UHGV virus genome: UHGV-0274038
Strand: one strand, 5' to 3'
Source of the DNA: a virus
DNA: 24,177 nucleotides
Shown: in pieces, positions 1 to 24,177 of the stretch
How positions within the stretch are numbered: position 1 is the first letter of the stretch
How the letters are laid out: the number at the start of each line of letters is the position of its first letter
Notes under the pieces: generated by a model
What the model saw: only the letters and a program-made list of their open reading frames with translations
What the model was told of the DNA's origin: nothing
The model's database searches: none
Program-made: the position numbers and the translations under genes

Positions 1-100
1 CGAAATGTTTTATAACAGTAAGCGTCGGCATGGTTCTAGCGAACAGATGTCACCGACAGAATATGAAAACCAGTATTATCAACGGCTCGGAAGTGTCTAG
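1..100 (+). CDS. IS3-family (rve/DDE) transposase, C-terminal end only; 5' part lies outside the window
   Basis: Frame 2 reads ...FYNSKRRHGSSEQMSPTEYENQYYQRLGSV then stop at 98..100. The YN-x-RRH ... SP-x-E-[FY]-EN pattern resembles the C-terminus of IS3-group OrfB transposases. Exact IS identity not determined. Confidence 0.55.
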   Translation, partial: EMFYNSKRRHGSSEQMSPTEYENQYYQRLGSV

Positions 101-150
101 ATTATCCGTGGCGATTCAAGACGCAGTCTTTCCCAGAATGCACTTAGCCA
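1..150 (+). mobile_element. Right end of an IS3-family insertion sequence; right boundary approximate (about 135..152)
   Basis: Transposase stop at 100 followed by about 50 nt ending ...CTTAGCCA(CA), consistent with the TG...CA termini of IS3-family elements. Immediately abuts an ORF that is open upstream into the IS. Confidence 0.45.
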
Positions 151-151
151 C

Positions 152-451
152 ATGTGGTACAGCGAAATCAGTGAATACCTCATAAGCAGGGGGAAATCGT
201 TCGCTACTGCAGCATGGGTAAAAGATGCTCTCAAACACACATACCTCGGTTATGAAACCAAAGACCTGGTTGATGTCGTAACCGGTGAAATCACCACTAT
301 TCAGTCGTTACGCCATACCTCCGATCTTGATACCGGAGAGATGTATGTCTTCCTGTGTAAGGTTGAAGCCTGGGCGATGAATATTGGCTGCCACCTGACT
401 ATTCCGCCGAGCTGCGAGTTCCAGCTGCTGCGCGACAAGCAGGAGGCGTAA
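152..451 (+). pseudogene. ybcN-like nin-region gene, C-terminal fragment; apparently truncated at its 5' end by the IS
   Basis: The 99-codon ORF sits directly upstream of ninE-ybcO-rusA, the position ybcN holds in DLP12. The reading frame stays open upstream to the transposase stop at 98..100, so the first ATG at 152 is probably not the native start. Family assignment is by synteny only. Confidence 0.45.
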
Positions 452-621
452 TGGCTACACCGCTTATTCGTGTCATGAATGGGCACATTTACAGAGTACC
501 AAATCGTCGTAAGCGTAAACCTGAGCTGAAGCCTTCCGAAATACCAACACTGCTCGGATATACCGCCAGCCTGGTTGATAAAAAATGGTTGCGACTGGCA
601 GCAAGGAGGAATCATGGCTGA
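451..621 (+). CDS. ninE: NinE-like small basic protein (56 aa)
   Basis: Translation MATPLIRVMNGHIYRVPNRRKRKP...[16 protein letters not shown]. Size, basic composition and position between the ybcN-like gene and ybcO match NinE. Start overlaps the upstream stop (TAATG); end overlaps the ybcO start. Confidence 0.55.
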   Translation: MATPLIRVMNGHIYRVPNRRKRKPELKPSEIPTLLGYTASLVDKKWLRLAARRNHG

Positions 622-904
622 TTTGAGAAAAGCAGCGCGTGGTCGGGAATGCCAGGTAAGAATCCCTGGCGTATGTAATGGCAACCCTGAAACGTCTGTA
701 CTGGCACATATCCGGCTGGCTGGATTGTGCGGCACCGGTATTAAACCGCCAGACCTTATTGCCACCATTGCCTGTTCTGCCTGTCACGACGAAATCGACC
801 GCCGCACGCATTTTGTCGATGCTGAGTACGCAAAAGAATGCGCGCTGGAAGGTATGGCGAGAACGCAGGTTATCTGGCTGAAAGAGGGGGTTATTAAGGC
901 GTGA
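614..904 (+). CDS. ybcO: YbcO (DUF1364) putative nuclease, 96 aa
   Basis: [42 protein letters not shown]...[14 protein letters not shown] with Cys/His-rich motifs. Recognised from recall of DLP12 YbcO. The six-frame ORF begins 13 codons earlier; ATG at 614 chosen. Confidence 0.8.
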
Positions 905-1263
905 ATACCTACAGCATCACATTACCCTGGCCTCCGAGCAATAATCGCTATTACCGCCATAATCGCGGGCGCACGCACGTCAGCGCAGAGGGGCAGGCAT
1001 ACCGCGATAACGTCGCCCGAATCATTAAAAACGCAATGCTGGATATCGGCCTGGCTATGCCTGTGAAAATCCGCATTGAGTGCCACATGCCGGATCGCCG
1101 TCGCCGTGACCTGGATAATCTGCAAAAAGCCGCTTTTGACGCACTCACTAAAGCAGGTTTCTGGCTGGATGATGCTCAGGTCGTTGATTACCGCGTTGTG
1201 AAGATGCCTGTTACCAAAGGTGGGAGGCTGGAACTGACCATCACCGAAATGGGGAATGAATGA
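901..1263 (+). CDS. rusA: RusA Holliday-junction resolvase, 120 aa
   Basis: [38 protein letters not shown]... matches recalled RusA. GTG start overlaps the ybcO stop. Confidence 0.9.
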
Positions 1264-1400
1264 TGTTTGAGTTTTATATGGCAGAACTTCTTCGCCACCG
1301 CTGGGGGCATCTGCGCTTATATCGTTTCCCCGGTTCTGTTTTGACCGATTACCGAATACTGAAGAATTACGCCAAAACCCTGACAGGAGCAGGAGTATGA
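1260..1400 (+). CDS. ylcG: YlcG-like small protein, 46 aa
   Basis: [52 protein letters not shown] start overlaps the rusA stop. Position between rusA and Q as in DLP12. Confidence 0.65.
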
Positions 1401-1485
1401 AGTCAGAGATAACAATCAACTAATACTGTTTTGTTGATTTTTGCTTGTAATTGGCGTTCTGGTCTGATTTTTGTGGAGTAAGTTG

Positions 1486-1869
1486 ATGCGTGATATTCAG
1501 ATGGTTCTTGAGCGTTGGGGAGCGTGGGCGGCTAATAATCATGAAGATGTGACCTGGTCGTCCATTGCCGCCGGTTTTAAGGGATTAATTCCTTCAAAAG
1601 TAAAATCTCGCCCGCAATGTTGTGACGATGACGCGATGATCATTTGCGGGTGCATGGCCCGTCTGAAAAAGAACAACAGCGATTTGCACGATTTATTAGT
1701 AGATTATTATGTAGTCGGTATGACATTCATGTCACTGGCAGGTAAGCATTGCTGCTCTGATGGTTATATCGGGAAAAGGTTACAAAAGGCTGAGGGCATA
1801 ATTGAAGGGATGTTAATGGCATTAGATATCCGGTTAGAGATGGATATCGTTGTTAATAACTCTAATTAA
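1486..1869 (+). CDS. Q: Late-gene antiterminator Q (phage-21/DLP12 QuuD-like), 127 aa
   Basis: [26 protein letters not shown]...[16 protein letters not shown]... is the last gene of the nin module before the lysis region. ATG at 1486 preferred over the upstream TTG at 1471 used by the ORF track. Confidence 0.8.
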
Positions 1870-1890
1870 TACGCCAATTATTTACTAAAA

Positions 1891-1920
1891 GTTATTAAAA
1901 ATGGGGCGTTGAAACGCCCC
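1891..1920 (-). terminator. Intrinsic terminator for the minus-strand porin transcript
   Basis: GC stem GGGGCG/CGCCCC (1903..1908 and 1915..1920) with a 6-nt loop. On the minus strand it is followed by a U-run (complement of TTATTAAAAAT, 1892..1902). Confidence 0.5.
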
Positions 1921-2057
1921 CAAAAATACAGGGTAATATATAACAGAAGGTTTGTATAGTTAGAAGCAAGGTTGTGCTTCTAAAGGAAGTGGCTTGAGGG
2001 AGCCACTTATATGTTGGGGAGGCAAAGCCTCCCACAACATATCTTTTAGTAATCAAA
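1893..2057 (-). ncRNA. ipeX: Candidate 3'UTR-derived sRNA of the porin gene (IpeX-like)
   Basis: About 165 nt between the porin stop (2058) and the minus-strand terminator contains three further stem-loops (about 1961..1980, 1991..2010, 2016..2033). DLP12 is known to encode the sRNA IpeX from the nmpC 3' region. Homology not verified. Confidence 0.35.
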
Positions 2058-3140
2058 TTAGAACTGGTAAACCATACCTACAGCAACGATATCATCGGTA
2101 GCAACGCCAGATGCTTTCGTGAAATCGCTCTTATCAATCAGGTTGATTTTGTAGTCAACAAAAGTGGACATATTTTTGTTGAAGTAATAGGTTGCACCTA
2201 CATCAACATATTCAACCAGGTCCTGATCACCCCAAACACCCAAGTCTTTTCCTTTAGAATGCAGGTAAGCAACGGATGGACGCAGGCCGAAGTCGAACTG
2301 ATATTGTGCAACAGCTTCGAAGTTTTGTGCTTTGTTGGCAATATGGTTATTACCAAAAACAGTCATGTTCTGGGTTTCAGAATAGGTGGTGGCCAGATAG
2401 ATGTTGTTCGCATCATATTTCAGACCAGCTGCCCATACTTCAGCATTTTGACCAGAAGCATTCAGACCGTTGTTACCGTAGATAACCTGATTATTAGTGC
2501 GATCAGATTTAGCATAGGTTGCACCCACGCCGAATCCTTCATACTCATAAGTAGTTGAGAAACCGAAACCATCGCCATTAGCTTCAGTTACTTCATTTCG
2601 GTCATTTTTGCCCTGATACTGAGCTGCAAAGTTCAGGCCATCAACCAGACCAAAGAAGTCGTTGTTACGATAAGTTGCAACACCTGTGGTGCGACCAGTC
2701 ATGAATACATCTGTTTGGGTCCAGGTATCGCCACCGAATTCTGGCAGAACGTCGGTCCATGCACCAATATCGTATGCTACACCGTAGTTACGGCCATAAT
2801 CGATGGAGCCGTAGTCACCGAATTTCAGGCCAGCGAAGGCAAGACGGGTTTTATCTTTGGAGGAACCTTGAGATTCAGCGCGGTTGCCTTTGAATTCATA
2901 TTCCCACTGACCGAAACCAGTCAGTTGATCGTTGATTTGGGTTTCACCTTTGAAGCCAAGACGGGCATAAGTAGTATCACCATCATCTGCATCATTAGAG
3001 GAGAAGTAGTGCTTAGCATTAACTTTCCCGTACAGATCCAGCTTGTTACTGTCTTTATTATAAATTTCAGCTGCCTGAGCAGACATCGCCATCAGTACTG
3101 ATGCAGCTACAGCAGAAATTGCCACTGTTAATTTTTTCAT
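2058..3140 (-). CDS. nmpC: Outer-membrane general porin, NmpC/OmpD/OmpC family (360 aa), prophage moron
   Basis: Signal peptide [23 protein letters not shown] then AEIYNKD...; aromatic-rich beta-strand pattern and C-terminal ...VAVGMVYQF typical of 16-strand porins. Antisense to the phage genes, between Q and the lysis cassette as in DLP12. Confidence 0.9.
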
Positions 3141-3504
3141 CGTGAGCCCTTTTTTTTGAACTATTATTAAAAAATGATGTCACTGCGCGATAAATATTCA
3201 TCTAATCAATGTGATTATTTCAAGATGTAAGTTTTGGTTTCTCGTTTAATTTGTGAAGTAGATCTCTATTTTTATCTGAACTTTTTTCTATCGAATCCTA
3301 TTCATGGCTCTTGGCTGAATAAAAATAAATCTATTAGCCAATTTATATTAATGGCTGTTATTTATAAGTGCTCTATAATTTGAAGGTTCAATTTAAATTG
3401 GCTAAAAATAACGCTGGAAATTATTTGTTGGTTATTTGTTGAGATTTGCTTATGTATTTGTAGTGGTGTTTTCAATACTCGGTAGCATTCTCGCAAATAT
3501 CATT

Positions 3505-3545
3505 TAGTGGTTTACGTACGTAAAAAATTGGTTATGCTGTTAAGA
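3505..3545 (+). promoter_or_regulatory. Candidate late promoter pR' with Q-utilisation region (position approximate)
   Basis: Possible -35 TTTACG (3511..3516) and -10 TATGCT (3533..3538) with 16-nt spacing, about 30 nt upstream of a strong terminator hairpin. A short terminated leader RNA ahead of S is the classic pR'/qut/tR' arrangement. Promoter elements are weak matches. Confidence 0.3.
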
Positions 3546-3568
3546 GTGGTTACTTCGTCACACAGCGT

Positions 3569-3601
3569 AAACCCGCCGTCGAGCGGGTTTTTCCATTTTT
3601 T
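3569..3601 (+). terminator. tR'-like intrinsic terminator upstream of the lysis cassette
   Basis: Stem AAACCCGC/GCGGGTTT (3569..3576 and 3583..3590), 6-nt loop, followed by TTCCATTTTTT. Confidence 0.55.
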
Positions 3602-3713
3602 GAGTCTCGATATTAGCTGATAACCCAATACCTGAGTTATTCACTGACTCCGAGTCTGTTACGTTTCGTAGTATTCCCTCAATTTACACCCGCTTTGTCT
3701 GCGAGGTGGGGTT

Positions 3714-3929
3714 ATGAAATCCATGGATAAGTTAACAACGGGTGTCGCCTATGGCACCTCAGCAGGTAGTGCCGGGTACTGGTTTTTACAGCTGCTCGAT
3801 AAAGTCACGCCCTCACAGTGGGCAGCAATAGGTGTGCTGGGTAGCCTGGTATTTGGCCTGCTGACGTACCTGACAAACCTTTATTTCAAGATTAAAGAAG
3901 ATAAGCGCAAGGCTGCGAGAGGTGAATAA
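3714..3929 (+). CDS. S: Class II holin, phage-21 S-type pinholin (71 aa) with dual-start motif
   Basis: [71 protein letters not shown]. Two transmembrane segments; Met1-Lys-Ser-Met4 allows holin and antiholin starts. Close to recalled S21. SD GAGGTGGGG upstream. Confidence 0.9.
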
Positions 3930-4426
3930 TGCCTCCATCATTACGAAAAGCTGTTGCTGCTGCTATTGGTGGCGGGGCTATTGCTATAGCATCTGTGTTA
4001 ATCACTGGCCCAAGTGGTAACGATGGTCTGGAAGGTGTGAGACATAATCCTTACAAAGACATAGTTGGTGTATGGACTGTATGTTACGGGCATACAGGAA
4101 AAGACATCATTCCCGGTAAAACGTATACCGAAGCAGAGTGCAAAGCCCTCCTGAATAAAGACCTTGCCACTGTCGCCAGACAAATTAACCGGTACATCAA
4201 AGTCGATATACCGGAAACAACGCGCGGCGCTCTTTACTCGTTCGTCTACAACGTGGGTGCTGGCAATTTCAGAACATCGACGCTTCTTCGCAAAATAAAC
4301 CAGGGTGATATTAAAGGCGCATGTGATCAGCTACGGCGCTGGACATACGCTGGCGGTAATCAATGGAAAGGACTGATGACTCGCCGTGAGATTGAGCGTG
4401 AAGTCTGTTTGTGGGGGAAACAATGA
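3929..4426 (+). CDS. R: SAR endolysin, phage-21 R-type lysozyme (165 aa)
   Basis: N-terminal Gly/Ala-rich signal-anchor-release segment ([18 protein letters not shown]) followed by T4-lysozyme-type catalytic region (GLEGV...D...T). Start overlaps the S stop (TAATG). Confidence 0.9.
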
Positions 4427-4881
4427 GCAGAGTAACCGCGATTATCTCCGCTCTGGTTATCTGCATCATCGTCTGCCTGTCATTGGCTGTTAATCATTAC
4501 CGTGATAACGCAATCGCCTACAAAGAGCAGCGCGATAACAAGGCCAGTGAACTGGAGAAGGCGAACGCCACCATCGCTGACATGCGGAAGCGTCAACGTG
4601 ATGTAGCAGAACTCGACGCAAGATACACAAAGGAGCTTGCTGATGCTAACGCGACTATCGAAAGTCTCCGTGCTGATGTTTCTGCTGGGCGTAAGCGCCT
4701 GCAAGTCGCCGCCACCTGTGCAAAGTCAACGACCGGAGCCAGCGGCATGGGCGATGGAGAAAGCCCAGGACTTACAGCAGATGCTGAACTCAATTATTAC
4801 CGTCTCCGAAGTGGAATCGACAAGATAACCGCGCAGGTTAACTACCTGCAGGAATACATCAGGACGCAATGCCTGAAATAA
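4423..4881 (+). CDS. Rz: Rz inner-membrane spanin subunit (153 aa)
   Basis: [26 protein letters not shown]... single N-terminal TM helix then a coiled-coil periplasmic domain. ATG at 4423 preferred over the ORF-track start at 4411. Confidence 0.85.
4637..4828 (+). CDS. Rz1: Rz1 outer-membrane lipoprotein spanin subunit, embedded in the +1 frame of Rz
   Basis: Signal peptide with lipobox LLGVSAC, then Pro-rich [13 protein letters not shown]. Strong SD AAGGAG 7 nt upstream of the ATG. Lies entirely inside Rz. Confidence 0.75.
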
Positions 4882-4913
4882 TTTTTTTGCAAATCACAAA
4901 GTCCATTTAATGA

Positions 4914-4937
4914 GCCTCGCGATGCGGGGCTTTTTTT
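4914..4937 (+). terminator. Intrinsic terminator ending the lysis operon
   Basis: 7-bp stem GCCTCGC/GCGGGGC (one G-U pair), 3-nt loop, followed by T7 (4931..4937), 33 nt after the Rz stop. Confidence 0.6.
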
Positions 4938-5086
4938 ACATCTGAATTTCACAGCGCATCTCACGCGCATATTACATCACCCGAGCCTTTCAGAAAGTTG
5001 AGCCTGAGAACTGCCGTATATGGTGGCGACCATCTCGGGGCGGCTTTTCTGTGAGACAGGCTCACTTTCTAAAAGGTAAAGACGCT

Positions 5087-5575
5087 ATGAACCAATTAGA
5101 AGAAAAGCTTCAAAGAATGATTTCCTTATACAAGGAAGATAACTGCCAAAAAGTTCCTGAAAACATCGCAGAGTTAATGGAATTGGCAAGTGAATTTTCT
5201 GGCATGCTTAAGTCGTCAGGTGTTCGGTCAGCGTTCTTTGTTGAAATGCTGATGCACGGCGGACTTATGGCAACAATGAGACGTGTAATGGAAGACCAGA
5301 GAAAAGAACCTCCTCAGGTATACGTTTTGTCATCGAAGAAAACTGGGCTAACCAAAATTGGGTATTCATCCAACATTCCACAACGCATCAAATCGCTTGG
5401 CAACTCTGGACCAGACTGCTTGAAGCTTGAGTGCCTGATCCCTGGTGGAAGAGAAACTGAAAACATGCTTCATCGCAAATTTGCCGCAAAGAGAAAGCAC
5501 GGTGAATGGTTCGCCCTGTCCAAGGATGACATTGAGGGATTGAAATCTGTAGCGATTACTTCTGATGGCTATTAA
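5087..5575 (+). CDS. Accessory protein with C-terminal T5orf172 (GIY-YIG-like) nuclease domain and unrecognised helical N-terminal domain (162 aa)
   Basis: C-terminal half QVYVLSSKKTGLTKIGYSSNIPQRIKSLGN...ENMLHRKFAAKRKHGEWFALSKDD fits the T5orf172/Mug113 pattern (YVL...GL-KIG-S...R...E-LH-F...GEWF). N-terminal about 85 aa has no family I recognise. ATG at 5087 with AAAGG upstream; the ORF-track start at 5051 is non-ATG. Confidence 0.65.
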   Translation: MNQLEEKLQRMISLYKEDNCQKVPENIAELMELASEFSGMLKSSGVRSAFFVEMLMHGGLMATMRRVMEDQRKEPPQVYVLSSKKTGLTKIGYSSNIPQRIKSLGNSGPDCLKLECLIPGGRETENMLHRKFAAKRKHGEWFALSKDDIEGLKSVAITSDGY

Positions 5576-5612
5576 TGCTTGTTTAGAGCAATTTTCATAA
5601 CAACTCTTCATT

Positions 5613-5690
5613 ACAAAGCCCATCTACTGGTGGGCTTGATAATGAAACCGTGATTTACATCCCCACAATCCGGGTATGTAAAAGATAGTT
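5613..5690. repeat. Copy 1 of a degenerate direct repeat: hairpin AAGCCCA/TGGGCTT + GATAATG + CCCCACA..GGGTAT..TAAAAGATA
   Basis: Stem 5616..5622 with 5631..5637, then GATAATG 5638..5644. Shares core, flanking motif and downstream CCC-ACA/GGG-AT/TAAAAG blocks with copy 2. Confidence 0.45.
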
Positions 5691-5889
5691 CAGGCGAGAA
5701 CGGATTTAACTAAATCTGTGCGCCACCAGTTAACGGCAGTACCACGAAACAACCCAAGCCAGTAAGTGGGGAAATAACACCGGCAGCCACTGAAAGATGA
5801 ACCTCCTGCCTTATGGCAAAAAAGATTCTTTGTGGTGGCGGACTGATGGAAAGACATCCTAATTTCAGCCAAACATTGAAGGAGTTGTT

Positions 5890-5961
5890 ATGTCAGCAGA
5901 AGGTTTCAATAACCCATCAAAATTCCGGGATGAGTGGGATAGCAGCGTAAAGAGTAAGTGA
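5890..5961 (+). CDS. Small ORF candidate (23 aa, MSAEGFNNPSKFRDEWDSSVKSK) with canonical SD
   Basis: GAAGGAG 6 nt upstream of the ATG. Hydrophilic peptide lying between the two repeat copies. No known family; could be a leader peptide, a small protein or chance. Confidence 0.2.
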   Translation: MSAEGFNNPSKFRDEWDSSVKSK

Positions 5962-5968
5962 TGCCATC

Positions 5969-6060
5969 ACAAAAGCCATTCCCTACAGAGTGGCTTTGAT
6001 AATGGCTTATACCCTACACGGGATAACTTAACTGATATCCCTTTTAAAGGATAAAGGTAT
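5969..6060. repeat. Copy 2 of the degenerate direct repeat, with alternative pairings and a terminator-like hairpin
   Basis: Stem AAAGCCA (5972..5978) with TGGCTTT (5991..5997), then GATAATG 5998..6004. The segment AAGCCATT can alternatively pair with AATGGCTT (6001..6008). Followed by hairpin GGGATA...TATCCC (6020..6041) and TTTT. Confidence 0.45.
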
Positions 6061-6208
6061 TCAAGCCTGACACATCATGCGCTGTATCGTCGCCGTATTC
6101 CCGTATTAACAGAGACCGTAGCCCGACGGGGAACTCCTTCTGCGCGAGTGTGCGGGAATAATCAAAAACGATGCACACCGGGGTTACCGGGTACACATAT
6201 TTCATCAT
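6044..6208 (-). CDS. Hypothetical small ORF (54 aa) immediately downstream of ybcV
   Basis: MMKYVYPVTPVCIVFDYSRTLAQKEFPVGLRSLLIREYGDDTAHDVSGLNTFIL. Starts 45 nt after the ybcV stop on the same strand. No good SD and no recognised family, so low confidence. Confidence 0.2.
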   Translation of the reverse strand: MMKYVYPVTPVCIVFDYSRTLAQKEFPVGLRSLLIREYGDDTAHDVSGLNTFIL

Positions 6209-6253
6209 GCCAGCGAGTCCGGTTCTGGCACGGAAGAAACCGGACGTTATGAT

Positions 6254-6664
6254 TTAGTGCGGAAATATTTGTGTAGTGTTCTGAATGTTCTCAGTAAAGA
6301 GTAATGAATTATCAAAGGTATAGTAATACCTTTTGTTTTCGTGGATATTTGTAATCCATCTGAAAACCCCTGCTGTAGCAAGATTTTTCCTGTATTCGTA
6401 AAATGATAACTCTCCTGATTTGAATCCTTTTAATGTGGCTTCTATAAGGCATTTATTTTTTGAAAATCTTACATTTACAACCTTACCCTGTCCTTTTATT
6501 AAAACCGTATTATCGTTTTCAAGAACAAGATGAATATTCTCTGTGGCTAAATAGTAAATGTAATGTGAGACATTGTGACGTTTTAGTTCAGAATAAAACC
6601 AGTGATAGTTTAAATTATTTCGCACTTTATCGAATATTTGTTTAAAAATGGCAACCTGAGCCAT
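6254..6664 (-). CDS. ybcV: YbcV-like protein (DUF1398), 136 aa
   Basis: [58 protein letters not shown]...[25 protein letters not shown] matches recalled DLP12 YbcV. SD GGAAGG 7 nt upstream of the internal ATG chosen as start. Confidence 0.8.
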
Positions 6665-6721
6665 TGTAGTACCTTCCATGTGATATGAAGGTACCTAGTC
6701 TGCACGATTATCTAAATTGCT

Positions 6722-6955
6722 TCAATCTGGTCTGACCTGCTTTCTGAGCAATTCAGTAATGTCACTCTTTTCTTTGTTTGCTTCAGGCGAAACTCTTTTT
6801 TCTGAGCACAGTCTTCGGCGGCAGGCTTCAATGACCCAGGCTGAGAAATTCCCGGACCCTTTTTGATCAAGAGCGATGTTAATTTGTTCAATCATTTGGT
6901 TAGGAAAGCGGATGTTGCGGGTTGTTGTTCTGCGGGTTCTGTTCTTCGTTGACAT
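6722..6955 (-). CDS. ylcI: YlcI-like small protein (DUF3950), possible ribbon-helix-helix DNA binder, 77 aa
   Basis: MSTKNRTRRTTTRNIRFPNQMIEQINIALDQKGSGNFSAWVIEACRRRL... has a strand-helix-helix pattern. Sits upstream of ybcV on the same strand, next to cos. Confidence 0.6.
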   Translation of the reverse strand: MSTKNRTRRTTTRNIRFPNQMIEQINIALDQKGSGNFSAWVIEACRRRLCSEKRVSPEANKEKSDITELLRKQVRPD

Positions 6956-7099
6956 GAGGTTGTCCCGTATTCAGTGTCGCTGATTTGTATTGTCTGAAGT
7001 TGTTTTTACGTTAAGTTGATGCAGATCAATTAATATGATACCTGCGTCATAATTGATTATTTGACGTGGTTTGATGGCGTAGATGCACGTTGTGACATG

Positions 7100-7343
7100 C
7101 AGATGATAATTATTATCATTTTGCGGGTCCTTTCCGGCGATCCGACAGGTTACGGGGCGGCGACCTCGCGGGTTTTTGCTATTTATGAAAATTTTCCGGT
7201 TTAAGGTGTTTCCGTTCTTCTTCGTCGTAACTTAATGTTTTTATTTAAAATACCCCCTGAAAAGAAAGGAAACGACAGGTGCTGAAAACGAGCTTTTGGG
7301 CCTTTGTCGTTTCCTTTCTCTGTTTTTGGCCGTGGAATGAACA
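7100..7343. promoter_or_regulatory. cos: cos region (cosQ, cosN, cosB with terminase and IHF binding elements)
   Basis: Flanks of cosN match the recalled lambda cos region up to the Nu1 start. Individual R and I elements not delimited. Confidence 0.6.
7155..7166. other. cos: cosN cohesive-end site (GGGCGGCGACCT)
   Basis: Sequence ...CCGACAGGTTACG|GGGCGGCGACCT|CGCGGGTTTT reproduces the lambda right-end/left-end junction with the 12-nt cohesive end, 178 bp upstream of Nu1. Confidence 0.85.
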
Positions 7344-7863
7344 ATGGAAGTCAACAAAAAGCAGCTGGCTGACATTTTCGGTGCGAGTATCCGTACCATT
7401 CAGAACTGGCAGGAACAGGGAATGCCCGTTCTGCGAGGCGGTGGCAAGGGTAATGAGGTGCTTTATGACTCTGCCGCCGTCATAAAATGGTATGCCGAAA
7501 GGGATGCTGAAATTGAGAACGAAAAGCTGCGCCGGGAGGTTGAAGAACTGCGGCAGGCCAGCGAGGCAGATCTCCAGCCAGGGACTATTGAGTACGAACG
7601 CCATCGACTTACGCGTGCGCAGGCCGACGCACAGGAACTGAAGAATGCCAGAGACTCCGCTGAAGTGGTGGAAACCGCATTCTGTACTTTCGTGTTGTCG
7701 CGGATCGCAGGTGAAATTGCCAGTATTCTCGACGGGATCCCCCTGTCGGTGCAGCGGCGTTTTCCGGAACTGGAAAACCGACATGTTGATTTCCTGAAAC
7801 GGGATATCATCAAAGCCATGAACAAAGCAGCCGCGCTGGATGAACTGATACCGGGGTTGCTGA

Positions 7864-7889
<26 letters not shown>
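7344..7889 (+). CDS. Nu1: Terminase small subunit Nu1 (181 aa)
   Basis: MEVNKKQLADIFGASIRTIQNWQEQGMPVLRGGGKGNEVLYDSAAVIKWY... essentially identical to recalled lambda Nu1. Confidence 0.95.
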
Positions 7890-11570
<3,681 letters not shown>

Positions 11571-11590
<20 letters not shown>

Positions 11591-12890
11591 TCTCCCGCAT
11601 ATTGCCAGTATGGCCTTTAATGAGCCGCTGATGCTTGAACCCGCCTATGCGCGGGTTTTCTTTTGTGCGCTTTCAGGCCAGCTTGGGATCAGCCGCCTGA
11701 CGGATGCGGTATCCGGCGACAGCCTGACTGCCGGAGAGGCACCCGCGGCGCTGGCGTTATCCGTTGATGATGACGGACCACGACAGGCCCGCAGTTATCA
11801 GGTCATGAACGGCATCGCCGTGCTGCCGGTGTCCGGCACGCTGGTCAGTCGGACGCGAGCGCTGCAGCCGTATTCGGGGATGACCGGTTACAACGGCATT
11901 ATCGCCCGTCTGCAACAGGCTACCAGCGACCCGATGGTGGACGGCATTCTGCTCGATATGGATACGCCAGGCGGGATGGTGGCAGGGGCATTTGACTGCG
12001 CTGACATCATCGCCCGTATGCGTGACATAAAGCCGGTATGGGCGCTGGCCAACGACATGAACTGCAGTGCAGGTCAGTTGCTTGCCAGCGCCGCCTCCCG
12101 ACGTCTGGTCACGCAGACCGCCCGGACAGGCTCCATCGGCGTCATGATGGCTCACAGTAATTACGGTGCTGCGCTGGAGAAACAGGGCGTGGAAATCACG
12201 CTGATTTACAGCGGCAGCCATAAGGTGGATGGCAACCCCTACAGCCATCTACCGGATGATGTCCGGGAAACACTGCAGTCCCGGATGGATGCAACCCGCC
12301 GGATGTTTGCACAGAAGGTGTCGGCATATACCGGCCTGTCCGTGCAGGCTGTGCTGGATACCGAGGCTGCAGTGTACAGCGGTCAGGAGGCCATTGATGC
12401 CGGACTGGCTGATGAACTTGTTAACAGTACCGATGCGATCACCGTCATGCGTGATGCACTGGATGCACGTAAATCCCGTCTCTCAGGAGGGCGAATGACC
12501 AAAGAGACTCAATCAACAACTGTTTCAGCCACTGCTTCGCAGGCTGACGTTACTGGCGTGGTGCAAGCGACGGAGGGCGAGAACGCCAGCGCTGCACAGC
12601 CGGACGTGAACGCGCAGATCACCGCAGCGGTTGCGGCAGAAAACAGTCGCATTATGGGGATCCTCAACTGTGTGGAGGCTCACGGACGCGAAGAACAGGC
12701 ACGCGTGCTGGCCGAAACCCCCGGTATGACCGTGGAAACGGCCCGCCGCATTCTGGCAGCTGCACCACAGAGTGCACAGGCGCGCAGTGACACTGCGCTG
12801 GATCGTCTGATGCAGGGGGCACCGGCACCGCTGGCTGCAGGTAACCCGGCATCTGATGCCGTTAACGATTTGCTGAACACACCAGTGTAA
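11571..12890 (+). CDS. C: Head maturation protease C (439 aa), GTG start
   Basis: GTG at 11571 preceded by AGGAGG; VTAELRNLPHIASMAFNEPLMLEPAYARVFF... matches lambda gpC. The ORF-track start at 11436 lies inside B. Confidence 0.9.
12285..12890 (+). CDS. Nu3: Scaffolding protein Nu3 (201 aa), in-frame internal start within C
   Basis: Internal ATG at 12285 (MDATRRMFAQKVSAYTGLSV...) sharing frame and stop with C, as in lambda. Confidence 0.8.
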   Translation: MDATRRMFAQKVSAYTGLSVQAVLDTEAAVYSGQEAIDAGLADELVNSTDAITVMRDALDARKSRLSGGRMTKETQSTTVSATASQADVTGVVQATEGENASAAQPDVNAQITAAVAAENSRIMGILNCVEAHGREEQARVLAETPGMTVETARRILAAAPQSAQARSDTALDRLMQGAPAPLAAGNPASDAVNDLLNTPV

Positions 12891-12899
12891 GGGATGTTT

Positions 12900-13232
12900 A
12901 TGACGAGCAAAGAAACCTTTACCCATTACCAGCCGCTGGGCAACAGTGACCCGGCACATACGGCAACCGCGCCCGGCGGATTGAGTGCGAAAGCGCCTGC
13001 AATGACCCCGCTGATGCTGGATACCTCCACCCGTAAGCTGGTTGCGTGGGATGGCACCACCGACGGTGCTGCCGTTGGCATTCTGGCGGTTGATGCTGAC
13101 CAGACCAGCACCACGCTGACGTTCTACAAGTCCGGCACGTTCCGTTATGAGGATGTGCTCTGGCCGGAGGCTGCCAGCGACGAGACGAAAAAACGGACCG
13201 CGTTTGCCGGAACGGCAATCAGCATCGTTTAA
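12900..13232 (+). CDS. D: Head decoration protein D (110 aa)
   Basis: [43 protein letters not shown]...; lambda gpD. Confidence 0.95.
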
Positions 13233-13249
13233 CTTTACCCTTCATCACT

Positions 13250-13276
13250 AAAGGCCGCCTGTGCGGCTTTTTTTAC
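13250..13276 (+). terminator. Stem-loop with T-run between D and E (terminator or attenuator-like)
   Basis: GCCGC/GCGGC stem (13254..13258 and 13263..13267), loop CTGT, followed by TTTTTTT, then a further T-run before the E start. Confidence 0.4.
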
Positions 13277-13287
13277 GGGATTTTTTT

Positions 13288-14313
13288 ATGTCGATGTACA
13301 CAACCGCCCAGCTGCTGGCGGCAAATGAGCAGAAATTTAAGTTTGATCCGCTGTTTCTGCGTCTCTTTTTCCGTGAGAGCTATCCCTTCACTACGGAGAA
13401 AGTCTATCTCTCACAAATTCCGGGACTGGTAAACATGGCGCTGTACGTTTCGCCGATTGTTTCCGGTGAGGTTATCCGTTCCCGTGGCGGCTCCACCTCT
13501 GAATTTACGCCGGGATATGTCAAACCCAAGCATGAAGTGAATCCGCAGATGACCCTGCGTCGCCTGCCGGATGAAGATCCGCAGAATCTGGCGGACCCGG
13601 CTTACCGCCGCCGTCGCATCATCCTGCAGAACATGCGTGACGAAGAGCTGGCCATTGCTCAGGTCGAAGAGATGCAGGCAGTTTCTGCCGTGCTCAAGGG
13701 CAAATACACCATGACCGGTGAAGCCTTCGATCCGGTTGAGGTGGATATGGGCCGCAGTGAAGCGAATAACATCACACAGTCTGGCGTCACGGAGTGGAGC
13801 AAGCGTGACAAGTCCACGTATGACCCGACCGACGATATCGAAGCCTACGCGCTGAACGCCAGCGGCGTGGTGAATATCATCGTGTTTGACCCGAAAGGCT
13901 GGGCGCTGTTCCGTTCCTTCAAAGCCGTCAGGGAGAAGCTGGATACCCGTCGCGGCTCTCATTCCGAACTGGAGACAGCGGTAAAAGACCTGGGCAAAGC
14001 GGTGTCTTATAAGGGAATGTATGGCGATGTGGCCATCGTCGTGTATTCCGGACAGTACGTGGAAAACGGCGTCAAAAAGAACTTCCTGCCGGACAACACG
14101 ATGGTGCTGGGTAACACTCATGCACGCGGTCTGCGCACCTATGGCTGTATTCAGGATGCGGATGCATTGAGTGAGGGTATTAATGCGTCTCCCCGTTATC
14201 CGAAAAACTGGAAGACATCCGGCGATCCGGCGCGAGAGTTCACCATGATTCAGTCAGCACCGCTGATGCTGCTGGCTGATCCTGATGAGTTCGTGTCCGT
14301 TCAACTGGCGTAA
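13288..14313 (+). CDS. E: Major capsid protein E (341 aa)
   Basis: MSMYTTAQLLAANEQKFKFDPLFLRLFFRESYPFTTEKVYLSQIPGLVNMALYVSPIVSGEVIRSRGG...; lambda gpE (HK97 fold). Confidence 0.95.
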   Translation: MSMYTTAQLLAANEQKFKFDPLFLRLFFRESYPFTTEKVYLSQIPGLVNMALYVSPIVSGEVIRSRGGSTSEFTPGYVKPKHEVNPQMTLRRLPDEDPQNLADPAYRRRRIILQNMRDEELAIAQVEEMQAVSAVLKGKYTMTGEAFDPVEVDMGRSEANNITQSGVTEWSKRDKSTYDPTDDIEAYALNASGVVNIIVFDPKGWALFRSFKAVREKLDTRRGSHSELETAVKDLGKAVSYKGMYGDVAIVVYSGQYVENGVKKNFLPDNTMVLGNTHARGLRTYGCIQDADALSEGINASPRYPKNWKTSGDPAREFTMIQSAPLMLLADPDEFVSVQLA

Positions 14314-14354
14314 TCATGGCCCTTCGGGGCCATTTTCTCTCTGTGGAGGAATCC

Positions 14355-14750
14355 ATGACGAAAGATGAACTGATTGCCCGTCTCCGGTCGCTGGGTGAGC
14401 AACTGAACCGTGATGTCAGCCTGACGGGGACGAAAGAAGAACTGGCGCTCCGTGTGGCAGAGCTGGAAGAGGAGCTTGATGACACGGATGACGCAGCCGG
14501 TCTGGACACGTCTGTCAGCCCGGAAAATGCGCTGACCGGACATGAAAATGAGGTGGTATCAGCGCAGACGGATACCGTGACTGATACGGCTGCTCTGGTC
14601 ACGGTTGTGGCACTGGTGACGCTGCATACTGATGCACTTCACGCCACGCGGGATGAGGCTGTGGCATTTGTGCTGCCTGGAACGGCGTTCCGTGTCTCTG
14701 CCGGTGTGGCAGCTGAAATGACAGCGCGCGGCCTGGCCAGAATGCAATAA
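14355..14750 (+). CDS. FI: DNA-packaging accessory protein FI (131 aa)
   Basis: MTKDELIARLRSLGEQLNRDVSLTGTKEELALRVAELEEELDD...; lambda gpFI with some substitutions in the central linker. Confidence 0.9.
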   Translation: MTKDELIARLRSLGEQLNRDVSLTGTKEELALRVAELEEELDDTDDAAGLDTSVSPENALTGHENEVVSAQTDTVTDTAALVTVVALVTLHTDALHATRDEAVAFVLPGTAFRVSAGVAAEMTARGLARMQ

Positions 14751-14761
14751 CGGGAGGCGCT

Positions 14762-15115
14762 GTGGCTGATTTCGATAACCTGTTCGATGCTGCCATTGCC
14801 CGCGCCGATGAAACGATACGCGGGTACATGGGAACGTCAGCCACCATGACATCCGGTGAGCAGTCCGGCGCAGTAATACGTGGTGTTTTTGATGACCCTG
14901 AAAATATCAGCTATGCCGGACAGGGCGTGCGCGTTGAAGGCTCCAGCCCGTCCCTGTTTGTCCGGACTGATGATGTGCGGCAGCTGCGGCGTGGAGACAC
15001 GCTGACCATCGGTGAGGAAAACTTCTGGGTAGATCGGGTTACGCCGGATGATGGCGGAAGCTGTCATCTCTGGCTTGGGCGGGGGGTACCGCCTGCCGTT
15101 AACCGTCGCCGCTGA
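14762..15115 (+). CDS. FII: Head-tail connector protein FII (117 aa)
   Basis: ADFDNLFDAAIARADETIRGYMGTSATMTSGEQSGAVIRGVFDDPENISYAGQGVRVEG... from an apparent GTG start; lambda gpFII. Confidence 0.9.
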   Translation: MADFDNLFDAAIARADETIRGYMGTSATMTSGEQSGAVIRGVFDDPENISYAGQGVRVEGSSPSLFVRTDDVRQLRRGDTLTIGEENFWVDRVTPDDGGSCHLWLGRGVPPAVNRRR

Positions 15116-15126
15116 AAGGGGGATGT

Positions 15127-15705
15127 ATGGCCATAAAAGGTCTTGAGCAGGCCGTTGAAAACCTCAGCCGTATCAGCAAAACGGCGGTGCCTGGTGCCGC
15201 CGCAATGGCCATTAACCGCGTTGCTTCATCCGCGATATCGCAGTCGGCGTCACAGGTTGCCCGTGAGACAAAGGTACGCCGGAAACTGGTAAAGGAAAGG
15301 GCCAGGCTGAAAAGGGCCACGGTCAAAAATCCGCAGGCCAGAATCAAAGTTAACCGGGGGGATTTGCCCGTAATCAGGCTGGGTAACGCGCGGGTTGTCC
15401 TGTCCCGACGCAGGCGTCGTAAAAAGGGGCAGCGTTCAGCCCTGAAAGGTGGCGGCAGCGTGCTTGTGGTGGGAAACCGTCGTATTCCCGGCGCGTTTAT
15501 TCAGCAACTGAAAAACGGCCGGTGGCATGTTATGCAGCGTGTGGCCGGGAAAAACCGTTACCCCATTGATGTAGTGAAAATCCCGATGGCGGTGCCGCTG
15601 ACCACGGCGTTTAAACAAAATATTGAGCGGATACGGCGTGAACGTCTTCCGAAAGAGCTGGGCTATGCGCTGCAGCATCAACTGAGGATGGTAATAAAGC
15701 GATGA
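15127..15705 (+). CDS. Z: Tail completion protein Z (192 aa)
   Basis: MAIKGLEQAVENLSRISKTAVPGAAAMAINRVASSAISQSASQVARETKV...; lambda gpZ. Confidence 0.9.
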   Translation: MAIKGLEQAVENLSRISKTAVPGAAAMAINRVASSAISQSASQVARETKVRRKLVKERARLKRATVKNPQARIKVNRGDLPVIRLGNARVVLSRRRRRKKGQRSALKGGGSVLVVGNRRIPGAFIQQLKNGRWHVMQRVAGKNRYPIDVVKIPMAVPLTTAFKQNIERIRRERLPKELGYALQHQLRMVIKR

Positions 15706-16097
15706 AACATACTGAACTCCGTGCAGCCGTACTGGATGCACTGGAGAAGCATGACACCGGGGCGACGTTTTTTGATGGTCGCCCCGCTGTTTTTGATGAG
15801 GCGGATTTTCCGGCAGTTGCCGTTTATCTCACCGGCGCTGAATACACGGGCGAAGAGCTGGACAGCGATACCTGGCAGGCGGAGCTGCATATCGAAGTTT
15901 TCCTGCCTGCTCAGGTGCCGGATTCAGAGCTGGATGCGTGGATGGAGTCCCGGATTTATCCGGTGATGAGCGATATCCCGGCACTGTCAGATTTGATCAC
16001 CAGTATGGTGGCCAGCGGCTATGACTACCGGCGCGACGATGATGCGGGCCTGTGGAGTTCAGCCGATCTGACTTATGTCATTACCTATGAAATGTGA
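15702..16097 (+). CDS. U: Tail terminator protein U (131 aa)
   Basis: [54 protein letters not shown]...; lambda gpU. Confidence 0.9.
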
Positions 16098-16104
16098 GGA
16101 CGCT

Positions 16105-16845
16105 ATGCCTGTACCAAATCCTACAATGCCGGTGAAAGGTGCCGGGACCACCCTGTGGGTTTATAAGGGGAGCGGTGACCCTTATGCGAATCCGCTTTCA
16201 GACGTTGACTGGTCGCGTCTGGCAAAAGTTAAAGACCTGACGCCCGGCGAACTGACCGCTGAGTCCTATGACGACAGCTATCTCGATGATGAAGATGCAG
16301 ACTGGACTGCGACCGGGCAGGGGCAGAAATCCGCCGGAGATACCAGCTTCACGCTGGCGTGGATGCCCGGAGAGCAGGGGCAGCAGGCGCTGCTGGCGTG
16401 GTTTAATGAAGGTGATACCCGTGCCTATAAAATCCGCTTCCCGAACGGCACGGTCGATGTGTTCCGTGGCTGGGTCAGCAGTATCGGTAAAGCGGTGACG
16501 GCGAAGGAAGTGATCACCCGCACGGTGAAAGTCACCAACGTGGGACGTCCGTCAATGGCAGAAGATCGCAGCACGGTAACAGCGGCAACCGGCATGACCG
16601 TGACGCCTGCCAGCACTTCGGTGGTGAAAGGGCAGAGCACCACGCTGACCGTGGCATTCCAGCCGGAAGGCGCAACCGACAAGAGCTTCCGTGCGGTGTC
16701 TGCGGATAAAACAAAAGCCACCGTGTCGGTCAGTGGTATGACCATCACCGTGAAAGGTGTTGCTGCAGGCAAGGTCAACATTCCGGTTGTATCCGGTAAT
16801 GGTGAACTTGCTGCGGTTGCAGAAATTACCGTCACCGCCAGTTAA
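16105..16845 (+). CDS. V: Major tail tube protein V (246 aa)
   Basis: [50 protein letters not shown]... with C-terminal Ig-like domain; lambda gpV. ATG at 16105 preferred over the ORF-track start. Confidence 0.95.
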
Positions 16846-16860
16846 TCCGGAGAGTCAGCG

Positions 16861-17283
16861 ATGTTCCTGAAAACCGAATCATTTGAACATAACGGTGTGA
16901 CCGTCACGCTTTCTGAACTGTCAGCCCTGCAGCGTATTGAGCATCTCGCCCTGATGAAACGACAGGCAGAACAGGCGGAGTCAGACAGCAACCGGAAGTT
17001 TACTGTGGAAGACGCCATCAGAACCGGCGCTTTTGTGGTGGCGATGTCCCTGTGGCATAACCATCCGCAGAAGACAAAGCTGCCTTCTATGAATGAAGCC
17101 GTTAAACAGATTGAGCAGGAAGTGCTTACCACCTGGCCCACGGAGGCAATTTCTCATGCTGAAAACGTGGTGTACCGGCTGTCCGGTATGTATGAGTTTG
17201 TGGTGAATGATGCTCCTGAACAGACAGAGGACGCCGGGCCTGCAGAGCCTGTTTCTGCGGGAAAGTGTTCGATGGTGAGCTGA
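16861..17283 (+). CDS. G: Tail assembly chaperone G (140 aa)
   Basis: MFLKTESFEHNGVTVTLSELSALQRIEHLALMKRQAEQAESDSNRKFTVEDAIRTG...; lambda gpG. Confidence 0.95.
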   Translation: MFLKTESFEHNGVTVTLSELSALQRIEHLALMKRQAEQAESDSNRKFTVEDAIRTGAFVVAMSLWHNHPQKTKLPSMNEAVKQIEQEVLTTWPTEAISHAENVVYRLSGMYEFVVNDAPEQTEDAGPAEPVSAGKCSMVS

Positions 17284-17699
17284 GTTTTGCCCTGAAACTG
17301 GCGCGAGAGATGGGGCGACCCGACTGGCGTGCCATGCTTGCCGGGATGTCATCCACGGAGTATGCCGACTGGCACCGCTTTTACAGTACCCATTATTTTC
17401 ATGATGTTCTGCTGGATATGCACTTTTCCGGGCTGACGTACACCGTGCTCAGCCTGTTTTTCAGCGATCCGGATATGCATCCGCTGGATTTCAGTCTGCT
17501 TAACCGGCGCGAGGCTGACGAAGAGCCTGAAGATGATGTGCTGATGCAGAAAGCGGCAGGGCTTGCCGGAGGTGTCCGCTTTGGCCCGGACGGGAATGAA
17601 GTTATCCCCGCTTCCCCGGATGTGGCGGACATGACGGAGGATGACGTAATGCTGATGACAGTATCAGAAGGGATCGCAGGAGGAGTCCGGTATGGCTGA
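16861..17699 (+). CDS. GT: Tail assembly protein G-T, fusion made by -1 frameshift at 17259..17265
   Basis: The -1 frame ORF 17265..17699 (MFDGELSFALKLAREMGRPDWRAMLAGMSSTEYADWHRFY...) corresponds to the lambda T region and has no independent ribosome-binding site. Confidence 0.85.
17259..17265 (+). other. Programmed -1 ribosomal frameshift slippery heptamer G GGA AAG (G to G-T)
   Basis: GGGAAAG at 17259..17265 lies in the G frame as G-GGA-AAG. The -1 frame from here is open to 17699 (T region). Confidence 0.85.
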
Positions 17700-20253
17700 A
17701 CCGGTAGGCGATCTGGTCGTTGATTTAAGTCTGGATGCGGCCAGATTTGACGAGCAGATGGCCAGAGTCAGGCGTCATTTTTCCGGTACGGAAACTGATG
17801 CGAAAAAAACAGCGGCAGTCGTTGAACAGTCGCTGAGCCGACAGGCGCTGGCTGCACAGAAAGCGGGGATTTCCGTCGGGCAGTATAAAGCCGCCATGCG
17901 TATGCTGCCTGCACAGTTCACCGACGTGGCCACGCAGCTTGCAGGCGGGCAAAGCCCGTGGCTGATCCTGCTGCAACAGGGGGGTCAGGTGAAGGACTCC
18001 TTCGGCGGGATGATCCCCATGTTCCGGGGGCTTGCCGGTGCGATCACCCTGCCGATGGTGGGGGCCACCTCGCTGGCGGTGGCGACCGGTGCGCTGGCGT
18101 ATGCCTGGTATCAGGGCAACTCAACCCTGTCCGATTTCAACAAAACGCTGGTCCTTTCCGGCAATCAGGCCGGGCTGACGGCAGATCGTATGCTGGTCCT
18201 GTCCAGAGCCGGGCAGGCGGCAGGGCTGACGTTTAACCAGACCAGCGAGTCACTCAGTGCACTGGTTAAGGCGGGGGTAAGTGGTGAGGCTCAGATTGCG
18301 TCCATCAGCCAGAGTGTGGCGCGTTTCTCTTCTGCATCCGGTGTGGAGGTGGACAAGGTCGCTGAAGCCTTCGGGAAGCTGACCACTGACCCGACGTCGG
18401 GGCTGACGGCGATGGCGCGCCAGTTCCATAACGTGACGGCGGAGCAGATTGCGTATGTTGCTCAGTTGCAGCGTTCCGGCGATGAAGCCGGGGCATTGCA
18501 GGCGGCGAACGAAGCCGCAACGAAAGGGTTTGATGACCAGACCCGCCGCCTGAAAGAGAACATGGGCACGCTGGAGACCTGGGCAGACAGGATAGCGCGG
18601 GCATTCAAATCCATGTGGGATGCGGTGCTGGATATTGGTCGTCCTGATACCGCGCAGGAGATGCTGATTAAGGCAGAGGCTGCGTTTAAGAAAGCAGACG
18701 ACATCTGGAATCTGCGCAAGGATGATTATTTTGTTAACGATGAAGCGCGGGCGCGTTACTGGGATGATCGTGAAAAGGCCCGTCTTGCGCTTGAAGCCGC
18801 CCGAAAGAAGGCTGAGCAGCAGACTCAACAGGACAAAAATGCGCAGCAGCAGAGCGATACCGAAGCGTCACGGCTGAAATATACCGAAGAGGCGCAGAAG
18901 GCTTACGAACGGCTGCAGACGCCGCTGGAGAAATATACCGCCCGTCAGGAAGAACTGAACAAGGCACTGAAAGACGGGAAAATCCTGCAGGCGGATTACA
19001 ACACGCTGATGGCGGCGGCGAAAAAGGATTATGAAGCGACGCTGAAAAAGCCGAAACAGTCCGGCGTGAAGGTGTCTGCGGGCGATCGTCAGGAAGACAG
19101 TGCTCATGCTGCCCTGCTGACGCTTCAGGCAGAACTCCGGACGCTGGAGAAGCATGCCGGAGCGAATGAGAAAATCAGCCAGCAGCGCCGGGATTTGTGG
19201 AAGGCGGAGAGTCAGTTCGCGGTACTGGAGGAGGCGGCGCAACGTCGCCAGCTGTCTGCACAGGAGAAATCCCTGCTGGCGCATAAAGATGAGACGCTGG
19301 AGTACAAACGCCAGCTGGCTGCACTTGGCGACAAGGTTACGTATCAGGAGCGCCTGAACGCGCTGGCGCAGCAGGCGGATAAATTCGCACAGCAGCAACG
19401 GGCAAAACGGGCCGCCATTGATGCGAAAAGCCGGGGGCTGACTGACCGGCAGGCAGAACGGGAAGCCACGGAACAGCGCCTGAAGGAACAGTATGGCGAT
19501 AATCCGCTGGCGCTGAATAACGTCATGTCAGAGCAGAAAAAGACCTGGGCGGCTGAAGACCAGCTTCGCGGGAGCTGGATGGCAGGCCTGAAGTCCGGCT
19601 GGAGTGAGTGGGAAGAGAGCGCCACGGACAGTATGTCGCAGGTTAAAAGTGCAGCCACGCAGACCTTTGATGGTATTGCACAGAATATGGCGGCGATGCT
19701 GACCGGCAGTGAGCAGAACTGGCGCAGCTTCACCCGTTCCGTGCTGTCCATGATGACAGAAATTCTGCTTAAGCAGGCAATGGTGGGGATTGTCGGGAGT
19801 ATCGGCAGCGCCATTGGCGGTGCTGCCAGTGGTGGAGCATCCGCGTCAGGCGGTACAGCCATTCAGGCCGCTGCGGCGAAATTCCATTTTGCGACCGGGG
19901 GATTTACGGGAACCGGCGGCAAATATGAGCCAGCGGGGATTGTTCACCGTGGTGAATTTGTCTTCACGAAGGAGGCAACCAGCCGGATTGGTGTCGGCAA
20001 CCTGTACCGCCTGATGCGGGGCTATGCGGAAGGTGGTTATGTGGGCGGTGCCGGAAGTCCGGCGCAGATGCGGCGGGCTGAAGGCATTAATTTTAATCAG
20101 AACAATCACGTGGTGATTCAGAACGACGGTACGAATGGTCTGCCAGGTCCACAGATGATGAAGGCAGTGTATGACATGGCCCGCAAGGGTGCCCGTGATG
20201 AAATTCAGACACAGATGCGTGATGGTGGCCTGTTCTCCGGAGGTGGACGATGA
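17692..20253 (+). CDS. H: Tail tape-measure protein H (853 aa)
   Basis: 853-aa ORF, MAEPVGDLVVDLSLDAARFDEQMARVRRHFSGTETDAKK... with long coiled-coil central region; lambda gpH. Confidence 0.95.
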   Translation: MAEPVGDLVVDLSLDAARFDEQMARVRRHFSGTETDAKKTAAVVEQSLSRQALAAQKAGISVGQYKAAMRMLPAQFTDVATQLAGGQSPWLILLQQGGQVKDSFGGMIPMFRGLAGAITLPMVGATSLAVATGALAYAWYQGNSTLSDFNKTLVLSGNQAGLTADRMLVLSRAGQAAGLTFNQTSESLSALVKAGVSGEAQIASISQSVARFSSASGVEVDKVAEAFGKLTTDPTSGLTAMARQFHNVTAEQIAYVAQLQRSGDEAGALQAANEAATKGFDDQTRRLKENMGTLETWADRIARAFKSMWDAVLDIGRPDTAQEMLIKAEAAFKKADDIWNLRKDDYFVNDEARARYWDDREKARLALEAARKKAEQQTQQDKNAQQQSDTEASRLKYTEEAQKAYERLQTPLEKYTARQEELNKALKDGKILQADYNTLMAAAKKDYEATLKKPKQSGVKVSAGDRQEDSAHAALLTLQAELRTLEKHAGANEKISQQRRDLWKAESQFAVLEEAAQRRQLSAQEKSLLAHKDETLEYKRQLAALGDKVTYQERLNALAQQADKFAQQQRAKRAAIDAKSRGLTDRQAEREATEQRLKEQYGDNPLALNNVMSEQKKTWAAEDQLRGSWMAGLKSGWSEWEESATDSMSQVKSAATQTFDGIAQNMAAMLTGSEQNWRSFTRSVLSMMTEILLKQAMVGIVGSIGSAIGGAASGGASASGGTAIQAAAAKFHFATGGFTGTGGKYEPAGIVHRGEFVFTKEATSRIGVGNLYRLMRGYAEGGYVGGAGSPAQMRRAEGINFNQNNHVVIQNDGTNGLPGPQMMKAVYDMARKGARDEIQTQMRDGGLFSGGGR

Positions 20254-20579
20254 AAACCTTCCGCTGGAAAGTGAAACCCGGTATGGATGTGGCTTCGGCC
20301 CCTTCTGTAAGAAAGGTGCGCTTTGGTGATGGCTATTCCCAGCGAGCGCCTGCCGGGCTGAATGCCAACCTGAAAACGTACAGCGTGACGCTTTCTGTCC
20401 CCCGTGAGGAGGCCACGGTACTGGAGTCGTTTCTGGAAGAGCACGGGGGCTGGAAAGCCTTTCTGTGGACGCCGCCTTATGAGTGGCGGCAGATAAAGGT
20501 GACCTGCGCAAAATGGTCGTCGCGGGTCAGTATGCTGCGTGTTGAGTTCAGCGCAGAGTTTGAACAGGTGGTGAACTGA
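20250..20579 (+). CDS. M: Tail tip protein M (109 aa)
   Basis: MKTFRWKVKPGMDVASAPSVRKVRFGDGYSQRAPAGLNANLKTYSVTLSV...; lambda gpM. Confidence 0.95.
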   Translation: MKTFRWKVKPGMDVASAPSVRKVRFGDGYSQRAPAGLNANLKTYSVTLSVPREEATVLESFLEEHGGWKAFLWTPPYEWRQIKVTCAKWSSRVSMLRVEFSAEFEQVVN

Positions 20580-21277
20580 TGCAGGATATCCGGCAGGAAA
20601 CACTGAATGAATGCACCCGTGCGGAGCAGTCGGCCAGCGTGGTGCTCTGGGAAATCGACCTGACAGAGGTCGGTGGAGAACGTTATTTTTTCTGTAATGA
20701 GCTGAACGAAAAAGGTGAGCCGGTCACCTGGCAGGGGCGACAGTATCAGCCGTATCCCATTCAGGGGAGTGGTTTTGAACTGAATGGCAAAGGCACCAGT
20801 ACGCGCCCCACGCTGACGGTTTCTAACCTGTACGGTATGGTCACCGGGATGGCGGAAGATCTGCAGAGTCTGGTCGGCGGAACGGTGGTCCGGCGTAAGG
20901 TTTACGCCCGTTTTCTGGATGCGGTGAACTTCGTTAACGGAAACAGTGACGCCGATCCGGAGCAGGAGGTGATCAGCCGCTGGCGCATCGAGCAGTGCAG
21001 CGAACTGAGCGCGGTGAGTGCCTCCTTTGTACTGTCCACGCCGACGGAAACAGATGGCGCTGTTTTTCCGGGACGTATCATGCTGGCCAACACCTGCACC
21101 TGGACCTATCGCGGCGATGAGTGCGGTTATCACGGTCCGGCGGTCGCGGATGAATATGACCAGACAACGTCCGATATCACGAAGGATAAATGCAGCAAAT
21201 GCCTGAGTGGCTGTAAGTTTCGCAATAACGTCGGCAACTTTGGCGGCTTCCTTTCCATTAACAAACTTTCGCAGTAA
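20579..21277 (+). CDS. L: Tail tip protein L (232 aa)
   Basis: MQDIRQETLNECTRAEQSASVVLWEIDLTEVGGERYFFCNELNEKGEPVTWQG... with C-terminal Cys cluster; lambda gpL. Confidence 0.95.
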   Translation: MQDIRQETLNECTRAEQSASVVLWEIDLTEVGGERYFFCNELNEKGEPVTWQGRQYQPYPIQGSGFELNGKGTSTRPTLTVSNLYGMVTGMAEDLQSLVGGTVVRRKVYARFLDAVNFVNGNSDADPEQEVISRWRIEQCSELSAVSASFVLSTPTETDGAVFPGRIMLANTCTWTYRGDECGYHGPAVADEYDQTTSDITKDKCSKCLSGCKFRNNVGNFGGFLSINKLSQ

Positions 21278-21282
21278 ATCCC

Positions 21283-22026
21283 ATGACACAGACAGAATCA
21301 GCGATTCTGGCGCACGCCCGGCGATGTGCGCCAGCGGAGTCGTGCGGCTTCGTGGTGAGAACGCCGGAGGGGGAAAGATATTTCCCCTGCGTGAATATTT
21401 CCGGTGAGCCGGAGGATTATTTCCGGATGGCTCCGGAGGACTGGCTGCAGGCAGAAATGCAGGGTGAGATTGTGGCGCTGGTCCACAGCCACCCCGGTGG
21501 TCTGCCCTGGCTGAGTGAGGCTGACCGGCGGCTGCAGGTGCAGAGTTATTTGCCGTGGTTGCTGGTCTGCCGGGGGGCGATTCATAAGTTCCGCTGTGTG
21601 CCGCATCTCACCGGGCGGCGCTTTGAGCACGGGGTGACGGACTGTTACACGCTGTTCCGGGATGCTTATCATCTGGCGGGGATTGAGATGCCGAATTTTC
21701 ATCGCGGGGATGACTGGTGGCGTCACGGCCAGAATCTCTATCTGGATAATCTGGAGGCCACAGGGCTGTATCAGGTGCCGTTGTCATCAGCACAACCGGG
21801 CGATGTGCTGCTGTGCTGTTTTGGTTCATCGGTGCCGAATCATGCCGCCATTTACTGCGGCGACGGTGAGCTGTTGCACCATATTCCTGAACAACTGAGC
21901 AAACGAGAGAGGTATACCGACAAATGGCAGCGACGCACACACTCCCTCTGGCGTCACCGGGCATGGCACGCATCTGCCTTTACGGGGATTTACAACGATT
22001 TGGCCGCCGCATCGACCTTCGTGTGA
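21283..22026 (+). CDS. K: Tail tip assembly protein K (JAMM/MPN plus NlpC/P60-like domains)
   Basis: MTQTESAILAHARRCAPAESCGFVV... with JAMM motif VHSHPGGLPWLSEAD and downstream Cys/His peptidase-like residues; lambda gpK. Exact start not verified. Confidence 0.85.
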   Translation: MTQTESAILAHARRCAPAESCGFVVRTPEGERYFPCVNISGEPEDYFRMAPEDWLQAEMQGEIVALVHSHPGGLPWLSEADRRLQVQSYLPWLLVCRGAIHKFRCVPHLTGRRFEHGVTDCYTLFRDAYHLAGIEMPNFHRGDDWWRHGQNLYLDNLEATGLYQVPLSSAQPGDVLLCCFGSSVPNHAAIYCGDGELLHHIPEQLSKRERYTDKWQRRTHSLWRHRAWHASAFTGIYNDLAAASTFV

Positions 22027-22595
22027 AAACGGGGGCTGAAGCCATCCGGGCACTGGCCACACAGCTCCCGGCGTTTCGTCAGAAACTGAGCGACGGCTGG
22101 TATCAGGTACGGATTGCCGGGCGGGACGTCAGCACGTCCGGGTTAACGGCGCAGTTACATGAGACTCTGCCTGATGGCGCTGTGATTCATATTGTTCCCA
22201 GAGTCGCCGGGGCCAAGTCAGGTGGCGTATTCCAGATTGTCCTGGGGGCTGCCGCCATTGCCGGATCATTCTTTACCGCCGGAGCCACCCTTGCAGCATG
22301 GGGGGCAGCCATTGGGGCCGGTGGTATGACCGGCATCCTGTTTTCTCTCGGTGCCAGTATGGTACTTGGTGGTGTGGCGCAGATGCTGGCACCGAAAGCC
22401 AGGACGCCCACGGCAGCAAGTACAGATAACGGCAAACAGAACACCTATTTCTCCTCACTGGATAACATGGTTGCCCAGGGCAATGTTCTGCCCGTTCTGT
22501 ACGGTGAAATGCGCGTGGGGTCGCGGGTGGTCTCTCAGGAGATCAGCACGGCAGACGAAGGGGATGGTGGTCAGGTTGTGGTGATTGGTCGCTGA
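21924..22595 (+). CDS. I: Tail tip assembly protein I (223 aa)
   Basis: MAATHTLPLASPGMARICLYGDLQRFGRRIDLRVKTGAEAIRALATQLP... overlaps the K 3' end in another frame; lambda gpI. Confidence 0.9.
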   Translation: MAATHTLPLASPGMARICLYGDLQRFGRRIDLRVKTGAEAIRALATQLPAFRQKLSDGWYQVRIAGRDVSTSGLTAQLHETLPDGAVIHIVPRVAGAKSGGVFQIVLGAAAIAGSFFTAGATLAAWGAAIGAGGMTGILFSLGASMVLGGVAQMLAPKARTPTAASTDNGKQNTYFSSLDNMVAQGNVLPVLYGEMRVGSRVVSQEISTADEGDGGQVVVIGR

Positions 22596-22612
22596 TGAAA
22601 AACGTTTATGTG

Positions 22613-22640
22613 AAACCGCCTCCGGGCGGTTTTGTCGTTT
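22613..22640 (+). terminator. Stem-loop with T-rich tail between I and J
   Basis: AAACCGCC/GGCGGTTT stem (22613..22620 and 22625..22632), loop TCCG, then TGTCGTTT. Confidence 0.4.
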
Positions 22641-22654
22641 ATGGAGCGTGAGGA

Positions 22655-24177
22655 ATGGGTAAAGGCAGCAGTAAGGGGCATACTCCGCGCGAAGCGAAGG
22701 ACAACCTGAAGTCCACGCAGTTGCTGAGTGTGATCGATGCCATCAGCGAAGGGCCGGTTGAAGGTCCGGTGGATGGATTAAAAAGCGTGCTGCTGAACAG
22801 TACGCCAGTGCTGGACAGTGAGGGGAATACCAATATCTCCGGCGTCACGGTGGTGTTCCGGGCCGGTGAGCAGGAGCAGACACCGCCGGAGGGATTTGAA
22901 TCCTCCGGCTCCGAGACGGTGCTGGGTACGGAAGTGAAATACGACACGCCGATCACCCGGACCATCACGTCGGCAAACATTGACCGACTGCGTTTTACCT
23001 TCGGCGTGCAGGCACTGGTGGAAACCACCTCAAAGGGGGACCGGAATCCGTCGGAAGTCCGCCTGCTGGTTCAGATCCAGCGTAATGGTGGCTGGGTGAC
23101 GGAAAAAGACATCACCATTAAGGGCAAAACCACCTCGCAGTATCTGTCCTCGGTGGTGGTGGGTAACCTGCCGCCGCGCCCGTTCAATATACGGATGCGC
23201 AGGATGACGCCGGACAGCACCACAGACCAGCTGCAGAACAAAACGCTCTGGTCGTCATACACCGAAATCATCGATGTGAAACAGTGCTACCCGAACACGG
23301 CACTGGTCGGCGTGCAGGTGGATTCGGAGCAGTTCGGCAGCCAGCAGGTGAGCCGTAATTATCATCTGCGCGGGCGCATTCTGCAGGTGCCGTCGAACTA
23401 TAACCCGCAGACGCGGCAATACAGCGGTATCTGGGACGGAACGTTTAAGCCAGCATACAGCAACAACATGGCCTGGTGTCTGTGGGATATGCTGACCCAT
23501 CCGCGCTACGGCATGGGGAAACGTCTTGGTGCGGCGGATGTGGACAAATGGGCGCTGTATGTCATCGGCCAGCATTGCGATCAGTCGGTGCCGGACGGTT
23601 TTGGCGGCACGGAGCCGCGCATCACCTGTAATGCGTACCTGACCACACAGCGCAAGGCGTGGGATGTGCTCAGTGATTTCTGCTCTGCGATGCGCTGTAT
23701 GCCGGTATGGAACGGGCAGACGCTGACGTTCGTGCAGGACCGACCGTCGGATAAGGTGTGGACCTATAACCGCAGTAATGTGGTGATGCCGGATGATGGT
23801 GCGCCGTTCCGCTACAGCTTCAGCGCCCTGAAGGACCGCCATAATGCCGTTGAGGTGAACTGGATTGACCCGAATAACGGCTGGGAGACGGCGACAGAGC
23901 TTGTGGAGGACACGCAGGCCATTGCCCGTTACGGTCGTAACGTCACGAAGATGGATGCTTTTGGCTGTACCAGCCGGGGGCAGGCACACCGCGCCGGGCT
24001 GTGGCTGATTAAAACAGAACTGCTGGAAACGCAGACCGTGGACTTCAGCGTGGGTGCCGAAGGGCTTCGCCATGTACCGGGCGATGTCATTGAAATCTGC
24101 GATGATGACTATGCCGGTATCAGCACCGGCGGGCGCGTGCTGGCGGTAAACAGCCAGACCCGGACGCTGACGCTCGA
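22655..24177 (+). CDS. J: Central tail fibre / host-specificity protein J, 5' portion (runs off the window end)
   Basis: ATG at 22655 gives MGKGSSKGHTPREAKDNLKSTQLLSVIDAISEGPVEGPVDGLKSVLLNSTPVLD... open to the window end; lambda gpJ N-terminal region. Confidence 0.9.
   Translation, partial: MGKGSSKGHTPREAKDNLKSTQLLSVIDAISEGPVEGPVDGLKSVLLNSTPVLDSEGNTNISGVTVVFRAGEQEQTPPEGFESSGSETVLGTEVKYDTPITRTITSANIDRLRFTFGVQALVETTSKGDRNPSEVRLLVQIQRNGGWVTEKDITIKGKTTSQYLSSVVVGNLPPRPFNIRMRRMTPDSTTDQLQNKTLWSSYTEIIDVKQCYPNTALVGVQVDSEQFGSQQVSRNYHLRGRILQVPSNYNPQTRQYSGIWDGTFKPAYSNNMAWCLWDMLTHPRYGMGKRLGAADVDKWALYVIGQHCDQSVPDGFGGTEPRITCNAYLTTQRKAWDVLSDFCSAMRCMPVWNGQTLTFVQDRPSDKVWTYNRSNVVMPDDGAPFRYSFSALKDRHNAVEVNWIDPNNGWETATELVEDTQAIARYGRNVTKMDAFGCTSRGQAHRAGLWLIKTELLETQTVDFSVGAEGLRHVPGDVIEICDDDYAGISTGGRVLAVNSQTRTLTL

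Follow-up and report, generated by a model that had tools for sequence, protein, structure and literature searches.

An ISEhe3-type insertion sequence end truncates ybcN in a lambdoid prophage and is a probable rearrangement breakpoint

The insertion sequence end and the truncated ybcN gene

The window (the whole 24,177-nt stretch of the UHGV virus genome UHGV-0274038 that was analyzed) begins inside an insertion sequence (IS) of the IS3 family, and the end of this element runs directly into the gene ybcN. Window positions 1-118 are the right end of a 1,229-bp element and match positions 9850-9967 of a JGI contig, denoted L003, with 0 mismatches. A complete copy of the same IS occupies L003:8739-9967. 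The following features were identified at this end of the window.

1..118, + strand: right (3') end of an ISEhe3-type IS3-family IS, by identity to L003:9850-9967; also found in genome G4/9 at L002:1891-3119
2..100, + strand: last 32 codons of orfB (DDE/rve transposase) and its TAG stop, from the translation and Pfam rve_2
93..118, + strand: right terminal inverted repeat (IRR) GTGTCTAGATTATCCGTGGCGATTCA, 26 bp, ending in ...TTCA with the CA typical of the family
118..119, no strand: point at which the IS terminus meets ybcN codon 42, from a three-way alignment; right flank AGA
119..451, + strand: 5'-truncated ybcN of the Orf/NinB family, codons 42-151 and stop, annotated here as a pseudogene; covers positions 42-151/151 of NF007281 PRK09741
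152..451, + strand: 99-aa open reading frame (ORF) from the internal Met53 of ybcN, with no Shine-Dalgarno sequence upstream

A preliminary description of this DNA, made from the sequence alone, had recognized the end of an rve-type transposase with its stop at 98..100. This reading was borne out. Window 2-97 translates as EMFYNSKRRHGSSEQMSPTEYENQYYQRLGSV, followed by TAG at 98-100, which corresponds to the last 32 codons and stop of orfB. The match of window 2-97 alone to Pfam rve_2 was below threshold (E=0.0011, 19.5 bits vs a cutoff of 22); the full OrfB in L003 scored 361 bits on NF033516, the NCBIfam equivalog for IS3-family transposases, with an rve match of 1.5e-33. The reverse complement of the IRR, TGAATCGCCACGGATAATCTAGACAC, and the left terminal inverted repeat (IRL), TGAATCGCCACGGGTTTAACAGACAC, are imperfect repeats that are identical over their first 13 nt and give the element TG...CA ends. 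OrfA lies outside the window and was read in L003, where it is 92 aa long and has an HTH_Tnp_1 match (1.7e-19). An A7G slippery site, AAAAAAAG, was found at L003:9041; in the same contig, orfB has an open frame that extends from 8963 to 9946. The copy of the IS in G4/9 carries the RefSeq annotation 'programmed frameshift'.

The original description of ISEhe3, a member of the IS3 family, comes from pPATH of Pantoea agglomerans, and the element is widespread in enterobacterial plasmids and in Shigella. The IS at the window end is probably ISEhe3, a name that follows from the label given in source databases to the exact OrfA sequence ('ISEhe3 transposase A' or 'ISEhe3 orfA'). The likeness extends to the length of 1,229 bp, the TG...CA ends, the 92-aa HTH-containing OrfA, the A7G -1 frameshift site, the rve-type OrfB, and the 3-bp target duplication made by the G4/9 copy. 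The copy analyzed here differs in having flanks that do not match, and just its last 118 bp lie inside the window. The IS had matches in 2,739 plasmid records of enterobacteria, including 702 in which at least 80% of its length was covered; the hosts were Escherichia, Klebsiella, Enterobacter, Pantoea, and others. A 92-aa ISEhe3 orfA has also been annotated in Shigella genomes (PMC4924310), and plasmid pT5282-Ct2 (MF344574) has been reported as a carrier of ISEhe3 (PMC6872532).

The boundary between positions 118 and 119 is a precise junction of an IS terminus with its target, not a chance pattern. In a megablast search against 5,426 complete E. coli genomes, IS-free homology began exactly at base 119. 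This base is nt 124 of the 456-nt (151-aa) ybcN gene in the prophage of E. coli strain F467, i.e., the first base of codon 42, and 41 of the 151 codons are missing from the 5' end of the gene in the window. The intact YbcN of F467 matches PRK09741 (NF007281) over positions 1-151, whereas window 119-448 covers just 42-151 of the 151 positions, and the Pfam NinB match of the remnant starts at profile position 38/131. From base 119 onward, the window and F467 showed one difference in the first 4,182 nt, at position 3431.

The preliminary description had further noted that the ORF starting at 152 stays open back to the transposase stop, and had proposed that the IS replaced the native 5' end of the gene. 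Both points held. The transposase and ybcN share a reading frame, which stays open after the TAG, from 101 through 451; its first six codons (IIRGDS) are contributed by the IS and lead directly into YbcN R42. There was no ATG, GTG, or TTG in this frame between 101 and 151, and the first start is the ATG at 152 (Met53). The loss of codons 1-41, together with a Met53 start that has no Shine-Dalgarno sequence, indicates that ybcN is a 5'-truncated pseudogene, and its function has presumably been lost. Read-through of the transposase stop would produce a transposase-IIRGDS-YbcN(42-151) fusion; the shared frame is most likely a 1-in-3 coincidence.

The arrangement that would speak for an undamaged gene, an intact ybcN with the IS lying wholly upstream of it, is absent from the window and is seen in the unrelated E. 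coli strain G4/9 (NZ_CP060073.1). In that genome the same IS, ~98% identical, has the same orientation and lies in the same prophage neighborhood (L002:1891-3119). It differs in that it is flanked by a TCT duplication and stops 36 bp short of an intact ybcN; it represents an independent simple insertion that truncates nothing. The 3-bp TCT duplication indicates that the element normally duplicates its target. Since G4/9 was the only other case of the IS near ybcN in the 5,426 complete genomes, there is no evidence of an insertion hotspot.

The prophage late region downstream of the junction

The region downstream of the truncated gene contains a nin module, a late antiterminator gene, lysis genes, and the morphogenesis genes up to J. 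The features named in the analysis are listed below.

451..621, + strand: ninE (Pfam NinE), with an ATG that overlaps the ybcN stop and its own AGGAGG
614..904, + strand: ybcO, putative nuclease, DUF1364 (Pfam YbcO, 5.1e-43)
901..1263, + strand: rusA, Holliday-junction resolvase (Pfam RusA, 6.9e-23)
1260..1400, + strand: ylcG (Pfam Phage_YlcG in L003; annotation in F467)
1486..1869, + strand: quuD, Q-type late antiterminator (L003:11335-11718, Pfam Phage_antitermQ; quuD in F467)
2058-3140, - strand: prophage porin gene, nmpC/ompC-like, 360 aa, intact
5051-5575, + strand: gene with a T5orf172/MUG113 domain (GIY-YIG nuclease in the F467 annotation)
17692-20253, + strand: tape-measure protein, 853 aa
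22655-24177, + strand: gpJ, open for 507 codons and running off the right end of the window

We compared this region with the F467 prophage and found that window 119-24177 aligned as one collinear block of 24,070 nt with 98.3% identity. In F467, the early genes are arranged in the order intD, exo/bet/gam, immunity genes, O/P, emrE, a hydrolase gene, a ylcH-like gene, and ybcN. From ybcN the order continues with ninE, ybcO, rusA, ylcG, quuD, the porin gene, the lysis genes, Nu1 through J, and the tail fibre genes; past the right end of the prophage, the chromosome continues with appY and ompT. The F467 element is an intact lambdoid prophage of the argU/DLP12 site, and the window belongs to a prophage of the same type, with ybcN as the first gene of the nin module. 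The late half expected of a complete prophage (nin, Q, lysis, and terminase to J) is present and collinear, and all late ORFs from Nu1 through J are open, gpJ remaining open to the window end.

The T5orf172/MUG113 gene sits between the lysis cassette and a DUF1398 gene and looks like a moron.

The order ybcN-ninE-ybcO-rusA-ylcG-quuD-nmpC-essD-rrrD is the same as in DLP12 of K-12, the defective lambdoid prophage at argU. Both prophages also show IS-driven decay, which in K-12 involves an IS3 in renD and an IS5 in nmpC. The two differ in what was retained. In the window the late region is complete, with Nu1 through J open, and the early half has been lost, whereas K-12 lacks most head and tail genes and retains int. 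The nmpC gene of K-12 is split by IS5, whereas the porin gene here is intact. In addition, borD stands in K-12 roughly where the T5orf172/MUG113 gene stands here.

The exact tape-measure sequence was found on only 4 contigs (from JGI and ENA), whereas its 90% cluster has 4,698 members. This suggests that the lineage carrying the junction is rare, and so far it appears in metagenome-type assemblies only.

The other side of the insertion sequence

The preliminary description had proposed extending the sequence leftward to recover the whole IS and comparing its two flanks. Contig L003 (JGI 3300028986 Ga0169616_100026) provides this extension. It is a 177.6-kb metagenome contig that crosses the whole IS and overlaps the window over 10,451 nt with 0 mismatches. 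This reading across the complete element is what is new here. The gene order in L003 is nanC, nanM, nanS, SBD-HNH, mcrB, mcrC, the IS, and the truncated ybcN.

L003:4282-8735 and L005:8183-16908: defense island next to nanCMS, comprising SBD-HNH, McrB, and McrC

SBD-HNH is a 'phosphorothioated DNA-binding restriction endonuclease' and is phosphorothioate-dependent. The IS starts 3 nt past the mcrC stop in L003. An IS-free reference, Res13-Lact-PEA14-20, was 100.0% identical to L003 over the 4.6-kb left flank of the IS and continues past mcrC with a 128-aa ORF that has no family match, followed by hsdM and hsdS. The continuity of this reference past mcrC places the IS of L003 7 nt into the 128-aa ORF. 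At least 80% of the 4.6-kb SBD-HNH/mcrB/mcrC stretch was present in 292 of the 5,426 complete E. coli genomes.

With the mcrC side on its left and ybcN on its right, the IS in L003 has flanks that come from two different loci. The sequence is ...ATGACCC on the left of the element and AGACGC on the right, and no 3-4-bp target-site duplication was found at this copy, the adjoining triplets being CCC and AGA. The missing duplication points to a rearrangement after insertion or to a chimeric assembly, not to an element other than an IS. In the 10 kb upstream of ybcN in L003 there were no phage genes, just nanCMS, SBD-HNH, mcrBC, and the IS; the int, recombination, immunity, and replication genes that a complete prophage would have upstream of ybcN are thus absent on this one metagenome contig. 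These results support the earlier suggestion that the prophage is defective or rearranged, in that the metagenome assembly L003 joins it to a McrBC island flank with no duplication at the IS.

Taken together, we consider it probable that the IS end, which truncates ybcN, marks a rearrangement breakpoint at which the late half of the prophage was detached. The CCC and AGA flanks and the lack of a duplication argue for such a breakpoint rather than a simple insertion. Most likely, one IS copy lay within ybcN and a second immediately past mcrC, and the two underwent homologous recombination; alternatively, the IS may have mediated an intramolecular event. In either case the product would be a nin-Q-porin-lysis-head-tail half that had become separated from O/P and from the int, recombination, and immunity genes. 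With the early half absent at the locus, the element would not be able to excise, replicate, or be induced normally there.

The coordinates of the two arms in K-12 bear on the form of this event. The K-12 genes from nanC to nanS (4.539-4.537 Mb) are on the minus strand, and those from ybcN to rusA (0.572 Mb) are on the plus strand. The joined arms thus point in opposite K-12 directions, which gives the topology of an inversion of ~680 kb and not of a deletion. An inversion is also preferred because a deletion would remove essential genes. We therefore infer an inversion of ~680 kb rather than a deletion, on the assumption that the strain has a K-12-like backbone. An inversion of this size within one replichore would be expected to carry a cost, and this counts against it.

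The evidence on the left flank comes from one short-read-era metagenome contig, the window itself beginning 118 nt inside the IS, and a mis-join of L003 across the 1.2-kb IS repeat is possible. The main alternative makes use of this. Under it, the IS simply transposed between ybcN codons 41 and 42 with a 3-4-bp duplication (AGA or AGAC), the L003 join is a chimeric assembly, and the IS is directly preceded by the 5' fragment of ybcN and the complete early region. The element normally inserts with a 3-bp duplication, as in G4/9, and the undecayed late region, with its open ORFs and 98.3% collinear identity, fits a very recent and minimal event. Furthermore, ENA contig L004 (k127_5855, 24,193 bp), which belongs to the same lineage and is evidently the parent of the window, begins 126 nt inside the IS, i.e., k-1 for k=127. 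This start indicates an assembly break at a repeat and another copy sharing the IS end in that sample, so that at least two copies with this end were present. Against a simple insertion, the left flank in the sole assembly that spans the IS is not phage DNA and matches a real chromosomal island with 100.0% identity over 4.6 kb.

Searches for the junctions bear on both readings. Neither the mcrC-IS nor the IS-ybcN junction was found by megablast in the 5,426 complete E. coli genomes. When genome_contigs, metagenome_contigs, and viral_contigs were scanned for the exact pattern that joins the IS to ybcN codon 42, no match was obtained; these negatives say little, since L003 is evidently absent from the scanned collections. 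The reciprocal junction, in which the 5' part of ybcN meets the IRL with a 0-6-nt spacer, had 0 matches in the viral, metagenome, and genome collections. Likewise, neither of the predicted N-terminal YbcN fragments of 42 aa and 55 aa was present in a collection of 15 billion proteins, in which ORFs so short would rarely have been called. A simple insertion predicts both the reciprocal pattern and the fragments, and their absence counts weakly against it. Overall, we regard simple transposition into ybcN as unlikely, and we retain the breakpoint reading as the preferred one.

Two further candidates were rejected. Some matches, including those in E. coli KSC9, seemed to cross position 118 and proved to be an unrelated IS fragment located between IS1 copies. 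An IR-like target preference was also considered, as an 8-mer, CCGTGGCG, is common to the IS ends and to ybcN left of the breakpoint. A match of this length was reached in 215 of 2,000 shuffles, and at the mcrC site only 5-mers match, so the preference was dismissed as chance.

The KSC9 fragment has a context of its own. It comprises 99 nt of this IS end (L017:7001-7099) and is found in KSC9 and in three genomes like it. There it lies between IS1 copies and next to plasmid-derived genes (stbA, IS26), within a duplicated wcaM-galF region of the O-antigen/colanic acid locus. It is an unrelated mosaic of IS debris.

Expression across the breakpoint and annotation of the remnant

The preliminary description had also suggested that outward-reading IS promoters may drive the downstream genes. 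This did not find support. We found no sigma-70-like site on the + strand in window 1-151, and the number of promoter-like sites in the region equaled the expectation from shuffles. The only promoter-like site on the + strand of the IS is the inward transposase promoter in the IRL (L003:8754-8782). The mcrBC genes, the IS, and the nin genes are co-oriented in L003, and the + strand between them has a single terminator-like site, a short, weak hairpin that falls within orfB (L003:9814-9829). Because of this co-orientation, read-through into the nin genes from the mcrBC or transposase promoters is possible.

In DLP12, rusA is quiescent, and the insertion of IS2 or IS10 upstream of the gene activates it (PMC1636454). 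These rus-1 and rus-2 alleles resemble the present case: the prophage family and its nin module are shared, and an IS upstream of rusA points towards the gene (PMC1636454). They differ in that the elements there are IS2 and IS10 and the element here is of another type with no detectable outward promoter. Moreover, those alleles are ruv suppressors selected in the laboratory, whereas the junction here belongs to a natural gut-metagenome lineage in which activation of rusA is hypothetical. An explanation modeled on these alleles would have the IS act as a mobile promoter, in which an outward or hybrid promoter at its right end drives ninE-ybcO-rusA-quuD and, via Q, the late genes. The resemblance to the IS2/IS10 activation of silent rusA (PMC1636454) favors it, as does the shared direction of the IS, mcrBC, and nin genes with just one weak hairpin between them. 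However, the + strand of 1-151 has no sigma-70-like site, the promoter-like sites of the region do not exceed the shuffle level, and selection would act against unregulated Q, which would turn on lysis. We consider a mobile promoter quite improbable.

A bolder extension of the breakpoint reading is that the fused nin-Q-lysis-morphogenesis block, lying downstream of mcrBC in the same orientation, is a host-controlled module and not mere debris. In such a module, a block without repressor, int, or replication genes would be reached by read-through transcripts from the mcrBC or transposase promoter, leading to low constitutive levels of RusA and Q. It could then serve as a natural rus-type activation of the resolvase or as a domesticated lysis/particle cassette, and the same event may also have inverted the ~680 kb that separate the leuX-side island from the argU prophage in a gut lineage of E. 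coli. We give this idea very little credence.

The protein-coding capacity of the remnant was assessed by comparison with lambda Orf. Arg41, Gln45, Asn46, and Trp50 are the most conserved residues lining the DNA channel of lambda Orf (PMC4118853). In our own alignment these would correspond to R42/R43, Q47, N48, and H52 of YbcN, all of which would be missing from a product that starts at Met53. The remnant therefore does not combine a start codon and ribosome-binding site with the conserved alpha2 channel residues. The exact 99-aa protein was recorded on only 4 contigs (5 were read), all of them metagenome or Logan assemblies. That the ORF at 152-451 encodes a functional short isoform of YbcN is hardly credible: it is intact and predicted by gene callers, and older annotations of other strains contain 99-aa 'DLP12 base-flipping protein' entries, but residues 1-52 of a 151-residue single-domain protein, including the predicted channel residues, are absent, Met53 has no Shine-Dalgarno sequence, and the PRK09741 match from position 42 needs the untranslatable stretch 119-151. 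We conclude that the 99-aa ORF is a gene-caller artifact, for which the correct annotation is a ybcN pseudogene fragment rather than a gene.

That IS elements truncate and rearrange the prophages of E. coli is textbook knowledge, and the event at ybcN is ordinary prophage decay of this known kind. All of its components have already been described: the ISEhe3-type IS, YbcN as a member of the Orf/NinB family, and the lambdoid prophage at the DLP12 site. The importance of the finding beyond correct annotation is small. The 24-kb block is best regarded as the remnant of a prophage, bounded on its left by an IS and not by an attachment site. Both ends of the window, in the IS and in gpJ, are assembly breaks in repeats and do not reflect biological termini, so that completeness or induction of the prophage would be wrongly judged from this contig on its own. 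Should the rearrangement be real, it would add a further example to the well-documented remodeling of E. coli prophages by IS elements, which joins them to defense islands.

What the first reader, a model, noticed from the sequence alone, without database searches (positions are those of the whole stretch)
1870..3480. Antisense porin moron between Q and the lysis genes, with a long structured 3' UTR (IpeX-like)
A complete NmpC/OmpD-type porin gene is transcribed against the phage late direction. It ends in an about 165-nt 3' UTR with four stem-loops and a minus-strand terminator, and its AT-rich 5' region (3141..3480) looks like a porin promoter region. The nmpC gene in K-12 DLP12 is disrupted, so an apparently intact copy with its regulatory RNA is of interest for lysogenic conversion (changed outer-membrane permeability or phage-receptor profile).
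Basis: partly seen in the sequence, partly recalled or inferred. Interest (0 to 1): 0.45.

Follow-up and report, generated by a model that had tools for sequence, protein, structure and literature searches.

The report
Known phage porin gene with IpeX RNA
This is an intact copy of the long-known Lc/NmpC porin gene of lambda-like E. coli prophages, with its known IpeX regulatory RNA tail; it is common and ordinary, but the tail can pair with the ribosome-binding site of the host ompC mRNA, which reviews say it cannot.

Summary
Window 2058-3140 (-) is an intact 360-aa general porin. It is 90% identical to Lc of phage PA-2 and to K-12 NmpC with IS5 removed. Its 165-nt 3' UTR (1893-2057) folds into three hairpins plus an intrinsic terminator (z = -9.25). 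That UTR is about 95% identical to the K-12 DLP12 nmpC-quuD intergenic region, where IpeX is described, so it is an IpeX allele rather than a look-alike. The AT-rich upstream region matches the nmpC promoter region shown to be functional in K-12.

None of this is new. The DNA is 99.9% identical to phage ev243. The exact protein occurs on at least 1000 public contigs. The UTR occurs in 2500 of 5426 complete E. coli genomes. Verdict: already known, low interest.

Two refinements came out of the work.
- A conserved promoter-to-terminator block at 3510-3600 looks like the late promoter unit. If so, the porin lies between Q and the late promoter, back to back with late transcription.
- The open linker of the UTR has 15 contiguous base pairs with the ompC Shine-Dalgarno region (p about 0.002-0.007), and 15 of 16 with ompF. 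Three papers held in the library say no such complementarity or base pairing exists. This is testable.

The parts
1471..1869 (+). Q-type late antiterminator gene (context; QuuD-like)
   Evidence: Pfam Phage_antitermQ, E = 9.7e-54. Distant match to Q21 structures 6jnx/6p18, E = 7e-8.
1893..2057 (-). 165-nt 3' UTR of the porin mRNA; an allele of the IpeX RNA
   Evidence: About 95% identical to the K-12 DLP12 nmpC-quuD intergenic region and to the PA-2 and 434B copies. Fold z = -9.25. Present in 2500 of 5426 E. coli genomes. 45 distinct variants from about 260 loci keep the structure.
1893..1920 (-). Intrinsic terminator: stem-loop 1903-1920 plus U-tail 1893-1902 (AUUUUUAAUA)
   Evidence: Terminator scan. 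MFE and centroid structures. The stem is invariant in 45 variants apart from loop changes.
1921..1959 (-). Open, A/U-rich linker between hairpin 3 and the terminator; it holds the candidate seeds
   Evidence: Mean unpaired probability is about 0.7 over the seeds. The sequence is almost invariant in 45 variants, including E. albertii.
1938..1952 (-). Candidate anti-ompC seed, RNA 5'-AACCUUCUGUUAUAU-3'
   Evidence: 15 contiguous pairs (14 Watson-Crick plus 1 G.U) with ompC -22..-8, 5'-AUAUAACAGAGGGUU-3'. The fraction of dinucleotide shuffles reaching this run is 0.007 (window) and 0.002 (K-12). Linker-versus-TIR duplex energy is -22.7 and -26.7 kcal/mol, p = 0.007 and 0.001. ompC leaders take 9 (window linker) or 11 (K-12 linker) of the 12 best-scoring places among 589 natural TIR-like sequences.
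1930..1945 (-). Candidate anti-ompF seed, RNA 5'-UGUUAUAUAUUACCCU-3'
   Evidence: 15 of 16 positions pair with ompF 5'-AGGGUAAUAAAUAAUG-3', which runs from the SD to the start codon. Shuffle p = 0.021 (window) and 0.011 (K-12) by pair count; the energy test is not significant, p = 0.08-0.15.
1960..2043 (-). Three hairpins: HP3 1960-1983, HP2 1987-2008, HP1 2009-2043
   Evidence: MFE and centroid structures. The RNAalifold consensus keeps them. Common polymorphisms fall in loops or give G.U pairs. E. albertii has one compensatory C-G to U-A change in HP1.
2058..3140 (-). Porin gene (lc/nmpC type), 360 aa plus stop; the signal peptide is codons 1-23 (3072-3140)
   Evidence: Pfam Porin_1, E = 3.6e-152. 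90.4% identity to PA-2 Lc and to K-12 NmpC with IS5 removed. Best solved relatives are OmpK37 and OmpC, E about 1e-135. The identical protein is on at least 1000 contigs, named porin OmpD or LC. The signal peptide is placed by the homologous 23-aa sig_peptide of the PA-2 record.
3141..3339 (-). Porin promoter region (-199..-1) and 5' UTR
   Evidence: Nearly identical to the K-12 and PA-2 upstream regions. In K-12, deleting -199..-1 abolishes the PnmpC effect, and a TSS was mapped by 5' RACE (PMC11677980). 30% G+C.
3249..3269 (.). CRP (CAP) site as annotated in the PA-2 GenBank record, AATTTGTGAAGTAGATCTCTA
   Evidence: misc_binding at L001 1434-1454 in J02580, mapped through alignment A2. Its core is also conserved in E. 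albertii.
3340..3509 (.). AT-rich spacer between the porin promoter and the candidate late promoter
   Evidence: 28% G+C over 3141-3480. Conserved in K-12 and PA-2 but not in E. albertii or PhiR40_1.
3510..3600 (+). Candidate late promoter unit (pR'-like): -35 GTTTACG 3510-3516, -10 TATGCT 3533-3538, a leader of about 50 nt, and terminator 3569-3590 with its T-run to 3600
   Evidence: Terminator scan. An 83-bp block, 84% identical, sits in porin-less phage PhiR40_1 directly after its own antisense cargo gene. Conservation starts at the -35 and ends at the T-run. The function is inferred, not shown.
3714..3929 (+). First late gene: P21-type holin (context)
   Evidence: Pfam Phage_holin_2_1, E = 2e-35.

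Best explanation
The interval is the Lc/NmpC porin cassette of DLP12/PA-2-type lambdoid phages, here uninterrupted. It is a self-contained transcription unit on the minus strand.

Anatomy: an AT-rich promoter region with a CRP site; a 23-residue signal peptide plus a mature general porin of about 337 residues; and a 165-nt 3' UTR that is the IpeX RNA. The UTR consists of three hairpins, a 39-nt open linker and an intrinsic terminator.

Proposed working: in a lysogen the cassette is transcribed independently of the phage lytic programme. The porin is exported and inserted in the outer membrane. The 3' UTR, as part of the mRNA or clipped from it, lowers OmpC and OmpF after transcription. The phage porin thus partly replaces the host porins, which changes permeability and removes OmpC as a receptor for other phages.

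Shown here: the identity of every part by sequence, the intactness of the gene, the fold, the terminator, and how widespread the cassette is.

Taken from the literature by homology: promoter activity and the OmpC/OmpF repression.

My inference: repression works at least partly by direct pairing of the open linker with the Shine-Dalgarno regions of ompC (15 contiguous bp) and ompF (15 of 16). The cassette's own ribosome-binding site lacks the match. A second inference is that the cassette lies between Q and the late promoter rather than inside the late operon.
For: - Intact ORF; full-length Porin_1 match.
- 90% identity to Lc and to repaired NmpC.
- 99.9% DNA identity to phage ev243, and hits in 36 phage records including PA-2 lc (J02580) and 434B with the DLP12 segment.
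- 3' UTR about 95% identical to the K-12 ipeX locus.
- Fold z = -9.25; terminator called by the scan.
- The structure is kept in 45 variants.
- The upstream region is nearly identical to the functional K-12 PnmpC region.
- Pairing: run of 15, p = 0.002-0.007. Linker-TIR energies have p = 0.001-0.007 for ompC; ompA shows nothing; the window's own porin TIR gives p = 0.85 by pair count and 0.055 by energy, so no clear signal. Only the two IpeX loci among 80 enterobacterial porin 3' regions reach 15. ompC leaders top a natural background of 589 TIR-like sequences. The ompC leader is at least 99% identical in 5359 of 5426 genomes. The seed has about 0.7 unpaired probability.
- Cassette behaviour: G+C of 28-44% against 53% for the window. 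Other antisense cargo occupies the same slot in phages with a related Q.
Against: - Nothing here measures expression. From my own knowledge of the literature (Prilipov et al. 1998, not readable here), nmpC-type genes are quiescent in E. coli B under standard conditions.
- Papers held in the library state that IpeX has no complementarity to, or does not base-pair with, its targets, and one says the regulation does not rely only on complementarity. I could not read the primary paper, Castillo-Keller et al. 2006, so the pairing I found may have been seen and excluded experimentally.
- The ompF match is only marginally better than shuffles, and not by energy.
- With the K-12 linker, the match to the cassette's own TIR beats shuffles (p = 0.034 by pairs, 0.010 by energy), through a U-run/A-run helix. 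So 'no self-match' holds clearly only for this window's allele.
- The U-tail is short (5 U), which by established knowledge of Hfq-binding sRNAs is poor for Hfq.
- Covariation support for the hairpins is negligible because the family is too uniform: covariation term -0.27, and only 2 pairs with double changes.
Confidence: 0.85

Rival explanations
1. IpeX acts indirectly, as the published view has it. The structured 3' UTR lowers OmpC and OmpF without pairing to their mRNAs, for example by titrating a protein or RNase or by triggering an envelope response. The 15-bp match would then be fortuitous or non-functional.
For: Papers held in the library say there is no complementarity or no base pairing, and one says the regulation does not rely only on complementarity. 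One paper calls IpeX Hfq-independent. The short U-tail argues against a classical Hfq sRNA (sequence). The ompF match is weak by energy.
Against: The run of 15 has p = 0.002-0.007. It lies in the one open segment of the RNA and on the SD of the very mRNA reported to be repressed. ompC leaders are the best natural matches among 589 sequences. ompA, which I recall as reported unaffected, shows no match.
Confidence: 0.35
2. The 3' UTR is only a cis element. The hairpins and terminator stabilise the porin mRNA and insulate the convergent Q and porin transcription units. Any effect on host porins in single copy comes from competition between porins for export and assembly, not from the RNA.
For: It is a multi-hairpin 3' end with a strong terminator. 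As I recall, IpeX was found as a multicopy suppressor, and a review says the same. The cassette abuts the end of Q, with only 23 bp between the Q stop codon and the terminator tail.
Against: A review reports that ipeX is made from the phage porin promoter as part of the porin transcript and controls OmpC production. The linker is conserved and specifically complementary to ompC, which a pure stabiliser does not need.
Confidence: 0.12
3. The cassette is silent in the lysogen. H-NS would silence the 28% G+C upstream region, or the gene would be quiescent as in E. coli B. In that case there is no conversion under ordinary conditions.
For: The upstream region is very AT-rich. One paper notes that NmpC/OmpD is not expressed in many E. 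coli strains. The quiescence of the intact copy in E. coli B is from my own knowledge (Prilipov et al. 1998, cited, not readable here).
Against: In K-12 the homologous promoter drives a transcript detectable by 5' RACE and measurable downstream effects. ipeX RNA was quantified by expression analysis in 20 clinical isolates.
Confidence: 0.25
4. The 1895-2056 minus-strand ORF (53 aa, TTG start) inside the UTR encodes a small protein.
For: The ORF exists.
Against: No Pfam match. About half of the 45 natural variants carry a 1-nt insertion near its start, at alignment column 13, which shifts the frame. The region is explained by hairpins with z = -9.25.
Confidence: 0.02

Closest known systems
IpeX RNA of cryptic prophage DLP12 (E. 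coli K-12) and phage PA-2 (Castillo-Keller, Vuong and Misra, J Bacteriol 2006; cited from reviews and from memory, primary text not held)
   Same: Same position: directly after the nmpC/lc stop codon, ending at the intrinsic terminator. Nearly the same length, 165 against 167 nt. About 95% identical in sequence. Same four stem-loops.
   Different: About 9 substitutions or indels relative to the K-12/PA-2 allele, mostly in loops and in the first 15 nt. There is one private change at window 1929 (G in the RNA) in the linker. Here the RNA is still joined to an intact porin gene and its promoter, whereas in K-12 IS5 separates them.
Lc porin of phage PA-2 (GenBank J02580) and NmpC of DLP12
   Same: Same gene, orientation and neighbours (Q upstream, P21-type lysis genes downstream). 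90.4% protein identity. Residues 1-180 are essentially identical, with 2 differences from each.
   Different: 360 against 365 aa. The differences are concentrated in four patches (about 181-190, 218-232, 262-266 and 294-356) with two short indels. By analogy with solved OmpC/OmpF-type porins these are probably surface loops; that is an inference and was not modelled here. K-12 NmpC is split by IS5 after codon 346.
Chromosomal OmpD-type porins of Salmonella, Citrobacter and Enterobacter
   Same: The closest non-phage relatives, with 76-80% protein identity. Annotation pipelines name the phage protein 'OmpD' or 'OmpC'.
   Different: Their 3' regions show no blastn-detectable similarity to the IpeX UTR and lack the 15-nt anti-ompC stretch; the longest run there is 12. 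They are not in a prophage.
MicC and MicF, the chromosomal antisense RNAs for ompC and ompF
   Same: What it may work like: an open segment complementary to the ribosome-binding region of ompC or ompF. The candidate ompF site overlaps the stretch where MicF gives its longest run in my control, GGUAAUAAAUAA. From my own knowledge, the ompC site overlaps the 3' part of the MicC site.
   Different: Not homologous. IpeX is the 3' UTR of an mRNA rather than a free-standing gene, it is phage-borne, and it has a short U-tail. Pairing is predicted here only and is denied in the literature.
Lambdoid 'morons' near Q and the lysis genes (for example bor, or stx in Stx phages)
   Same: An autonomous promoter-gene-terminator unit of deviant G+C, sitting in a slot that holds different cargo in related phages.
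   Different: stx lies downstream of pR' and depends on Q (established knowledge). This cassette appears to lie upstream of the candidate pR', on the opposite strand.

Membership tests
IpeX RNA (nmpC/lc 3' UTR) | Sequence homology to the K-12 DLP12 nmpC-quuD intergenic region | tested here: met
   The four-way alignment has 98% mean column identity, and the window differs from K-12 at about 9 of 167 positions. The UTR is 88-100% identical to its best match in each of 2500 E. coli genomes.
IpeX RNA (nmpC/lc 3' UTR) | Lies directly 3' of an nmpC/lc-type porin stop codon on the same strand, and ends at a Rho-independent terminator | tested here: met
   Stop codon at 2058-2060, UTR at 1893-2057, terminator at 1903-1920 followed by its T-run.
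IpeX RNA (nmpC/lc 3' UTR) | Length of about 167 nt | tested here: met
   165 nt here and 167 nt for the K-12 equivalent. The review table gives 167 nt.
IpeX RNA (nmpC/lc 3' UTR) | Lowers OmpC and OmpF when expressed | not testable with these tools
   Needs outer-membrane protein profiles or reporter fusions.
IpeX RNA (nmpC/lc 3' UTR) | Match to a curated RNA family model | tested here: inconclusive
   Rfam 15 gave no gathering-level hit in the window, and only chance-level hits in 1700-3800 (TarB and traJ_5, E = 0.68-7). The K-12 homologue has no family either, so there is no model to match.
Enterobacterial general porin (Pfam Porin_1; Lc/NmpC subgroup) | Full-length Porin_1 domain | tested here: met
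   Residues 29-360 match profile positions 1-337 of 337, E = 3.6e-152.
Enterobacterial general porin (Pfam Porin_1; Lc/NmpC subgroup) | N-terminal signal peptide and C-terminal aromatic residue (..YQF) | tested here: met
   [27 protein letters not shown]... is identical to the PA-2 sig_peptide. The protein ends in ...GMVYQF.
Enterobacterial general porin (Pfam Porin_1; Lc/NmpC subgroup) | Open reading frame free of IS elements and frameshifts | tested here: met
   Colinear with Lc and repaired NmpC, with two short in-frame indels only. The K-12 and 434B copies carry IS5.
Enterobacterial general porin (Pfam Porin_1; Lc/NmpC subgroup) | 16-stranded trimeric beta-barrel | not tested
   Only sequence matches to solved porins were obtained (OmpK37, OmpC, PhoE, OmpF; E = 1e-135 to 1e-115). 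No structure was predicted.
Lambdoid moron (autonomous cargo cassette) | Own promoter and own terminator, independent of flanking phage operons | tested here: met
   The terminator is called by the scan. The promoter is assigned by near-identity to the functional K-12 PnmpC region. The consensus promoter scan itself found no strong sigma-70 match in 3141-3480.
Lambdoid moron (autonomous cargo cassette) | Deviant base composition, and presence/absence or cargo replacement among related phages | tested here: met
   28-44% G+C against 53% for the window. Phages with an 83-88% identical Q carry lipocalin Blc or another gene, also antisense, in the same slot.
Base-pairing sRNA of the MicC/MicF kind (works-like question only) | Accessible seed complementary to the translation-initiation region of the target | tested here: met
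   Met in silico only: 15 contiguous bp with the ompC SD region, a natural-sequence control, and about 0.7 unpaired probability.
Base-pairing sRNA of the MicC/MicF kind (works-like question only) | Hfq-binding module: terminator hairpin followed by a long U-run | tested here: inconclusive
   The hairpin is present, but the tail is AUUUUUAAUA, with only five consecutive U. Literature statements on Hfq dependence conflict.

The most novel reading that the evidence does not exclude
IpeX is a conventional antisense regulator after all. The invariant open linker between hairpin 3 and the terminator (window 1930-1952, minus strand) would pair with the Shine-Dalgarno regions of ompC (15 contiguous bp; about 24 bp in two helices for the K-12/PA-2 allele) and ompF (15 of 16 bp). 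In this window's allele the phage porin's own ribosome-binding site lacks the match. If true, this overturns the statement repeated in reviews for about 20 years that IpeX shares no complementarity with its targets. It would also make IpeX an early, phage-borne example of a 3'-UTR-derived sRNA whose job is to clear the membrane for the protein encoded just upstream on the same transcript.
Probability: 0.5. Interest if true: 0.45.

Novelty: already known. Interest (0 to 1): 0.2.

Why it matters
As an object it adds nothing new. The Lc/NmpC porin cassette and its IpeX tail have been described since the 1980s and 2006, and this allele is among the commonest prophage cargo in E. coli.

It matters in a practical sense. 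Nearly half of complete E. coli genomes carry the UTR. The cassette can change which porins sit in the outer membrane, and therefore antibiotic entry and phage receptor availability. Even so, ipeX is not annotated in the RefSeq K-12 record and has no Rfam family, and pipelines label the porin 'OmpC' or 'OmpD'.

The one point that could interest a specialist is the specific 15-bp complementarity between the IpeX linker and the ompC ribosome-binding site. It turns an unresolved mechanism into a two-plasmid compensatory-mutation experiment.

Tried and rejected
- **Rfam.** Gathering thresholds on the whole window, and E-value mode on 1700-3800, gave nothing meaningful.
- **Primary papers.** Castillo-Keller 2006 and Prilipov 1998 are not held. 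Statements about them are from reviews or from memory and are marked as such.
- **IpeX-like UTR behind chromosomal ompD-type genes.** blastn found it only in E. coli and E. albertii among 80 genome loci. It is therefore not an ancestral feature of ompD.
- **Covariation proof of the hairpins.** 45 distinct variants are too alike: covariation term -0.27, and only two pairs with double changes.
- **Full-length duplex energies of IpeX against ompC and ompF.** Uninformative, because the MicF-ompF positive control also failed (z = -1.0). A first version of that script crashed and another timed out. Windowed energies against mononucleotide shuffles were also weak. The run-length test, the linker-only test and the natural-background test were informative.
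- **'Empty site' test for the cassette.** The same number of phage records (36), with matching listed accessions, hold the porin and the 3481-3713 segment. No porin-less phage with identical flanks was found at megablast sensitivity. Phages with a diverged Q were used instead.
- **The 53-aa ORF in the UTR and the 44-aa ORF over the porin start (3067-3201).** Rejected as coding. The first has no Pfam family and a frame-shifting polymorphism; the second was not scanned and is an annotation by-product in ev243.
- **Suspected frameshift in ev243's porin.** Suggested by its split annotation and rejected: the DNA is identical to the window across the whole CDS.
Full report
**Observation**

The minus strand carries an uninterrupted ORF at 2058..3140. 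It has an ATG start, 360 codons and a TAA stop. It matches Pfam Porin_1 over the whole profile, E = 3.6e-152. Its best solved relatives are OmpK37, OmpC, PhoE and OmpF, with E from 1e-135 to 1e-115.

Folded as RNA, the minus strand gives four stem-loops:
- HP1 at 2009-2043
- HP2 at 1987-2008
- HP3 at 1960-1983
- the terminator stem at 1903-1920

A 39-nt open linker (1921-1959) lies before the terminator. The MFE is -64.1 kcal/mol against -30.0 +/- 3.7 for dinucleotide shuffles, so z = -9.25, and none of 200 shuffles folds as well. The consensus scan independently calls the minus-strand terminator.

The 5' region 3141-3480 is 28% G+C, against 44% for the gene and 53% for the window.

**Context**

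The flanking genes, in order, are: YbcO-like, RusA, a 46-aa ORF at 1260-1400 with no Pfam match (YlcG-like by position), the Q antiterminator (1471-1869, +), then the cassette, then a P21-type holin, lysozyme and Rz/Rz1. The rest of the window is lambda-like terminase, head and tail genes, 95-97% identical to phages PhiR70_1, PhiR30_1 and others. This is the gene order of cryptic prophage DLP12 in K-12: quuD, nmpC, essD, rrrD, rzpD.

**Identity**

The 1870-3480 interval is 99.9% identical to Escherichia phage ev243, with one difference at 1929. It is found in 36 phage records, including the 1986 PA-2 lc record J02580 and phage 434B, which carries the DLP12 segment with IS5.

The protein is 90.4% identical to PA-2 Lc and to K-12 NmpC once the two fragments around IS5 are joined. 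The first 180 residues are essentially identical, with two differences from each. Most of the remaining differences cluster in four patches, at about 181-190, 218-232, 262-266 and 294-356, with two short in-frame indels. By analogy with solved porins these are probably surface loops. That is an inference and I did not model it.

The exact 360-aa sequence occurs on at least 1000 contigs in public data, under the names 'porin OmpD', 'porin OmpC' and 'outer membrane porin protein LC'. It is identical in more than 40 IMG/VR contigs.

**The 3' UTR is IpeX**

Aligned with the K-12 nmpC-quuD intergenic region and with the PA-2 and 434B copies, the UTR differs at about nine positions of 167. The K-12 equivalent is 167 nt long, which is the length given for IpeX. 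The library describes IpeX as an RNA of DLP12 and PA-2. It is made from the phage porin promoter as part of the porin transcript, and it lowers OmpC and OmpF.

The suggested Rfam check cannot be done. Rfam 15 has no such family and returned only chance-level hits. ipeX is also not annotated in RefSeq NC_000913.3, although micF is.

The UTR occurs in 2500 of 5426 complete E. coli genomes at 88-100% identity, nearly always next to an annotated porin. Among 80 porin loci from one genome per species, only E. coli and E. albertii have it. The chromosomal OmpD-type genes of Salmonella, Citrobacter and Enterobacter (76-80% protein identity) do not. So the UTR belongs to the phage cassette, not to the ompD lineage.

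**Structure conservation**

I extracted 45 distinct UTR variants from about 260 loci. The consensus structure keeps all four stem-loops. Common polymorphisms lie in loops or linkers, or turn A-U into G.U. E. albertii, the most divergent copy, has one compensatory C-G to U-A change at the top of HP1. Diversity is too low for real covariation support: the covariation term is -0.27, and two pairs have double changes.

A 53-aa ORF inside the UTR is not conserved, because half of the variants carry a 1-nt insertion near its start.

**Promoter side**

The stretch from the porin start codon to the holin gene is nearly identical to K-12 and PA-2. In K-12, deleting -199..-1 upstream of nmpC, or placing a terminator there, removes the promoter's effect. 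A transcription start was also mapped by 5' RACE (PMC11677980). The PA-2 GenBank record marks a CRP site that maps to window 3249-3269. The simple sigma-70 consensus scan found no strong match in 3141-3480, so promoter assignment rests on homology.

**Where late transcription starts (inference)**

A plus-strand intrinsic terminator lies at 3569-3600. It is preceded by GTTTACG, a 16-nt spacer and TATGCT (3510-3538).

Phage PhiR40_1 has an 83%-identical Q and no porin. It holds an 84%-identical copy of exactly this block, directly after its own, different, antisense cargo gene. Conservation begins at the -35 and stops at the T-run. Phage 1H12, whose Q is 88% identical, has lipocalin Blc, also antisense, in the same slot.

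I read this block as the pR'/leader/tR' unit served by this Q family. If that is right, the porin cassette sits between Q and the late promoter, back to back with it.

**How IpeX may work**

Three papers in the library address this. Two state that IpeX has no complementarity to, or does not base-pair with, its targets. One says the regulation does not rely only on complementarity. I could not read the primary paper.

Scanning the RNA against the K-12 ompC leader gave a run of 15 contiguous pairs, 14 Watson-Crick and one G.U. The IpeX side is 5'-AACCUUCUGUUAUAU-3' (window 1938-1952, in the open linker). The ompC side is 5'-AUAUAACAGAGGGUU-3' at -22..-8, which includes the Shine-Dalgarno GAGGG.

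Support for the ompC match:
- The fraction of dinucleotide shuffles with a run this long is 0.007 for the window allele and 0.002 for the K-12 allele. The bona fide MicF-ompF pair reaches only 12.
- Using the linker alone against -40..+20 of each gene, ompC gives -22.7 kcal/mol (window, p = 0.007) and -26.7 kcal/mol (K-12, p = 0.001).
- The K-12/PA-2 allele adds a second helix, CCUUUAUUU with AAAUAAAGG (my reading of the sequences printed).

Results for the other targets:
- ompF pairs at 15 of 16 positions, from the SD to the start codon, with p = 0.01-0.02 by pair count. It is not significant by energy.
- ompA shows nothing.
- The window's own porin TIR shows no clear match (p = 0.85 by pair count, 0.055 by energy). 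The K-12 linker does beat shuffles against it (p = 0.034 and 0.010), through a U-run/A-run helix.

Natural-sequence controls:
- Of 80 enterobacterial porin 3' regions, only the two IpeX loci contain the 15-nt stretch; the others reach 12 at most.
- Of 589 natural initiation-region-like sequences from the fetched loci, ompC orthologue leaders take 9 (window linker) or 11 (K-12 linker) of the 12 best scores.

Further points:
- The seed is about 70% unpaired in the ensemble.
- It is invariant in the 45 variants apart from one pairing-neutral C to U.
- The ompC leader is at least 99% identical in 5359 of 5426 genomes.
- The window's single private base (G in the RNA at 1929, U everywhere else) breaks the second helix.

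I rate direct pairing at about 0.5. The statistics are good for ompC. Against that, the published view is the opposite, the primary data may already exclude it, the U-tail is short, and nothing here is experimental.

**Verdict**

It is a textbook element: the Lc/NmpC porin moron with its IpeX 3' UTR, in one of its commonest alleles. An intact copy is the rule outside K-12 laboratory strains, not an exception.

Novelty: already known. Interest: low (0.2). What interest there is comes from the testable ompC complementarity and from the placement of the cassette relative to the candidate late promoter.

Noticed in passing
window 3510-3600 (+): A promoter-like pair (GTTTACG, 16-nt spacer, TATGCT), a leader of about 50 nt and an intrinsic terminator form one conserved block. 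Porin-less phage PhiR40_1 shares it (84% identity), directly after its own antisense cargo gene. It is probably the pR'/tR' late unit for this Q family.
   Followed up: partly
window 1929: The window has C here (G in the RNA). Phage ev243 and all 44 other UTR variants from about 260 loci have the base that gives U. The change lies in the open linker and breaks a second helix that the common allele can form with the ompC leader.
   Followed up: partly
L261 3050-3574 (phage 1H12); L262 2966-3412 (PhiR40_1); L002 1094-2053 (434B): The neighbourhood of Q is a cargo hot-spot. Lipocalin Blc and a 148-aa hypothetical protein sit antisense directly after related Q genes. An LpxR lipid A deacylase sits antisense upstream of the functional Q gene in 434B.
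   Followed up: partly
window 2058-3140 (-), protein residues about 181-190, 218-232, 262-266 and 294-356: Differences from Lc/NmpC are confined to four patches and two short indels, while the first 180 residues are essentially identical (two differences from each). This looks like loop-swapping between porin alleles, possibly under selection by phages or colicins.
   Followed up: partly
L004 2689-3832 (RefSeq NC_049955, phage ev243): RefSeq calls the porin from an internal start (345 aa) and adds a 44-aa 'hypothetical protein' over the true start, although the DNA is identical to the window across the CDS. This is an annotation artefact.
   Followed up: yes
L003 (NC_000913.3 574340-574528) and Rfam 15: ipeX is not annotated in the RefSeq K-12 record, although other sRNAs such as micF are. 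There is no Rfam family, so automatic pipelines never label this RNA.
   Followed up: yes
window 5051-5575 (+): A 174-aa ORF with T5orf172/MUG113 domains follows the Rz/Rz1 genes, at the position where DLP12 and ev243 carry a bor-like lipoprotein gene on the other strand.
   Followed up: no
window about 3545-3565: The second 'CRP binding site' of the PA-2 GenBank record maps inside the candidate late-promoter leader rather than near the porin promoter. Its meaning there is unclear.
   Followed up: no
L023 2501-2681 (E. albertii): This is the most divergent IpeX copy (88% identity). It keeps the linker seed intact and has a compensatory C-G to U-A change at the top of hairpin 1. Its upstream region is conserved only for about 160 nt, including the CRP-site core.
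   Followed up: partly
L037 (Buttiauxella brennerae), within 260 nt after the porin stop codon at 3637: A 12-nt stretch, CCCTCTGTTATG, complementary to the ompC leader site lies downstream of a 62%-identical chromosomal porin gene. It is the longest such run outside the IpeX loci and may be chance.
   Followed up: no

Follow-up and report, generated by a model that had tools for sequence, protein, structure and literature searches.

Introduction

Where does late transcription start in a prophage whose antiterminator gene Q is separated from the lysis genes by a porin gene on the opposite strand? The question is raised by the virus genome UHGV-0274038, of which a stretch of 24,177 nucleotides was analysed; this whole stretch is referred to below as the window. 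An earlier note, made from the letters alone, had placed a late promoter and a tR'-like terminator downstream of the porin gene rather than directly after Q. We find that positions 3510-3592 very probably constitute a Q-dependent late control cassette, comprising pR', a Q-engagement region and a tR'-like terminator, and that this cassette is set 1.64 kb from Q because a porin moron occupies the slot between Q and the Q target. The features discussed are collected in Table 1.

Table 1. Positions of the features discussed, numbered from the first letter of the window.
Feature	Position	Strand	Basis or remark
IS-type transposase, last 32 codons, ending ...FYNSKRRHGSSEQMSPTEYENQYYQRLGSV and stop	1-120		Weak rve_2 match
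Q antiterminator, QuuD type, 127 aa	1486-1869	+	PF06530, E=8.5e-54
Cargo slot with porin moron (Q tail, hairpin cluster, porin, porin promoter region)	1846-3509	.	blastn breakpoints
Four stable hairpins, from Q to the porin stop codon	1903-2040	.	Folding of both strands
Porin minus-strand terminator	1920-1903	-
Last post-Q hairpin	2009-2040	+	Followed by AUCUUUU
Intact OmpC/NmpC/Lc-type porin, 360 aa	2058-3140	-	PF00267, E=3.6e-152; antisense to Q and late genes
AT-rich porin upstream/promoter region, 365 bp, GC 0.29	3141-3505	-
Perfect 14-bp palindrome TTTACGT/ACGTAAA, including the -35	3511-3524	+	Candidate Q-binding element, centred at -27.5
-35 hexamer TTTACG	3511-3516	+	Aligned with Stx-phage pR'
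-10 hexamer TATGCT	3533-3538	+	Aligned with annotated -10 TATCAT of Stx-phage pR'
Invariant core TAAGAGTGGTTAC	3541-3553	+	-4 to +9; invariant in BLAST-retrieved alignment; single copy in window
Predicted late transcription start, A	3545	+	Homology to L007:646 (Sakai Sp5); 7 nt after the -10
Intrinsic terminator, tR'-like	3569-3601	+	Stem 3569-3590; U-runs 3588-3592 and 3596-3601
S21-type holin/antiholin	3714-3929	+	PF04971
SAR endolysin	3929-4426	+	PF00959
Rz/Rz1	4423-4881	+	PF03245

Results

Prophage context and late genes

The window is a lambdoid prophage of the DLP12/933W type. It begins with the remnant of an IS-type transposase gene, and an IS insertion just left of the ybcN-like gene has probably cut off the early region of the prophage. 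Rightward from the remnant, the ybcN-like gene is followed by ninE, ybcO, rusA and ylcG, and then by Q. To the right of the lysis genes lies a complete lambda-like packaging, head and tail region (Nu1, terminase A, tape measure), on the same strand as the promoter block.

Several further features of the late region were observed. The ribosome-binding site and dual start of the holin gene (ATGAAATCCATG), at 3690-3720, are located inside a predicted stem (CACCCGC...GCGAGGTG), an arrangement similar to the RNA structures by which lambda S and S21 control their holin/antiholin ratio. A strong plus-strand terminator was found directly 3' of Rz, inside the late operon, at 4912-4941 (nine pairs including six G-C, seven U). 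It stands before the terminase and structural genes, which polymerase should be able to reach only in its Q-modified form. Additional cargo is present between the lysis and packaging genes, within 5051-5575 and 6254-6955, consisting of a sense T5orf172/MUG113 (GIY-YIG-like) gene and two antisense genes (DUF1398, DUF3950).

The Q antiterminator

The Q protein of the window scored 181 bits against PF06530, for which the cut-off is 26, and matched the Q21 chains of the PDB (6P18/6JNX) with E=7.6e-8 over residues 8-87. It is 79-81 % identical to the Q proteins of Stx phages. PF06530 corresponds to the "Q21 family" of Ebright's group, while Q82 belongs to PF06323 (PMC9388147). On the evidence of its profile, the window Q belongs to the Q21 family; the Q82 family was ruled out, PF06530 being the sole profile reported for the protein. 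With regard to the comparison with phages 21 and 82 suggested in the earlier note, phage 21 is a suitable comparator, since it shares the Q family, although 933W and H-19B are closer; phage 82 was dropped because its Q falls in PF06323.

Conservation of Q with its relatives stops at codon D120 (...LEMD, nt 1843-1845), and the last seven codons are insert DNA. The Q proteins of the group were seen to have a common sequence up to ...LEMD, followed by unrelated tails of 0-24 residues (L007, L019 and L099 compared with window 1846-1869). These tails are set by whatever DNA comes next, which makes it probable that the tail is dispensable. In 933W, the Q tail is encoded by the promoter itself.

The porin insert and the hairpins after Q

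The boundaries of the insert were determined with blastn against a cargo-free relative, Sakai (L007), and two relatives with other cargo (L103, L009). Homology at the DNA level breaks off at 1844/1845, is found again from 3510/3511 and stops at 3592. The insert between the first two breakpoints measures 1.66 kb, exhibits a GC content of 0.29-0.44 against 0.53 for the whole window, and leaves 1,641 nt between the Q stop codon and the -35 hexamer. The separation of Q from its target by about 1.7 kb of antisense porin DNA, as described earlier, agrees with these measurements. The porin is annotated as OmpC, OmpD or NmpC in homologous records. In K-12, deletion of positions -199 to -1 of nmpC abolishes the activity of PnmpC (PMC11677980). 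At the same junction between Q and the promoter block, relatives have 0-10 nt or other cargo. Sharp breakpoints at 1845/3510, deviant GC content, a promoter of its own (shown in K-12) and its own terminators on both strands mark the insert 1846-3509 as a moron.

The extra hairpins that the earlier note had seen after Q are real: folding gave -72 kcal/mol on the plus strand and -68 kcal/mol on the minus strand, with z about -9 (z = -9.6 on the plus strand for the 188 nt after Q). They are most simply read as the 3' end of the porin gene and not as part of the Q target, and they probably represent the porin 3' UTR/IpeX region and a two-way transcription barrier. We take IpeX of DLP12 to lie just after the porin stop codon, in which case it would fall on the hairpins at 1903-2040. 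Reviews trace IpeX, an RNA of 167 nt, to processing of the phage porin transcript.

A conserved block with a probable promoter between porin and holin

A sensitive search with the spacer between porin and holin retrieved 353 phage records, and in most of them the match was limited to 3510-3592. The blastn breakpoints delimit this conserved island of 83 bp, which opens with the first base of the -35/dyad and closes where the U-run stops. In Stx phages (933W/H-19B/Sakai) and in SfII, pR' and the first terminator have been annotated at the 3' end of Q, and the island shares 77-89 % identity with them. In phages of the 933W/H-19B type, the match coincides with the features "pR' putative late promoter" and "possible rho-independent terminator"; the latter annotation is carried by the homologue of the window hairpin in Stx phage 06-3462.

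The two hexamers are separated by 16 nt and match the consensus at 8 of 12 positions, below the threshold of 9 of 12 used in our promoter scan, which is why the scan did not list them and why "weak promoter-like hexamers" was an apt description. As the scan found only 5 promoter-like sites against 11.3 expected, hexamer consensus alone performs no better than chance, and it is the homology, rather than the hexamers, that appears to lift the promoter call above chance.

The core TAAGAGTGGTTAC is likely to be the pause and Q-engagement region, although this assignment is a prediction. A convincing extended -10 or a canonical TAnnnT pause element was not found within +1 to +15 of the window. The candidates are TACTTC at +7 to +12, without the key final T, and TAAGAG at -4 to +2, which straddles the start site; Stx phages read TACATT where the window has TACTTC. 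The K-12 RefSeq record has no promoter, terminator or ipeX feature annotated at this locus. A scan of the whole window at the Rfam gathering thresholds gave no match, and when 1850-3750 was scanned permissively, the hits did not rise above chance level (TarB, E=0.62; Trp_leader, E=0.61), so that there is no curated Rfam family for the leader or for the post-Q hairpins.

The predicted late start site

Among the homologues of the block, pR' of Sakai Sp5/Sp15, the source of the StxS RNA, is a Q-dependent late promoter mapped by experiment (PMC7547250). For this Stx-phage late RNA, Sy, Lan and Tree (PMC7547250) located a primary 5' end by dRNA-seq and, 258 nt further along, a 3' end by Term-seq, and RNase E cuts it at GU/AUU, at +173 (PMC7547250; the slash marks the cut). 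If the start is set at L007:646 in Sakai Sp5, 7 nt after TATCAT, then +173 is the U of AGU/AUUG and +258 is the last U of the second terminator (tR'). The two independent published distances both land exactly, which confirms the Sakai start. By homology with it, late transcription in the window would start at about A3545, equivalent to position 577,229 of K-12 MG1655 (NC_000913.3).

Alternatively, late transcription could start right after Q and read antisense through the porin gene, the block being a leftover or an internal attenuator. In the canonical cassette (lambda, phage 21, 933W), pR' does abut Q, and N-modified early transcription through Q could in principle run on rightward. However, the core is present in a single copy in the window, and the promoter scan found no plus-strand promoter-like site within 1870-3505, that is, between Q and the block. 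Read-through would also meet the four very stable hairpins directly after Q, one of which is a plus-strand hairpin followed by UCUUUU. Among the matches listed in our survey of relatives, the block was located downstream of the insert in all 82 insert-bearing loci. Finally, a terminator placed in the nmpC/quuD spacer of K-12 was without effect on the downstream read-out, from which the authors concluded that transcription does not traverse the spacer (PMC11677980). We therefore regard a start directly after Q as highly improbable. The earlier proposal that late transcription need not cross the porin gene is supported: with the moron between Q and pR', it would never have to do so.

Terminator and predicted leader

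The stem at 3569-3590 has eight pairs, five of them G-C, and a loop of six, and is followed by TTCCATTTTT (the sequence 3' of the stem is also given as UUUUUCCAUUUUUU). Its first run of five U is followed by CCA and then by six U. RNAfold gave -12.0 kcal/mol and z = -3.5, with 1 of 200 shuffles as stable. The intrinsic terminator announced in the earlier note is accordingly present, but "strong" was a generous word for a hairpin with a run of only five U; tR' of phage 21 reaches -18.4 kcal/mol with seven U. The terminator ends 112 nt before the holin ATG, close to the 110 nt estimated earlier. The leader from start to terminator is predicted to measure about 48-57 nt. The idea that this is the short terminated leader on which Q acts gains from the homology to the mapped Sakai Sp5/Sp15 pR', while the efficiency of termination is uncertain, the Stx hairpin being read through.

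In Sakai Sp5, the first hairpin after pR' (L007 669-696) is the homologue of 3569-3590 and a good-looking terminator, with -12.6 kcal/mol and seven U. The 258-nt pR' RNA nonetheless ends at the second terminator (L007 876-903); either the first terminator is leaky or RNAs of about 50 nt escaped detection. In the window, the terminator scan found no second terminator between the block and the holin gene. As the Stx homologue does not stop all transcripts and no second terminator precedes the holin gene, termination at 3569-3601 may be leaky, and the missing second terminator makes some constitutive expression of the lysis genes plausible. Such expression would fit the phenotypes reported for DLP12 lysis genes in uninduced K-12. 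In a common DLP12-type variant, found in at least 14 loci (L013, L023, L029, L043 and others), GCTGG replaces GCGGG in the 3' arm of the stem, and the predicted stability falls from -12.0 to -5.8 kcal/mol; the lysis genes may be less tightly shut off in prophages with this variant.

These observations bear on a second alternative, according to which the block is a true homologue of pR' but its hairpin is inefficient. The promoter would then yield constitutive low-level lysis expression, a small regulatory RNA or both, with Q doing no more than raising the output. The position of the Sakai homologue inside the 258-nt transcript, the modest hairpin with its five U, the lack of a back-up terminator before the holin gene and the GCTGG stem mutation are all in its favour, as is the expression of DLP12 lysis genes, with phenotypes, in uninduced K-12, as reported in PMC7918800. 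On the other hand, RNAs of about 50 nt are easily lost from dRNA-seq and Term-seq libraries, for which reason the 258-nt RNA says little about the efficiency of read-through. The hairpin and U-tract are, moreover, kept or functionally replaced in essentially all variants, and unregulated expression of holin and endolysin should be selected against in an inducible prophage. We consider this alternative unlikely, although it is the most probable of those discussed here.

According to a report cited in PMC7918800, the DLP12 lysis cassette has a sigma-E promoter, which raises the further possibility that the cassette is driven mainly by a host-controlled promoter elsewhere in 3141-3713, Q and pR' being vestigial. 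The IS element that probably cuts the left end of the prophage also speaks for this view. Nevertheless, Q is intact and, among the matches listed, 99-100 % identical to the Q of many IMG/VR phage and prophage contigs; the block is likewise intact, the late region is complete, and named phage genomes such as ev243 and PhiR70_1 carry the module with 99 % identity. A sigma-E promoter would also add to a Q-dependent promoter and not replace it. A vestigial Q/pR' is thus improbable, and Q-dependent control at 3510-3592 remains the preferred explanation.

A palindrome that varies with the Q type

Variation of the block was assessed in 68 distinct variants from 128 loci (the IMG/VR matches listed and phage loci). 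The invariance of the core in this large set is partly by construction, the loci having been retrieved with the core pattern. At the -10, TAnnnT is present in 56 of the 68 variants (121 of the 128 loci), CAGTAT in six variants and TATTGC in one. The stem of the hairpin is kept while its loops vary, and in several loci an unrelated hairpin with a U-tract is present instead, slightly downstream. Since the -10 is retained and the hairpin can be replaced by an unrelated one, conservation appears to be functional rather than of sequence.

In the -35 region, the variants exhibit a perfect palindrome of 8-16 nt with an A-tract behind it; its centre is at -27.5, at a distance of 23 or 23.5 nt from the core on the upstream side. 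A cluster-specific perfect palindrome with the same centre was found in 13 of 15 Q clusters, and the palindrome is imperfect in clusters Q7 and Q14. The types, with the centre marked by a slash or by the unpaired base, include TTTACGT/ACGTAAA in the window, TTTACGA/TCGTAAA in 933W, GCGT/ACGC, GCGG-T-CCGC, TGGAA/TTCCA, TGTTA/TAACA and ATTCGT-T-ACGAAT. Each Q cluster at 90 % identity has one palindrome family, which is exact in about 100 of 105 loci with full-length Q, the rest being single-base variants. Where Q clusters have a palindrome in common, they also agree in the second helix of an HTH-like segment (residues ~88-100 in the window Q), for example ...SHTQ(I/V)LKRLQ with GGAATTCC. The sequence 3' of the hairpin reassorts more freely, with 9 and 5 types within two Q clusters.

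The palindrome is, on these alignments, a candidate Q-binding element. Its concordance with the Q clusters was considered as proof of Q binding and downgraded, because shared descent gives the same pattern; insertions between Q and the block leave their linkage unbroken, so that shared descent could explain the concordance. If the palindrome is indeed recognised, the geometry of binding would be unlike that of the direct-repeat QBE of phage 21, and the sequence of the palindrome would specify the late promoters, those of stx included, that a given Q activates.

Relatives and the cargo slot

Scanning IMG/VR with the core pattern yielded at least 120 loci, and a PF06530 Q was located upstream of the block in 110 of them among the matches listed. 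In 28 of these 110 loci, the -35 hexamer is found at -25, -13 or +6 to +10 nt from the Q stop codon, and in the other 82 the distance is 0.6-2.9 kb. A displaced promoter is thus what most of the sampled relatives have, and the layout is not unusual.

The slot contains at least 24 unrelated types of cargo, of which 21 have antisense genes only, with a GC content of 0.31-0.45. PADLOC assigned cargo to Kiwa KwaB (2e-126), PDC-S20 (2e-176), PDC-M53A (in phage SfII) and PDC-M68A. The cargo seen in relatives comprises Kiwa (KwaA/KwaB), the KAP NTPase of PDC-S20, the HNH protein of PDC-M68A and lipoproteins. Several cassettes of unknown function were also noticed, among them a small membrane protein with a protein of about 300 aa, and unknown two- and three-gene cassettes. 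Taken jointly, these data suggest that the junction between ...LEMD and the late promoter is a dedicated, independently filled slot for defence and moron cargo and that the allele-specific palindrome is the recognition code for Q, a combined proposal that we make tentatively and towards which we lean slightly less than away from it. A statement of the junction as a defence hotspot was not found in a full-text literature search, and no description of the allele-specific palindrome was found in the literature searched; an earlier description of either is possible.

Of 5,426 complete E. coli genomes, 2,394 (~44 %) cover at least 80 % of the module, K-12 with DLP12 among them; in NZ_OY754409.1 the identity is 100 %. 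The module was also seen in 36 phage records with 91.6-99 % identity, and most of these are complete genomes of named phages (ev243, PhiR70_1, mEp332, 434B). Since these records were deposited as named phage genomes, the layout probably supports lytic growth.

Discussion

Our analysis suggests the following course of events. Sigma-70 polymerase would start at about A3545 from TTTACG-16-TATGCT and, without Q, would produce a leader of about 50 nt, terminated at 3592-3601 by the hairpin 3569-3590 with its U-run. Once expressed from the early rightward transcript, Q would bind the promoter region, probably at the palindrome 3511-3524, and load onto the early elongation complex, rendering the polymerase resistant to terminators. 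The modified polymerase would then read through 3569-3601 and later terminators, such as 4912-4932, across more than 20 kb of lysis and morphogenesis genes. The porin moron, which is self-contained and antisense, fills the interval that separates the Q target from the last conserved codon of Q.

For the annotation of the window, the matter can be considered settled, with the late start at about 3545 and not after Q, and with the porin as an independent insert. The displaced late promoter is correct but already known in substance, as the module is widespread, Q control of the DLP12 lysis operon has been published and the Stx-phage promoter has been mapped. With the module in ~44 % of complete E. 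coli genomes and its Stx homologue mapped, the result has little reach beyond the window. Of wider interest is the slot upstream of the late promoter, which gathers antisense cargo, defence systems among it, and might be a place to look for new systems. A Q-allele-specific palindrome would in addition predict the compatibility of Q with promoters, which bears on the levels of Shiga-toxin expression among Q alleles.

Comparison with known systems

The Stx phages 933W, H-19B and Sakai Sp5/Sp15 offer the closest comparison. Their block is homologous over 83 bp (77 %), with the same TTTACG, a 16-nt spacer and TAnnnT, and they share with the window the identical 13-mer TAAGAGTGGTTAC and the hairpin stem CCCGCC/GCGGG. 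Their palindrome differs in the two central bases (ACGA/TCGT instead of ACGT/ACGT). In Stx phages, the promoter overlaps the last Q codons (gap of -13 nt), whereas in the window it is 1,641 nt away. The Stx block is followed by a further ~200 nt and a second terminator, the end of the 258-nt RNA, while that of the window leads straight to the holin gene. The Stx cargo (tRNAs, stx) is sense and downstream of pR', in contrast to the upstream, antisense cargo of the window.

Phage 21, the archetype of Q21 (PDB 6P18/6P1A), has a Q of the same family, although only distantly related to that of the window, a leader of about 50 nt, and an S21-type holin and SAR endolysin downstream. Its annotated genome exhibits a -35 of TTGACA, with QBEu ATTGAGCA and QBEd AATGAGCA between the hexamers and a terminator ending near +50. 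The QBE of phage 21 is a direct repeat (ATTGAGCA/AATGAGCA) at -27 to -12, whereas the palindrome of the window spans -34 to -21. The SDPE of phage 21, TAAGCTG, is found at +2 to +8 and the TAAGAG of the window at -4 to +2; TAAG is common to both, near the start of the transcribed region. In phage 21, 7 nt separate the Q stop codon from the start of pR', while pR' of the window is not adjacent to Q.

K-12 DLP12 (quuD-nmpC-essD) and the qsr'-type recombinant 434B contain the same module, and the DLP12 promoter block is identical at 43 of 43 nt. DLP12 has an IS5 in its porin gene and lacks most late genes, in contrast to the intact porin and full late region of the window. Its lysis operon is under the control of a Q-type antiterminator, as reported in PMC7918800, which cites Rueggeberg 2013.

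The porin unit resembles phage morons in the sense of Hendrix and Juhala: it comes with a promoter and terminators of its own, is less GC-rich, is absent from the junction of close relatives, and does not depend on the neighbouring phage operons for its transcription. The classical lambda morons (bor, lom), like stx, are located inside the late operon, whereas the slot described here lies just upstream of the late promoter and its cargo is almost always antisense. In lambda itself, pR'-qut-6S RNA-tR' comprises a constitutive late promoter and a short terminated leader, and Q loaded at the promoter yields a terminator-resistant polymerase. The window follows the same logic, although lambda Q is unrelated (PF03589) and there is no sequence similarity. 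The lambda leader measures 194 nt and its pR' is adjacent to Q, compared with a predicted leader of about 50 nt and a pR' that lies 1,641 nt from Q in the window.

Follow-up and report, generated by a model that had tools for sequence, protein, structure and literature searches.

The DNA between the lysis genes and ybcV in the viral genome UHGV-0274038 is one allele of a widespread accessory-gene slot, rather than a private island that replaces bor. We tentatively propose that the gene in this slot (5087-5575, plus strand) encodes an accessory nuclease of the "Bro network" that is made late and that the phage can do without, and that it is one of many alleles of a slot in the late lysis operon. 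All coordinates refer to the window, by which we mean the whole 24,177-nucleotide stretch that was analysed. A first-pass annotation had described 4938-6253 as an accessory island in the bor position and as a candidate for an undescribed system, perhaps an anti-phage one. From left to right, the parts of the segment are:

4693-4881, plus strand: 3' third of Rz and end of Rz1, HK97/P22-type; moves together with the cassette
4912-4937, plus strand: Rho-independent terminator of the lysis operon; 5' edge of the slot frame
4938-5086, plus strand: conserved leader, common to different cassette genes
4985-5077, plus strand: leader hairpin of about 95 nt
5087-5575, plus strand: exchangeable ORF of 162 amino acids (RefSeq WP_016245257.1), the equivalent of HK106 gp64
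5607-5646, plus strand: boundary hairpin TTCATTACAAAGCCCA / TGGGCTTGATAATGAA, with arms of 16 nt that are 88% complementary; 3' edge of the slot
5647-5858, plus strand: conserved linker, including a 61-bp indel (5658-5718)
5859-5987, plus strand: rare insert of 129 bp, where most phages have 23 bp
5988-6055, plus strand: linker, found upstream of a DUF2560 gene (P22-like phages) or of the HNH gene gp74 (HK97-like phages)
6056-6077: right-hand recombination joint, from HK97/P22-type linker to lambda/DLP12-type right end
6078-6253: lambda/DLP12-type DNA downstream of ybcV, outside the cassette

Borders and content of the segment

Homology to lambda and to K-12 DLP12 ends at 4692, inside Rz, and restarts at 6078, so the replaced block is 4693-6077 and takes in the 3' third of Rz/Rz1. 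The first-pass annotation was right that an interval had been replaced, but synteny breaks at 4692 and at 6056-6077, not at 4938 and 6253. Positions 4693-4881 are 98.9% identical to HK106 and to a prophage of E. coli A15, while the 5' part of Rz is only 71-85% identical. On the right, P22/HK97-type homology stops at 6055, and 6078-6253 shares 82-86% identity with lambda (46868-47041) and with DLP12; the joint between them recurs in Chlobot and PhiR49_1. A minus-strand ORF of 54 codons (6044-6208) is annotated as hypothetical in both of these phages, but its status is doubtful and it matches no family. These homology breaks support the view of the segment as an exchangeable cassette at a mosaic joint, in place of the bor of lambda and DLP12.

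As reported, bor itself is absent: lambda Bor and DLP12 BorD had no tblastn matches on either strand of the segment, and their sole match across the whole window was at chance level (E = 5, 9067-9192). The segment also has no ORF with a lipobox. The bor gene of lambda and borD of DLP12 occupy the same interval as the window gene, between Rz and the ybcV homologue. However, bor is a minus-strand lipoprotein gene and the window gene is on the plus strand, and lambda and DLP12 lack the leader and the slot frame altogether. The neighbouring minus-strand pair was correctly identified as ybcV (DUF1398; 6254-6679) and ylcI (6722-6955).

The terminator-like hairpin at 4912-4937 has a G+C-rich stem of nine pairs followed by a run of T. 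It is annotated as a terminator in HK106, HK544, epsilon34, and phi80, and pairs in its stem show double changes in the Stx2a phage. It had been taken for the cassette's own upstream terminator, but it is common to phages with quite different genes behind it, so it belongs to the lysis operon.

Downstream of the gene, the ORF-poor, repeat-bearing DNA of the earlier description is 5576-6253 (678 bp), with only short ORFs, none of which has a family match. It is conserved linker plus gene remnants, common to P22-like and HK97-like phages. A gene that ST64T has at full length (orf-118) is represented by its first 15 codons, which begin at 5813. The repeat ATCACAAAGnCCAT is present at 4893, 5610, and 5966, and the hairpins at 5607-5646 and 5963-6006 each end in GATAATG; the boundary hairpin (5607-5646) has no T tail. 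The rare insert at 5859-5987 contains AAGGAG, an ORF of 23 codons (5890-5961; no Pfam match), and the 5' arm of the second copy of the boundary hairpin (5963-6006). Among 50,697 phage records, only HK544 and Salmonella phage Emek have this insert; it is missing from HK106, Chlobot, HK620, epsilon34, and HK97.

The slot and its other occupants

From sequence comparisons, the frame of the slot comprises the terminator after Rz, a leader of about 150 nt, one exchangeable ORF, the boundary hairpin, and linker DNA. The leader shares 72-88% identity with those of phi80 rha, the Rha gene of the Stx2a phage, HK620 hkbK (KilA-N), and epsilon34 gp68, and homology with those phages breaks off at 5091, just 5 nt into the ORF. 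With HK620, Louie, HK97, and ST64T, homology picks up again exactly at 5609, right after their own cassette genes. The frame of leader, ORF, and boundary hairpin explains how unrelated genes swap at identical junctions.

The slot was defined in this analysis, with the ORF beginning 19-25 nt after a CAGGCTC motif. The window has this spacing, a leader hairpin that ends 8-10 nt past the start codon, and a boundary hairpin downstream. Known occupants include Rha, KilA-N (with ORF11CD3 or P63C), and another allele of T5orf172 with 33% identity. In viral contigs, we identified 97 ORFs that follow the leader motif, including 59 Rha, 19 KilA-N, 6 T5orf172/MUG113, 3 ANT, 1 Bro-N, and 1 HNH. We looked for a virgin allele of the slot, with no cassette, and found none. 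ST64T has no cassette, but it retains the 3' end of a gp73-like gene, so we interpret it as a deletion rather than as an empty site.

The Rha and KilA-N cassettes (phi80 rha, the Stx-phage Rha gene, HK620 hkbK, HK97 gp73, and HK544 gp62) have the same frame as the window, and the ORF lies at the same distance from a leader that sequesters the Shine-Dalgarno sequence. Their proteins differ from the window protein in that they have DNA-binding domains (Phage_pRha, KilA-N, ORF11CD3, or P63C) and no nuclease fold. Rha, KilA-N, and the T5orf172 gene of the window all belong to the domain-shuffling Bro network, in which T5orf172 is counted as the nuclease domain (PMC10111431). The phi80 record describes Rha as an inhibitor of DNA synthesis in hosts that are deficient in IHF. 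No exact match to the IHF consensus WATCAANNNNTTR is present in the window.

A conserved hairpin in the leader

The leader RNA is the freshest element of the segment. In its predicted fold (-44.3 kcal/mol, z = -4.1), a basal stem pairs CCUUUC (4985-4990) with AAAAGG (5071-5076), which is the Shine-Dalgarno sequence, 10 nt before the ATG at 5087. Seven homologues have the same fold (z from -2.4 to -6.9). In the leader alignment, 90.6% of cells are paired and 21 of the 34 pairs show double changes, a level that none of 500 shuffles reached. The score was 0.338, versus at most 0.088 in slid controls. A model of the leader (R1) identified five further copies that were not used for training, each of which ends 8-10 nt past the start codon. 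The window (4973-5095) scores 134 bits, but R1 was built partly from the window; independent copies score 40-52 bits. By these comparisons the hairpin is conserved, with support from covariation.

Nothing in 4400-7400 matched Rfam 15, which includes C4 and IsrK, at E ≤ 1; over 4880-5110 there were only chance matches to hairpins, with at most 18 bits. C4 and IsrK RNAs control genes of the Bro network elsewhere. A consensus scan between the terminator and the ORF (4938-5086) found no sigma-70-like promoter. By eye, TTCACA-16-TATTAC at 4948-4975 is a weak promoter candidate, which the other leader allele does not conserve. The leader also contains a direct repeat (GCGCAT-N5-GCGCAT, at about 4954-4970).

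The ORF is open upstream as far as a GTG at 5051, which we considered as an alternative start and rejected. In the Salmonella orthologue, indels in the leader put this codon out of frame. Also, this stretch is part of the covarying hairpin, and the RefSeq start is the ATG at 5087.

A small T5orf172 protein

The first-pass annotation had reported a T5orf172-domain gene on the plus strand, and the ORF at 5087-5575 matches both Pfam MUG113 (6e-15; 56 bits with a cut-off of 22.3) and Pfam T5orf172 (3e-10; 41 bits with a cut-off of 20). The protein belongs to the T5orf172/MUG113 branch of the GIY-YIG nuclease superfamily and has its alpha/beta fold. This family has 38,349 library representatives that match at E ≤ 0.001. 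The GIY-YIG-fold domain is C-terminal (residues 77-155) and is preceded by a predicted three-helix bundle (residues 3-71). In about 148 diverse relatives, Y79, K90-I91-G92, R100, E125, H129, and E140-W141-F142 are invariant, and the window protein retains all of them. These residues probably form the active site, with a tyrosine in the first strand, an arginine in helix 1, and a catalytic glutamate; we take these catalytic roles partly from what holds for I-TevI.

Residues 1-75 match no Pfam or NCBIfam domain, the modelled bundle resembles only generic bundles, and we found no recognisable DNA-binding domain. Phage Louie has a Tad2-like protein at the same position, but its N-terminus does not resemble the N-terminal domain of the window protein. 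The whole protein has no match in NCBIfam or, by single-protein or profile searches, in the PDB, and its only match in PHROGs is to family 4284, whose function is unknown.

The protein could instead be a catalytically silent regulator that uses T5orf172 as a module for binding DNA or protein, as in CapR of PLE, and does the regulatory or antirepressor-like job of Rha or KilA-N. This would fit with a leader and slot that are common to Rha, KilA-N, P22_AR_N, and ANT proteins, and CapR, a domesticated relative, functions as a repressor. Furthermore, in the closest Salmonella cluster representative (P0002, 98% identical), a glycine replaces the invariant Glu140. However, the window protein keeps all of the family's invariant residues, including Tyr79, Arg100, Glu125, and Glu140, and a separate DNA-binding domain was not found, so we consider a regulatory role to be quite improbable.

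Distribution and selection

The gene is present in 82 of 5,426 complete E. coli genomes, versus 3,498 with bor, and in two phages (HK106 and Chlobot). The backgrounds are DLP12-type, P22-like, and HK97-like, and across these E. coli genomes and phages the ORF has 99.2-100% nucleotide identity. Orthologues with 48-83% identity are found in Salmonella, Klebsiella, and other bacteria, and they likewise lie after lysis genes. The ORF is intact (at least 80% covered) in 80 of the 82 E. coli copies; of the two others, the one that we examined has an internal deletion.

The ratio dN/dS is 0.08-0.15 at dS of 0.76-2.2, which shows that the gene is under strong purifying selection. These low ratios, the intact ORF in nearly all copies, and the conserved structure of the leader make it very improbable that the gene is decaying passenger DNA without a function, even though it is dispensable in HK106 and the surrounding 680 bp consist of remnants and linkers.

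Another potential explanation is that the gene encodes a selfish, free-standing homing endonuclease, which cuts alleles of the slot that lack the gene and is copied in by repair. This would account for its position at a mosaic joint. The near-identity of the ORF across at least four phage backgrounds, next to leaders that are just 81-85% identical in some of them, and the sporadic distribution are both consistent with homing. Sequestration of the ribosome-binding site would also fit, as the homing-endonuclease genes of T4 use hairpins in the same way. T5orf172 is a subfamily of GIY-YIG that phages use for putative homing nucleases and for the anti-satellite nuclease Odn, and T5orf172 genes have been proposed to be homing endonucleases at the boundaries of exchange between phages (PMC10448857). 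The putative T5orf172 homing endonucleases and Odn of vibriophage ICP1 (Barth, Dunham, and Seed, 2023) resemble the window protein in their catalytic domain family and in having a C-terminal nuclease domain after a non-catalytic N-terminal domain, and their genes also lie between essential modules at exchange boundaries. But those proteins have zinc-finger (CapR, DUF723, or DUF4397) or RepA_N domains, while the window protein is much smaller and has only a three-helix bundle. Zinc-finger domains are present in 87% of the T5orf172 homing genes that have been surveyed. Strong purifying selection and a position that is kept across genera at 48-83% identity are unlike cycles of invasion and decay, and only two E. 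coli copies fall below 80% coverage. Finally, genes that do not encode nucleases also change places within this frame, so exchange needs no more than the conserved flanks. Overall, we find homing doubtful.

Replacement of the gene in HK106

The gene and its flanks are already in the sequenced phages HK106 and Chlobot, which does not support the reading of an undescribed system. The copies in HK106 (gp64, YP_007151734.1, annotated as "GIY-YIG nuclease family protein") and Chlobot are the same gene, with 99.8% nucleotide identity, and like the window's they follow Rz and a terminator and precede the same linker. HK106 differs in its right end, which is HK97-type (HNH gp74) instead of ybcV/ylcI/nohD, and in its leader allele (81% identical).

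Exactly this ORF in HK106 has been swapped for atiEcA of phi80, using primers that map to 5063-5089 and 5576-5601 of the window (PMC11364771, published in 2024). The replacement yielded viable phage in which atiEcA functioned during infection; the authors labelled the HK106 gene as "not involved in the life cycle" (PMC11364771). The gene is therefore dispensable in HK106, and an ORF placed in this slot is expressed during lytic growth. Although the gene turns out to be part of a known phage, it is still uncharacterised.

In phi80, the genes between lysis and packaging are expressed under Q (PMC11364771). The immunity and counter-immunity pair TaiEcA/AtiEcA is in the same genome region (Rz, rha, tai, ati), upstream of the packaging module, but is not similar in sequence to the window gene. 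Also, Tai of phi80 is encoded on the minus strand and produced in the lysogen, while the window gene lies on the plus strand and follows the leader. The phi80 pair shows that conflict genes reside in this region, and that its plus-strand genes are expressed late and depend on Q.

Comparison with defence systems

The suggestion of a defence system was not borne out. PADLOC-DB 2.0 gave only a domain-level match, to the unvalidated candidate PDC-S57 (7e-6). This match spans about 80 of 212 profile positions (3-83), which is just the shared domain. The model for PD-T4-3, a single-gene GIY-YIG defence, is not matched, and the window protein has no extra reader or target-recognition domain. None of the segment's short ORFs nor ylcI matched anything in PADLOC-DB, and ybcV had a chance-level match to Csx23 (E = 0.025).

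Nothing in our results points to a defence role. If the gene encoded an anti-phage or superinfection-exclusion nuclease, then the protein would be made by the lysogen and would cut incoming phage DNA. We think this is unlikely: besides the lack of a match to any described system, the scan from the terminator to the ORF gave no sigma-70-like promoter, the gene shares its strand with the late operon and has a sequestered ribosome-binding site, and Rha, KilA-N, and antirepressor genes can stand in its place. Also, both TaiEcA of phi80 and bor of lambda are on the opposite strand, and the window gene is not.

A proposed role in lytic growth

Our preferred reading remains that of a late accessory nuclease. 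In most phages, the slot holds a Bro-network gene of the Rha, KilA-N, or antirepressor type, and here it holds the network's nuclease member. Recombination has brought this slot allele into a prophage whose lysis cassette is of the phage-21 type and whose right end is lambda-like, so that it stands where bor would be. Late transcription, antiterminated by Q, would read through the terminator into the gene, and the leader hairpin may throttle or gate its translation. The protein would then cut or bind DNA during lytic growth, perhaps giving the phage an advantage over other DNA in the cell, for example that of competing phages, prophages, or satellites. It would probably not be a host-protecting gene that is expressed in the lysogen, as bor is.

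A more speculative version, which we would not expect to hold in full, is that the leader represents an undescribed class of cis-regulatory RNA that gates the translation of exchangeable conflict genes (Rha, KilA-N, antirepressor-type, and T5orf172) in the late operons of enterobacterial temperate phages. The T5orf172 allele would then be a small late nuclease that a protein partner, instead of a DNA-binding domain, recruits via the helical bundle. Its targets would be competitors, such as satellites, heteroimmune prophages, or co-infecting phages, whose DNA it would destroy.

The slot is a ready insertion site for genes in these phages, and one laboratory has already used it as such. If the leader is regulatory, then it ties long-unexplained genes of the Bro network to a common control, and their timing becomes testable. 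A compact, putative T5orf172 nuclease, with no DNA-binding domain that we could recognise, may offer a tractable entry to the role of this large family in temperate phages.

A T5orf172 gene in place of bor

The window is a DLP12-like lambdoid prophage with these genes:

2058-3140, minus strand, porin gene
3714-3929, phage-21-type holin
3929-4426, phage-21-type lysozyme
4411-4881, Rz
4637-4828, Rz1
5087-5575, plus strand, T5orf172-domain protein (162 aa)
6254-6679, minus strand, ybcV (DUF1398)
6722-6955, minus strand, ylcI
7344-7889, nohD
from 7864, large terminase

The first-pass annotation described 4938-6253 as an accessory island with a plus-strand T5orf172-domain gene and about 680 bp of ORF-poor sequence instead of bor. 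This is correct: the one convincing gene (5087-5575) matches Pfam's MUG113 (6e-15) and T5orf172 (3e-10), both above the curated cut-offs; tblastn with lambda Bor and DLP12 BorD gave no match in the segment; and the 678 bp 3' of the gene contain only short ORFs with no family matches. The gene is a "known unknown": it is already catalogued, and RefSeq names its product "GIY-YIG nuclease family protein" (WP_016245257.1).

We also note that PHROGs labels ybcV and its lambda homologue (lambdap78) as 'head protein'. This looks doubtful for ybcV, which lies outside the head operon on the minus strand. Its sub-threshold match to HEPN_AbiA_CTD (E 0.014) is probably due to chance.

An exchangeable late-operon slot

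Homology to K-12 DLP12 and lambda breaks off after 4692, inside Rz, and returns at 6078, so the differing block is 4693-6077. In its place, lambda and DLP12 have the end of Rz/Rz1 and bor with about 115 bp of bor's upstream sequence. HK106 matches the window at 4491-5858 and then at 5988-6055, with identities of 98.9% in the 3' part of Rz, 98.2% in the terminator, 81.2% in the leader, 99.8% in the T5orf172 gene, and 90-98% in the linker downstream of it. The right-hand joint (6056-6077) is also present in phages Chlobot and PhiR49_1.

Mapping by homology against twelve phages showed that this is a modular, exchangeable site in the late operon. The Rz terminator (4912-4937) and leader (4938-5086) form part of a fixed frame and are common to phi80 rha, the Rha gene of an Stx2a phage, HK620 hkbK (KilA-N), and epsilon34 gp68. 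The leader's similarity to other phages ends 5 nt inside the ORF and restarts exactly at a hairpin (5607-5646), right behind those phages' own genes (HK620 hkbL, HK97 gp73, and Louie's gene). Occupants include Rha (with ORF11CD3), KilA-N (with ORF11CD3 or P63C), and a second T5orf172 allele (33% identical). Because genes that encode no nuclease are swapped at these junctions too, the exchange needs no explanation beyond the conserved flanks.

In phage Louie (L014 1581-2051), the gene at this position is joined straight to the terminator without the leader, and its product has a Tad2-like (Thoeris anti-defence 2) domain (PF11195, 9e-27).

The ORF-poor DNA resolves into these pieces:

5607-5646, boundary hairpin
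conserved linker 3' of the boundary hairpin, with a 61-bp indel
first 15 codons of ST64T orf-118 (full length in ST64T)
5859-5987, rare 129-bp insert, with part of a second copy of the boundary hairpin
DNA that in P22-like/HK97-like phages lies upstream of the following gene
from 6078, lambda-type DNA

HK544 and Salmonella phage Emek are the only other phage records with the 129-bp insert, which stands where most phages have 23 bp. It contains a strong AAGGAG, a 23-codon ORF (5890-5961; MSAEGFNNPSKFRDEWDSSVKSK), and the 5' arm of the second hairpin copy (5963-6006). At 5813-5858, a conserved ORF start (MAKKILCGGGLMERH) corresponds to the N-terminus of ST64T orf-118; in other phages it runs into 5988-6006. 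In HK97-type sequences this ORF stops after about 26 codons, within the hairpin; in the window it has another tail, through the insert, and 45 codons. A putative 54-codon minus-strand ORF at 6044-6208 has no family match and is annotated as 'hypothetical protein' in Chlobot and PhiR49_1. In Stx2a phages, where ORFs are likewise present on both strands, conservation of this DNA is about 81%.

Distribution and constraint

In 50,697 phage records, the T5orf172 gene occurs only in HK106 (gp64) and Chlobot (99.8% nucleotide identity). It is present in 82 of 5426 complete E. coli genomes, always at 99% identity or above, and 73 of the 82 have the whole 1.38-kb arrangement; bor, for comparison, is in 3498. 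The gene's phage backgrounds number at least three: DLP12-type prophages at argU (many decayed), P22-like prophages with a lambda-type holin, and HK97-like HK106. More distant orthologues in Salmonella (83% amino acid identity), Klebsiella (74%), and other bacteria (48%) have the same position, directly 3' of quite different lysis cassettes and 5' of terminase genes. A relative with 38% identity lies elsewhere, among tail genes. Purifying selection acts on the protein (dN/dS 0.08-0.15 at dS 0.76-2.2); that the segment is junk DNA is highly improbable.

In two decayed DLP12 remnants (L006, plasmid pF138-4, and L007, strain PE15), an IS3-family element lies within the Rz terminator (junction at 4922) and everything upstream, including Q and the lysis genes, is lost; the nuclease gene, ybcV, and ylcI are intact and 100% identical. 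One decayed-remnant copy is in a 42.7-kb record that is labelled as a plasmid, yet carries chromosomal nfsB, ybdF, and ybdK. In a Klebsiella variicola prophage (L023 4489-5187), a gene for a 232-aa Endonuclease_NS protein (PF01223) overlaps the orthologue's end by 4 nt, so this slot possibly holds a two-nuclease operon.

A structured leader

A conserved structured leader occludes the ribosome-binding site. Positions 4985-5077 fold into an approximately 95-nt hairpin (-44.3 kcal/mol, z = -4.1). In its basal stem, CCUUUC is paired with AAAAGG, which is the Shine-Dalgarno sequence and lies 10 nt 5' of the ATG. Seven homologues have the same fold (z -2.4 to -6.9), including the diverged leaders from Klebsiella and another compared locus, L024. 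A covariance model built from eight leaders found five further copies outside its training set: 5' of the KilA-N genes of HK544, PhiR49_1, and HK97 (gp73), the P22_AR_N-ORF11CD3 gene of an Stx2a phage, and phi80 ORF 66. All five end 8-10 nt beyond the start codon. In the alignment, which was fitted to the model and has the window's own reverse strand as one row, pairing holds in 90.6% of cells, and both partners have changed in 21 of 34 pairs; 0 of 500 shuffles reached these values, and the covariation score (0.338) dropped to at most 0.088 when partners were slid.

A pattern scan of viral contigs placed the leader at at least 120 loci, with an ORF starting 19-25 nt past its 3' motif. Among 97 ORFs behind it are 59 Rha, 19 KilA-N, 6 T5orf172/MUG113, 3 ANT, 1 Bro-N, and 1 HNH, so the leader is a common front end for the Bro network (PMC10111431), and T5orf172 is a minority occupant. 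Rfam 15 gave no match, and the motif appears to be undescribed.

In an Stx2a-converting phage (L017 1176-1296), a second, diverged leader hairpin precedes an antirepressor-type P22_AR_N-ORF11CD3 gene just 5' of Rz, so such phages hold two Bro-network genes with this kind of leader. Just 5' of the window's hairpin lies the direct repeat GCGCAT-N5-GCGCAT (4954-4970), spaced by one helical turn, a potential protein-binding site. Six of seven aligned leaders have the repeat intact; in epsilon34 it is altered (a 3-nt gap). The sequences on either side vary between alleles.

Role of the T5orf172 protein

T5orf172 is described as a subfamily of the GIY-YIG nucleases whose members are putative homing endonucleases at boundaries of exchange; zinc-finger DNA-binding domains occur in 87% of surveyed genes (Barth et al., PMC10448857). 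A purely selfish homing endonuclease is nevertheless unlikely here: the protein is strongly constrained, its DNA-binding domain is missing, and non-nuclease genes use the same junctions. In the AlphaFold model, which is confident (pLDDT 87), residues 3-71 form a three-helix bundle and residues 77-155 an alpha/beta domain; the bundle has no DNA-binding fold, and its structural matches are generic helical bundles only. We conclude that the product is a constrained GIY-YIG-type protein. Domesticated T5orf172 proteins include the anti-satellite nuclease Odn and the repressor CapR (PMC10448857). A catalytically silent regulator, like its slot-mates, is less probable still.

In the closest Salmonella cluster (P0002), the representative (98% identical) has Gly for Glu140, which is invariant in 148 of 148 diverse members, so it is possibly an inactivated variant.

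Published experiments show that the gene is dispensable in the laboratory and that the slot is functionally expressed in lytic growth. Overlap primers for an HK106 "chimeric" phage (CACTTTCTAAAAGGTAAAGACGCTATG and TGCTTGTTTAGAGCAATTTTCATAAC; Table S8 of PMC11364771, on Tai) map to 5063-5089, whose last bases are the ATG, and to 5576-5601, which begins past the stop. In HK106 the two sequences lie at the ends of gp64, so exactly the T5orf172 ORF was swapped out. The chimera was still viable, and the inserted gene, driven by the slot's leader, neutralised TaiEcA in infection (PMC11364771). In phi80, plus-strand genes between lysis and packaging are expressed via Q antitermination, and this region is described as a moron and immunity locus (PMC11364771).

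The first-pass annotation's suggestion of an undescribed defence system was not supported: PADLOC gave only a domain-level match to an unvalidated candidate, and a consensus scan between the terminator and the ORF found no promoter. A defence nuclease expressed by the lysogen is about as unlikely as the homing endonuclease: no test was positive, and the strand, the leader, and the slot's company all indicate lytic-phase use. We favor, tentatively, a late-operon slot gene for conflicts with other elements. It would be transcribed late and Q-dependently, its translation would be gated or throttled, and the protein may have a DNA-directed activity that aids the phage against resident or co-infecting elements.

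The finding is real yet largely ordinary: this gene occupies a well-populated variable slot and does not amount to a categorically new system. Of the by-products, the leader RNA motif is the most interesting, and it is directly testable.

Follow-up and report, generated by a model that had tools for sequence, protein, structure and literature searches.

An HkbL-like helical module fused to a predicted T5orf172 nuclease in a variable slot of lambdoid phages, flanked by Rz and the terminase genes

The stretch of viral DNA analysed here (24,177 nucleotides, hereafter the window) carries on its plus strand, at positions 5087-5575, a gene for a two-domain protein of 162 amino acids that contains a T5orf172 domain and corresponds to WP_016245257, to gp64 of phage HK106 and to PHROG 4284. 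Its left neighbour is the gene for the Rz spanin (4411-4881, plus strand), which is the final gene of the lysis cassette. The open frame (5051-5575, plus strand) begins with a GTG at 5051, and the ATG at 5087 yields the 162-residue product, which ends at a TAA stop codon (5573-5575). Both RefSeq and the HK106 record choose this same ATG, and the aligned ATG in other phages is the start codon of unrelated cargo genes that lie behind a common leader. The region 5087-5575 is a real coding gene of a lambda-like prophage. Comparison with a 76%-identical Klebsiella homologue gives dN/dS values of 0.08 for the whole protein and 0.11 for its N-terminal half, figures that are rough because dS is close to saturation, and these suggest that purifying selection acts on both halves of the protein. 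The exact protein is found on at least 1000 public contigs, and RefSeq already names it a ‘GIY-YIG nuclease family protein’, so the core finding of a nuclease-like gene is not new. Our search of the literature for HK106 gp64, epsilon34 gp68, HkbL or GIY-YIG proteins of lambdoid phages returned nothing specific.

The gene is preceded by a structured 5' leader. At the 5' edge of this leader, after Rz, a terminator scan calls a Rho-independent terminator (4912-4939, plus strand), with its stem at 4912-4932 followed by a run of T residues. A terminator is annotated at the equivalent position in HK106, epsilon34 and phi80, and an equivalent terminator stands ahead of the leader in a Klebsiella tail-module cassette. 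Within the leader, a small GC hairpin read from the sequence (GCGCATCTCACGCGC, 4954-4968, plus strand) is kept among leaders that precede differing cargo genes. RNA folding and RNAalifold both predict a long composite hairpin (4986-5076, plus strand), in whose outer stem CCUUUC is paired with the AAAGG of the Shine-Dalgarno region, and an inner GCCG...CGGC hairpin (5013-5044) followed by UUUUCUG is terminator-like. The predicted fold of the leader RNA has a free energy of -65.9 kcal/mol (z = -3.4). RNAalifold predicts 30 pairs, mostly invariant, with one compensatory pair, and the 72%-identical Klebsiella leader retains the structure and carries a paired insertion. Searches of the leader and right flank against Rfam gave no match at gathering score, and those listed by E-value were at chance level.

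Downstream of the gene lies a conserved non-coding right flank (5609-5858, plus strand, delimited by sequence comparison), which starts with a 3' hairpin predicted by RNA folding, AAGCCCA-TCTACTGG-TGGGCTT (5616-5637, plus strand). In other phages, the first 36 nucleotides of this flank (5609-5644) come immediately after the stop codon of hkbL, and they are 100% identical in Stx2 phages. The right flank is 96-98% identical in HK620 and Louie, where it lies behind other cargo genes, and it is also present in HK97, ST64T and P22. The gene fills a variable slot that, in lambdoid phages, separates Rz from the terminase genes. The flanks of this slot are common to phages carrying Rha, KilA-N or Tad2-like cargo, and the left junction lies at the start codon. 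In relatives this slot holds Rha, KilA-N, Gp49, Tad2/DUF2829 or Bor/Iss genes, or a replaced segment. Other phages have the same leader ahead of Rha, KilA-N and ANT genes, and 111 leader-associated ORFs from IMG/VR include 79 of Rha type, 14 KilA-N, 2 ANT and 12 in which an HkbL-like module is joined to T5orf172.

The C-terminal part of the protein (residues 77-155, 5315-5551, plus strand) is a T5orf172/MUG113 domain of the GIY-YIG clan, as defined by Pfam, alignment and an AlphaFold2 (AF2) model. A first, sequence-only reading of this DNA had proposed a C-terminal nuclease half of T5orf172 type behind a separate N-terminal half, and this layout holds at the profile level. Over residues 78-151, Pfam gives significant matches to MUG113 (E = 6e-15, 56 bits against a cut-off of 22.3) and to T5orf172 (E = 2.8e-10, 41 bits against a cut-off of 20), and epsilon34 gp68 likewise scores above both cut-offs, whereas the generic GIY-YIG model stays below threshold (E = 0.19). 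All of the motifs listed in that reading are present, namely VYVLSS (78-83), GLTKIGYS (87-94), QRIKSL (99-104), ETENMLHRKF (123-132) and GEWF (139-142), but the signature begins near residue 77 rather than about residue 88.

The Tyr, Arg and Glu that had been put forward as catalytic are borne out as Tyr79, Arg100 and Glu140, each of which is invariant or nearly so in the homologues. The invariant columns of the family alignment, which reaches down to 35% identity, include Tyr79, Lys90-Ile91-Gly92, Arg100 and His129, and the catalytic Tyr, Arg and Glu are kept in homologues as distant as 33-38% identity. Glu140 is nearly invariant, and GEWF is found in every full-length variant seen but one, which reads GGWF. 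This change of Glu140 to Gly appears in a cluster representative (P0002) and raised the idea that inactive variants are the norm, which we rejected since the variant is rare. GIY-YIG enzymes usually carry a His or Tyr in the first helix, and this residue is missing from the 162-residue protein. It is likewise missing from Odn (Gp88) of phage ICP1, which keeps the Arg and Glu, as our protein does (PMC8263062), and the activity of Odn requires the Glu equivalent to Glu140 (PMC8263062). The AF2 model of the whole protein (pLDDT 87) shows a three-helix bundle followed by strands alternating with helices. Fold searches returned generic helical-bundle matches, with no GIY-YIG structures among them, and a sequence search of the PDB gave no solved-structure relative. 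Because the fold and PDB searches were uninformative, the nuclease fold is a prediction from the Pfam profiles and the order of secondary-structure elements. We infer from the conserved residues that the protein keeps the catalytic core of a metal-dependent endonuclease, and nuclease activity is predicted.

The N-terminal part (residues 1-76, 5087-5314, plus strand) is predicted to be a three-helix bundle, with helices at residues 3-20, 23-43 and 49-71, and when modelled alone it reaches a pLDDT of 92.8 (AF2). It is acidic (pI 5.36) and rich in methionine (9 Met). The sequence-only reading had called this half unrecognised, which is accurate insofar as searches with residues 1-85 by themselves retrieved no model from Pfam, NCBIfam or PADLOC. 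Nevertheless, AF2, hhalign, hmmsearch and PHROG comparisons together identify it as HkbL-like. A link to the HkbL protein of phage HK620 (PHROG 875) was obtained with hmmsearch (27.6 bits, E = 1.8e-9, among 13 proteins compared) and with an hhalign comparison to the HkbL family, which aligned 51 columns (E = 8e-7, 91.6% probability). Epsilon34 gp68 serves as an intermediate sequence, since it matches HkbL in BLASTP (E = 9e-11) and PHROG 875 in profile searches (E = 1.4e-6), and HkbL in turn matches PHROG 4284 (E = 4e-6); the 162-residue protein itself gave no direct match to PHROG 875. Judged by these profile comparisons, the N-terminal module is homologous to HkbL and hence is no orphan, which is the new finding of this study. 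The link emerged only when proteins from the same slot were compared with one another. A search of 1.84 billion representatives with the N-terminal profile recovered the module's own family only, including decayed and truncated copies, because a score of 27 bits is too low at that database size.

HkbL and the other members of PHROG 875 occupy the same phage slot, and their core is equally acidic and rich in methionine. Unlike the fusion with T5orf172 described here, these proteins stand alone, are about 85 amino acids long and end in a basic C-terminal tail. At each of the 11 loci examined, a KilA-N or Rha gene lies immediately ahead of the stand-alone hkbL gene, and these preceding genes encode KilA-N plus ORF11CD3, KilA-N plus P63C, or Rha plus ANT. 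In contrast, the gene upstream of the T5orf172 gene is Rz. Given the nuclease fusion and the position behind Rz, we regard the N-terminal module as a domain-level relative of HkbL rather than a member of that family in architecture. The module shows no zinc-finger or helix-turn-helix features. An acidic, Met-rich bundle of this kind favours contacts with proteins over the reading of DNA, and on the basis of its charge and fold we believe that the module probably mediates protein contacts. The sequence-only reading had suggested a targeting or sensor module, as in free-standing homing endonucleases or single-gene exclusion factors, and reading of DNA by the module would fit these features less well.

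The Rha, KilA-N and ANT cassettes (P22 and phi80 Rha, HK620 HkbK and HK97 gp73) share with the T5orf172 gene the slot, the leader, the 3' hairpin and the strand, and T5orf172 belongs to the domain-shuffling Bro network, having first been grouped with Bro/KilA DNA-binding modules (discussed in the CapR preprint). The protein might accordingly be a non-catalytic regulator of this network, in which T5orf172 binds DNA and the HkbL-like part binds a partner, with an antirepressor-like or otherwise transcription-modulating outcome comparable to that of the Rha and KilA-N proteins whose place it takes. The exact correspondence in position and leader with Rha, KilA-N and ANT genes, and the coupling of HkbL relatives to antirepressor-type genes, are consistent with such a role. 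Proteins of the Bro network have an N-terminal DNA-binding Bro-N, KilA-N or Rha domain and no nuclease domain, and Pfam detects no Bro-N, KilA-N or Rha domain in the 162-residue protein. The retention of the catalytic Tyr, Arg and Glu across distant homologues, with only the rare Glu140 exception, argues against a non-catalytic function, as does the observation that the T5orf172 domains assayed so far are nucleases (PMC8263062, PMC13190303). We therefore consider a non-catalytic regulator improbable.

The sequence of the cassette also records how it spreads. Compared with HK106, there is 1 difference in 575 nucleotides across 5038-5612, and the ORF is 99.8% identical. Around this block, identity drops to 86% for the leader, 90% for Rz and 95.6% for the right flank. 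Because the ORF is nearly identical to the HK106 copy within flanks that are only 86-96% identical, sequence comparison indicates that the cassette moved recently, by exchange, between unrelated phage backbones. Phages with the gene include HK106, epsilon34, g341c and Chlobot, and the backbones that carry it are P22-like, HK97-like and lambda-like, with a further occurrence in a tail-gene region. Distribution of the gene is patchy, since the full gene is present in 80 of 5426 E. coli genomes (about 1.5% of complete genomes) and the slot flanks in 1477. At 0.43, its GC content lies below the 0.53 of the window, and decayed, truncated copies are common.

These are features that would be expected of a free-standing homing endonuclease, which would cut at or close to the equivalent slot in lambdoid relatives that lack the gene, so that repair through the leader and right flank copies the cassette. 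T5orf172 genes are a documented class of phage homing endonucleases that lie mostly near terminase genes (PMC10448857), and those of ICP1, T5-like and other phages are free-standing and have modular, recombining architectures (PMC10448857). The gene described here is also a free-standing ORF flanked by conserved blocks, and its patchy occurrence, its near-identity within diverged flanks, its appearance in several backbones, its low GC content and its frequent decay all fit this explanation. Yet the known T5orf172 homing enzymes are larger and carry at least one CapR, DUF723 or DUF4397 zinc-finger repeat for DNA binding (PMC10448857), and the 162-residue protein has none of these. It possesses no recognisable sequence-specific DNA-binding module, its sole extra module being the acidic three-helix bundle (pI 5.4), although DNA binding of an unfamiliar type is conceivable. 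In addition, the nuclease-free cargo of the slot (Rha, KilA-N and Tad2-like genes) is equally mobile and equally mosaic, so the signature of lateral spread is not specific to homing, and ordinary recombination at the common flanks is sufficient to explain the mobility. A clean empty site was not found in relatives, where the nearest cargo-less allele carries a replaced segment. On balance, we judge homing to be unlikely.

When the gene is expressed bears on its function. It is co-oriented with the late genes and lies behind the called terminator and the second, terminator-like hairpin of the leader, and homologues occupy late operons in every other context examined. A crude consensus scan of positions 4700-7400 detected no sigma-70-like promoter near the gene. 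A promoter candidate picked by eye (TTTCAC-N17-TATTAC) was rejected on account of its weakness and the lack of conservation in its -10 element. Given that the promoter scan is crude and that the leader moves with the cassette, it is conceivable that lysogens express the gene autonomously. However, we infer that the protein would be produced mainly in lytic growth, from a Q-antiterminated late transcript that would read through both the terminator and the terminator-like leader hairpin.

This pattern is relevant to the proposal that the protein is a prophage defence or superinfection-exclusion nuclease, which would be expressed in the lysogen and cut incoming phage DNA, with the helical module acting as sensor or localiser. 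The slot does host other genes of biological conflict (a Tad2-like anti-Thoeris gene in phage Louie, and Bor/Iss), and PADLOC reports a weak match to the candidate system PDC-S57 (23.8 bits, E = 7e-6), although this match is limited to the nuclease domain (profile positions 3-83 of 212). A precedent exists in SNIPE, a GIY-YIG nuclease that is steered by accessory non-nuclease modules rather than by DNA sequence and that defends against lambda and acts on lambdoid phages (PMC13190303). SNIPE, however, is a large, membrane-anchored protein with a DUF4041 domain and is encoded by a host defence gene (PMC13190303), whereas the 162-residue protein has no membrane segment (maximum Kyte-Doolittle value of 1.02 over 19 residues) and no Pfam match to DUF4041, and its gene resides in a phage late operon. 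The location behind a called terminator and a terminator-like hairpin, with no predicted promoter, further disfavours expression in the lysogen, free temperate phages (HK106, epsilon34, g341c and Chlobot) carry the gene as well, and an immunity partner is not evident. A defence role of this type thus appears distinctly unlikely.

A position just upstream of the packaging genes, and the clustering of T5orf172 genes near terminase genes (PMC10448857), could also be taken to mean that the protein is a helper nuclease that aids terminase, comparable to the HNH protein gp74 of HK97. We find this extremely improbable and have set it aside, because the gene coexists with three terminase types: a lambda Nu1/A-type packaging system here, an HK97-type system in HK106, and a P22-type system in epsilon34 and the Klebsiella prophage. 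Moreover, HK106 already has its own HNH gene, and the T5orf172 gene is missing from most relatives with the same terminases.

The explanation that we favour, to which we assign roughly an even chance, is that the protein acts as an accessory endonuclease of the Bro/KilA-N/Rha network, is expressed late, takes part in conflicts among genetic elements in lytic growth and uses its helical module for protein contacts. It would be an active, metal-dependent endonuclease, as predicted from sequence, and the helical module could serve for self-association, for auto-inhibition, or for docking on a partner or target protein. Stand-alone HkbL proteins presumably make similar contacts with the product of the adjacent upstream KilA-N or Rha gene. 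Counting against this explanation, no KilA-N or Rha partner is annotated in the present prophage. The DNA that is cut might belong to co-resident or competing phages, to satellites or to the host. ICP1 Odn cuts in this manner against PLE satellites, and it is a phage-encoded protein with the same domain order, in which an N-terminal non-nuclease module is followed by a C-terminal T5orf172 domain (PMC8263062). The N-terminal halves of the two proteins have no sequence similarity, and that of Odn is a RepA_N-like domain that binds DNA and was copied from the satellite it targets (PMC8263062), whereas the 162-residue protein has an acidic HkbL-like bundle with no sign of DNA binding.

A more elaborate and decidedly speculative version of this network-nuclease explanation, which we think has little chance of being correct as a whole, would make the HkbL-like module an adaptor that docks onto the KilA-N or Rha proteins of rivals, and would make the leader a new cis-regulatory RNA that gates all of these cassettes. 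The stand-alone module would then work with the antirepressor-like protein encoded directly upstream of it. When fused to T5orf172, the module would allow KilA-N or Rha proteins of a rival phage or prophage to recruit or switch on the nuclease, such that competitor DNA would be cut through protein guidance rather than sequence guidance. As for the RNA gate, the outer stem of the leader would occlude the Shine-Dalgarno region.

The gene itself is ordinary, in that it is annotated GIY-YIG/T5orf172 accessory cargo of lambdoid phages of E. coli, Salmonella and Klebsiella. What is new is its context. The N-terminal half is tied by homology to HkbL and PHROG 875, a widespread family, and this link, together with the common leader, connects the nuclease with the antirepressor-type cassettes (Rha, KilA-N and ANT) that prevail in the slot. 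If the nuclease acts on co-resident phages or satellites, then its role in enterobacteria would parallel that of ICP1 Odn. The protein would lend itself readily to study, since HK106 is a laboratory phage, and it could provide a first handle on the HkbL proteins and on the many Rha and KilA-N genes that reside in late operons.

The window is a DLP12-type, lambda-like prophage, and in E. coli EM18-18-42 a stretch identical to it adjoins a tRNA-Arg gene and the intD integrase. Gene order there is Q (quuD), a porin, essD-rrrD-Rz, the nuclease gene, DUF1398 and YlcI on the opposite strand, nohD, terminase and the head and tail genes, a layout that recurs in other genomes. The nuclease gene is real and already annotated, and codes for a nuclease domain of a known family. 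RefSeq names the product a 'GIY-YIG nuclease family protein' (WP_016245257); it is assigned to PHROG 4284 and shares 99.4% identity with phage HK106 gp64 and 100% with a phage Chlobot protein. Of 5426 complete E. coli genomes, 80 contain the full gene and 1477 its flanking DNA. The exact protein is encoded on no fewer than 1000 public contigs, and Salmonella commonly has a 98%-identical form. An OmpC/NmpC-type porin gene (2058-3140, minus strand), typical of DLP12-type prophages, separates the Q antiterminator gene from the lysis cassette in the window. The DUF1398 (ybcV-like) and YlcI/DUF3950 genes (6254-6679 and 6722-6955, both minus strand) lie between the nuclease gene and nohD and look like low-GC morons, the former having a GC content of 0.315, far under the window's 0.533.

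The open reading frame runs from a GTG at 5051 to a TAA at 5573-5575. We take the ATG at 5087 as the start, giving the 162-amino-acid protein quoted in the sequence-only reading, because RefSeq and the HK106 record use the same codon and because the DNA upstream of it is a leader common to unrelated genes whose ATG aligns to the same column. All of the ordered motifs previously cited as a T5orf172 (GIY-YIG-like) signature are present: VYVLSS (residues 78-83), GLTKIGYS (87-94), QRIKSL (99-104), ETENMLHRKF (123-132) and GEWF (139-142). However, the domain begins near residue 77 and not at about 88, as had been proposed. Residues 78-151 match the Pfam models MUG113 (E = 6e-15, 56 bits, cut-off 22.3) and T5orf172 (E = 2.8e-10, 41 bits, cut-off 20), and the generic GIY-YIG Pfam model scores below threshold. 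Both the profile scores and the conserved catalytic residues place the protein in the T5orf172/MUG113 family. The family alignment shows no variation at Tyr79, Lys90-Ile91-Gly92, Arg100 or His129 and almost none at Glu140, which is Gly in one rare variant only. To judge by substitution rates, the gene is under purifying selection: comparison with a Klebsiella homologue of 76% identity gives a dN/dS of 0.08, or 0.11 when confined to the N-terminal part, figures that are rough because dS is near saturation. Among a set of variant proteins (P0002, P0012, P0015, P0017 and P0018) are a Salmonella form with Glu140 changed to Gly (GGWF) and several E. coli copies truncated after the N-terminal module and running into unrelated sequence, and the gene therefore decays in some prophages.

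An AlphaFold2 model built on a 10-sequence alignment (pLDDT 87, pTM 0.59 for the whole protein) places helices at residues 3-20, 23-43 and 49-71, followed by strand-strand-helix-strand-helix-strand-helix; modelled alone, the N-terminal part reaches a pLDDT of 92.8. Structure searches gave generic helical bundles or nothing significant and sequence search found no solved structure of a relative, so the GIY-YIG fold rests on the Pfam profiles and the order of secondary structures. The two halves differ in charge: the N-terminal module, with 9 Met, is acidic at pI 5.4, whereas the nuclease half has a basic pI of 9.4. No membrane segment is found in the protein.

The N-terminus had been called unrecognised, which holds for residues 1-85 in Pfam, NCBIfam and PADLOC but not once profiles are compared, since the module is homologous to HkbL. 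A search of 1.84 billion representative proteins with a profile of residues 1-77 retrieved no family other than its own, truncated decayed copies among them, and the link surfaced on comparing this profile with other proteins encoded in the slot, the variable position between Rz and the terminase genes of lambdoid phages. HK620 HkbL (85 amino acids, annotated as hypothetical; L003 3163-3420) matches it with 27.6 bits (E = 1.8e-9, 13 proteins compared), and profile-profile comparison with the HkbL family alignment gives 91.6% probability (E = 8e-7, 51 columns). Epsilon34 gp68, which is a true homologue of the window protein, aligns directly with HkbL over residues 5-59 (BLASTP E = 9e-11), and the PHROG assignments cross-match (HkbL to PHROG 4284, E = 4e-6; gp68 to PHROG 875, E = 1.4e-6). 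By these comparisons the module is HkbL-like, and its fusion to T5orf172 is an undescribed domain combination; a combined profile search gave no further architectures among the matches listed.

Enterobacterial prophages encode a large family of HkbL-like proteins, which fall into 138 or more clusters at 90% identity and have the same acidic, Met-rich core plus a basic tail. At all 11 loci examined, the stand-alone hkbL gene lies directly downstream of a KilA-N+ORF11CD3, KilA-N+P63C or Rha+ANT gene, overlapping it or a few bases away, and this order holds in the post-lysis slot, the tail module and the immI-like region. Besides that of HK620, such genes of about 85 codons lie at 3001-3267 in comparison loci L020-L027 and from 1104 in L011. 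This arrangement suggests a previously undescribed two-gene unit. Viewed beside it, the window protein might be a non-catalytic regulator in the Bro network; viewed beside the conserved catalytic residues, that role is quite improbable.

The DNA on the left (4913-5091) and right (5609-5858) of the gene is conserved in many lambdoid phages with a different gene between, and the left junction is the start codon itself. Cargo includes Rha with ORF11CD3 in Stx2 phages, Rha in phi80 and phiKp_30, KilA-N with ORF11CD3 followed by hkbL in HK620, KilA-N with P63C (HK97 gp73) followed by an hkbL-like gene, and Gp49, S1 peptidase, DUF2829, DUF6979 and Bor/Iss genes in E. coli prophages. Phage Louie carries a Tad2-like anti-Thoeris gene (L004 2561-3031; Thoeris anti-defence 2, Pfam E = 9e-27), which together with the DUF2829 genes indicates that the slot hosts counter-defence cargo. 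In the P22-like phages epsilon34 and g341c, in a Klebsiella prophage and in one further prophage contig, diverged nuclease homologues (33-76% identity) stand at this post-lysis position. Elsewhere, a 38%-identical homologue (L009 6001-6483) sits among apparent tail genes directly upstream of a gene for more than 1700 amino acids, and a KilA-N-P63C plus hkbL cassette with the same leader (L024 2071-3252) lies in a Klebsiella prophage tail module; late operons therefore take up these cassettes at more than one site.

Several other observations concern the slot. In a Klebsiella variicola prophage, an Endonuclease_NS (non-specific DNA/RNA nuclease) gene (L010 6489-7187), whose product has an apparent N-terminal signal-like sequence, overlaps with its start the stop of the 76%-identical homologue, so that two nucleases stand in tandem after the lysis genes. 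A DLP12-type prophage of E. coli Ec-042-T20-MAC (L028 1976-2480), with identical DUF1398/YlcI neighbours, has neither leader nor cargo, only a 50-codon reading frame overlapping the end of Rz and about 350 nt of different sequence. The first 36 nt of the non-coding right flank, which form a hairpin (5616-5637), come directly after the hkbL stop in other phages and stand alone, 100% identical, in Stx2 phages. This flank could mark a module boundary, serve in recombination or act as a terminator for the other strand.

The conserved leader (4912-5086) comprises a called terminator (4912-4932), a small GC hairpin (4954-4968) and a long hairpin (4986-5076) in whose outer stem CCUUUC pairs with, and so occludes, the AAAGG Shine-Dalgarno region, and which encloses a terminator-like inner hairpin (5013-5044) followed by UUUUCUG. 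Its predicted fold is stable (z = -3.4). Covariation gives thin support because few of the predicted pairs vary: there is one compensatory pair, and a diverged leader, 72% identical, has a paired insertion. This second leader has a terminator of its own upstream and stands ahead of the KilA-N-P63C plus hkbL cassette in the Klebsiella tail module, so the leader travels with its cargo. A pattern scan of IMG/VR found at least 119 loci; among the 111 complete first reading frames listed after the leader, 79 were Rha-type, 14 KilA-N, 2 ANT and 12 HkbL-T5orf172, with 3 lacking a Pfam match and 1 something else. The leader matches no Rfam family; it could act in cis as a regulatory RNA or provide a site for RNase III.

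Positions 5038-5612 differ from HK106, an HK97-like phage, at 1 of 575 nt, whereas identity falls to 86% in the leader, 90% in Rz and 95.6% in the right flank. This near-identity within diverged flanks, and the different leader variants of the two, show that the cassette was recently exchanged between unrelated backbones. A selfish homing endonuclease could move in this way, yet exchange by itself does not demonstrate nuclease-driven homing because nuclease-free cargo is equally mosaic. Furthermore, the zinc-finger repeats by which known T5orf172 homing enzymes bind DNA (PMC10448857) are missing from the window protein, and no recognised DNA-binding module was found in it; we consider homing unlikely.

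The architecture, the conservation of catalytic residues, the slot, the sharing of the leader and the recent exchange are established by these comparisons, and the functional reading that follows is inferred from them. We favour a package in which late expression, an active endonuclease, a protein-contact module and conflict between elements are combined, and hold it with evenly balanced confidence, most of the uncertainty lying in the biological role. Expression would come mainly from the Q-antiterminated late transcript, because the gene runs in the direction of the late genes and lies downstream of the called terminator and of another, terminator-like hairpin, and the promoter scan called none for it. 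The protein is probably an active endonuclease by analogy with Odn (PMC8263062) and SNIPE (PMC13190303), in which the Glu equivalent to Glu140 is essential. ICP1 Odn, with an N-terminal targeting domain and a C-terminal T5orf172 domain, is the closest characterised architectural analogue, although its N-terminal module is unrelated. A defence nuclease expressed in the lysogen would have SNIPE as its precedent, but SNIPE's membrane anchor and DUF4041 are both absent, and we judge this role improbable. In architecture the window protein differs from SNIPE, from PDC-S57 and from stand-alone HkbL proteins. A packaging helper, encoded as the gene is just before the terminase region, seems very improbable because the gene is found with three different types of terminase. 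In the favoured package, the helical module would be a protein-contact device and the nuclease would act in conflict between genetic elements during lytic growth. The gene belongs to a cassette system that it shares with antirepressor-type genes.

Follow-up and report, generated by a model that had tools for sequence, protein, structure and literature searches.

What are the two short repeats that lie 356‒360 bp apart in the late region of an Escherichia coli prophage, and at what level do they act? The window, UHGV virus genome UHGV-0274038, is the whole 24,177-nt stretch of DNA analysed here, and it is the late region of an E. coli lambdoid prophage. QuuD, the lysis genes and terminase all lie on the plus strand in its annotated region, and about half of the complete E. 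coli genomes match the region. An earlier note had described the repeats as degenerate, hairpin-cored elements and offered several functional classes for them. We call the repeated element hairpin A. The features of the locus are as follows.

5051..5575, plus strand: T5orf172/MUG113 (GIY-YIG-like) gene, the upstream accessory cassette (Pfam T5orf172 3e-10, MUG113 7e-15)
5596..5606, plus strand: 11-nt block 5′ of copy 1 (inverted repeat, 100% complementary to 5882-5892)
5607..5646, plus strand: hairpin A, copy 1 (inverted repeat, fold, match to model R1)
5654..5682, plus strand: weak local hairpin TTTACATCCCC/GGGTATGTAAA, 3′ of copy 1 (inverted repeat)
5724..5858, plus strand: X core, a conserved non-coding block between the hairpins (P22G homology)
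5880..5961, plus strand: Shine-Dalgarno (SD) sequence AGGAG (5880-5884) and 23-aa micro-ORF (5890-5961, MSAEGFNNPSKFRDEWDSSVKSK) (sequence reading)
5963..6006, plus strand: hairpin A, copy 2 (inverted repeat, fold, match to model R1)
6007-6026, plus strand: palindrome B1, TTATACCC-TACAC-GGGATAA (inverted repeat 6007..6054)
6035-6054, plus strand: palindrome B2, ATATCCC-TTTTAAA-GGATAA (inverted repeat 6007..6054)

The gene at 5051..5575, named 'GIY-YIG nuclease family protein' in RefSeq, has its stop codon 31‒33 nt 5′ of copy 1. The block at 5596..5606 is paired in the MFE fold of 5590-6075 with 5882-5892, which spans the SD sequence and start codon of the micro-ORF. In this predicted fold, the block could be a long-range anti-SD element for the micro-ORF; the complementarity is not kept in locus L036.

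The two repeats are homologous hairpins on the plus strand. Local alignment of copy 1 with copy 2 scored 28, against 14.7 ± 2.3 for dinucleotide shuffles, and none of 2,000 shuffles reached 28; the repeat claim of the earlier note therefore stands, although its description of the copies was imprecise. Inverted-repeat searches gave arms of 16 nt with 88% complementarity for copy 1 and of 19 nt with 79% complementarity for copy 2. Copy 1 consists of a lower stem, (TT)CATTA/TAATG(AA), a 2x2 internal loop CA/GA, a 9-bp upper stem, AAGCCCATC/GGTGGGCTT, and the tetraloop TACT. Copy 2 begins 1‒3 nt 3′ of the stop codon of the micro-ORF and has an extended lower stem, GCCATCA/(T)AATGGC, with one C.A mismatch, the internal loop CA/GA, a 10-bp upper stem, AAAGCCATTC/GAGTGGCTTT, and the loop CCTACA. 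Each copy comprises 16‒19 rungs, and both fold far better than shuffled sequences (copy 1, MFE -22.2 kcal/mol, z -6.1; copy 2, MFE -22.4 kcal/mol, z -5.6; 0/200 shuffles equal in each case).

This anatomy changes several details of the earlier description. The 7-bp stem said to be shared by the copies does have compensatory arms, since AAGCCCA/TGGGCTT in copy 1 versus AAAGCCA/TGGCTTT in copy 2 is a true compensatory change. However, the GATAATG described as an invariant motif 3′ of that stem is actually part of a conserved lower stem of 5 bp: it forms the 3′ strand and pairs, across the 2x2 internal loop, with CATTAC in copy 1 and with CATCAC in copy 2. The helices are therefore 14‒17 pairs long, not 7. 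The similarity reported between the blocks downstream of the copies is at chance level (1106/3000 and 996/3000 shuffles match or beat the score), and significant similarity between the copies is confined to the hairpins of about 40 nt. The alternative pairing of copy 2 exists (5973-5980 with 6001-6008), but it lies 8.6 kcal/mol above the canonical fold, and its probability in the ensemble is about zero; it is also weaker in the L003-type variant, and copy-1-type members lack it. A switch between mutually exclusive, riboswitch-like structures, as the earlier note had envisaged, is thus rejected, the alternative fold being energetically too poor.

The downstream blocks of both copies contain a CCC/GGG-cored palindrome that recurs after hairpin A in other phages. 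This palindrome is enriched 3′ of the hairpin, being found in 22 of 83 downstream flanks versus 4 upstream and about 2 in shuffles. The weak hairpin at 5654..5682, which is the block that the earlier note described downstream of copy 1, is of the same type, and its fold is not significant (z -1.2). B1/B2 make up the 5′ leader of orf80/DUF2560 in P22-like and HK97-like phages, and in loci L004, L006 and L007 ...GGATAAACGGAGCCAACAATG stands directly after B1/B2.

Are these hairpins peculiar to this prophage? A covariance model built from relatives, R1, was searched over the 24-kb window and matched copy 1 at 5609-5645 (62.9 bits, E 8e-16) and copy 2 at 5965-6005 (49 bits, E 9e-12), the sole two sites in the window above chance level. 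A third match, on the minus strand within the DUF1398 CDS (6311-6336), was dismissed as chance (E 0.39); a weak match like it also occurs in K-12 ybcV, again at chance level. Both copies are members of one conserved RNA stem-loop family, hairpin A, in the late mRNA of temperate phages of Enterobacterales. Hairpin A occurs in P22, HK97, HK620, Sf6, phage L and Stx2 phages, and in prophages of Enterobacter, Morganella and Xenorhabdus. Its consensus is a lower stem, (C/U)AUUR...YAAUG, an invariant 2x2 internal loop, 5′-CA/5′-GA, and a freely covarying upper stem of 9‒10 bp that is usually closed by a tetraloop, often UNCG. The helix typically has about 16‒21 stacked rungs (14 model pairs, the 2x2 loop and an extension into the flanks). 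Hairpin A was not found in lambda or in the K-12 prophages DLP12 and Qin, and it is therefore dispensable for the lambdoid life cycle.

The family is held together by covariation. In an alignment of 31 members (A1), 98.6% of cells are paired, compared with at most 52% in slid registers, and the covariation measure is 0.357 versus 0.165 in shuffles (0/500). In a broader alignment of 56 distinct sequences (A3), which includes Enterobacter, Morganella, Xenorhabdus, Siccibacter, Buttiauxella and Leclercia, 98.5% of cells are paired, compared with at most 53% in slid registers; both-sided changes occur in 9 of 14 pairs (99 such cells), and none of 500 shuffles is as high on any measure. Since the members were gathered with patterns anchored in the lower stem and a folding filter, the conservation of the anchor and the paired percentages are inflated. 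When the search pattern leaves the internal loop free, CA/GA is found in 139 of 142 instances. The divergent members in HK97, HK620 and P22 retain the CA/GA loop, and their lower stems covary along A-U, G.U and G-C. Chance pattern matches outside Enterobacterales almost never folded.

The strand of action can be read from the same alignments. G.U wobbles occupy 43 cells; pairing is 98.6% on the plus strand versus 88.9% on the minus strand, and this asymmetry rules out a minus-strand RNA. Tetraloops close 48 of 67 distinct hairpins, and 22 of these 48 are UNCG. At least two extra pairs extend into unrelated flanks in 53% of 140 instances, versus about 14% expected. The wobbles and UNCG tetraloops in these sequences point to an RNA structure of the plus-strand late mRNA. 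The earlier suggestion that the repeats are more than neutral spacer is thus borne out, covariation, wobble asymmetry and UNCG loops marking a selected structured element.

The family has no entry in Rfam. The earlier note had proposed self-alignment, folding with covariation analysis and an Rfam scan; the first two returned the hairpin similarity and compensatory changes given above, and Rfam 15 gave no match at gathering score over the whole window. Its statement that no gene model explains the repeats is correct. With E up to 10 over 5400-7400, only mir-458 touches either hairpin (copy 2, 5945-6019, minus strand), and its 22.2 bits (E 0.16), far short of the gathering score of 59, lead us to regard it as chance. 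AgvB, AsxR, STnc100 and IsrK were not found in that scan; the prophage small RNAs Pas, AgvB, AsxR and STnc100 do not match and sit elsewhere, near Q and holin. A full-text literature search with the hairpin sequences returned no paper, and we could find no Rfam family and no description of hairpin A in the literature searched.

Where does hairpin A sit in the transcript? It lies in sense orientation and begins 0‒8 nt beyond the preceding gene's stop codon. The stop triplet ends 0‒2 nt 5′ of the hairpin in 42 of 70 distinct flanks, upstream ORFs end 1‒8 nt before it in divergent loci, and the SD sequence of the next gene is often 3‒6 nt 3′ of it. We also dropped a boxA-like reading of CTCTTC 5′ of copy 1, since a stop codon occupies that place in most copies. 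Hairpin A is found at the lysis-to-terminase junction and between DUF6246 and the major tail-tube gene, and in other phages it also follows Rha, KilA-N/hkbL, gp49, Rz, small ORFs and major tail-tube genes. Since the same hairpin follows many other genes and occurs in phages without an adjacent T5orf172 gene, the T5orf172-protein binding site suggested earlier is excluded. An independent gene for a small RNA, or a pair of paralogous ones, is likewise not supported: the promoter scan found no site at or beside either hairpin, no terminator-like site was found, and the hairpins directly follow stop codons inside the late operon.

The earlier note had also proposed terminators. Both copies are stable, GC-rich stem-loops by MFE and z. 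However, a U-rich tract is absent 3′ of the stem (tails GAUAAUG, AAACCGUG and GCUUAUAC), both after the upper stem (GAUAAUG) and after the full stem (AAACCG or GCUUAUAC), and a terminator scan of 5000-7400 called neither hairpin, so that intrinsic terminators are not supported. An atypical terminator or pause hairpin might still stop or slow polymerase without Q modification, be read through by Q-modified polymerase, and so keep moron or read-through transcription in the lysogen out of the packaging and structural genes; we consider this quite unlikely. The position of a stable hairpin directly after genes and the RNA species that ends at the P22 copy are compatible with it, annotators of phage Ayreon labelled a copy-2-type hairpin 'terminator', and intra-operon terminators, whose role is unknown, have been noted in P22-like late operons (PMC8022706). 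On the other hand, annotators of phage L did not label an identical hairpin as a terminator, a terminator requires neither the conserved lower-stem sequence nor the internal loop, and, unless antitermination intervened, ending transcription between the tube and chaperone genes would be harmful. Intrinsic terminators that flank morons in lambdoid phages are a concept of the Hendrix laboratory. Like them, hairpin A stands at the 3′ border of accessory cassettes in the late operon; unlike them, it lacks a U-tract, keeps one conserved sequence across unrelated cassettes and also occurs between essential tail genes.

One and the same 35-nt hairpin can recur in different settings, with as many as 8 unrelated flanks on its upstream side and 7 on its downstream side. 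The slot between two copies holds, depending on the phage, the micro-ORF, gp49, DUF551 or another small ORF, and O157 has a single hybrid copy in which the copy-1 hairpin is fused to the sequence downstream of copy 2. Judged from these sequence comparisons, hairpin A marks the borders of swappable gene cassettes, and the recombination sites suggested earlier hold in that the hairpins coincide with recombination junctions.

Could the palindrome, then, be primarily a DNA-level recombination linker, or a small mobile palindromic unit for cassette shuffling? The two copies would simply be the borders of an inserted cassette, resembling the linkers of modular theory or the promoter-early stem-loops (PeSLs) of T4-type phages, which carry both a strong sigma-70 promoter and an effective terminator (Arbiol et al. 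2010, PMC2839356). The unrelated flanks, the changing slot and the O157 hybrid, as expected from recombination within TTGATAATG, speak for this explanation. PeSLs set a precedent for repeated intergenic stem-loop cassettes driving modular shuffling: they are conserved, flank small non-essential ORFs in plastic regions, and recombination between copies shuffles or deletes cassettes (PMC2839356). Hairpin A likewise flanks variable ORFs and shows a pattern of reshuffling. However, it has neither a sigma-70 promoter joined to the stem-loop nor the functional terminator and U-tract that define PeSLs, and it differs from them in sequence and phage group. A pure homology patch needs no helix, whereas the compensatory changes, strand-asymmetric G.U pairs, UNCG loops and helix extension indicate selection on a folded plus-strand RNA. 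No transposase, recombinase, target-site duplication or clean empty site was seen in these comparisons. We therefore regard a primarily DNA-level role as unlikely.

Two other classes of palindrome show similar positions. REP/BIME and ERIC elements are transcribed imperfect palindromes after stop codons in enterobacterial operons and can stabilise upstream mRNA. Hairpin A resembles them as an imperfect palindrome with repeated copies after stop codons, but its consensus differs, it is found in phage and prophage late operons, and no RAYT-type transposase is associated with it. Integron attC sites act as folded single-stranded DNA that is recognised by IntI through R″/L″-L′/R′ boxes (GTTRRRY). 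Like attC sites, hairpin A forms imperfect palindromes after each cassette ORF at the borders, with conserved outer and variable inner parts. Unlike in attC sites, the outer repeats are CATTAC...GATAATG and not GTTRRRY, no integron integrase lies in the annotated neighbourhood, and the UNCG loops and sense-strand wobbles point to RNA; hairpin A thus does not qualify as an attC site.

What do the two copies enclose? The earlier note was right that they bracket an SD-led mini-ORF, here the micro-ORF. The stretch was described as otherwise non-coding, which does not fully hold, the 23-aa micro-ORF being kept at the protein level: a 23-aa homolog with 61% amino-acid identity and synonymous changes lies beside the small terminase gene of phage APC_JM3.2. 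Upstream of it, the X core is identical to nt 50-186 of P22G at 127 of 135 positions (94%; P22G sequence from PMC13397905), and X is present in 165 phage records at 90‒99% identity. X is unlikely to be coding (start codon lost in L179, stop gained in L056, indels), a structured RNA (z -0.2 to -1.3, both strands) or a rut-like C-rich tract (weak C>G skew, -0.07 to -0.15), and these candidates were rejected, as was a weak Rfam match to Proteo-phage-1 in X (19.8 bits versus 42, E 1.4), taken as chance. A literature search with the X sequence found PMC13397905 alone.

P22G is a plus-strand species in small-RNA-seq of P22 that was called from read coverage only and has 'no known function' (Naaz et al. 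2026, PMC13397905). It ends in the P22 copy of hairpin A; in this single small-RNA-seq study its called 3′ end falls in the 5′ arm and loop, not at the hairpin base. The present locus differs from P22, which has a single hairpin 3′ of X, and the paper does not describe the hairpin family (PMC13397905). Might the X block be the product of a small-RNA precursor, released from the late mRNA by processing at the hairpins on either side and acting in trans? The abundance of P22G, which covers X and ends in the hairpin, fits such a precursor, as do the conservation of X and the arrangement in HK97 and HK620, where two hairpins bracket X with no ORF between. However, no hairpin precedes X in P22 and several prophages, X folds no better than shuffles, the hairpin also occurs where X is absent (the tail-gene context and many Enterobacter phages), and no target or seed is known. 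We consider this precursor very unlikely.

The reading we favour, to which the comparative evidence gives about an even chance, is that hairpin A is a cis-acting processing or 3′-protection hairpin of the late mRNA and also a homology patch. The hairpin would act in cis on the late transcript as punctuation, either as a processing site or as an exonuclease barrier, defining and protecting RNA 3′ ends and uncoupling the stability of neighbouring mRNA segments. Phage T7 has RNase III sites (R0.3...R1.1 and others) that are intercistronic hairpins in its polycistronic mRNA. Substrates of E. coli RNase III span about two helical turns, with a minimum of about 15 bp and an optional internal loop, and the 16‒21 rungs of hairpin A with a central internal loop match this geometry. 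Where a substrate has an internal loop, only one phosphodiester is cut and a protective 3′ hairpin remains (PMC1540722); the loop of hairpin A is predicted to restrict RNase III to one strand with the same outcome. Hairpin A differs from the T7 sites in that it has no sequence similarity to them, its CA/GA loop is symmetric (2x2), and it belongs to temperate lambdoid and P22-like phages.

The homology-patch part of the favoured reading is suggested because the 35‒40-nt element is near-identical in many phages; the pattern of exchange is observed, and exchange through the hairpin would account for it. In the present prophage, the copies would bracket one exchangeable unit, the X/P22G-like block plus the 23-aa micro-gene, and recombination between them would delete this unit, as in the O157 arrangement. 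For accessory genes 5′ of the hairpin at the lysis-to-terminase junction, extra mRNA stability is not obviously needed.

The sequence conservation of hairpin A may reflect a further component. We know of no need of RNase III for a conserved sequence, and the near-invariant lower stem and CA/GA loop are therefore unexplained by RNase III alone; another, sequence-specific partner may be involved. We tentatively entertain a sequence-specific punctuation motif, not described before, whose CA/GA loop would be read by a dedicated factor that is probably of the host, and which would also be a cassette linker; together with X, it may delimit a processed RNA of the P22G family. A different proposal, that a protein of the host, or one that many phages share, reads the CA/GA loop and lower stem on the RNA and that the bound protein controls translation or coupling of the flanking cistrons, seems to us rather improbable. 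It would account for the contrast between a covarying upper stem and an internal loop and lower stem whose sequence is kept, and for the tight spacing between the upstream stop codon and the downstream SD sequence. However, no candidate protein co-occurs with the hairpin, neighbouring genes are wholly different between phages, with the T5orf172 protein in particular excluded, and hairpin A is shared by podo- and siphoviruses whose regulators are unrelated.

Hairpin A is carried by well-studied model phages (P22, HK97, HK620, Sf6 and L) and by Stx2-converting phages. A covariance model of it is a precise annotation landmark for the lysis-to-packaging junction in prophages and also locates the slot for accessory ('moron' or defence) cassettes there. 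Should hairpin A prove to signal RNA processing or stability, lambdoid late operons would gain their first described conserved mark of post-transcriptional punctuation, which would also account for discrete late-region RNAs such as P22G. Should it guide cassette exchange as well, it would be a concrete example of the short, conserved sequences that modular theory has long postulated at junctions.

The window carries two copies of hairpin A, a conserved RNA stem-loop family, among the following features.

5051–5575: T5orf172/MUG113 gene (Pfam), upstream of copy 1; annotated as 'GIY-YIG nuclease family protein' in strain 214-4
5607–5646, + strand: hairpin A, copy 1
5724–5858, + strand: block X, between the copies
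5890–5961, + strand: micro-ORF (MSAEGFNNPSKFRDEWDSSVKSK), 23 aa, with a strong Shine-Dalgarno (SD) sequence AGGAG at 5880–5884
5963–6006, + strand: hairpin A, copy 2
6007–6026 and 6035–6054: palindromes B1 and B2
About 7155–7166, + strand: lambda-type cosN (GGGCGGCGACCT), upstream of nohD/nu1 (7344)

The two hairpin repeats proposed in the earlier note are present, and their similarity is far above chance: they align over ~40 nt with a score of 28, compared with 14.7 ± 2.3 for dinucleotide shuffles, of which 0/2000 scored as high. The hairpins are larger than had been described, with 16-nt arms of 88% complementarity in copy 1 (5607–5622/5631–5646) and 19-nt arms of 79% complementarity in copy 2 (5963–5981/5988–6006) according to the repeat finder. 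As + strand RNA, copies 1 and 2 fold at −22.2 kcal/mol (z −6.1) and −22.4 kcal/mol (z −5.6), and none of 200 shuffles folded as well as either copy. With R1, a covariance model of hairpin A, the window gives exactly two convincing matches (62.9 and 49 bits). A weak hairpin-A-like match on the minus strand (6311–6336, ACAAA...TTGATAAT) lies in the 3′ part of the DUF1398 CDS, and a similar one is seen in K-12 ybcV (L252 7237–7287, minus strand); both are probably due to chance (E 0.4–0.75). GATAATG, taken previously for an invariant block 3′ of the stem, is instead the 3′ half of the lower stem; its pairing partner is CATTAC (copy 1) or CATCAC (copy 2), and a 2×2 internal loop (5′-CA/5′-GA) divides the lower from the upper stem. 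The downstream blocks thought to be homologous align at chance level (1106/3000 and 996/3000 shuffles as high). The alternative pairing noted for copy 2 does exist (AAGCCATT at 5973–5980 with AATGGCTT at 6001–6008) but not as a competing structure: the best fold containing it reaches −13.8 kcal/mol versus −22.4 kcal/mol for the canonical one, and its ensemble probability of ~0 argues against a switch.

Selection acts on the hairpin structure as + strand RNA. In an alignment of 31 distinct sequences, 98.6% of the cells pair, although this and the other paired percentages given here, like the conservation of the anchors, are somewhat inflated because lower-stem anchors and a folding filter were used to collect the members; covariation is 0.357 versus 0.165 in shuffles (0/500), and slid registers pair at ≤52%. 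With 56 distinct sequences, 98.5% pair, slid registers stay at ≤53%, and 0/500 shuffles match any measure; the compensatory changes that the earlier note had named as a check are found at 9/14 pairs (both-sided, 99 cells). The less biased evidence comes from diverged model matches and from a pattern scan with the internal loop left free as NN/NN. R1 also recovers diverged members in HK97, HK620 and P22 (UAUUGCAGAGGCCAUUYAAUGAGUGGYCUCGAYAAUG), in which the lower stem changes from A-U to G·U (P22) to G-C (HK97, HK620) while the CA/GA loop is kept. In the free-loop scan, 139/142 + strand instances have CA/GA, and two have the loop closed to Watson-Crick pairs. G·U wobbles in 43 cells would be A·C mismatches on the opposite strand, and 98.6% of cells pair on the + strand versus 88.9% on the minus strand. 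Tetraloops occur in 48/67 distinct hairpins, and 22 of these 48 are UNCG (UACG, UGCG, UUCG, UCCG), an RNA-specific stabilising motif, mostly closed by C-G. The helix usually runs a few pairs into otherwise unrelated flanks, with ≥2 extra pairs in 53% of 140 instances versus ~14% expected, for a total of typically 16–21 stacked rungs. The general intuition of a structured functional element was thus right, in the form of a selected + strand RNA helix.

An anchored pattern scan of IMG/VR and one genome per GTDB species yielded many variants, with a constant lower stem and upper stems that differ yet remain mutually complementary (GCCC/GGGC, GGGY/RCCC, GCGY/GCGC, GGCC/GGCC, AGCCAC/GTGGCT). True members occur in Escherichia, Salmonella, Shigella, Enterobacter, Klebsiella-group phages, Morganella, Xenorhabdus, Siccibacter, Buttiauxella, Leclercia and Pseudocitrobacter; the non-folding matches to the pattern from Clostridia and Bacteroidota lie in ABC-transporter coding sequence and are due to chance. 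The hairpin is absent from phage lambda and the K-12 prophages DLP12 and Qin. An Rfam scan, suggested earlier, returned no family for it, and a full-text literature search returned no paper with its sequence.

Segment 5500–6300 is 100% identical to chromosomal prophages of many E. coli strains, and as a single query it matched 4003/5426 complete E. coli genomes. In strain 214-4, the + strand order is NinB...RusA, QuuD, EssD, RrrD, Rz and the GIY-YIG nuclease family gene, with a minus-strand porin gene after QuuD and before EssD. An unannotated gap directly follows the nuclease family gene, and beyond it lie DUF1398 and YlcI/YnfO (minus strand), then NohD, terminase, portal and so on. This gene order and annotation place the hairpin pair within a lambdoid prophage's Q-dependent late operon, flanked by the lysis cassette with its accessory gene and by the cos/terminase region, and the cosN sequence identifies a lambda-like cos packaging module. 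The stretch 6060–6250, from the hairpin module to the cos/DUF1398 region, is further non-coding DNA that seems widely shared and also occurs in three of the compared sequences (L002, L003, L128).

The hairpin is always in sense orientation relative to the flanking late genes. A stop triplet ends 0–2 nt before it in 42/70 distinct upstream flanks, and at divergent loci the upstream ORF ends 1–8 nt before it. Copy 2 starts 1–3 nt past the micro-ORF stop (TGA, 5959–5961), whereas copy 1 lies 31–33 nt past the T5orf172 stop. The preceding genes are unrelated (Rha, KilA-N plus hkbL, Rz, gp49, T5orf172, small ORFs), and a T5orf172-specific site is not supported. In Morganella- and Xenorhabdus-type phages, the gene for the major tail-tube protein (Phage_tail_2 plus Big_2) precedes the hairpin and the SD of DUF6246 follows it by 3–6 nt. 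There is no T-run after the hairpin and the terminator scan calls neither copy, which argues against a terminator; the promoter scan calls neither copy as well.

Identical 35-nt hairpins are flanked by as many as 8 unrelated sequences upstream and 7 downstream, and therefore the hairpin is a discrete unit at mosaic junctions; the earlier idea of a possible recombination site was right in that the hairpin coincides with cassette junctions. BLAST against E. coli genomes and phage records reveals the mosaic distribution. The copy-2 segment 5962–6070 (109 nt) is found alone in thousands of genomes, and the copy-1 hairpin is present in HK97, HK620, Sf6, phage L, ST160, ES18 and Stx2 phages. O157:H7 prophages have a single hybrid copy, with the exact copy-1 hairpin directly followed by copy-2 downstream sequence. 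Between two copies, a P22-like prophage has the gp49 gene in place of the micro-ORF, and another prophage has a DUF551 gene.

The micro-ORF probably encodes a genuine, mostly unannotated microprotein, judging from its homologs: a 23-aa homolog with 61% amino-acid identity and synonymous differences adjoins the small terminase gene in the P22-like phage APC_JM3.2, and others at 52–55% occur in Proteus and Cronobacter phages. Just 5′ of copy 1, 5596–5606 has 11-nt perfect complementarity (14 nt with one bulge) to 5882–5892, the SD/AUG of the micro-ORF. In the global MFE fold these segments are paired with each other, suggestive of a long-range anti-SD; L036, a relative with a different upstream flank, does not keep the complementarity. 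B1 and B2 correspond to the orf80/DUF2560 5′ leader in P22-like and HK97-like phages. Palindromes of the TTATCCCC-N4-8-GGGGATAA type lie in one or two copies just after the hairpin, upstream of DUF2560 and terminase genes, also in L025, L095, L105, L197 and others. Many Enterobacter phages have related palindromes after the hairpin (22/83 flanks downstream, versus 4 upstream and ~2 in shuffles). The half-sites are conserved in sequence and do not covary, which points to a protein-binding DNA site.

Block X is 90–99% identical in 165 phage records, including P22, HK97, HK620, Sf6, ST64T and L. A coding role was rejected (ATG lost in one homolog, stop gained in another, indels) and its fold is no better than shuffles, so its conservation is unexplained by coding or significant structure. 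A terminator-like hairpin with a T-rich tail lies inside X on the minus strand (5802–5823), and in the phage L record a minus-strand terminator is annotated at the homologous position; the hairpin has no covariation support, and a common T-to-A variant weakens its stem. In a full-text search, X was contained in PMC13397905 alone, a 2026 small-RNA-seq study of P22 infection reporting a 204-nt + strand species, 'P22G', with 'no known function'. P22G comprises the 3′ end of rha, then X, and ends in the 5′ arm of the P22 hairpin; X matches its nt 50–186 at 127/135 positions (94%).

Hairpin A is a + strand RNA helix that is conserved and whose internal loop is invariant; it lies between cistrons of late operons, directly after stop codons, without a terminator tail and at cassette junctions. 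As to its biochemical function, we infer that it would act on the late transcript in cis, either as a site of processing or as a barrier to exonucleases, and the RNA species ending at the P22 copy is consistent with this. Its geometry of about two helical turns with a central internal loop resembles E. coli RNase III substrates, in which an internal loop confines cleavage to a single strand, so that a protective 3′ hairpin remains (PMC1540722). A sequence-specific partner is possible, since RNase III alone leaves the conserved lower-stem sequence and loop unexplained. Among known elements, the PeSL cassettes of T4-type phages (PMC2839356) come closest; they have a promoter and a terminator, whereas hairpin A has neither. 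For each of the terminator, sRNA, switch, attC and PeSL families, one defining feature was tested and is lacking, and hairpin A is therefore kept out of them and grouped with the intercistronic mRNA hairpins and junction cassettes known from phage operons.

Kept nearly identical by selection, the element provides 35–40 bp of homology for exchange, which would account for the O157 hybrid copy and for the varying content of the slot between the copies. In P22 (L130 1560–1930), a minus-strand insert follows the hairpin and a B1-like block. From its position, we take this insert to be pid, an ORFan moron with its own bidirectional terminator; if so, the site after the hairpin would be an insertion slot.

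Follow-up and report, generated by a model that had tools for sequence, protein, structure and literature searches.

A putative 23-codon micro-protein gene in a hairpin-bordered late-operon slot of lambdoid prophages

Introduction

Several short phage peptides are known to bind a host protein, among them T4 Stp (26 aa), lambda Kil (47 aa), and T7 Gp0.4. Other very short products, such as TnaC (24 aa) and SecM, are regulatory arrest or leader peptides. Classical morons have a promoter and a factor-independent terminator of their own, an arrangement that lets them be expressed from the prophage; the morons of lambdoid phages were reportedly described in HK97 and HK022 by Juhala and coworkers in 2000. 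Short phage peptides have been reviewed as a class (PMC11323111).

We analyzed a window of 24,177 nucleotides (virus genome UHGV-0274038, one strand; all coordinates refer to this whole stretch) from a lambdoid (DLP12/phage-21-like) prophage, of which it is the late region. An original prediction had singled out a 23-codon open reading frame (ORF) at 5890–5961 and proposed that it could be a regulatory leader peptide, a real micro-protein, or the decayed start of a former gene. Our comparisons place it in a family of undescribed proteins of 23–30 residues from temperate Enterobacterales phages, and the kind to which this family belongs, phage accessory micro-proteins, is already known.

Results

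The reading frame and its surroundings

The frame (hereafter the micro-gene) lies in a stretch without a long ORF (5576–6253) within the following arrangement of features.

1471 to 1869, plus strand: antiterminator Q gene (Pfam Phage_antitermQ, 180.8 bits), which defines the late operon
2058 to 3140, minus strand: complete Gram-negative porin gene (Porin_1, 507 bits), between Q and the holin gene
3714 to 4881, plus strand: lysis cassette, upstream of the micro-gene and on the same strand, with genes for an S21-type holin (3714 to 3929), a lysozyme (3929 to 4426), and Rz (4411 to 4881), all from Pfam
5051 to 5575: T5orf172/GIY-YIG-like gene (Pfam)
5607 to 5646, plus strand: upstream hairpin, 3′ of the T5orf172/GIY-YIG-like gene and of the same family as the hairpin at 5963
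5719 to 5858, plus strand: conserved noncoding block of 140 nt, the left border of the slot
5859 to 5962, plus strand: cassette of 104 bp (Shine-Dalgarno sequence and ORF), an insertion relative to collinear relatives in the alignment
5878 to 5884, plus strand: Shine-Dalgarno sequence GAAGGAG, with a 5-nt spacer to the ATG
5890 to 5961, plus strand: putative micro-protein gene, 23 codons and TGA, assigned from homologues, selection, helix prediction, and conserved positions
5963 to 6006, plus strand: hairpin directly after the micro-gene stop, of the CATTACA...GATAATG family that follows accessory genes
6254 to 6679, minus strand: DUF1398 (Pfam)
6722 to 6955, minus strand: DUF3950 (Pfam)

YbcO and RusA ORFs are also found in the window (Pfam). 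We take the porin gene to be the classical moron of DLP12-like prophages (nmpC-like). The ORFs at 7344 and 7864 presumably encode Nu1-type small and large terminase subunits, which they resemble judging by the lambda Nu1 N-terminus and by the annotation of Chlobot.

The near-consensus Shine-Dalgarno (SD) sequence that had been claimed for this frame is present: GAAGGAG is followed by the spacer TTGTT (5885–5889) and by ATG at 5890, and the frame closes with TGA at 5959–5961. Its product, MSAEGFNNPSKFRDEWDSSVKSK (23 aa), is hydrophilic, as had been stated, and has four acidic and four basic residues. The further claim that such an SD and ATG would be unusual for a chance ORF did not stand, however. 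The pattern AGGAG-N4–9-ATG occurs nine times on the plus strand of the window, against 4.6 times per shuffle counting both strands, and shuffled windows contained about two such sites per shuffle with at least 20 open codons. The SD, the ATG, and 23 open codons are thus by themselves within chance expectation, and the significance of this candidate frame is a matter of comparative data, not of the SD-ATG site alone.

Neither the 129 RefSeq E. coli genomes with the window's form nor phage HK544 annotate the ORF, and the 23-residue form had no annotation in any genome record examined. In the literature that we searched, we found no Ribo-seq, proteomics, or reporter data on the 23-codon ORF. ATG 5890 is plausibly a translation start that annotation has missed. 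At the site of the micro-gene, the annotation of Salmonella phage Emek shows just an overlapping ORF in a different frame. This ORF, ‘orf53’ (L009:1100–1261), corresponds to a 45-codon ORF at 5813–5950 (+) of the window; the start codon of orf53-type ORFs is mutated in some relatives, and their C-terminus is set by the content of the slot. Such overlapping ORFs are probably a misannotation that masks a real 23-codon gene.

Homologues in seven genera of Enterobacterales

The original prediction had proposed a tblastn search of the peptide and a check on the conservation of the SD-ATG and reading frame in relatives, and both were informative. Searching 50,697 phage records by tblastn returned identical copies in HK544 and in Salmonella phage Emek, as well as full-length matches of 52–61% identity at unrelated places, each of them an ORF of exactly 23 codons with an ATG and an SD. 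Homologues of 23 codons were found in APC_JM3.2 (MATQGFDNPSKFRDEWDKQAEGK) and in the Proteus phages Brookers (MAVEGSDNPVKFREELDKSIPKK) and Pm34 (MAAQGFDNPTQFREELDKSIPKE). Sensitive blastn with the ORF DNA (65–70% sensitivity) recovered the identical type alone, which indicates that the family is conserved at the protein level.

A pattern scan of IMG/VR gave 339 confirmed loci, and bacterial genomes taken one per species gave 21 loci from seven genera, all Enterobacterales (Escherichia, Enterobacter, Atlantibacter, Trabulsiella, Proteus, Providencia, and Morganella). The identical E. coli-type sequence was also seen in two MAG bins of implausible taxonomy. Prophages of the seven genera have in common the core G-F-D-N-P-S-K-F-R-[DE]-E-[WL]-D, and the stop codon follows six (rarely seven or more) residues past this core, with TGA, TAA, and TAG all used. 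In most family members examined, an SD-like GGAG, AGGAG, or GAGG precedes the start by 5–8 nt, although it is weak in Trabulsiella, and a minority of the type-A alleles have GAAGAAG in place of GAAGGAG. The SD-like sequence is kept even though the upstream DNA of the members is unrelated, so that the frame in all seven genera, and the SD in most members, persist despite unrelated flanks.

One of two main forms is carried by ∼340 of the 5426 complete E. coli genomes: the window's form by 129, and a second form by ∼214, in which just the adjacent terS or hypothetical genes are annotated at that place. The micro-gene is also found in many phages of Salmonella, Enterobacter, Proteus, and Providencia. 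Positions 5700–6060 of the window are 100% identical to the chromosome of E. coli 214-4 (NZ_CP025840.1, 151406–151766, minus strand), which is an available carrier.

With a tandem-dimer profile of the short peptide, we recovered 54 clusters from the protein database, mostly of 27–49 residues and none with a Pfam domain. P0024 (MVIKVCSGSQGFDNPSKFRDEWDKQAEGK, 29 aa), present on 445 contigs, is named merely ‘uncharacterised protein’. We looked up four exact 23-residue sequences in a collection of 15 billion predicted proteins and found none of them, an absence implying that gene callers systematically lose genes of fewer than 30 codons. Some members are extended at the N-terminus or have C-terminal tails 4–6 residues longer; the core of ∼15 residues may therefore be the whole functional unit.

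The predicted product

AlphaFold2, run with the family alignment, predicted a single helix, PSKFRDEWDKQTE in P0023, equivalent to residues 9–21 of the window peptide (mean pLDDT 71.8 overall, block means ∼78–79 over the helix), a model of moderate confidence. Among 62 distinct cores, entropy was lowest at R13, P9, F12, E15, G5, and D17, with W or L at position 16, and highest at positions 19–21 (1.8–2.1 bits); the last four to six residues are the most variable part of the peptide. On a helical wheel, F12, W16, R13, D17, and E15 fall within an arc of ∼200°, and the opposite positions 11, 14, 18, and 21 vary. This one-sided conservation on the modeled helix is the pattern expected of a docking helix.

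No hydrophobic or signal segment was detected in any family member. A secreted signaling peptide of the arbitrium AimP type was also considered, and neither a signal sequence nor a conserved adjacent gene was found in the members and loci compared. Translation would yield a soluble peptide with one N-capped α-helix, at about the residues modeled. We propose that the peptide would act in trans, with a conserved face formed by F12 and W/L16 and flanked by R13, E15, and D17 docking on a protein partner. From the model and the conservation together, we lean slightly toward regarding the micro-protein as a trans-acting helical binder.

A late-operon slot with exchangeable content

The cassette has the layout CTAAT...SD...ORF...TGAT and is placed between the noncoding block, which ends with ...GGAAAGACATC at 5858, and the hairpin. 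In the alignment, HK620, APC_JM3.2, AVS0226, and Chlobot join ...GACATC straight to the hairpin, i.e., their slot is empty, and a gene of the Phage_gp49_66 family (Gp49/gene-66) takes up this slot in Sf6 and in many prophages. We examined 120 IMG/VR loci (L124–L243) sampled through the left anchor of the slot: the slot was empty in 68, held the micro-ORF in 13, and held Gp49/gene-66 genes in ∼16, the rest being occupied by an ORF of 56–57 aa (MVSVNKDQKEGVEY...), 71 aa (MDDNGNQW...), 80 aa, or 246 aa.

Other carriers place the micro-gene differently. It lies 5 nt upstream of a gp3-type terS in P22-like prophages (type B), upstream of a Gp49-family gene in Brookers, directly after spanin genes in Enterobacter, Proteus, Providencia, and Morganella, and upstream of holin and lysis genes in one locus. 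The setting was the late operon in every context examined, and our neighbor analysis of the micro-gene loci revealed no constant neighbor or co-occurring gene. Because many close relatives lack it, the micro-gene is accessory. In Enterobacter prophages with the micro-gene, the lysis genes are preceded by an isrJ-family RNA and then one or two tRNA genes (L094:983–1217 and L112:1828–1985, the latter downstream of Q; above the Rfam gathering score).

A scan of the plus strand between 5400 and 6400 found no σ70-like site upstream of the micro-gene, although such a consensus scan may miss weak or non-σ70 promoters, and the promoter and terminator scan returned nothing relevant. The SD of the micro-gene in Proteus phages directly follows a terminator-like hairpin, with only ∼14 nt from hairpin to ATG. 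We infer from the missing promoter-like site and from this hairpin that the micro-gene, whose slot follows Q and the lysis genes and precedes the terminase genes, would be transcribed solely within the Q-antiterminated late transcript.

In three independent loci, an anti-defense gene lies immediately upstream of the micro-gene, one of the Acb2/Tad1-hairpin type and two Tad2-like (L115:3737–3976, L122:2496–2759, and a 173-aa ORF in another locus). This suggests that the post-lysis accessory region doubles as an anti-defense island. An anti-defense role for the micro-protein itself is a tentative suggestion that we hold to be less likely than not, since it is drawn from the neighborhood in three loci within a region that collects many kinds of accessory genes.

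The partner of the peptide would more likely be a conserved host or host-defense protein than a phage structural or lysis protein, because the family coexists with unrelated holins, endolysins, terminases, and portals. The choice of a host or defense target over a phage target is the weakest step of the proposed mechanism. A real gene acting on the phage's own late machinery, i.e., on packaging or lysis timing, would agree with the position of the micro-gene between the lysis cassette and the terminase genes, directly upstream of terS in ∼214 complete E. coli genomes, and directly after spanin genes in Enterobacter, Proteus, and Providencia. That interval is, however, the default place for any late-operon accessory gene. 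Holins, endolysins, and portals come from different families depending on the carrier, as do the small terminase subunits (Nu1-like, gp3-like, Terminase_2, and DUF2280), and close relatives with the same machinery lack the micro-gene. We consider an action on the phage's own machinery unlikely, and favor the host or host-defense partner.

Hairpins, the noncoding block, and the possibility of a leader peptide

The two repeats between which the ORF had been placed proved to be related imperfect hairpins (5607–5646 and 5963–6006) with the common sequence GTGG(G/C)(C/T)TTGATAATG. They belong to a family of the form CATTACA-stem-loop-stem-(T/C)GATAATG, which sits just past the stops of accessory genes of phages from Escherichia, Enterobacter, and Trabulsiella, with 143 copies in one orientation relative to the late genes and one in the other across the loci compared (further copies are at L112:4767, L114:1100, L102:1196, and elsewhere). 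Twelve pairs are common to the family; they are 97.6% paired, with compensatory changes in five, and covariation is 0.477, vs. 0.234 when shuffled and at most 0.19 when slid. The family lacks a U-tract on the gene strand and matches no Rfam family; the hairpin at 5963–6006 has a short U-run on the opposite strand. These hairpins may serve as cassette punctuation, whether as an mRNA 3′ stabilizer, an opposite-strand terminator, or a recombination boundary. Because the hairpin also trails unrelated genes and is present where the slot is empty, it belongs to the backbone and not to the ORF.

A query of 361 nt (spanning the noncoding block and hairpin B) had matches in 2558 of the 5426 complete E. 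coli genomes, mostly partial, and in many Salmonella and Shigella phages, with identity of 93–100%. The last 35 nt of the block had no substitutions among the equal-length variants (about half of 50). Small ORFs within the block lose their start codons in some variants, and the block contains no conserved ORF and matches no Rfam family; its variation is too low for a covariation test. The closest match, Proteo-phage-1 (RF03044) at 5753–5788, scored 19.8 bits (E = 0.57) against a gathering score of 42 bits, and it was rejected since both hairpins of the model are deleted and the match is limited to the single-stranded ends; RF03044 had no hit in 20 related loci. At the gathering threshold, Rfam returned nothing in the whole window, our tRNA scan found none, and a microRNA hairpin match obtained in E-value mode on 5500–6300 was attributed to chance. 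In the 20 related loci, Rfam returned only isrJ and tRNAs, elsewhere in those loci. Single-sequence folding of the ORF region and the upstream block was unremarkable on both strands (z from −1.45 to −1.57).

The regulatory leader peptide of the original prediction would be a cis-acting upstream ORF whose translation, or whose stalling in the manner of TnaC or SecM, controls the post-stop hairpin or the next gene, e.g., terS. Such a leader would be consistent with the stable conserved hairpin 2–4 nt past the stop in the window and in Trabulsiella, and with the other hairpins found in Proteus and Enterobacter. Moreover, the type-B ORF ends 5 nt before the ATG of terS, and its last codons, GAAGGGAAA, could act as the SD of terS. 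With the exit-tunnel geometry known from TnaC and SecM, the conserved F and W/D would sit 7–11 residues from the C-terminus, inside the tunnel at termination. What lies downstream varies, however, being the hairpin, terS, a Gp49-family gene, overlapping small genes, or a gap of 200 nt, and no cis partner emerged. The hairpin is a backbone element, as described above, and relatives without the ORF express the same downstream genes. The four to six C-terminal residues, which would be at the peptidyl-transferase center, are the most variable, and they are followed by still longer tails in some members. These points disfavor the leader, which we regard as quite improbable, and leave a trans-acting peptide as the preferred reading.

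Selection on the reading frame

Variable columns in 23 distinct 23-codon alleles numbered 16, 13, and 23 at the first, second, and third codon positions, respectively, and the summed entropies were 15.2, 11.8, and 24.1. Mean pN/pS was 0.40 over the frame and 0.26 over the core (codons 5–18), with pS near saturation; these selection statistics come from very short sequences with few sites, and the pairwise comparisons are nonindependent. Stops are frequent throughout the +2 frame and occur in the +1 frame of some members. The window's allele group, which is >99% identical across most carriers, had three synonymous changes and no nonsynonymous change. The recombinant allele MSAEGFNNPSKFRDEWDKQTEGK (L075, IMG/VR 2648501336_000006, match 2501–2569) has an N-terminal half of the window type and a C-terminal half of the terS-adjacent type, which places a mosaic junction within the 69-nt coding sequence with the frame preserved. 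All 13 cassettes retrieved by the flanking anchor alone, i.e., without use of the peptide, were intact, but this is weak evidence because the cassettes are nearly identical.

A chance ORF, conserved because of a noncoding RNA or DNA element or seen widely because of recent horizontal spread, would accord with the two or so SD-ATG-ORF sites expected per window, with the strong conservation of the surrounding noncoding DNA, and with the near identity of the window's allele group, which could be young. It does not explain why divergent members are alike in amino acids without detectable DNA similarity, or why variation peaks at third codon positions; the other frames, moreover, contain stops in many members. 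Folding of the region (z = −1.57) and the Rfam searches gave no sign of a structured RNA in its place. We find a chance ORF very hard to accept. The frame, the stop, and the amino acids are conserved across genera, the SD is kept, and synonymous changes are in excess, as would be expected of the real micro-protein that had been offered as one reading. On these comparative grounds, 5890–5961 is very probably a real, selected coding gene.

A decayed 5′ end of a longer gene, left after a deletion in the accessory region and likewise among the readings first offered, is extremely improbable: the slot does hold full-length genes in relatives (e.g., Sf6 gene 66) and the database does contain fusions of the peptide to longer proteins (P0050, P0055, and P0061), but the same 23-codon length and stop position are seen in distant genera that use different stop codons, neither Sf6 gene 66 nor hkbN is related to the peptide, and the short form cannot well be a remnant when no longer parent family was found among the 5.8 billion and 1.84 billion proteins searched, an exhaustive HMMER search of the 1.84 billion representatives giving just 29 hits, each of them tiny or else an evident fusion by read-through or deletion. 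P0050 arose by a deletion in a defective prophage that joined the ORF to P22 gp7, and P0055 by a 1-nt read-through of DUF2560; both are uninformative on function.

Comparison with described families

Profile searches of PHROGs, NCBIfam, and PADLOC placed the peptide in no family, the match to phrog_35855 (E = 0.23, 12.7 bits) being at chance level. Pfam returned DUF2740 (PF10872) alone, in three of five members, at 13.2–13.5 bits against a gathering score of 27. These members match positions 19–32 of the 43 in the profile (E ∼0.06–0.075), two of the five have no match, and none of the 54 database relatives has a precomputed PF10872 assignment. With scores below the 27-bit cut-off, membership in DUF2740 was rejected. 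A PDB sequence search gave a segment of SoxR at chance level (E = 1.8).

Literature searches on the peptide strings, DUF2740, and Proteo-phage-1 found no papers, and the intergenic smORF catalogue of Enterobacteriaceae does not list the peptide in its supplements. The slot region is outside the scope of the Sf6 evolution paper. The ‘orf80’ lead was an unrelated Listeria gene, and Sf6 genes 65 and 68 and Pm34 gp6, like the hkbN and Sf6 gene 66 mentioned above, are unrelated to the peptide.

Discussion

We have proposed that the micro-gene is expressed late in a Q-dependent manner and that its product is a trans-acting helix binding a host or host-defense partner. Taking the micro-gene, its expression, and its mode of action together, we think this reading fairly probable. 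Its most specific version, which is speculative and in our view rather unlikely, is that a 23-residue helix made late neutralizes a conserved Enterobacterales protein (e.g., an immune sensor triggered by late proteins) and is mobile as a promoter-less, hairpin-delimited cassette of 104 bp.

If translated, the micro-gene would be a widespread gene, given its presence in about 340 complete E. coli genomes. The micro-protein could reveal a new host or defense target of late phage gene expression and, if the counter-defense or host-takeover reading is true, it would be among the smallest phage effectors of that sort. The peptide is tractable: it can be synthesized chemically, it has a clear conserved face for mutagenesis, and nature offers isogenic comparisons between empty and filled slots. 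The hairpin-delimited slot is also a compact natural system for cassette exchange between lambdoid and P22-like phages.

How the locus compares with described systems depends on which property is considered. The similarity to TnaC and SecM lies in length, in conserved aromatic and acidic residues before the stop, and in a hairpin right after it; in contrast to them, the micro-gene has no fixed regulated gene, its C-terminus and tail are variable, and its hairpin is an element of the backbone. The sponges Acb2, Tad1, and Tad2 come from the same late accessory region, and the micro-gene lies immediately downstream of such genes in three loci. They are, however, proteins of ∼80–170 residues with folded domains and known ligands, and no homology of the micro-protein to them was found in the PADLOC, Pfam, and PHROG searches.

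T4 Stp, lambda Kil, and T7 Gp0.4 resemble the micro-protein in being very small, soluble, accessory, and phage-encoded, with no signal peptide, and the predicted action, a short helix docking onto a partner, is similar as well. They differ in being early genes, whereas the micro-gene belongs to a late operon. T4 Stp and lambda Kil come closest to it in kind, but there is no sequence similarity. As in a moron, the cassette is a dispensable late-region insertion between sequences that are adjacent in relatives, with a hairpin behind it. It departs from a moron in having no detected promoter, no U-tract on the gene strand of its hairpin, and a length of just 104 bp; ‘promoter-less late-transcript cassette’ is a better label for it than ‘moron’.
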